Source: Macrostomum lignano (taxonomy: Eukaryota). From it: a stretch of 64,000 bases of DNA. The notes under the pieces were generated by a model. The model did not search any database, was not told the DNA's origin, and saw only the letters and a program-made list of their open reading frames with translations. Shown here in pieces: positions 1 through 64,000 of the stretch (position 1 is its first letter; the number at the start of each line of letters is the position of its first letter). Where the stretch lies: contig NIVC01002564.1 of the NCBI GenBank assembly GCA_002269645.1, positions 62,001 to 126,000 on the forward strand, in the 5' to 3' direction. A program made the translations under genes and the position numbers.

Positions 1-189
1 ATTATCAAATTTATTAAAGATTTAACAACTTCATTAATCAAAACATTGATAGGAAGACGGATTGAAGGAAAAAATGCAAAGAAAAAGTCGATAGAAAATA
101 GTTTTACTGTCAAACATTTTGTACTTTATGTAATACAAAAGCGCACCTTCAAGCATTAACTGGCCATAAATCTCTTGTAGTCCTGGAAT

Positions 190-2150
190 CCGCATCCCCG
201 CCCTCTTCTCAGTATCATTGAATCCGCCTCTCCGCCCCCTTCTCAGCATCATTGAATCCGCCACTCCGCCCCCTTCTCAGTATCCTTGAATCCGCCTCTC
301 CGCCTTATTCTCAGTATCCTTGAATCCGCCTCTCCGCCCCTTCTCAGTATCCTTGAATCCGCCTCTCCGCCCCCTTCTCAGTATCCTTGAATCCTCTTAT
401 CCACCCCCTTCTCAGTATCCTTGAATCCGCCTTTCCGCCCCCTTCTCAGTATCATTGAATCCGCCTCTCCGCCCCCTTCTCAGCATCCTTGAATCCGCCT
501 CTCCGCCCCTTCTCAGTATCATTGAATCCGCCTTTCCGCCCCCTTCTCAGCATCCTTGAATCCACCTCTCCGCCCCTTCTCAGCATCCTTGAATCCGCCT
601 CTCCGCCCCTTCTCAGTATCATTGAATCCGCCTCTCCGCCCCCTTCTCAGCATCCTTGAATCCGCCTCTCCGCCCCCTTCTCAGCATCCTTGAATCCGCC
701 TCTCCGCCCCTTCTCAGTATCATTGAATCCGCCTCTCCGCCCCTTCTCAGTATCATTGAATCCGCCTTTCCGCCCCCTTCTCAGCATCCTTGAATCCGCC
801 TCTCCGCCCCTTCTCAGTATCATTGAATCCGCCTTTCCGCCCCCTTCTCAGCATCCTTGAATCCGCCTCTCCGCCCCTTCTCAGCATCATTGAATCCGCC
901 TCTCCGCCCCTTCTCAGTATCATTGAATCCGCCTCTCCGCCCCCTTCTCAGCATCCTTGAATCCGCCTCTCCGCCCCCTTCTCAGCATCCTTGAATCCGC
1001 CTCTCCGCCCCTTCTCAGTATCATTGAATCCGCCTCTCCGCCCCTTCTCAGTATCATTGAATCCGCCTTTCCGCCCCCTTCTCAGCATCCTTGAATCCGC
1101 CTCTCCGCCCCTTCTCAGTATCATTGAATCCGCCTTTCCGCCCCCTTCTCAGTATCATTGAATCCGCCTCTCCGCCCCCTTCTCAGCATCCTTGAATCCG
1201 CCTCTCCGCCCCTTCTCAGTATCATTGAATCCGCCTTTCCGCCCCCTTCTTAGCATCCTTGAATCCACCTCTCCGCCCCTTCTCAGCATCATTGAATCCG
1301 CCTCTCCGCCCCTTCTCAGTATCATTGAATCCGCCTCTCCGCCTCCTTCTCAGCATCCTTGAATCCGCCTCTCCGCCCCCTTCTCAGCATCCTTGAATCC
1401 GCCTCTCCGCCCCTTCTCAGTATCATTGAATCCGCCTCTCCGCCCCTTCTCAGTATCATTGAATCCGCCTTTCCGCCCCCTTCTCAGCATCCTTGAATCC
1501 GCCTCTCCGCCCCTTCTCAGTATCATTGAATCCGCCTTTCCGCCCCCTTCTCAGTATCATTGAATCCGCCTTTCCGCCCCCTTCTCAGTATCATTGAATC
1601 CGCCTTTCCGCCCCCTTCTCAGTATCATTGAATCCGCCTTTCCGCCTTATTCTCAGTATCCTTGAATCCGCCTCTCCGCCTTATTCTCAGCATCCTTGAA
1701 TCCGCCTCTCCGCCTTATTCTCAGTATCCTTGAATCCGCCTCTCCGCCTTATTCTCAGTATCCTTGAATCCGCCTCTCCGCCTTATTCTCAGTATCCTTG
1801 AATCCGCCTCTCCGCCCCCTTCTCAGTATCATTGAATCCGCCTCTCCGCCTCCTTCTCAGTATCCTTGAATCCGCCTCTCCGCCCCCTTCTCAGCATCAT
1901 TGAATCCGCCTCTCCGCCCCCTTCTCAGTATCCTTGAATCCGCCTTTCCGCCCCCTTCTCAGTATCCTTGAATCGGCCTCTCCGCCCCCTTCTCAGTATC
2001 CTTGAATCCGCCTTTCCGCCCCCTTCTCAGTATCCTTGAATCCGCCTCTCCGCCCCCTTCTCAGCATCCTTGAATCCGCCTCTCCGCCCCCTTCTCAGTA
2101 TCATTGAATCCGCCTTTCCGCCCCCTTCTCAGTATCCTTGAATCCGCCTC
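190..2150. repeat. 33-34 bp minisatellite (TTGAATCCGCCTCTCCGCCCC(C)TTCTCAG(T/C)ATC(A/C))n, ~2 kb
   Basis: Unit starts at 218 and 252 (period 34; the C-run varies). Lies just downstream of the AKAP10 stop codon. Confidence 0.97.
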
Positions 2151-2207
2151 TCTACTCCTGAATTTCAAAAGCATTGAATCTTTAAATTGAAGCTTGGCAC
2201 TGCTCAA

Positions 2208-11786
<9,579 letters not shown>

Positions 11787-11965
11787 AGAATTTCATTACA
11801 ACATGGAACCGTTCTGTAAAAAATCAGCATTAGAGTTTATGCATTTAGCTTATGTGTTAAGTCGAAGATATTCGAACTTTGGACCTACTAGGGGGTGTAA
11901 AAACTAAAAAAATAAATATTAATTCAAACAAAAAGCTGATATTTGTTCATGAGGATATTGTTAAT

Positions 11966-11971
11966 TTTATT
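11966..11971 (-). terminator. Candidate poly(A) signal AATAAA of the KDM5-like gene
   Basis: TTTATT on + at 11966-71, ~620 nt after the stop codon, followed by a U-rich tract on the sense strand. Confidence 0.6.
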
Positions 11972-12586
11972 TATCTTAATGTTAATTAGTAGATAGACGA
12001 CGGAGTACATTAAAATTGATACATTAAGATGACAATTAATAAGTATAAGCTGCAACAATAAAAAAATGAAAAAATGCACGCAACACACGAAGTTTGATAA
12101 AAATTACTACCACAAAAATATGACACTGAAATATAAATATCAATAATTAGGAACGAATAAACAGTAAGAGTGCAAGCAAACGCATAGCAACTGACATATT
12201 TGCAAAATAAACAACAGATAGCTAACTAATAATAATAATGTTAGTTACAAAGAAACTTAGCATGAAATTACATAACCATAGCAACTACAACTAAGCGTTG
12301 CAACAATGCCAAACCTTTTACAAATAAAGTACATATGTTCAGTTACCATAGACACCAAGATAACAGACTCGATGAGAGAGTCAATCTATTGAAGAGTTAA
12401 TCTTCATTGTCTATGGTCCAAAGGCTGGAACAACTGTAGAAAATGTTAATTGCGCGGCCAAATCCTCGAATTGGTTGTTGCTTCACAGACCCCTGTTGGG
12501 CCATAGACAATGAAAATCAAGTCATCAATAACTGTTCCATTGTTCCATTTAGGCTAATTCCTGGTACACGAACCATAAATTATTTC

Positions 12587-15500
12587 TCAATTCTCAGCCA
12601 ATCCAGCTGATTCCTCGTCATCGTCAGCATCTTGTTGACTAATCAGTTCCTCATGAGAATCCTCATCCGAGCCAGACTCTTCTCCATCAGGCGTAGGCAG
12701 CAGCTCTTCAATATCCTCGTTATCGAAGTCTTCTTCATCAAAGTCGCTCTGTTGAGACGCGTCGCGACTGTTAGACTGTTGCAAACAGGTGGGGCACAGG
12801 TAGGAGTCAGCCAGCTCGTCAACAGAGCGGACTCCAACGCAGATCCAATGGAACCACTGCTGGCATTGATCGCATTCCACCCAGTTCACCTGCATGAGCG
12901 ATAGATTTCTTGTTGTATTTAATAATTCTTAAAGTTGTATTTTAGGAGATCTATAGGTTTTTTAAGGATGAGATTTTGAGAATATAGGTGAGAATTTTTA
13001 GTATAATGGATTTTGAGGATTTAGATACGATTTTGAGGATGTAAGTGAGCTTTGAGGATATACATAGGATTTGGAGGATGTAGGTGGGAGTTGAGGATGT
13101 AGGTGAGATTTTGAGGATGTAGATGGAATTTTGAGGATGTAGGTGAGATTTTGAGGATGTAGGTGAGATTTTGAGGATGTAGGTGAGATTTTGAGGATGT
13201 AGGGGAGATTTTGAGGATCTAGGTGAGATTTTGAGGATCTAGGTGAGATTTTGAGGATGTAGGTGGGATTTTGAGAATGTAGGGGAGATTTTGAGGATCT
13301 AGATCGGATTTTGAGGATGTAGGGGAGAGTTGGAGAATATGGGTGAGATTTTTGAATTTATGGGGACTTTTGAGAATTTAGATGAAATTTTAAAGATATG
13401 GGGGAGATTCTGAGAATCTAGGTGAGATTTTTAAGATTTAGGTCATTTTTTTCAGGATGTAAGCGAGATTTAGTAAATCTATGTAAGATTTAAATCTAAA
13501 CGAGATAGACGGGATATTGGTATCTAGATGCGATAATGATGGCATATGAGATACTACGAGTACGAATTTGCACCTGAGTTCCAGTCGGCTGGTGACACTT
13601 CACCGCTGCGCAGTCCTCGCTCCAGCCGCCTTTTCGACGCTTCTGCTGTTGCTGCTGTTGAGGTCGGGCTTGCTGTCGCTTGGAAGCTGAGGCCGAAGAT
13701 GAAGCCACAGAAGCGGCAGCGGACGAGGCAGCATGAGATGCCGCAGGTTGAGTATAGTGCTTTCTACGCCTCTCGGCTGCCTGCAAGAAGACCGAACAGT
13801 GAATGCTTGATAGAGCCTTAGTAGCTTAGGGATTAGTAGCCTAAGGATCAGTGGCTTAGGGATTAGTAGTTTGGGTATTAGTGGCTTAGGGATCAGTAGC
13901 TTAGGGATTAGTAGCTTAGGGATAAGTAGCTTAGGGATTAGTAGCTTAGGGATTAGTAGCTTAGGGATTAGTAGCTTAGGGATTAGTAGCTTAGGGATTA
14001 GTAGCTTAGGGATTAGTAGCTTAGGGATTAGTAGCTTAGGGATTAGTAGCTTAGAGATTAGTAGCTTAGGGATTAGTAGCTTAGGGATTAGTGGCTTAGG
14101 GATTAGTAGCTTAGGGATTAGTAGCTTAGGGATTAGTAGCTTAGGGATTAGTAGCTTAGGGATTAGTACCGTAAGGATTAGTAGCTTAGGGATTAGTAGC
14201 TTAGGGATTAGTGGCTTAGGGATGAATAGCTTAGAGATTTTTAGATTACGGATTAGTAGCTTAGGGATTAGTAGCTTAGAGCTTTGTAGATTACGGATTA
14301 GTAGCTTTGCTTAGGGATTAGTAAAATAGAGATTAGTAGCTTATGGATTAGTGTCTTAGGTATTAGCAACTCAGGAATTAGTTACCCTAGAATTAGTGGC
14401 TTAGGGAATATTGGCTTCGGGATTAGTAGTTTAGGGATTTGCAGTTTATGCGAGAATTGCTGATATATCAAGGCTTATGGGACGAATTGCTGAGATGACA
14501 GAAAGTGAGGCATTAGCAGCTTAGAGCATAAAACTGTCAGACTCACCGCCTCAATAGGAGTCCGGACTTTGCGCCGACGCTTATCAGCTGGAGCGGCATC
14601 TTTGTCGGCGTCGGCTGAACCAGCCGGTCGCTTAGCAACCGACACCACAGATGAGCTACCAGGTTTGCGACCTCTTCTAGCGTGCTGCCTTTGCTGCTGC
14701 GGCTGCTGCTGCTGAGAAAGTACAAGATGTCCTTTTGTTTGTCGTTTTGCCAATTTTGACTTCGACGACGACGACGCTATAGACGTAGTAGACGCCGCCG
14801 ACGGGAGCATCACGGGGCCGAGAGCGATGGCCGACGTCGAATACGCGTCAGACATGTCGTCGCCATCGTCATCGTCAGCGGCGGAGGCAGCGGCGCCTGC
14901 GGCCGTGGAGGCGACCGCTTTAGCCGAGGACTGCACAGAGGAGGAGTCCATAGCGTCGTCACCTTCGCTGCTGCTCTCTTCGTCGTTGTCATTGTCCTCG
15001 TTGTCGCTGTCAGCTCCTCGGCCGCAGGCAATAAGACCGGCTCCTCTGTCGTCGTCGCCAAACTCATCAACGTCAGCGTCGGGCGCGCTGGCCTGCAGCA
15101 GGTGCCACAGCCAGGTGGACTCCTCCATGGAGACTTCCAATAGGTCGCCTTCGAGCATGGAGGACTCGAGTTGAGACCGGGCCGCCGGGCTCAGAGTCAG
15201 GCGAGGCCTACGGGCCGGCATTAAAGAGGTTGGCGAGGTCATGGAATCGCCGGCGCCGCTTGTCGACATTGTCGGAGGCGGCGAGATGCTCAGGCTGCTG
15301 CTGCCAGGACCAGCTGGGGCGGCAGCCGACGTAGTCGAGGCCGCCGCAGTGTTGCCACCGCCTGATTGCGACGGCCCGCGAGGAAACAGCGGCGACTTTC
15401 GCGGCTTTCTAGACGACGAAGACTGCGCCGCCGCCGCTGCAGCCGCAGCTGCCGATGCCGCCGATGACGAAGTGGCAGCGGCAGCGGCGGCGGCAGCGGC

Positions 15501-18248
15501 AGCCGCATTAGCGGCACCCCGCTCAGCCAGGGTTAGGCCGCTATTAGCGCTAATTGCAGCCACGCTAGAGGCCATAGCAGCCTCGCCACCCGAGGTAACC
15601 ATGGTGTTTAGCTGGCGCAACAGTTTATCAGGCAGCTGCAGTTTCATAGTTCTAGCCAAGCAGACTAGCGCCCGGCGCAACTCGGGACTGCTTAACAATA
15701 GGCAATGGGTCCGATCCTGCCAGGACATCGCACGCTCGGTTAGACACTGCAGAGCCACCCCGGCTAGCAGAGGACACGGTAGGCGTTGCAGAGCCAGCAG
15801 CAAACTGAGAATGGTTTCAACCCGAGGCCGCCTGCCGCGCTCGCAGGCCTGGCACAGATATTTCAGATCCCTGAGAGCGGCCCGCATTGCCGATTGGCCG
15901 GCGTTAGTCAGCGTCTTCGGCTTCAAATACTTGGGCAAAGTGACGCACTGGGCGTGGTACCAGTGCCGGCACAGTTCGCACTGCAGCATGAAGCTGTTGC
16001 TGGAATTGGAGCTGCGCTGACCGCAGATGCACGTGGATGCCAGGACTAGATCGTGGCCTTTGCGGTGTCTGTAAGTATTGCAAATCGATCATCAAATGTC
16101 AGTGATCGATACATCAAGCAACAAATCGATCATAAATATCGTGAATCTATACTGAATATCATAAATCGATACTGGATATCAGAAATCGATACTGAATATC
16201 ATAAATCGATATTGAATATCATAAATCGATATTGAATATCATAAATCGATACTGGATATCATAAATTGATACTATATATATCATAAATCGATACTGAATA
16301 TATAAATAGATACTGGAAATCAGAAATTGATACGAAATATCATAAATCGACAATGAGTATCATTAATCGACATTGGGTATTAAAAATCGATAATTCATAT
16401 CATACATCAATATTGAATATCACAAACCGATACTAAATATAAAAAGTCGTAAAAAGTAATGAACAATTTGACACAAGCATACGAAAAGGCATAAGAATAA
16501 ACTAATACTCTGACTCACCTAGCAGCCATCGCACTTTTCAGTTCTGTAGCGGCCAGCTCCTGATAGAGAGCCACCCTTTCAGCGTCGGTAATATCGTCCG
16601 AGAAACGGTCAACCGGCTCCAAAAAGTTCTGCTGCTGCTGTTGGGCCGACTGACCGCCGTTGCTGCTCTCTTCTTTGGCAGGAGCTTTCTTCGACACCGC
16701 GCCCTTCTTTGGACCGGAGCTCTGCCCGCCTTGACCGGCGTTTGGCTTCGTGTAGTCGCGTAAAAACGAGCGAGACGATCGGGGCAAAAGAACCTGTGCG
16801 TGATGAATTTTTTAGGGAAATTTTGTATGTGCATCTACAGTGGCTGGCCCAGCAACTGACACTCTGGGAGGCTGGCACAGCAACTGACACTCTGGGAGGC
16901 TGGCCCAGCAACTGAGGATCTGGGAGGCTGACACAGCAACTGACACTCTGGGAGGCTGGCCCAACACTGAGGATCTGGGAGGCTGGCCCAGCAACTGAGG
17001 ATGTGGGAGGCTGGCACAGCAACTGAGGATCTGGGAGGCTGGCTTGCTGCTTGAGGATCTGGGAGGCTGGCCCAGCAACTGAGGATCTGGGAGGCTGGCC
17101 CAGCAACTGAGGATCTGGGAGGCTGGCCCAGCAACTGAGGATCTGGGAGGCTGGCCCAGCAACTGAGGATCTGGGAGGCTGGCCCAGCAACTGAGGATCT
17201 GGGAGGCTGGCCTAGCAACTGAGGATCTGAGAGGCTGGCCTAGCAACTGAGGATCTGGGAGGCTGGCCCAGCAACTGAGGATCTGGGAGGCTGGCCTAGC
17301 AACTGAGGATCTGAGAGGCTGGCCTAACAACTGAGGATCTGGGAGGCTGGCCCAGCAACTGACACTCTGGGAGGCTGGCACAGCAACTGACACTCTGGGA
17401 GGCTGGCCCAGCAACTGAGGATGTGGGAGGCTGGCCCAGCAACTGACACTCTGGGAGGCTGGCACAGCAACTGAGGATCTGGGAGGTAAGCCTTAAGAGT
17501 TCCTAGCCTAGCAACCAAGAATCTACAAGAGTTCCCAGCCTAGCAACCAAGGATCTACAAGAGTTCCCAGCCTAGCAACCAAGAATCTACAACAGTCCCC
17601 AGCCTAGCAACTGAGGATCTACAAGAGTTCCCAGCCTAGCAACCAAGGATCTACAAGAGTTCCCAGCCTAGCAACCGAGGATCTACAAGAGTTCCCAGCC
17701 TAGCAAACAAGTATCTACAAGAGGATCTACAAGAGTTCCCAGCCTAGCAACCGAGGATCTACAAGAGTTCCCAGCCTAGCAACGAGGATCTACAAGAGTT
17801 CCCAGCCTAGCAACTGGGGATCTACAAGAGTTCCTAGCCTAGCAACCAAGGATCTACAAGAGTTCCCAGCCTAGCAACTGAGGATGTAGCACTAAAAACT
17901 CAAGCAGGCGTACCTGTATAAGCGACAGAGGAGAGTACTTCTTTAGAAAGTTCCGGGCAGTCCGATCTAGCCAGCCCTTAGCTTGGGCCACGTGATTTTC
18001 TAGCTCCGCCAGCTGCTCCAGCTTCACGCAATACTTGCGACCCTCATCTAGCAGTCGCTCCAGCGTTCCCAGAGTCGGATAGGCTACCGCGCTACCCTGC
18101 CCAGTTTCCATAGCAACCGTCTCTGACCATTGTCGAATTCGAGCTAACAGATCGGCGGCTGATTTCACCGAAGTCAAACGAAGCGGCAGTCGCTCGGCGT
18201 CGTCAACCAGTTTTTGCAGATCGTCAAGGTCCAGTAGGGAGGCCTGCA

Positions 18249-18285
<37 letters not shown>

Positions 18286-21200
18286 CGAACTAGAAGAAGA
18301 AGACTGCTGCTGCTGCTGCTGGCGCTGCATCTTTTGCAGCCGTTGACGTGTCTCCAGGCAGTTGCGTGCTCTGCGTGTACAGAGAAATGACTGGGATTTG
18401 TAAATTTTCAATTGTTAGGTAGAGACTAAGGTGTTCCAGAGTAGGGTGTTACAGGTGTTAGGAGTAGGTGTTAGACACTATGGTAAGAGACTATTTAAAA
18501 ATAAAATAATTATTATTAGATGCTTAGAGATAGCTTTATATGCTGTTTATAAGTAGCTTTAGAATTTTTTAAAATGTTAATCTCTAAGCTGTTTAAGGGT
18601 GGGTTTAGAGACTGTTTATAAGTAAGATTAAAAGATGTTCATGAGTAGGTTAATAAGCTAAAAGTGTGTTTAGGTTCACAGATGCATATGAGTAGGTTTA
18701 CAGGATGTTTATGAGTAGGTTTACAGGATGTTTGTGAGTAGGTTTACAGGTTGTTTATGAGTAGGTTTACAGGATGTTTATGAGTAGGTTTACAGGATGA
18801 TTATGAGTGGTTGTACAGTATGTTTATAAAAAGGTTTACATGATGTTTATGAGTTAGTTTACAGAATGTTTATGAGTAGGTTTACAGGATGTTTATAAGT
18901 CGGCTAACAGGATGTTTATAAGCAGGTTTACAGGGTGTTTAAAAACGGCTGCACAGGATGTTTATGAACAGGTTTCCAGACTGTTTTTGGGTAGACTAAT
19001 AGGTTAAGGGTGTGTTTATAGGCTGCTTTATGAGTAGGTTTAGAAGATGTTTATGAGTAGATTAGTTGGATAATGGTGTGTTTATAGGCTGTTTATTATC
19101 GATAGGTTAGATGAGTATAAAACCTGTGTAAAAATCAGCTGTTTATGAATACGTTTACAAGACTGTTTAGAAGGCTTTTTATTTAAAAAAGAACCCACGA
19201 GTATAATGTACCAGAATGGTTGCAAAACTACACAAAATTACAACTTACTTAGCCTCCAAATCCTGACCGGTTCTCAGCAAATTCAACAGCCCTGCCAGAG
19301 CTGCTTCTGACTTAGACGTCTGCTCTCGCAGCGATGAACCTTTGGCGCATAACTGCGACAACTCGCTTGGAAACAGCTTTCTTCTATTAGTAGAAGACTT
19401 CTTAACAGTAGATTTCTCTTCGCCATCATCTTGCTCTTTGTTATCAACTTCGAGTTCGTTTAAAATCGATTGAGCCTCGGTTAAAAACAGCTGACGCTCG
19501 TACACAGCGGCTAGCCAGGGCCAAGCGTCCATAGCAACCGGCAGTCGACTAGCCGCTTCGGTTGCTAAGGAAGCTACGATGTCAAAATCCGGTTCCACGC
19601 TAGGATCGGCTTCGAAGTTCTGCATCAGAGCCTGGCAACGGGAGCGCCAACTGTCGACCTGAGTTCGAAGACCGGCAAAACCGGATTCCTCATGGTCCGA
19701 CAGTCGACACGGCAGCCGGTCTAACCGGCGACACACGGCGACAAAGCTGGCCTCGTCGATTTTGTTGACGCATCGGCCGACCCGGCCGCCGCATCTGGGA
19801 AACCGCAGCCGTTTGCGCAGCTGGCGAACTCGAACTGTTTCGCTAGGCGACCCCTCGTCGGAGTCTTCCTGCTCCGCTTCGATTGGTTCGTCTTCTTTTT
19901 TAATAGCAACAGTAGGCGACTCTTTCTCTTCGACAATTTCTTCTTCGGCAATGTCTTCTTTAACGAAAGAAGATGATGCGGTGGCAGCAACAGTGGAGGC
20001 TGCCGCGGCAGTCAGCAGGGCGCTGACAACTTGTTGGGCTCGCCGACAGGAACGCACCCGATTGCGTAACCGAGCCAAAGGTGCGCAACTAACCGGGGAC
20101 AGGTGCAATTCGGCAACCCCGCGCCAGGCTAGCAACTCAAGCTCGGATAGTTCCGGCTTATTATCATTGTCAGACTCTTCCGAATGCCCATTGTCCGGCT
20201 TCTTAGCTATGCTAGATTTCCTACTGATAGAATCTACCGTAGATCGCCACTCATTGTACTGATCGCGTAGGGAGATTAGTTGAATTCGAGATTGACTGAG
20301 CAAATCGTTTTGCGCAACTGCGGCTTCTGTTTGTTGTTGTTGTTGCTGTTGTTCATCAGAGCTCGACTTTAGCAGAGACTGTGGATTGATCATAGATTAT
20401 ACAGTATGAGCGCAGATGCGTTCACAATACTTTCTTGTGTCTAAAACAATACTATTTGAGTCTGTAGTACAGCCTTAGAGAATATATCGGTTGAGTCTGA
20501 AGGATTAATTTTGTCCAGACAGGATTGGTTGTGTACAGAGATGAGTCATTGTGTTAAGAGAAGACTGGTTGTGTCCAGTATAATTGGTTGTGTCCAGAGA
20601 TAATTAGTTGTGTCCAGATATAATTAGTTGTGTCCAGAGAAGATTAGTTGTGTCCAGAGATAATTAGTTGTGTCCAGAGAAGATTAGTTGTGTCCAGAGA
20701 TAATTAGTTCTGTCCAAAGAAAATTAGTTGTGTCCAGAGATAATTAGTTGTGTCCAGATATAATTAGTTGTGTCCAGAGATAATTAGTTGTGTTTAGAGA
20801 TAATTAGTTGTGTCCAGATATAATTAGTTGTGTCCAGAGAAGATTAGTTGTGTCCAGAGATAATTAGTTGTGTCCAGAGATAATTAGTTGTGTCCAGAGA
20901 TAATTAGTTGTGTCCAGAGATAATTAGTTGTGTCCAGAGATAATTAGTTGTGTCCAGATATAATTAGTTGTGTCCAGATATAATTAGTTGTGTCCAGATA
21001 TAATTAGTTGTGTCCAGAGAAGATTAGTTGTGTCCAGAGATAATTAGTTCTGTCCAAAGAAAATTAGTTGTGTCCAGAGAAAATTAGTTGTGTCCAGAGA
21101 TAATTAGTTGTGTCCAGAGATAATTAGTTGTGTCCAGAGATAATTAGTTGTGTCCAGAGATAATTAGTTGTGTCCAGAGATAATTAGTTGTGTCCAGAGA

Positions 21201-23875
21201 TAATTAGTTGTGTCCAGAGATAATTAGTTGTGTCCAGAGAAGATTAGTTGTGTCCAGAGATAATTAGTTCTGTCCAAAGAAAATTAGTTGTGTCCAGAGA
21301 TAATTAGTTGTGTCCAGATATAATTAGTTGTGTCCAGAGATAATTAGTTGTGTTTAGAGATAATTAGTTGTGTCCAGATATAATTAGTTGTGTCCAGAGA
21401 AGATTAGTTGTGTCCAGAGATAATTAGTTGTGTCCAGATATAATTAGTTGTGTCCAGAGATAATTAGTTGTGTCCAGATATAATTAGTTGTGTCCAGAGA
21501 AGATTAGTTGTGTCCAGAGATAATTAGTTCTGTCCAAAGAAAATTAGTTGTGTCCAGAGAAAATTAGTTGTGTCCAGAGATAATTAGTTGTGTCCAGAGA
21601 TAATTAGTTGTGTCCAGAGATAATTAGTTGTGTCCAGAGATAATTAGTTGTGTCCAGAGATAATTAGTTGTGTCCAGAGATAATTAGTTGTGTCCAGAGA
21701 TAATTAGTTGTGTCCAGAGATAATTAGTTGTGTCCAGAGAAGATTAGTTGTGTCCAGAGATAATTAGTTGTGTCCAGATATAATTAGTTGTGTCCAGAGA
21801 TAATTAGTTGTGTCCAGATATAATTAGTTGTGTCCAGAGATAATTAGTTGTGTCCAGAGATAATTAGTTGTGTCCGGAGATAATTAGTTGTGTCCAGATA
21901 TAATTAGTTGTGTCCAGAGATAATTAGTTGTGTCCATATATAATTAGTTGTGTCCAGAGATAATTAGTTGTGTCCAGAGATAATTAGTTGTGTCCAGAGA
22001 TAATTAATTGTGTCCAGAGAATATTAGTTGTGTCCAAAGAAAATTAGTTGTGTCCAAAGAAAATTAGTTGTGTCCAGAGATAATTAGTTGTGTCCAGAGA
22101 AGATTAGTTGTGTCCAGAGATAATTAGTTGTGTCCAGAGAAGATTAGTTGTGTCCAGAGATAATTAGTTGTGTCCAGAGAAGATTAGTTGTGTCCAGAGA
22201 TAATTAGTTGTGTCCAGAGATAAATTAATTGTGTCCAGAGAAGCTTGGTTGTGTCGAAAAAAAAGATCGGTTGTATCCAGATAAGAATAGTTGTGTCCAG
22301 AGAACAGTTGTCGATAAAATAAAGCGCCTGTAACTTGAAAATGAAACACCCCCAACCCAACCCTAATCTCTCACCTCAATCTCATTGAGTAGCAACTCAG
22401 CTAGATCAGCAGACAGCAACAGTCGTGTCTGTTGCTGCTGTCTCGATGCATTATTAACTTCAACAGTAGCTAAAGACTCCTCAACCACAGCTTGAGCTGC
22501 TTCTAGCACAGCCCTACGCCGAACTTCTTGAGGCATGCCAGCAGTCAGAGCTCCCGGCAGCCAGTTGAATGGACAAAACCGAGCCAATTCTAAAAAATTA
22601 ACGCCGCAGTCAAGCCAAGCATACCTGGCGCCAGGCATCAGCACAACAAACTCGCCAGGTCTTTGTTCTAGACGCCATCCAACATTTCCATTGTCATTGG
22701 AAGCCAGACAATACCAAATCCTGGCCTCACCCCAGTGCAGGTAGGACACTGAGCCTGACCAGTCACACTGCCAGGCACCGGCTCCATTGCCAGTTGAAGA
22801 CAAAAATCTTGAACCGATTTGACAGCGCCACCAGTCATTTGGCGACTCAGTGCTTGCAATATTGATAACGCCTGAACAGTCAGATAAACTGTTGGCTAGT
22901 TCCCAGCCGTCTTCTTCTACTAGAGGCAATTGCTTGCCGTACTCAACTGTTGAAGATGAAGACGCTAAAAATGAGGAACACCAATATGCTTTTTCACTCA
23001 GTTTTTCTATTTACATAGTATTCATGTTTTAAGAATGAATACTGCACCATTCCTTCAGATCCTTCAGGTGAGCTAGTGCACCTTCCCATTCCTTCCCGAT
23101 CCTTCATGTGAGCTAGTGCACCTTCCCATTCCTTCAAGATCCTTCAGGTGAGCTAGTGCACCTTCCCATTCCTTCCAGATCCTTCAGGTGAGCTAGTGCA
23201 CCTTCCCATTCCTTCCAGATCCTTCAGGTGAGCTAGTGCACCTTCCCATTCCTTCCAGATCCTTCAGGTGAGCTAGTGCACCTTCCCATTCCTTCCAGAT
23301 CCTTCAGGTGAGGTAGTGCACCTTCCCATTCCTTCCAGATCCTTCAGGTGAGCTAGTGCACCTTCCTTCCAAATCCTTCAGATGGGCTAGTGCAATATTA
23401 TTCCATAATGACACACTAGAGTCCTATTCGCTTCAGATGTAGTAAACTTACCCGACTCAAAGCGGCTCCAGAACTCAGCCTCAACAGCTGCAGGTGTCAT
23501 GGAAAACTGCGCACACTCAGTTGCCTCATTGCGGGCAACAAACTCAGCCAGATGGCATTCTGCAGCCAGGCCTGGTAAATCATTACCACCAATTTTTTGC
23601 CTAGTAGGACAAAATTTAAACAAATCAATGTCCAAACAGAATGGCAGCAGACATCCGCTGAAGTTGGGTTCAACCTCACTATTCTCAAAATTAGAGGATG
23701 CTACTGATTTTTGTTCAGGTGGACACAGCTTGCATATCAGACATCCAGTATCCAATGCAGACAGTTTCTGTTTAACAATTTCAGTTACATAACCAGCTAG
23801 GTCATCCAAATCATCTGGTGTGGCAATGAAAACTGGAGCGATATTCAGCTTTGATAAGCGAGCAGAGAAACTCAT
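12587..23875 (-). CDS. KDM5/lid (JARID1)-family protein, ~1635 aa, 8 coding exons: JmjN, degenerate JmjC, PLU-1, PHD2, PHD3
   Basis: Exons 23875-23452, 22964-22375, 20378-19249, 18370-17914, 16793-16519, 16068-14547, 13780-13574 and 12889-12587 join in phase. Motifs [11 protein letters not shown] (JmjN), [98 protein letters not shown] and [25 protein letters not shown] match remembered KDM5 sequence. Confidence 0.9.
12980..13460. repeat. 20-bp minisatellite (TTGAGGATGTAGGTGAGATT)n
   Basis: Direct reading; last KDM5-like intron. Confidence 0.92.
13818..14450. repeat. 15-bp minisatellite (GCTTAGGGATTAGTA)n
   Basis: Direct reading; KDM5-like intron 6. Confidence 0.95.
16100..16440. repeat. 20-bp minisatellite (ATCGATACTGAATATCATAA)n
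   Basis: Period 20; KDM5-like intron 5. Confidence 0.88.
16842..17890. repeat. Two abutting related arrays: 28-mer (GGCTGGCCCAGCAACTGAGGATCTGGGA)n, then 32-mer (CCCAGCCTAGCAACCAAGGATCTACAAGAGTT)n
   Basis: Periods 28 (17053/17081) and 32 (17521/17553); shared AGCAAC..AGGATCT core. Together they fill intron 4. Confidence 0.93.
18685..19150. repeat. 23-bp minisatellite (GAGTAGGTTTACAGGATGTTTAT)n, degenerate at the edges
   Basis: Period 23 (18691/18714); intron 3. Confidence 0.85.
20565..22310. repeat. 20-bp minisatellite (GATAATTAGTTGTGTCCAGA)n, ~1.7 kb, with higher-order duplications
   Basis: Period 20; variant blocks repeat at 20681/21241 and 21021/21501. Intron 2. Confidence 0.97.
23045..23385. 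repeat. 40-bp minisatellite (CCTTCAGGTGAGCTAGTGCACCTTCCCATTCCTTCCAGAT)n
   Basis: Period 40, ~8 copies; intron 1. Confidence 0.95.
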
Positions 23876-24999
23876 GCTAATAGAGTAATCTGAAATTGAT
23901 TTCAAAGATAATTTTGGCTTATTTTTATCTTTTAGAAATCAAAAAATGCTGCTAAAATATAGTTCTATAACTTGTTTCCATACCATTAATTTTATTACAA
24001 ATTATAAATACCATTAAGAGTTCTTTCTTCTAAATTAATAACCATATATCAAAAGGTATTTTAAAAAACAGTTTTAACATTTTATAGATTACTGCATCAG
24101 CTAAGAATAATTTCTAAAAGCATTAACTAAGCTAAAAAAAGTCTGTTTTATTGTATTACTTTTTCATCATTTTTTGTTTTTTGTCTTTTTTGGTAACTTC
24201 ACTTGCCCTAATATACACATTTTCATTGTTTTTTAGGAAAAGCAAATAATATTACATGCAAAAAAGCATTAAACAGCTGAATAAAATTCAACAAGCAACC
24301 ATATTTACCACTGAAAAAGACAAAGGAAAACAATACAATATATGGAAGGAGTGACCTCTGCTAAGCCTTTCTAAATCAATACTATCAGGTAAAAAATAGA
24401 GGTTAGAATAGGATAAAAATTGTGATTGAGCAAGATTAAGATTCAAATTTTGATAGATTCCTATTCAATATATAAGCCTATATAGAGGACAGACCAAATT
24501 AATTTTATAGGATAAAACATATAGGATTAAAGACATTATACACATTATAGGATAAAAATAACTATTTGGTCATAATAGTTGAATCACAATGAAATTGGCA
24601 ATAGTAAAACTTATTAGTGGTATAGCAATAGAATTGAATAATAACTTTTATAACATATATAAAAATGACTCCAATGAGATTTTATAATTGAGCTGTTTTT
24701 TCCGAAATTAATCACACACATGTACCAATAGACCATTTTAAGTATATAGAAACAAACAGATCTTAGAGATTTAGTATATTGTGATGGACTAACCCATTCC
24801 AACCCCATTGGGGCTTGCTATCCTAACTTTAACCCTTGGTTGTTCTATACAAATAATTCTATGAGGCTGTCTTTATCATAGAAATTTTCACTGTAGCATT
24901 TTTTGTTCTATTTCTTATTTAGATTTTGATTTTGACATTGCCTAATAGCAAACTTCACCAAAAGCAAACACTCATCAAAAGCAAACAATCTTGGCAATT

Positions 25000-26600
25000 C
25001 TCTCCCCAGGCCTTGACATTTCAGAAATTCTCCCTAAAAACTTGAGATTGCAGTAATTCCTGCAAGACTTGACATCTAAGCAAGCAACAAGAGAGCAAGC
25101 AATCCCAGATACCAAGCAACTTTAGATAGCTAGTATTTCCTGATAGAAAGCATGCACCCCTAGCAAGCTAGCGCAACAATTTCCTAAGCTAGTGCAATCA
25201 TTCTTTTCTTATCTAGTGCAATAATCCTTTTCTAAGCTAGTTCAACAATCATTTTCTTATCATGCAGTACAATAATAATTTTCTAGGATAGTGCAATAAT
25301 TACATTCTTAGCTAGTGCAATAATCCTTATCAAAGTTCAATTTTCAATACAATTTTTAATAAACTATATGTAGCTTCTGAGCTTAGCCATGACATTTTAG
25401 AAATTCCCTTTTCCAAGCCTTGATATCTTAGAAATTCTCCCTAAGATTCATAGCAAAGTTTCATATGACATTTTATTTATGTTTTTCAAGATGCTTGTTT
25501 TTACATGATGCTTCCTTTTTGTCTAACAAGACACTTCTATTATTTTTGCATGAACCTTCTTTTATTTTTTGCAATAACTAAGTATTATATGATGCTTTTT
25601 TAGTCTTTTAGGCAATTCCATATGAGTTTTTTGATTTAACCCTAACCTTGCCAAGTCAAAGCATTTCAACAATTCCCACCATAAACTATAGCATTTCAAC
25701 AATTACCAAATGAACCTTGACATTTTGTGAATTTTAGCTATTCTCTTGTGAGTCTTTAACATTGCAGCCATTCTCCCATGAGCCTTAGCATCTCAACAGT
25801 TTTCCTGAGCCTTGAAATCTCAAAACTTCCCTTAGTAAGCCTTGACATCTTAGCAATCCCCTAACCAAGTCTTGACATCTTAGCAATTCCCCAGAAGGCC
25901 TTGGAATCCTAGTGATTTACCCAGTAAGTCTTGACATCTTAGCAACTCCTTATAAGCCTTGACATCTTAGCAATCCCCTCAAAAAGCCTTGACATTGCAA
26001 GTTCCCCAATAATCCTTGACAATTCAGCCCATTCCCCTAGTAAGCCTTGGCACCTCAGCGATTCAACTTGAGCCTGGATATCTCAATAATTCTCCTATAA
26101 GACTTGGAGTCTTAGTGATTCCCCTCTAAGCCTTGACACCTTGGCAATTCTACTAGCAAGCATCTAATAGCAAGCATCTCCAAATAGCAAACACCTGCCA
26201 AAAGTAACCAATCTCAGCAATTTCCTTGACATTTTAGCCTTAATATCTTAGCAATCCCCTAGTCAACCTTGACATCTTAGCAATTTTCCTATAAGCCTTG
26301 GAATTTCAGTGACCCCCCTCCTCCCGTATATAAGCCTTGATATCTTAGCAACTTTCTATAAGCCTTGACATCTTAGCAATCCTCCCAAAAAGCCATGAAG
26401 TCTTAGCAATCCCCATAGTAAATGTTGACATCTTAGCAATTAACTCTTAGTAATCCCATCTTAGCAATTAACTCTCAGTAATCTAAGCATCCCAGTAAGC
26501 CTTGTTATCTTAGCAATTCCCTCTATAAGCCTTGAAATTTTATTAATTCTCCCAGTAAGCCTTGATATCTCATTGATTTTCTTTAAGAGTCATAAGCAGT
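25000..26600. repeat. Degenerate ~30-bp repeat (AAGCCTTGACATCTTAGCAATTCCC...)
   Basis: Motif CCTTGACATCTTAGCAAT recurs many times; it is the reverse complement of the 39140-39540 unit. Confidence 0.8.
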
Positions 26601-27610
26601 ATAGCAATTCCTTCCAAGTCTAGACTATAGATCTGATATTTTCTATGCACCTTGACAGCTTAAAATCCCCCAAATAACCTTTTATGATACTTTTTGTGTT
26701 TGATATTTAAATAATAAAAAATTATATTATTAAGATTCAAACCTTGGTTACTACATTAATAGTTCTATCTGTTCACTTCTAGGCTAGCTCTCATTGTTTT
26801 GATAACTTGAACTGTAGGGCCTAGCACATATAAATTCAACATTCATACCAAGTCAAAGTAAAAATCACATAAAGAAGTCATGACATAATCAATTTCTAAA
26901 TCAGTCTTATAGCAGTCTCAAATAAAGTTAACAATAGAGTTACACAATCGAAAGCAAGTCTTGTGCTATGTTTCTATATTGTGTTTTTAGCAGTTTAAGT
27001 CAGAGTTATAATTCAGTTGTGATGCAATCTTTACATTCTAGCATTTCTAGCATTCTAGACACAGTCAATAGAGAGGAGACTATAATGCATTTCAAGTTGA
27101 AATTTCTTCTCTGCTATTTTTATAATGCATTCCAAGTTGAAATTTCTTCTTTAGCATTCTTAAAATACATTTTTAAGTTGAAAAGTCTATGTGACTTTTG
27201 CAAAAAAAGCATATTTTTTATATTTAATCCTTTTAGCATTGAGCAATTTCTTAATCTTAGCTAAGACATATTATATCACCACAGAAAATTTTCTGTTTGA
27301 ATGGTGCAAGTTTGAAGAAAATTGGTCTTTGCAAAGTCAAGTTAAACCAAAGTTTCTATAGATAGATAGATAGATAGGCAGGTAGATAGTTTTGGTTTTT
27401 AGTATATACTACGCCTATATTATAGGATATAGGTGAAATGGACATAATAAAGATTAGGCTAATAATCAATAGGGCCTATTTAATATAATTTGCTAATACC
27501 ATTCATGCTCACAGGTCCCAGCTATGGTATAGGCCTACCATGGTAACCATACTAATATTATTATGACTAGGTTCTAATTCTAATAAAGGTTTTTGACTTT
27601 ATTGTGATAC

Positions 27611-27782
27611 CAGGGGCGGACCGAGGGGGGGGGGCCATGGCCCCCCCCCTCAGCTCTGCCAAAAAATCCTCAGATGTATTGGTATCATGCTGTATTGGTA
27701 TCATATGGTACCCTAATTGCAGCTCTGGCCTGACCAGACGTGAGGCTTGCCCCCCCTCGATAAAATCCTGGGTCCGCCCCTG
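27611..27782. mobile_element. 172-bp hAT-type MITE
   Basis: TIRs CAGGGGCGGACC(G/C)AGG; perfect 8-bp TSD TGTGATAC at 27603-27610 and 27783-27790. An 8-bp TSD is typical of hAT. Confidence 0.88.
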
Positions 27783-28389
27783 TGTGATACATAACAAAGT
27801 AAGGGCCTTGGGCCCTTGGCCAAGGCCAAGGCCAAGGGCAACCAAGATTTTGAACAAAACATAGGCCCTATATAAATGGCATGAAAAATTCTCTTAGCAT
27901 TACACTTCATAAAAAGGTCATTTCTTGCTATAAGAAACACATTTGGATAGGCCTAACTAATGTTTTATTTTTTGGCCTAGTAGGCCATCTTATTTAATCA
28001 AAACTTTTCATCTAGATCTTTCGTAACTTTAAAAAACGCGAATAAACTAAAAGCTACAAACAACACAACGTTAACGATAACTATGGATTTTGAGAGAGGA
28101 GACTAGAAAAACTGTCGCTGGCCTACTACTTACAATTACAACTTCACTGGCAATGGCGAAGGATTGCCAGACCGTGCCTGGTGTGGGGTTAATTAGTGTG
28201 TTTCTTATAAATCATCGTTTATTTTCTTGATTTAAATGTTGTGCAGTTTAAACGAATGTAAATGCTCGTATGAAAAATTATTTTTACTAAGCCACCTAAA
28301 TATAGCATCTTTTAAAAAATTGCTTCAGCTATAAATTTTTTAAATTCCTGGTTCGGTTTTTAAAAACTTTTGAGATATTAAGGTCTTCG

Positions 28390-28790
28390 TCAATAATGAG
28401 CCTCTTCACGGCAATCGGTTCTAGAACCAGAATAAATTCGAGTTCTAGAACCAGAACCAGTGTGAAATGAGGAGCTTCGAACCCATATTATGTTTGAGAG
28501 TCTTTACAATTTAATTTTGTCGTTCTTTGACTTTGTTTCCTCTTAAATATGACAAAAATGGAATAATTATATAACAATAATAAAAAATTGACGATTTCAA
28601 ATATATTTTACTGTTAAGTGTAAACATGACAACGGTTCGAGAAAATTTCTCGAACCATATTCCAGAACCAAAACCATGTTCCGGAACTGATTCTGTTTTC
28701 GAACCATCAATATGAAGAGCGTGTAACCGGTTCGGAACCGGTTCCGTTTTTCAAACCGCGGCGATATGAATTGAGGCTCAATATGTGACA
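28390..28790. mobile_element. Possible non-autonomous element rich in GGTTC/GAACC palindromes
   Basis: Short inverted ends GAGCCTC...GAGGCTC and internal palindromes (AACCGGTTCGGAACCGGTT). No TSD found. Confidence 0.4.
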
Positions 28791-29769
28791 CATGCATTTA
28801 TAAATCCTTAAGAGTGAGAGTGTCCTATTATAACTCCTAGCTCCTAGATGGCTTTTCTGTGCTATAGAATCAGGAGTAAATTTTAAAAGCTAGGAGTCTC
28901 CTTTAAGGACGTAGGAGACTCCTCAGTGAATGAAGGAGACCTCATTGAGGTTTTGTATAGCGTGCTAATAGATTAAGGAGTGGGGATCGTAGGATTTAGG
29001 AGCTACATGTACATGTAGGAGTTGCCGTTTAGGGGTAAATTTTAGGAGCGTGTGTTTTATAGAAGGACAGAATTTCGTAAGCTCCTAACTCTTAGTTTAT
29101 ATTTCAAGGGTATAGGAGTGTCGATCGATCATTGTCATGTTTTCGGACAGCGACCTACATTATGTATAGGCTCGGACAACGAGGGAGACAAAGATCGGTG
29201 ACCCAGGCAATTTAGGCAAATTATAAACTTCTTCGAAGAATTTCGTACATGTACATGTACTGTGTCACGATTTCGGCTCAATGAGAATCAACTCGCTTAA
29301 GTTAGCCGGCCTGACGAATATCAAATTCGAATTGAACACTGCACTGGACTCGTTGCAACTATGCTTTAAGTGTCGAGCATCAAGTGAGACTTTCGATAGA
29401 GATGGGCCTGAGTATTTTGCTGAATCCGTAAGGAATGCACTGGGCGGCTGCGCAACAATAAGATGGATGATAGAGCGAGTTGATGAGCCTGAGGCAATGG
29501 CGGTGATGTACATGTAATGGCAGTGATTGTATGGTGGCGGTACTCGTGGCGAGAACCTCGTGCGAACGGTAGCGGTGGCGTGATCGAGAATTGGCGGTGG
29601 CGGTGGCGCGACTGAGACTTGGCAGAGGCGTGGCTTAGAACTGTGGCGGAGAGAGAAAGAGGAGAAGAAGAAGAAGCCTAACCCCGGGCGCCCCTGCCAG
29701 ACAGGACTGATAACGAGCGGGCTGGGGTGGGTGCACGACAAAAGCTTAATTTCAGACTAGCATAATATA

Positions 29770-29812
29770 TGCGCGGCCTTCCTATTGGCCGGCGCGAAAA
29801 CCAACTTGAAAA
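29770..29812. promoter_or_regulatory. Candidate (bidirectional) promoter core with CCAAT box and E2F-like site
   Basis: ATTGG at 29784-88 and GGCGCGAAAA at 29791-29800, between the divergent KDM5-like (-) and tetraspanin (+) genes. Confidence 0.4.
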
Positions 29813-30486
29813 CAGAAATTATCGATCGCATTGTACATAGGCTTTACGAACGTCACGCAATGTTGTTAAAACTTCTTGGGCATTACTACTACAAGCAGAG
29901 GTTAGAGTACGAGACCATCAAATTAACAATATTATAGAATGACACTGCTTTCGCTAAAACGACCCTTGTCGGGGGCACCTCAACTGACAACGTCACAACT
30001 CCTTGGAACAACTAGCTCCTAACTATTGATTCTTGAACTCTTAAAAATCAATTCACTCCTTGTTAGAAGCATTCCTGTCTGCCAAGCGTTTGAGGTGAGA
30101 GTTGATCGCTGAGGTGAAGATGGGGGTCCCTGCAGGGCCCGCCCCCAACACAGCGCGCCTTGGCAAGCAGGTCTGCACACTCGTTGCCAAGAAATCTAGC
30201 GTCGCTTAATCTAGGATCTATTTGAGCTCCACTTTCATATTCAAAATTCTTGTAAATGCATGGCTACGTCAGATTTACAAGTCTATAAATAGATATTTCG
30301 GTATAACTACTGCCTTTATCAAAAATTCTATTTCAAACAGTCTATGGTTAGCATTAAATGTCTATACAAGTACGCGCATGCGGATTAGATCGTTTAGCGA
30401 TGAAAAATTTAAATTAGTAAAATTATACTATAGCAAAAATCGATCTACATGCATGTAAACACTGTTAAGCTATCTTCATAGAAAAT

Positions 30487-33400
30487 ATGTTGTACAGTTT
30501 CTGGTGCAACCTAAGTAGCACCAGAACGGCTTTGCTGTCAATTAATGTTGCCTTTCTTCTAGCCGGCATCGCTTTGAAAGTCGCCATTCAGTTGACAATC
30601 AACACGCCGGTGGTGTCCAAGATCAACCTGCTGGATTCGTTGGACGCGTGTTCGAATGCTCTGATTCCGATATCGATTGTTGGTTTCGCTGGTGCCTGGA
30701 TGAAGAATCACACTGTACTGTTTATGTACCTGTTGTGTACATTCCCTCTCTGTCTAATTCAGTTCTCAGTCTCATGCAGCTGTTTGGCAGCCGACTCGAA
30801 TCAGATCAAAACCATTATTGAGGCCGGCTGGAATCGGGCCGGCGATGCGAAGCGAGCAGAGGCTCAGGTAAATTCGCATTAAATGAAACTTTGATGGCCT
30901 GTGATTTTTTGAAGTGCATCACAAGGACAACTAAAGCAGCGTATATACAGGACGGGACACTCACGTTTCATGGGAAAAAGTTTTGAAGGCCACTTTTCGT
31001 CGAAAAATACACTACGGAGATAGGAAGTTTTCATTTTTCCAGCACAAGAACTGTTATTGCTTTCGATCGGAGGCAGACCCAATTTTCATATTTTGATTTG
31101 TCGATATGTTTTTTTTATTAGAGGCAGGGGGTTGTGTGCACCCTGGCGCACTTTAAGCGACATAGGCACACAACCGGCGAGAGGCATTACTGCCCATTCC
31201 GCCGACTCCCCTGAGCAGGCATACAAGCGCGCGGATACGTACGCAAGCACACACTCACACAGGAGTGTACAGCGGCCCTAACTTTATTTTATCGTTAGGC
31301 ATGTACACTTCACTGCGCCTTGGGGGGTTGGCTCTGAAGGCCGTTAATTGCACGAGCAGAGCCAAGCCGAGATTCCAATTCAGCCCCAAATTAATGTGAC
31401 TGCACTTGGAATCGAGCCTGGGCCGCTGGCACACCAGAGACTGCGCTAGACCGCTGGGCTACGGCCCCCTTTTGTCGATATGTTGTTTTGATATTAATTT
31501 TTTATTCTACGCACATTTTCTGTACCTAAAAATCATAAAAGAGCATGGCACAGCTCGAATCTTTGGTTTTATGAATCTATTTTATCATATCTGTTACACA
31601 TATATTTTTACACAGTCAGCAGCTGAGAATGACAAAATAGATTCATAAAACCAATGAGCTGGGCCGTGCCATTTTAATGGTTTTTAGGCACAGGACATGC
31701 TATTGTACGTAGAATAAGAAAATAATCGTAATTTTCTAAACAAAAGGCTTTATGAATATCAATAAAGCTAGAAAAAAGGCACAACATATCAAAAGATGAA
31801 CACTGGGTCTGCCTCCTATCGAAAGCAATAACAGTTTTTGTGCTGAAAAACTGATAACTTCCTATCTCCGTAGTGTATTTTTCGGCGAAAATTGGCCTTC
31901 AAGATATTTTCCAAACATTTCAAGTGTTGCATCCTTATACTTTAGTAGTCCTTGGTGCATCACCGAAACAAGAACTACATGTATTTTGTTAAAAGTTTAG
32001 TAAAAATTATGGTTTGTTGATGTTCTCGACTTAATTTGCATTCAACCGTCGAAGACATGCGCGCGCACTTGTCGGCGCTTCGGCAACTCCGTCACTCCGT
32101 CTTTCGTCAGTTCCTGAAGCGCGCCCCCTACGACGCTATAACATTACCAGCTCCATTGTTTCTTTCCAAACTTTCGAAACGAACCTCAATAATATACACT
32201 CTTCATTGCGGATCCCGCCCCTTGAGATTGCGATCCCTGGCAAAGCAACCATGACAAGAGAAGGCGTTGGTGACCGCCTTGATCTCCCTCCGGTTAAGTC
32301 TAAGTCATCATTTTTTCAGATCTCTGTCCGAAGTGACGCAATTTTCTGGCGTGGAGAGAGTGGAGATTTATGGCCTAGAGATCGGGATTATTAAAGCTTC
32401 CCTATGTTTTCCACTGCGTGTTTCGGAGTGGAATTATTCTACTTTTTGTTGAGTGTATTTTATATCGCTTTTAATATAGCATTTTGCAGCCCATTTGGGC
32501 TTACGCGCATTGAATTTAATCCAAGATATGTTTGTCAAAGTAATGGAGCTTTTGTCTATGGCAGCAAGGCTGGCGCAGCGGCATTTAATTTGGTCCAACA
32601 AGCATCCATTTGGTCCAAACACTCGTGAGCCATTGGACAAACTCCTGCCTTCTCGCAACAGTCTGCAGGTTGTTGCGCACCGCTGGAATGTCAGCGTCTC
32701 TACCAAAAATTTTCAGTTGCTTTTCCAGAGCTCTGCTGATAGTCGAAATCTGATAACCAACTGGAGCTGTTCCCTCAACTTCTGCTGCATTTTCTGAAAC
32801 GTCAACAAAGGGTTCGTCTCCACTGCATCGAGTAGCAGTTGGACCTGAGGCTCTCGAGCAACTTTCCTTGGCGATTGCCACCCTTTCGCAGGCAATCTCT
32901 GCCGGCAGAGTTTCAAGGCGCTCCTGGATGCTGTAAACCACCTTTTCTTTTACATTCAGCAACCTTGCAATGTCCTTTGGGTGTTCACCTCCGTCGAGTG
33001 CTTCGATCACAAGCCAATGACATTCGTTCAACAGCCTAGCATACGGTCCACAATTCTGGGACTGAGCTGCAAATGAACTAAATGGACCAAATTGATGCTT
33101 GTTGGACCAAATTAAATGCCGCTGTGCCAGCCTTGCTGCCATAGACAAAAGCTCCATTACTTTGACAAACATATCTTGGATTAAATTCAATGCGCGTAAG
33201 CCCAAATGGGCTGCAAAAAGCTATATATAGTGAATCTAAGCAAAATAGTTATTAATATTCAGTGCTTTCACTTTACTCAACAGTAGCATGATACGAGTGG
33301 TATGCGCGTGAGACGCAACACAAAACAATTCTTCGAATCAAATTTTGCAGACAAAATACAAATGCTGCGGCCTGTACCATTCCGGGTACGTCAGCGATCC

Positions 33401-33695
33401 GCTGGGGCATCCACCCTGCTCGGAGCAGGACTGCTGCACTCAGGCTAAAGTGCAGCATCTCTGCTGCATAAATGAATTAAATAAATCGACTATTTCGAGC
33501 GAAGAAATTCAAAGCTGTCCCTGTACTGACTTTTGTATGGAGAAAATTAGTGATAAATTTACGGTAATAGTCTGTTCTCTTGGCACTTCGGGCCTGCTGC
33601 TTTCCTTTGCCGAAGTTGCTGCCATTGTGCTGTCAATAGCCATGCGAGATCTCATGAATTTGAACTTTGATAGAGCCAGGGCCTTGTATCGGTAG
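30487..33695 (+). CDS. Tetraspanin, TSPAN13/TSPAN31-like, ~241 aa, 2 exons (30487-30867, 33351-33695)
   Basis: Four hydrophobic segments; QFSVSCSCLA..IIEAGWN matches the TSPAN13/31 signature; CCG motif in EC2. Donor CAG|GTAAAT and acceptor TTTTGCAG| are both phase 0. Confidence 0.88.
30913..31965. mobile_element. Non-autonomous element with long (~190 bp) imperfect terminal inverted repeats
   Basis: ~30913-31110 is the reverse complement of ~31780-31965 (shared TTGAAGGCCA..GAAAAATACACTACGGAGATAGGAAGTT..CTGTTATTGCTTTCGAT.GGAGGCAGACCCA). Outer ends and TSD not resolved. Confidence 0.7.
31111..31468 (-). mobile_element. Full-length tRNA-derived SINE, ~360 bp
   Basis: 5' end GGGGCCGTAGCCCAGCGGTCTAGCGC with A box (31461-31451) and B box GGCTCGATTCC (31418-31408); A-rich tail; 14-bp TSD TTTGTCGATATGTT at 31097-31110 and 31470-31483. 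Confidence 0.88.
32479..33221 (-). mobile_element. Internally deleted Tc1/IS630-like element with ~139-bp near-perfect TIRs and a frameshifted N-terminal transposase fragment
   Basis: 32479-32617 vs 33083-33221 are inverted with about 3 mismatches, flanked by TATA on both sides. The internal minus strand encodes HTH-like LVIEALDGGEHPKDIARLLNVKEKVVYSI and ...ISTISRAL...RNNLQTVARRQEFVQWL. No DDE domain. Confidence 0.75.
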
Positions 33696-34042
33696 TTTTG
33701 TAACTTTATCTTAGTATCAGTAAAGCTGCTTCACCTTAGTAATCACATCAGTAATTTTCTACCATTGTCTATTAAAATATAATGTTAGAATCGTCAAAAA
33801 GTTGATTTTAATATTCAATACATATTCAAGAACTCTTTTTGCTTCCCATTTGGTTTTTACCGCGTCCAATACATTTGATACAATGAAGGGTTCATAATCA
33901 CTACCGGTACTCGTATAGACTAAGAACTGAAATCAACAGGCAATTCGGTTTTTTCGCTATCTATTTGATTTATTTAACGAACATCAAACTCCGAATGCAT
34001 GCATTCACTGTCCTCTCTGTCCGAATACTCGGGTATTTGACG

Positions 34043-34270
34043 ATTGGACGTCAATTCTCTAGCAAACGCAGTCAAGGAGCTCCTGAGGCACGTAGCACCA
34101 GATGACACGTCGCGCTACACTAACCAGAGCTTGCTAAAGACGTGCGCGACCTCGTCTGCATCAGGCGGGGTGGAGCGCGCTGAAATTTGTCGAGTTACTG
34201 CATGGCGTTGAGCGTTCCATCGTGCAAGTTCAGCGCGCACTTGATGAAGCTCAGTCTCTGAGATTTCAAC
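34043..34270 (+). pseudogene. Degenerate Crypton/DUF3504-type tyrosine recombinase C-terminal fragment
   Basis: IG(fs)VNSLANAVKELLRHVAPDDTSRYTNQSLLKTCATSSASGGVERAEICRVT resembles the remembered consensus IGxNxL..MK......YTNHSLRATAAT.L...GV....I...TGH. Frameshifts and stops are present. Confidence 0.5.
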
Positions 34271-35299
34271 TCGAGCGGACTCGTGCCGCTCGCAACACCG
34301 CACAAAGCCATTCGGAGGAACTGGACGACGTCACAGCTCAGCCATCCAACTGATGGGATTGCCTCCAGGAGGATGTTGCCGGCCGAGTTCAGACTTTTGA
34401 CGGCCGGGCGCAAGGCAAAGGCAGCAGCCGTAACTCAGTTGCAGTGCGGCTAAGTGTCTCACCTGCCACGGGTGCCGCGTCCACCTCCACGACTCAACCC
34501 TCACCGAGAAGGCTAAGAAATGAGGATGAGTTGCTTTTGATGTGGCCGCAGCCTTCTGCTGCAAGCATAGGGCCGCAGTCACATCTTAGGCACTGCTGTC
34601 CGCTGCTAGTATCTGGAATAGGAATTTTCTGCTGCCTCCATGCACTCTAAGCAGCCTTCCTTGGCGCTCAGAAGTTGCACATTATGGCGCAATGGTGACG
34701 TCAATAACATAGGAAATTAGGAAGTTTTGCCTAGCCTAGGGTTAGTTAGTGGAAGCCGCCAAATTTGGCGCTTGCCTGTACTGTTGTTGCCTGGCCTGCC
34801 GCGTACGATCGCTCAGTGTACGCAAGTCTAGTTAGCCGCACTCCTCCCCCGTGCGCTCTCTAGACCCTTCCCCCTTCTGCTCTCTCGTTCCTCCTGCGTC
34901 CGAGCCTCTCCCCATGCGTCATTCTATTTTTAGACTGAGGGTTTCGCGGACCCCGTGTCCCGAGCTGAACCCTCCCTCACGTGCTGCCTTGTGCGCACAA
35001 GCCCAAATTTGGCATGCTATTGTCACTAGTGGCTGGAGGCGACTGTCGGCGCTTCGTACAAGCTACTTTCTCCCCCCATGTTTAATCAATATCTGTTGTG
35101 CATCATTATCCGCACTTTTCGGCTGCAGTTCCATGGTCAAGCCACGGAATGCCCAAACGCTCCACCCTCCGCGTTCTATATTAACAAATGCAGGCCCACT
35201 TGTCTGAATTTTTCCTCAGAACCGTTTTGACCGCTGGTCAGACTTGTCGAGAGCCTTCTCCAAGTCAAGCGCTCTAGCGCCGGTTAACAGCGAAGCAAA

Positions 35300-35425
35300 G
35301 CTCCTGAGCAGGTCTTGGTAGAGCTTTAAGCATCGCTAAGCAGCTGCAAGCTCCTGAGCAGGTCTTGGTAGAGCATTGCAGCGCTCAAGCAGAAAGCACG
35401 CTCCTGAGCAGGTCTTGGTAGAGCA
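35300..35425. repeat. Three copies of GCTCCTGAGCAGGTCTTGGTAGAGC
   Basis: Direct reading at ~35300, 35350 and 35400; possibly in the 5' region of the adjacent LINE. Confidence 0.85.
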
Positions 35426-36059
35426 TTGCTAGTGCTATAGCTCTGGTTTTCCAGCCTACCCTATTGGCAGGAAATCAGTTAGCTGAAGCCATTCTGCTAG
35501 TGTCTATTCGCGACACAGGCGCGAATAAGAGTGAGAGTGAGTGTGCAGTCGCAGCACTCGTGCGCGATTCTAAGACTAGCTGTTAGTTTATAGGCCTAGA
35601 GTCTATTGCTGCTTCAGGCGCATAGACCTATTTCCTCGCCGCCCATCTGCGCGAGACGTAGCTATTAGGTTAGTAAGAGTTAGGGGTCCTCTGAGAGCTA
35701 AACTCAGACACGCTCAAGCGCGGACATTTGTCAGTGCCAGGACTGCGCCGCTCAGGCCATTTGCTACCATTGAGTCCTGTCACTTGGACATTGAAATATC
35801 TGAGACTAGTTGTTCTAGCGTTATTTATTTGCGTGGAGCCCAAACAGACCCCTTCATTGCGGATCCTACGGTTCCCACGCTGGTGGCAGCACTACCCTTA
35901 ATTTTAGATTTCTCCCCAGTCTCAGCCCCCATAAGTATAACCGCTAAGACCGCCCCGGCCAATAGCAGTCCACCTAGTTCTATCCCGGGCAGTAAAGCGA
36001 GTTATAACACTTTTCTCCGGCCCTGGACAGTAGGCATGACCGTCTCTCAGGGCATTCAC

Positions 36060-37610
36060 TGCTTGCAGGTCAACCTGCAGCACAGCGTTGCTGCTTCAGT
36101 CAACCTCATGAAGCACAACGCACCAGGAATCATTCTTATCCAGTAACCTTGGACGCTCAGGGGCAGCCCACAAAACGTCCCCTCCGGCTACCAGTTTTTA
36201 ACCGCTGGCCCCCGGGAGGAAAACCTGGCACCAAGATCCTGTATCGTGGTGTCTAGCTTTATTAACGCATGGATCAGATCGGACCTGTCCACCAGGGACT
36301 CTGTGTTGTCCAATCTGAAGACATACTCCCTGGGAGAGCTTGTCACATTGGTAGAGCTTTGCTCCACCAGAAATTATGAGCTGCTTGTGGCAGGCGACAT
36401 CAACGCCCACCACACCCACTGGGGCAGTTCTGAAATCAACCAGAGAGGTGAAGACTTCCTGACCTATACTACAACTACAACCCTTAAGTTCTGCAACTCG
36501 GGTAGTACCCCTACCTTCAACAACGCCCTTGCCACGCCCAGGCTTCTCCAGAGCACTAGTAGGGAGTGGCGGGTGCTTCCTGGGGCGTCCCTCTCCAATC
36601 CCAAGTTCATCTCTTTTAAGCTGGCCAGCGCCCGAAACGCAGACCAGCTGTACTGGAAACGGAATGCTAGGATTACCGACTGGACTACTTTCAGGAGTGT
36701 CCGGAAGGAGACCTATCGTTGCACTAGCGCTCCAGTCTCCACCAACACCTGCGAGGAAGCAGATAACTTTTCGGCCGTGCTCACGGACTCGCTCACTGCT
36801 GCCTTCGAAGCCTCGGGCAAATAAAGGCAAACAGCCGGCCCCATGGTGGAACCCGCAGCTTGGCGACCTCCGTCGCAGAACCAAAAGGCTTCACCGTAGG
36901 GCCCAGAAAATTAAAAACTTGGCCGACCAAACCACCTACCTGAACACAATCCACGGATTCAAGAGGCAGGGTCAGGAACGCCGAAACAAACAAGTGACGC
37001 GAAAACTGTGAGGAACTCGAGGTCACCACCTCCAGGATCGTTAAAGCGTTTACGCAGGACAAAATGTCCAAACTTTCCTCAGTCAAGAGAGCCGACGACT
37101 CGCCCACTGAAAACCCAGGAAAACACTGGAGGCGATGCTTACAGCGTTTATCTCGAACGAGCCAGCCAGGCCCGACCCCCTGATCACTCCCACTCGCACC
37201 TTATCAGGTGGATCATGTATACGATCAGTTTTCGTACTGCCACCGCGCACCTGCTGGGCCACTAACGGATGATAAGCATCTGCAAAGGCAGCCCCCAAGG
37301 CGGTGTTCTTTCTCCAGTTCTCTGGAACATGGTAATCGATGAGCTCCATTAGGACAGCCATCTTGACTACAGAACACAGACACAGACCACAGACCACAGA
37401 CCACAGTAAGTTCTGTGATCTTGACCCCATCATTAAGGTCGGTTATGTCGATGATGTCACAGCCGTGCATGGCATCCGGGCCGTCACCTGAAACCCTTAG
37501 AGATCTTTTACAAAACTTTATTCGCTCTGCTGAACAATGGACGGACAGGTCCGAGACCAAAACTGTCGCGATCATATTCGCCAGCAGGGTCAATTGGCGT
37601 ATTCGTCCAT
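36060..37610 (+). mobile_element. Decayed non-LTR retrotransposon (APE endonuclease plus RT fragments), R1/LOA-like
   Basis: LQVNLQHS..IQ*PW (E to stop), LVAGDINAHHTHWGS..NQRGE, PWWNPQL.DLRR, GSPQGGVLSPVLWNMVIDEL (37284-37346), YVDD (37444), KTVAIIF. Many stops and deletions. Confidence 0.88.
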
Positions 37611-37624
37611 TAAAGCATTATGGA

Positions 37625-37770
37625 GAGGGAAGAGGAGAAAATAGAGCAAAGAAGGAGAGAAGAGAGGAGAAAGGAGAGAAGGAGAGGAGAGAGGAGCGAA
37701 GAGAGAAGAGAGAAGAGAGAAGAGGGGGAGAGGAGAGAGGAGATGAGATAAAAGAAGGAGTAAGGAGCAG
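37625..37770. repeat. Purine-rich (GA) low-complexity tract
   Basis: Direct reading. Confidence 0.85.
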
Positions 37771-38538
37771 AGACGGGACACAAACCTTGAGCAGGCCGAA
37801 TTGCTATTGTGAAGTTTAAAAGGATCCGAGGGCCGGATAGAGAGGCTTTGCAGGCTACATGGGTGCCGGAATTTTCCCTCACCTGGTCTATTGTGCTTTG
37901 TTTGCTTATATTTTGGTCTCAGTTCTGGCAAAGTTTTCTGAGATTAGTCTATGGCTCAAGCTGGGTTGATAATAGTACGAGCGTTCATGAATAGAGATTG
38001 CGTTTTTGGCAAAGTAAAGATCGCAAAAAGGTATAATTAATCTTGGATTTAATTACAAGTTTCGATTAGTCCATAAAAAGCACACGTACACATTTCAAAT
38101 AAACCGAAAAAATAAAGCAAACAACGTCATCTGTACTTTTCTGCTGCGGCAGAGATGCTATCAAAATGTCTATTATCAAAGTCTCGTGTTGACCGCGTGT
38201 TCGATTAGCATTATCTTTTAAAAAATTCTCAAGTCTTGCCGCTAAACACAAGCTCTGTGTCAAATATGACGTCCGCACCATTGCAATCAAGTTAAAGCCG
38301 AAACGAGTTCAAGTAGGCACAAGCCGATAAGCCTCGCATGCCACGCGCTGTAATCAAAATCGGAAGACTTTTTTACAAGATAACTTACAGACTGGTAAAT
38401 AGAAATTGCTAGGCGTGCACTTAGATCACGCGTGATCTGCTCTACAAGCCCTTATCTGACCCACCGACTAGGGTGAACGTCCGAACTCGGGCTCGCACTC
38501 GCCTCGTGGGTGAGTGCTGCACTGCGATATTCTTAGGC

Positions 38539-38546
38539 TATAAATA
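38539..38546 (+). promoter_or_regulatory. TATA-box-like TATAAATA
   Basis: ~107 nt upstream of the dioxygenase ATG at 38653. Confidence 0.45.
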
Positions 38547-38652
38547 CTCTCGAAAAAGCATACCATTGTGGCATGACCTAGCAGGCTCGCCGCACGAATC
38601 TACCTTATTCAAGACAATTGCTTCGAACTAAGACTCTTTGCATCTTTCACCC

Positions 38653-41339
38653 ATGGCTCGAGTGCTACTCCGCGGTCGAAGCGACGTTGTTGGCGCGATG
38701 CGTCCAAGTTTTCCTCAATTCTTGGCGAGGAAACTGGCAGATAGAGACACAGAATTTCCTCGGCGTATGGGCCCGCGCGAGACCAGGGCGCTGCTGTCCG
38801 ACTCGTCCGCTACCGGTCAGCGCCAGTTTTCATTGCTACGCCGAACCCTAACGGAGTCTGGAGCTCTGCATCTGACGGGAATAGCTGGAATTGATTCGCC
38901 CGAAAGATTCCAGTCGTTGCTATTCCGTCTGGGCCTGGCAACGGTGGAATATCGAGGCGGCCTGGGGCACAGAGTGGCCGGATCCAAGTCCGGAAGTAAC
39001 CGGGTCTACTCAGCCAGCGATGAGCCGCCCGAGTTCACCATTGAGATGCACAATGAGAAAGCGGACACGCCAGACCTCCCGGATGTGGTAAGTTTGCAAT
39101 CGAACAGCGAAATGGGGCATACAGTTTGCTTCTAAGTCAATGCTTACAGGGGTATGTTGAGATGTCGAGGCTTACAGGAGGGATAGCTGAGATGTCGAGG
39201 CTTACAGGAGGAATTGTTGGGATGTTGAGGCTTACAGGAGGAATTGCTGAGATGTCGAGGCTTACAGGAGGAATTGCTGAGATGTCGAGGCTTACAGGAG
39301 GAATTGCTGGGATGTCGAGGCTTACAGGAGGAATTGCTGGGATGTCGAGGCTTACAGGAGGAATTGCTGAGATGTCGAGGCTTACAGAAGGAATTGCTGG
39401 GATGTCGAGGCTTACAGGAGGAATTGCTGAGATGTTGAGGCTTACAGGAGGAATTGCTGAGATGTCGAGGCTTACAGGAGGAATTGCTGGGATGTCGAGG
39501 CTTACAGGAGGAATTGCTGAGATGTCGAGGCTTACGGAGGAATGTTGAAATGTCAAGGCTTTCGGGGTGGGAATTGCTGAGAATTCACAGCTTACAGTAC
39601 AGCGGAATAGCTAAGATTTCAAGGCTTACAAGGGATTGCTGTGATGTGAAGGCTGAGAGGTCAAAAACTACATGTCATGTACTCATGGTCTCGATGACCC
39701 CCATGACCTATTTTCTCTGGTGCTACTGCAGAAATTGCGTTTTTCGAAAGTAAATGAGTGAAAAAACCGGAAGAATATTTTTGCTTTCTCACAGTGCACA
39801 GTAGAAAGGTTTATAGAGAAACCAGCCAATTAGCAAACTAGTAGAGGTGGCGCAAAAGTGGCGCCATCAAGTACGAGACTATTTACGAGGGGCAGGCAAG
39901 TTCAAATGGCTATTTAAAAAAACTAAGCAGACTCTCTTAAACGCTGAGAGAATCATCGTTGCCCGTTCTGGCTCGTCTTTCTACTCGAAAAAAGCTGAAA
40001 ATAAATTCAATTTAATCGTGTTGCTCTAAGGATTCGAACGACCTTCAATTCTTGTATAGAAAAGGTCAAATTTACTGCAGTTAAACAAACTTACATTAGA
40101 TCACTAACACTTACATTACATGCGACCATGCAGCGCTGGCGTGATGAATAACTAGTTTGCCGTCAATCTGGTTTTTTAATATGGTGAACTATGTCGCACT
40201 CTAAGGATATAATTTGCATTCGTCTACTATTATTGGTACTCAAGTGCATTTAGTGCCACAAAAATAGTAAAGGCCGGCAATCCTGAACGCACTTGTCTGT
40301 GGCGTGATGCCTTGCATTATTCACGCCTTCTAGTGTGCGTGAACGCGTGCTTGTGGCTAGCTAAAAATAGCTTATCTCTCTCTAAATAGGTGTTTTCCGT
40401 CTTTCCCAATGCGCTCGCGTAGAGATCGAGCCTCGCCAGACATGCCCGGACCGCGTGTGTGCAATCTCTTCTTATCTTCTGCGTTATCTCTACATTAAAG
40501 GGGCTGAGAGAAGAGTTTTTTATTACCTGAGCCACCCGCGTCACTTAATTTAAGCGCGGTAACTTTCGCTGCGATAGGAGTATTATTGAAGGGTAAATGC
40601 ACGTTTACTGTATTATGACAAACACGCTTTGTAGCAAAAAAGTTACATGTACAATTTTCAACAACAATTTATGTTCTATTTACTTATTTGTTTGCAGATC
40701 AGCTTCTGGTGCGAAGTGCCAGCCCAAGCCGGTAACGGAGGCGAAACGGTGCTATTGCACAGCGACTCCGTTCTTGATCGAATTGATCCCGCCGTCTTGA
40801 AACGCCTGGAGGACAAGAAAATTTGCTATTGGCGAAGATTGAAGCACAAGCGAGAGGCCGGCGATTATCTTAGCTGGCAGGCGGTAAGTAGGGACTGGCG
40901 AAGACGGGTGAATACGGACGCAATATACATTTAGACATAAAGATTGTTGCTAAAAATAGAATCCCGCGCCCGAAGAAAGAGTTCTTCGTATCGTATTCCC
41001 TGCCACGTCACTACTGAACGCAACAATTATCACGTGACTACTCTGAACCAATAGGAAATATCGGGTAATTCCTGGAAATCCCAAATGTCGGAGACATGAT
41101 ATTTTTCAATTCTAAAACCGCGAATTTCATTTTTTACAGGTTTTCCACACCGACGACAAAGTGGCAGTTGAAACCTATCTGAAACAGAGACAGTTCAGCC
41201 TTCAGTGGGATTCGAATAACGACTCCTTGACTTATTGGAATGTTATTTCGCCAACTAAGATCCATCCAATTACTGGTGGGTAAAAAGCATTGCTTTGATT
41301 TTACTCTATCTATCTATCTATCCATCTATCCATCTATCC

Positions 41340-41436
<97 letters not shown>

Positions 41437-41863
41437 AGCTGGCAGGTATCTTACCTACCCATTGGCTTTCCAGCTGCCTTAATCGTTTCCGGTGATCTTG
41501 TGTGCGTGCTTTCAGCTTGATTGGCTGCGGCAAGCAAGCTCGAAAGAGCTCGCTTCGCTCGCTCTTTCTCGCTATCTACTATCTATAGCCAGGACCTGCA
41601 CCGGAGCGGTTACGAAAATTAGATTTCTCGGTAGTTGCACGTACTCTTTTGCACTACTTGAGTAGTCTGATTTTCGTTCGGCATAGCTGGTTCCAGCAGG
41701 TAGTTCCTCTGGATAAAAGCGCTTACCGCGCCCATTGGCTTTCCAGCTGCCTTAATCGTTTCCGGTGATCTTGTGTGCGTGCTTTCAGCTTGATTGGCTG
41801 CGGCAAGCAAGCTCGAAAGAGCTCGCTTCGCTCGCTCTTTCTCGCTATCTACTATCTATCTAC

Positions 41864-41962
<99 letters not shown>

Positions 41963-42317
41963 CCTATCTATCTATCATCTGTCTACAATTGCAGGCCGCA
42001 AGGTGTGGTGCAACTCGATCCAGTCGCATCACTCCTCGTACTACTCTGTGCACCCCAGCTACAGAGGGGCATCAGAGCACCTGTTTACGTCGTTCTATGG
42101 TGACCAATCACCAATCGAGGACTCGGTGCTGCAGCACATCCGAGAGGCGTCCTGGTCCGGCGCCATCGGGTTCCAACTGGGCCGGCACGAGATGGTCATA
42201 GTGGACAACCATCAGGTGCAGCATGGTAGAATGGCGTTTCAAGGACCGCGAAAACTCAAAGTGGCTATCAGTAAGCCGTGGACCTTTTGCGGCAAATCCG
42301 TTATCCCATCGGATTAA
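38653..42317 (+). CDS. TauD/TfdA (clavaminate-synthase-like, DdaC/SyrP-type) Fe(II)/2-oxoglutarate dioxygenase, ~359 aa, 4 exons
   Basis: Exons 38653-39087, 40698-40883, 41140-41275 and 41995-42317 are in phase. Motifs VY..SDEPPEFTIEMHNE (HxE), ISFWCEVP..GGET, HPITGRKVWCN and DNHQVQHGR..FQGPRKL (distal His, 2OG-binding Arg). Confidence 0.88.
39140..39560. repeat. 30-bp minisatellite (GAATTGCTGAGATGTCGAGGCTTACAGGAG)n
   Basis: Period 30, ~13 copies; dioxygenase intron 1. Confidence 0.95.
41305..41976. repeat. Two (TATC)n tracts (41305-41435, 41850-41976) and a ~128-bp direct duplication (41458-41586 / 41731-41859)
   Basis: Direct reading; dioxygenase intron 3. Confidence 0.92.
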
Positions 42318-42839
42318 GACAAAACTGGATGCTAGCTCGTACTTAGAAATAACCGTTTGAAATGGTCAAAATTTAAACAAGACCTGTTTTCAAATATATT
42401 TAATGATTAAGTTTCGCCGCTATGAAAAACCTCCAAACTCTGATAGTGCATATGCTCATAAGTTACTTCACCTGCGTGTAATATTAACAATTCTGTGTTA
42501 ATAAAGCTTTCTGTCTATCACTTCTTTCCATAGCTTTCACACGGTGCTAACGTTATTCCATTTGAGTTCATCTGAATCGTCAAATATCTATTGTTGTATA
42601 TTTTGTTTGCTTTCACCGGTGTTAAAAATTACTTTTTTGTTATTGTTTCATGTGGTATTGAAACGATTGAATGAAGTATATGTAGCTATCTGTACCTTTT
42701 CTTTGTCAATTACATTGTTGCATTGACTATCACAATTGGCATAATATTGACTTTTTATTGTTTTTTTCTTTTCGAATTAAAAGAAAAATCTCACGGCTGA
42801 ATTTCTCTGCTAGGCTCACAACTAGATTATCTTACAAAT

Positions 42840-43075
42840 GAATAATCTCACAACTCGATAATCTCACAACTCGATAATCTCACAACTGGATAATCTCAAC
42901 TAGATAATCTCACAACTGGATAATCTCAAAACTCGATAATCTCACAACTAGATAATATCACAACTGGATAATCTCAACTGGATAATCTCACAACTCGATA
43001 ATCTCACAACTATATGATCTCATGGCTCGATAATCTCACAACTCGATAATTTCACAAATCTTGATAATCTCACAG
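42840..43075. repeat. 16-bp minisatellite (GATAATCTCACAACTC)n
   Basis: Period 16. Confidence 0.9.
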
Positions 43076-43749
43076 GGTTTTAATCTCATAGCCTGTTTAT
43101 CTCATCTTGATAATCTCATAGCTTAAAAATCTAGTGCCTATGTGAAATATAAGTTGAAAAAACTCAATTGCTTTCATTTCAATCGCCTTACGAGCGTAAA
43201 TGTTTCAAATCTAGCCAAAATTTACCCCACTTATACTATCAATGCCGCTAATAAGTAGGCAGATAAGCACGCAGCAGACATATTTGTGCTAGCCACTAAA
43301 AAAACTATTTAAGCATAAATCGAAAAGGAAAGATCTCGTTCAGTGAGCTCACTGAGAGGCAAATGGTTCGAACTGGTGGGCCGAACAGTTTTGTTTTAGC
43401 CAGTCAGCCGAAACTAAACAGATTGCAGGGGACACGAAATCGGCCTCTTTCATATTTCTCTATTACGATACGCATCAGCGATATGATATAAGAATCTGAA
43501 ATACAGAGATCATGTTGATCAATTATGCCTTGTAGGGAGTGTGTTTGAGAAATGCTAGCACAAAAAAGCAGACTAAGGTTATCCTCGTGGGGATAACTTA
43601 TATCCAGAAGCCAAAAAGAAGAACATGAAATGCCAGCTTTGGCAAATGGGAGGCGGAAGATATTCACGGAGCATAAACAAGACTGCAGTGAGATAAGTCA
43701 GTTTTGCTTGGCTGGCGACTCCAATGGTGGAGTGATAGACTTATCATCT

Positions 43750-44800
43750 ACTAATATGGGATTTCTAGTCTACTAATTTGGGATTTAAAATAAAATCTAC
43801 TAATTTCTAAGGATTTCTAATCTAGTAATCTAGGATTTCTAGTCTACTAATCTAGGATTTCTAATCTACTAATATGGGATTTCTAATCTACTAATATGGG
43901 ATTTCTAATCTACTAATATGGGATTTCTAATCTACTAATCTTGGATTTCAAATCTACTAATCTAGGATTTCTAATCTACTAATCTTGGATTTCTAATCTA
44001 CTAATCTTGGATTTCAAATCTACTAATCTAGGATTTCTAATCTACTAATCTTGGATTTCTAATCTACTAATCTAGGATTTCTAATCAACTAATCTTGGAT
44101 TTCTAATCTACTAATCTAGGATTTCTAATCTACTAATCTAGGATTTCTAATCTACTAATCTAGGATTTCTGATCTACTAATCTAGGATTTCTAATCTACT
44201 AATCTGGGATTTCGAATCTACTAATATGGGATTTCTAATCTACTAATCTAGGATTTCTAATATACTAATCCAGGATTTCTAATCTACTAATCTAGGGTTT
44301 CTAATCTACTAATCTAGTATTTCTAATCTACTAATCTAGTATCTCTAATCTACTAATCTAGGATTTCTAATATACTAATCTAGGATTTCTAATCTACTAA
44401 TCTAGGGTTTCTAATCTACTAATCTAGGATTTCTAATCTACTAATCTAGTATCTCTAATCTACTAATCTAGTATTTCTAATCTACTAATCTAGGATTTCT
44501 AATCTACTAATCTAGGGTTTCTAATCTACTAATCTAGGATTTCTAATCTACTAATCTAGTATTTAAAATCTACTAATCTAGGATTTCTAATCTACTAATC
44601 TTGGATTTCAAATCTACTAATCTAGGATTTCTAATCTACTAATCTGGGATTTCTAATCTTCTAATCTGGGATATCTAATCTACTAATCTGGGCGATTTCT
44701 AATCTACTAATCTGGGATTCCTAGTCTAGTAAGTTGGTATTTATAATATAATCTACTAATCTTGGATTTATAATCTACTAATCTGGGATTTCTAATCTAC
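43750..44800. repeat. 22-bp minisatellite (TCTACTAATCTAGGATTTCTAA)n
   Basis: Period 22 (44101/44123). Confidence 0.95.
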
Positions 44801-45579
44801 AATTTTTGTTTACAATCTCCTAAGGTAAGTGTAAATATTTCTTTTCTTCAAAATTTTATATCTTAGCAACAATATTTCAGACCCTGCCAAAAACCATATC
44901 GCTCAAATCTGCAGTTTGCCCGAAGGCCTTGACAGCAAGACAGACAGACAGTAATGATAGGTGCGCGGCTCATTTATTTGACGTGTCCAAACCAGACTCA
45001 ACCCCTCAGGCTGCCATCTACTCCCCACAGAGTCAATTGGCGTAACCGGTCACTAAACCACAAGGAACAATTTCTGCTCAAGCTCAAGCAGCTTGCGGGC
45101 TTACGGTGAAAGCAAAAAAACATGACGCTGTCTTCTTATACTCTCGGAACTGCCAATTGAAGGTTATGAAGTCATAATGGGATTTTGTGCGGCAGGGTGC
45201 GAGTAGGCAGGCAGCTCGTCCTGGACAGCTCGAAATCTGACCGGTTCGCTCGAGCGAGGAAAATCAGATTTGAAAATCTGCGCTCACAGGCCTCCGCCCG
45301 AACCTCTCATCCCACTTGATCGAGAATTTCCCAACCCCATACCCCCTCTCTGTATCCTGACCTTGCATACGTTAAAAAGAAAATTTCTAGTGGAATCCCC
45401 AATCTCCGACTTCTTGGGGGGGGGGGGGCTGGAACTGCGGATCAAGGAGTCCTTGAAGGGAATCTGGGATTTCTAAAATCTTTGGCGAAGAAAGCAAGTT
45501 TTACAAGTTTTCTGTTCGGTCGAATAGGGATTTGTTAAACTTTATCTCACGAATTCAAACTTAATAAATTCTCTGAATT

Positions 45580-46200
45580 ATGCTGTGAATAAACTGGTTT
45601 ATCTACTATGAATAAACTGGTTTATCTGCTATGAATAAACTGATTCGTCTGCTATGAACAAACTGGTTTATCCGATATGAATAAACTGGTTTATCTACTG
45701 TGAATAAACTGGTTTATCCGAAGTGAATAAACTGGTTTATCCGAAGTGAATAAACTGGTTTATCCGAAGTGAATAAACTGGTTTATCTACTGTGAATAAA
45801 CTGGTTTATCTACTATGAATAAACTGGTTTATCTACTATGAATAAACTGGTTTATCCGCTGTGAATAAACTGATTCGTCTGCTATGAACAAACTGGTTTA
45901 TCCGAAGTGAATAAACTGGTTTATCTACTGTGAATAAACTGGTTTATCTACTATGAATAAACTGGTTTATCCGAAGTGAATAAACTGGTTTATCTGCTGT
46001 GAATAAACAGGTTTATCCGATGTGAATAAACTGGTTTATCCGAAGTGAATAAACTGGTTTATCTGCTATGAATAAACTGGTTTATCCGATGTTAATAAAC
46101 TGGTTTATCCGCTATGAATAAACTGGTTTATCTACTATGAATAAACTGGTTTATCCGATGTCAATAAACTGGTTTATCCCATGCGAATAAACGGGTTTCA
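45580..46200. repeat. 23-bp minisatellite with palindromic core (TGAATAAACTGGTTTATCCGAAG)n
   Basis: Period 23; ATAAAC-TG-GTTTAT is an inverted repeat within each unit. Confidence 0.95.
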
Positions 46201-46964
46201 AAAAGCCTTCGCGCTCCAAATTCTTGTAAAAGATCTCCTTGAGATGAGAAGACACAAATCCTGAGAAATATGGACAGGTTGAAGGCAGAAGGACACTGCG
46301 ATGGGACAGACAGTAAGTAGTAAAGAGGAAAGGGGAGAAGGGACGCAAAAAACACACTGCAGGCTTGATTTCCCGCTCAATCGTCTTCCCCTTTTCTCTT
46401 TCGGTCCCCCAAAACCGCTCCCGAGATTCCCAATTATTCTCCCATCTCTTCCCCAGCCATCCCGTATGCGCCTCTGTCGTATTCGCCTTCATGATCTCTC
46501 CCTCTTCCCTCTGCATCCCCAAGCGCCCGGGACCCCCCCCCCCCGGCCACAAAGACTGGCTGGCTAGGCGGCAACTTTGACTCGGCAATCTCATTAATCC
46601 CTAAGCCGATTATGTCGAGCCTCCTCTCTCTCCTTCTCTCTGCCTCATTCTTCCTCTTTCTGTCTGTCTGTCAGACCTCAAAGTGGCTTTGGAGAGAAAT
46701 TGAGACACAAAAAGCGCGGATGAAGTTATAGGTGGAAGATTTAAATCCGCGCGATTGCATCTGATGCTCTCCTACACTCCCTTAATCTGATCCGGTTTCA
46801 CTCATTTTTTTGTTATAAATCCCGACTTCTGCGCTGTTCGTTCCTGGGAGAAAGCGGTTGCTTTTTTTACCGGAAGCTTTGCGCTGCGACTGATTTGTGT
46901 GTTTGCATTGCTGAGACCGGCTGACCGGCGAGCTGATGCTCCCCTCTCCAACACCGGCTGCCCT

Positions 46965-47250
46965 TCCCGGCTGTCCCTCTCCCTCTCTGCCTCTCCCTCT
47001 CTGCCTCTCCCTCTCCCTCTCTGCCTCTCCCTCTCTGCTTCTCCCTCTCTGCCTCTCCCTCTCTGCCTCTCCCTCTCTGCCTCTCCCTCTATGCCTCTCC
47101 TCTCCCTCTCTACCTCTCCCTCTCCCTCTCTACCTCTCCCTCTCCCTCTCTACCTCTCCCTCTCCCTCTCTACCTCTCCCTCTCCCTCTCTACCTCTCCC
47201 TCTCCCTCTCTACCTCTCCCTCTCCCTCTCTCTCGATCTCTCTCTCCTTT
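46965..47250. repeat. Pyrimidine-rich (CTCTCC/CTCTCTGC) tract
   Basis: Direct reading. Confidence 0.9.
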
Positions 47251-47837
47251 GCTTCTCTCCTACTTTCTCAATCTCATTCGCAATTTCATAAAGAAATTAT
47301 GCAAAGCAATCGAGAACTTTTTCTCAAGCTAAAAACTTTCGACAAATGGCAGTTGTAGTTGATTATTGGTTTTGACATTGATTTTTTTTCCAGTGTATTA
47401 TAGTGCAGATATTTTACGGTAATTTCCGAGTAAATATGTGTATGCGAGTGGGAGGTCAACAACGTATAAAGCTGAAAATGAATAACAAATTTATTTACCT
47501 ATAGCGTAGGTAGAGACGCATGTAGATTGCATACAATATTAGAACAACAATTAAAAAGTCTATTATTAGAATTATTGTGAACAATATTTTATCGCTCATA
47601 GAAGGGGTTATGGTTAGTTTGATAAAAGTATTTGCAGGGAATATGCCTTAAATTAAACAATGCCAACTTACGTACAATACGCAGGACGAAAGTAATTTGT
47701 AATGTTTTTTTTCAAACTCACCCACCAAAAAACAATAGAATTACACAGCTACGAGCGTATGCAAGGGTGAAAATTACAAGTTTAATATTTTACTCAAATA
47801 ATTCAGTAACTCTTAATGCAGTTTTAGTGTTAGCAAA

Positions 47838-63851
<16,014 letters not shown>

Positions 63852-64000
63852 GATGGTTTCTTCCGGTGTTGCTGTCCAAAAAGTAAAATCGAAATTTTTC
63901 ACCAAGGAATTCTATGTATATATAGAGGCTTGAGGTCTGACTGCGCTGCTCTCCAAAAGCAACTTAATACTGCTCAGAATGCCTTGAGCAGCGGTTGACA

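Follow-up and report, generated by a model that had tools for sequence, protein, structure and literature searches.

Organization of the locus

The stretch of Macrostomum lignano DNA analyzed here (the window, 64 kb) carries a KDM5-like gene on the minus strand (23875..12587). The gene is made up of eight exons with GT-AG borders throughout, and its coding sequence of 4908 nt (1635 codons) has a stop codon at the end only. No internal stop interrupts the coding frame, vs. 63 and 119 stops in the two off-frames. An earlier reading of the same DNA, made from the letters alone (the sequence-only reading), had proposed eight exons in one frame of ~1635 codons, as is found here. On account of its altered JmjC domain, we refer to this gene as the dead gene and to its predicted product as the dead protein.

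Exon 1 (23452..23875; aa 1-141) contains the start codon, a degenerate JmjN (aa 13-55 and 76-95), and then the pre-JmjC linker. Exon 2 (22375..22964; aa 142-338), the interval singled out by the sequence-only reading, contains the JmjC remnant and a degenerate C-helical segment. Both junctions of exon 2 (1/2 and 2/3) have consensus splice sites that agree in phase. Exon 3 (19249..20378; aa 339-714) carries a remnant of the RYRYTLxEL-NEW segment, the N-terminal part of PLU-1, and an acidic insert. Exon 4 (17914..18370; aa 715-867) contains the C-terminal portion of PLU-1 as well as a poly-Q/S run at 18327-18244, and exon 5 (16519..16793; aa 868-958) is a linker. Exon 6 (14547..16068; aa 959-1466) contains PHD2 (16031-15843) with all 8 Zn ligands, a conserved post-PHD2 helical block (15842-15609) that includes [15 protein letters not shown], a low-complexity region, and a conserved C-terminal motif (15212-15078). 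Exon 7 (13574..13780; aa 1467-1535) comprises a basic/poly-Q linker and the first two Cys of PHD3. The remaining part of PHD3 (to 12785, both cage Trp retained) is in exon 8 (12587..12889; aa 1536-1635 and the stop codon), followed by an acidic tail.

Public gene models divide the locus into an N-terminal gene and a C-terminal gene. The UniProt models are ab initio-style and fragmented only; two public models, P0008 and P0009, give the same exon 5/6 junction as ours. A GenBank Mlig_3_7 (PAA) protein was looked for and none was returned. Because the Mlig_3_7 annotation dropped transcripts overlapping repeats (PMC5730564), this absence is uninformative on expression, and its use as evidence against expression was abandoned.

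Loss of the catalytic site

KDM5 proteins ranging from a chytrid fungus to vertebrates were aligned using MAFFT (21 sequences, the dead protein among them). The 20 comparison proteins share, without exception, the H-x-E motif, the Asn in YSINYLHWGE, the Lys in EPKTWY, and the distal His in PRAYH. In the dead protein, the former H-x-E iron-binding motif (22762..22776) lies in A205-W206-Q207-C208-D209, with A-W-Q at 22776-22768, and the former distal iron-binding His (22621..22623) is Tyr256, in PGARY. The Asn is replaced by S213, within [10 protein letters not shown], the Lys is replaced by R223 (EARIWY), and the Tyr of the WxYVGM strand is aligned to Q190. We take these Asn, Lys, and Tyr residues to be the 2OG contacts of the KDM5A JmjC domain. 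Finally, 37 residues are absent between WYCLASND and NGNVGW (junction SND/NGN, 22684..22701), and the segment containing LLHQLVTIMNP in other KDM5s is missing.

The sequence-only reading had placed A-W-Q and the Tyr of PGARY at these same positions, had described the Asn to Ser and Lys to Arg replacements, and had estimated the deletion at about 40 residues; all of this agrees with the alignment. Its further claim that all three iron ligands are lost depends on the alignment register. In an ungapped register, the H and the E of the former motif become A and Q, whereas the MAFFT register uses a 2-residue gap to keep the conserved Trp aligned, so that H corresponds to Q207 and E to D209. Both His ligands are lost in either register, while the survival of an acidic ligand (D209 in the gapped register, Q207 replacing it in the ungapped one) varies with the alignment.

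The Pfam JmjC profile is matched at positions 77-111 of 114 only (78-111 for the exon 2 interval), in its final third. Some fold motifs are still present in the region (YLHWGE, GEFV, NF.E..RFC, WLP), and an AlphaFold2 model of the N-terminal module (7 input sequences, pLDDT 29.9) was uninformative on the barrel fold. The same JmjC lesion is carried by the four available M. lignano copies, with position 205 being A in three of them and V in one. An alternative exon restoring HxE...H was searched for by tblastn over the 64 kb and none was found. With its catalytic residues replaced and 37 JmjC residues deleted, the Fe(II)/2-oxoglutarate site is destroyed, and the protein should not be able to act as a conventional demethylase, as had been proposed.

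Domains lost and domains retained

The description of the gene as otherwise intact did not survive the domain analysis. No Pfam match to ARID, PHD1, or zf-C5HC2 was obtained in the dead protein. Likewise, crayfish KDM5A, carp KDM5B, and the two M. lignano paralogs were used as tblastn queries (word size 2, E limits of 5-10); with these four, no match to ARID, PHD1, or the zinc finger was obtained in the whole 64 kb, and only one JmjC-like segment was detected. Exon 1 passes from the JmjN tail directly to the pre-JmjC linker, with ARID and PHD1 absent between them. No Cys is found between C272 and C435 and, therefore, there is no C5HC2 zinc finger. JmjN has no Pfam match at E<=0.1; its similarity is weak but collinear (tblastn with crayfish JmjN, E=2.4e-4; phmmer stretch at aa 78-155). 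The C-helical domain is also below Pfam detection, and comparison with crayfish KDM5A and with the closest paralog gave no match for it.

In the C-terminal half, PLU-1 (PF08429) is matched at aa 550-866 with 75.4 bits (gathering cutoff 28.5), its exon 4 part alone giving 57 bits. PF00628 matches two stretches corresponding to the C-terminal PHD2 and PHD3, each of which keeps 8 Zn ligands (16/16). The best PDB match of PHD3 is KDM5B PHD3 (2MA5, E=1.3e-12); BPTF PHD (2FUI) and KDM5A PHD3 (2KGG/3GL6) are also matched. VNW...QQWFH of the dead protein is aligned to VDW...NQWFH of KDM5B PHD3, with two Trp kept that, after the KDM5A PHD3 and BPTF structures, presumably belong to the aromatic cage.

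Paralogs and origin of the gene

Two other KDM5 lineages having a full JmjC (144-145 bits) with HxE...H intact were found in the M. lignano genome, which confirms the paralog status given to the gene by the sequence-only reading. Mlig012680 (PAA67014.1, UniRef A0A1I8HHV5) is a complete KDM5, and Mlig015885 has an intact catalytic domain without PHD2/PHD3. A clean reciprocal split between Mlig015885 and the dead gene was considered, but this idea is weakened by P0034, which is complete and comes as a third M. lignano KDM5 beside these two.

PHD2, PHD3, the PLU-1 match (75 bits), and collinearity with crayfish KDM5A support the view, already held in the sequence-only reading, that the dead gene derives from KDM5 and not from JARID2. 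In the PDB, the dead protein matches JARID2 with E=0.002 vs. E=8e-12 for KDM5B. Its best non-self match among 1.84 billion representatives is Mlig015885 of M. lignano itself. No ortholog outside M. lignano was found in this search, and another homolog search, with low-complexity regions removed from the query, returned only M. lignano fragments. To date, the dead gene is known from this one neopolyploid species. In neighbor-joining trees (distance method only, 882 and 1019 columns, 300 bootstraps, chytrid KDM5 as outgroup, Msc1 and Ecm5 not included), the dead gene and Mlig012680 are sisters and the three M. lignano KDM5s group together, both with 100% bootstrap. This placement beside Mlig012680 in the KDM5 tree supports the independent origin previously suggested, and puts it inside the Macrostomum/flatworm lineage. 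No earlier description was found in the literature on Macrostomum or flatworm KDM5.

Introns 2 and 4 of the dead gene have the same column and phase as introns of Mlig012680; therefore, the duplication occurred at the DNA level. Neither paralog has the other five of the seven predicted introns, which is unusual. Every intron of the dead gene is filled with minisatellite and, for example, 90% of the 2-kb intron 2 is taken up by a 20-bp minisatellite. Among the novel introns, donors of consensus type occur (GTAAGT in two, GTGAGT in two), and excision is seamless with respect to the sister protein at the four testable junctions. A transposable element or introner origin of the five non-shared introns was looked for; no dispersed copies and no common termini were found in ~157 kb, too little sequence to exclude such an origin.

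A mosaic of constraint along the protein

Identity to crayfish KDM5A was compared for the dead protein and its intact sister. It is 34% vs. 61% in JmjC, 39% vs. 35% in PLU-1-C, 30% vs. 34% in PHD2, 53% vs. 45% in the post-PHD2 block, 40% vs. 42% in the C-motif, and 49% vs. 46% in PHD3. By this measure, the C-terminal half (PLU-1-C, PHD2, helical block, C-motif, PHD3) has not evolved faster than that of the intact sister. The conservation of PLU-1 and PHD regions seen in the sequence-only reading is thereby recovered, PLU-1-C, PHD2, and PHD3 being as conserved as in the sister. Between the dead gene and the sister, identity ranges from 22 to 76% by region, with 55-76% in PHD2, post-PHD2, C-motif, and PHD3.

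Differences between genomic copies are also unevenly distributed, with 0/245 amino-acid changes in the PHD2 block (aa 911-1155) vs. 13/370 elsewhere (p=0.002). In the N-terminal remnant, 8-10 of the 338 residues differ between copies, for ~11 expected if neutral, an expectation that uses dS values of 0.0135-0.0154 measured on the intact paralogs and assumes equal ages for the copy pairs. The argument about recent selection is one of amino-acid differences calibrated on other genes. On this basis, aa 1-338 seem to change at a near-neutral rate between copies.

Possible role of the protein and alternative explanations

We consider it probable, though with moderate confidence, that the dead gene arose in this lineage by duplication of the canonical M. 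lignano KDM5 (sister to Mlig012680) and was turned into a maintained non-catalytic reader or scaffold. Its product would be made and would act as a reader or scaffold, docking on H3K4me3 through PHD3, as suggested by the conserved residues of this finger, and using PLU-1/PHD2 for partner contacts. In KDM5 proteins, PHD1 binds H3K4me0 and ARID binds DNA. Because demethylation, the H3K4me0-binding PHD1, and the DNA-binding ARID are all missing, the protein may either be a competitor of the two active KDM5 paralogs where chromatin bears H3K4me3 or fulfill the demethylase-independent scaffolding role of KDM5. Competition would make it a sort of hard-wired counterpart of KDM5B-NTT, an inactive isoform. 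The stretch with JmjN and JmjC would be a vestige, maintained in frame mainly because it is upstream of the constrained half. Like the sequence-only reading, we infer a role as chromatin scaffold.

The locus could also be an unprocessed pseudogene, that is, a functionless and decaying duplicate whose open frame would result from recency and whose "introns" would result from the choice of GT/AG around repeat insertions. Five intervening sequences missing from both intact paralogs, minisatellite in every intron, an N-terminal module changing at about the neutral rate between copies, and the lack of a transcript-based GenBank model would fit this explanation, as would the much redundant genome of the neopolyploid M. 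lignano (PMC5730564). It is nevertheless unlikely, since no stop has appeared in 1635 codons (63-119 off-frame) despite the deep divergence from the sister (22-76% identity by region), and since the C-terminal modules are not accelerated compared with those of the sister and retain 16/16 PHD zinc ligands. Moreover, no residue of the PHD2 block differs between copies (p=0.002), and the novel introns, which are not dispersed repeats in the ~157 kb examined, have consensus donors and are seamlessly excised at 4/4 testable junctions. The near-neutral change of aa 1-338 would also be explained if only PLU-1/PHD2/PHD3 were produced, from an internal start or after SL trans-splicing, the JmjN/JmjC exons being an untranslated or dispensable leader. 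Trans-splicing concerns 38.8% of M. lignano genes (PMC5730564), and the public models split the locus into N-terminal and C-terminal genes. However, the 338 N-terminal codons have remained open although they diverge from the sister by ~65%, and the off-frame density would predict 13-25 stops among them. In addition, the fold motifs YLHWGE, GEFV, NF.E..RFC, and WLP are retained, and exon 2 is joined to exons 1 and 3 at consensus sites of matching phase. We hold such a C-terminal product for quite improbable.

Two further explanations concern the JmjC region itself. The protein could still be an enzyme, in which Gln207/Asp209/Tyr256 of the gapped alignment would form an unconventional metal site for hydroxylation or another reaction. 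The MAFFT register does put an Asp at the position of the acidic ligand, and a hydroxylase idea was once raised for Msc1/Epe1 (PMC2770259). Nevertheless, substitutions have removed both His ligands, the Lys and Asn that bind 2OG, and the Tyr of WxYVGM (now Q), and deletions have removed the zinc finger and 37 core residues. Moreover, the former His position varies between copies (A/V), and the region evolves near-neutrally. The unconventional-enzyme reading is close to excluded. An artefact of the gene model, in which an overlooked exon would supply an intact JmjC, ARID, PHD1, or zinc finger, might be invoked as intron 2 is 2 kb long and the public models are fragmentary. This is extremely improbable: tblastn over the 64 kb gives a single JmjC-like segment and no ARID, PHD1, or zinc finger, 90% of intron 2 is the 20-bp minisatellite, and the exon junctions align seamlessly to homologs.

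Returning to a maintained reader or scaffold, the non-catalytic roles of KDM5 are documented (PMC11241480), and which of the functions require demethylation and which the protein alone is an active question. Demethylase-dead flies are viable, and in cancer some KDM5 effects persist in spite of inhibitors (PMC11241480). If the PLU-1/PHD2/PHD3 half alone is under selection, the dead gene would be a natural separation-of-function allele, with two catalytically intact paralogs for comparison. Transgenesis and RNAi are established in M. lignano. A bolder and rather doubtful proposal is that KDM5 functions have been divided among three Macrostomum genes: a complete enzyme (Mlig012680), an enzyme without PHD2/PHD3 (Mlig015885), and a reader only, without catalysis, ARID, or PHD1 (the dead gene). 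The dead paralog would then be a hard-wired H3K4me3 antagonist or protector competing at promoters with the active paralogs, and its lineage would have undergone a burst of five intron gains. If true, this three-gene partition would provide a natural separation-of-function system for catalytic and non-catalytic KDM5 roles in a transgenic, regenerating model animal.

Comparison with known KDM5-related proteins

Among the canonical KDM5/JARID1/Lid H3K4me3 demethylases, the nearest is Mlig012680, whose JmjN, JmjC, PLU-1, PHD2, C-motif, and PHD3 are collinear with those of the dead protein. Compared with it, the dead gene has no ARID, PHD1, or C5HC2 finger, its JmjN and C-helical domains are below Pfam detection, its JmjC is devoid of both His ligands, of the Asn and Lys, and of 37 core residues, and five extra introns are present.

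Non-catalytic JARID-family proteins have precedents in fungi (Msc1/Ecm5) and in animals (JARID2). JARID2 (Jumonji), a KDM5-related JmjN/JmjC protein, has substituted catalytic residues and non-catalytic chromatin roles (PMC11241480). The sequence-only reading had cited it as the usual dead relative; JARID2 is indeed catalytically inactive, but it is not the sole case, since key catalytic residues are also missing in Schizosaccharomyces pombe Msc1, a Lid/Jarid1-family protein with PLU-1 and three PHDs (PMC2770259). JARID2 keeps ARID and zf-C5HC2, has no PLU-1 or PHD, and carries an N-terminal PRC2-interacting region, so that the dead gene shows the converse domain pattern; its origin inside the M. 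lignano KDM5 clade is independent of JARID2. Msc1, a stoichiometric Swr1C subunit (PMC2770259, PMC2614481), and Saccharomyces cerevisiae Ecm5 resemble the dead gene in having a KDM5 architecture with PLU-1 and C-terminal PHDs, a JmjC not expected to demethylate, and a proposed role in chromatin reading. However, Msc1 retains JmjN, zf-C5HC2, and three PHDs, and nothing found here connects the dead gene with Swr1/H2A.Z. The dead gene is not orthologous to the fungal proteins, as it nests in the animal (M. lignano) KDM5s with the chytrid KDM5 as outgroup, in an alignment from which Msc1 and Ecm5 were absent. With it, the few JARID-family pseudo-enzymes (JARID2, Msc1, Ecm5) would gain an independent animal member.

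Inactivity by N-terminal loss with PHD fingers kept, as in the dead gene, is also found in mammalian KDM5B-NTT and delta-ARID KDM5B. KDM5B-NTT is an inactive isoform that raises H3K4me3 and is a proposed competitor of the active isoform, and delta-ARID KDM5B mice are viable whereas knock-outs are not (PMC11241480). In both cases the gene itself is active, and the inactivity belongs to an isoform or an engineered allele. In M. lignano, by contrast, it has become fixed in a distinct gene that has had a long evolutionary history of its own. Finally, JmjN is joined to the pre-JmjC linker, as in the dead gene, in the engineered KDM5B/KDM5A delta-ARID-PHD1 crystallography constructs (such as 5A1F, 6EK6, 5E6H), which, unlike the dead gene, are active enzymes with intact JmjC and zinc finger. 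In phmmer, aa 78-155 of the dead protein align gap-free across the engineered KDM5B delta-ARID-PHD1 junction.

Gene Model and Public Annotation

The window is eukaryotic in character, with introns, minisatellites, and poly-Q runs. On its minus strand, the KDM5-derived gene (23875-12587) comprises eight exons (23875-23452, 22964-22375, 20378-19249, 18370-17914, 16793-16519, 16068-14547, 13780-13574, and 12889-12587), all with GT-AG borders, which form a 4908-nt frame of 1635 codons having only a terminal stop. The rebuilt model is the same as that of the sequence-only reading, which had described eight exons and an open frame of about 1635 codons. The open frame is not an effect of composition: read in its other two frames, the spliced sequence has 63 and 119 stops, and stop density in the introns is 0.057 per codon.

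Two public fragment models match the exon 5/6 and 7/8 junctions; where public fragment models differ from ours, they use alternative GT-AG pairs at the same locus. Public entries (A0A1I8H220, A0A1I8H5U3, A0A1I8I596, A0A1I8H2K0, and A0A1I8HTA7) split the locus 12587-23875 into two protein types, one N-terminal (“JmjC domain-containing protein”) and the other C-terminal (“PHD-type domain-containing protein”). UniRef A0A1I8H220 from Macrostomum lignano is a 98% match to residues 1-344, and A0A1I8HTA7 is identical to the C-terminal part except for predicted splicing differences. All of these models are fragments; the N-terminal one runs through intron 2 (“...NEIEVRD”) to a stop, and exons 3 and 4, encoding PLU-1, are in none of the public protein models returned. 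The locus is effectively mis-annotated. The missing GenBank protein is uninformative as to expression: the GenBank annotation of M. lignano discarded transcripts that overlap annotated repeats (PMC5730564), and each intron of the gene contains a minisatellite.

Loss of the Catalytic Site

The alignment set for the protein consisted of 20 other KDM5s (chytrid fungus, sponge, arthropods, fish, and M. lignano). All 20 share, without variation, the H-x-E motif, Asn in YSINYLHWGE, Lys in EPKTWY, and the distal His in PRAYH, residues that bind Fe(II) and 2-oxoglutarate in KDM5A; the sole departure among the 21 is the protein studied here, with S213, R223, and Y256. The Ser and Arg previously read at the 2-oxoglutarate contacts are thus recovered in the alignment, and A205-W206-Q207 (22776-22768) and the Tyr of PGARY, Y256 (22623-22621), lie exactly where they had been placed. 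A JmjC deletion put at about 40 residues measures 37, between WYCLASND and NGNVGW. The proposed loss of all three iron ligands stands for both His, which are gone in either register, but not fully for the acidic position: it is Q in the ungapped register of the sequence-only reading (H to A, E to Q) and D in the MAFFT register, where a 2-residue gap keeps the conserved Trp aligned (H to Q, E to D). Gln aligns at the Tyr position of the WxYVGM strand, and the Pfam match to JmjC covers its last third only.

The dead site is present in all four known copies of the N-terminal module (residues 1-338, the JmjN/JmjC remnant), for which the AF2 model was unusable (pLDDT 29.9). Codon 205 (22774-22776), the former His in the ungapped register, encodes Ala in the window and in two other genomic copies (P0006 and P0007) and Val in a third (P0005), a variation consistent with the absence of remaining constraint there.

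Domain Content

In the whole protein, Pfam recognizes two PHD fingers and a PLU-1 domain (75 bits); JmjN, ARID, zf-C5HC2, and the KDM5 C-helical domain give no match. The whole window was also searched by tblastn with four queries: crayfish KDM5A, carp KDM5B, and the two intact M. lignano paralogs. Collinear matches were obtained for JmjN (weak), the C-terminal portion of JmjC, PLU-1, PHD2, the C-terminal motif, and PHD3, and none of the four queries matched ARID, PHD1, or the zinc finger anywhere in the window. The protein is devoid of cysteine between C272 and C435, the JmjN tail in exon 1 runs straight into the pre-JmjC linker, and the C-helical remnant is faint, being seen only against Mlig012680, the M. 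lignano sister. The gene is hence not “otherwise intact,” as had been stated. The natural ARID-PHD1 deletion (residues 76-151; 23591-23482 and 22964-22936) is sited as in the JmjN-JmjC fusion engineered for KDM5B and KDM5A crystals, and phmmer aligns the stretch from the JmjN tail into the linker, across the junction, ungapped with the engineered KDM5B delta-ARID-PHD1 constructs.

Intact Paralogs and Origin by Duplication

The N-terminal module was searched exhaustively with phmmer against 1.84 billion representatives. Its own cluster came first (784 bits), and no further match exceeded 56 bits; outside M. lignano, this collection therefore contains no close relative of the degenerate module. 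The best weak match was Mlig015885 (PAA72229.1), with JmjN, ARID, PHD1, JmjC (144 bits, HxE...H), the C-helical domain, the zinc finger, and PLU-1. PHD2 and PHD3 are absent from this protein and from its two loci in GCA_002269645.1 (L001, 10001-16994; L002, 10001-17758), including 10 kb downstream. The paralog still has the post-PHD2 helical block, as well as the C-terminal motif; the two modules lost by this catalytically intact paralog are exactly those retained in the dead gene. The third lineage is Mlig012680 (PAA67014.1), whose KDM5 architecture is canonical and complete. The suggested genome search for a separate, catalytically intact KDM5 thus yielded two lineages. Each of the three M. 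lignano KDM5 genes has a different domain set; other surveyed spiralians have one KDM5 or none (PMC12153100).

In a bootstrapped, distance-based NJ tree, where M. lignano was the only identifiable flatworm, the three genes form one clade (100%) within which the dead gene and Mlig012680 are sisters (100%), in agreement with the independently evolved KDM5 paralog proposed earlier. Root-to-tip distance is 2.65 for the dead gene vs. 1.77 for its sister; long-branch attraction does not explain the grouping, since the long branch joins a conspecific and not an outgroup. Introns 2 and 4 correspond to the sister introns after residues 666 and 1127, in the same alignment column and phase. Therefore, the duplication occurred at the DNA level and not by retroposition.

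Probable Maintenance of the C-Terminal Half

If the gene were a pseudogene, acceleration would be expected in every region. However, identity to crayfish KDM5A for the dead gene vs. its sister is 39 vs. 35% in PLU-1-C, 30 vs. 34% in PHD2, 53 vs. 45% in the post-PHD2 block, 40 vs. 42% in the C-motif, and 49 vs. 46% in PHD3. The C-terminal modules are as conserved as in the intact sister, as the sequence-only reading had held for PLU-1 and the PHD regions, and JmjC stands at 34 vs. 61%. PHD2 and PHD3 each keep 8 of 8 zinc ligands, PHD3 both cage tryptophans, and a 15-residue stretch shows no difference from crayfish. In the PDB, PHD3 is most similar to KDM5B PHD3, the BPTF PHD, and KDM5A PHD3.

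Copies of the two intact paralogs differ from one another by a dS of 0.0154 and 0.0135 (omega 0.12 and 0.31, respectively). For the dead gene, the comparison uses protein differences only and assumes copy pairs of equal age. On this basis, residues 911-1155 (PHD2 block) carry no change in 245, vs. 13 in 370 other aligned residues (p = 0.002), and the JmjN/JmjC remnant carries 8-10 changes in 338 residues, with about 11 neutrally expected, significantly exceeding the intact paralog's (p = 0.002 and 0.0002). The catalytic half thus appears to be a vestige held in frame, and the PLU-1/PHD2/PHD3 half appears to be under purifying selection.

Introns and Minisatellites

Introns 1, 3, 5, 6, and 7 (23451-22965, 19248-18371, 16518-16069, 14546-13781, and 13573-12890, minus strand) are absent from the homologous positions in both intact paralogs (compared at L001 and at L003, the Mlig012680 locus). 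They have consensus splice sites, their excision is seamless against the sister protein, and they are not dispersed repeats within the sequence available; we interpret them as genuine introns. Their absence from the paralogs points to a burst of intron gain on the branch leading to the dead gene, or else to parallel losses in both paralogs.

All seven introns (12890-23451) carry their own, unrelated minisatellite array (40 bp x8, 20 bp x90, 23 bp x17, 28 bp x23 plus 32 bp, 20 bp x16, 15 bp x41, and 20 bp x23). Of these units, the 15-bp one of intron 6 alone is found again in the window, at 9929-10528; the observation also takes in 11228-11574 and 7800-8700. The arrays may be ordinary for the species, as tandem repeats make up about 15% of its genome (PMC5730564).

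Predicted Function and Known Dead Relatives

The predicted product is most likely a non-catalytic H3K4me3 reader or scaffold, as judged from its retained domains. One possibility is competition with the active paralogs, of the kind proposed between the inactive KDM5B-NTT isoform and the active one; another is that the protein carries demethylase-independent roles such as are documented for KDM5 (PMC11241480). Catalytically dead JARID-family proteins are already known. In animals, JARID2 retains ARID together with the zinc finger and has neither PLU-1 nor PHD fingers (PMC11241480), a set different from that retained here. Schizosaccharomyces pombe Msc1, of the Lid/Jarid1 family, carries PLU-1 and three PHDs and is devoid of key catalytic residues (PMC2770259). 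Among budding-yeast JmjC proteins, Saccharomyces cerevisiae Ecm5, described as the closest homolog of Msc1, is the only one with no demonstrated demethylase activity (PMC8329514). The M. lignano gene is an independent, lineage-specific animal case that has retained another combination of domains. No prior description was found in the literature searched on Macrostomum and flatworm KDM5. As an annotation and evolutionary finding it is solid, and so far limited to one neopolyploid species.

Neighboring Features

An ORF at 41775-42317 (plus strand) gives a Pfam match to the C-terminal portion of the TauD/TfdA 2OG-dioxygenase family (PF02668, 33 bits; gathering cutoff 27) and is probably an exon of an unrelated neighbor gene. 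Weak, sub-threshold Pfam hints concern a nuclear-hormone-receptor ligand-binding domain at 49171-50316 (minus strand, 19 bits) and a winged helix-turn-helix, HTH_29, at 32585-33205 (minus strand, 22 bits), the latter possibly transposase-related.
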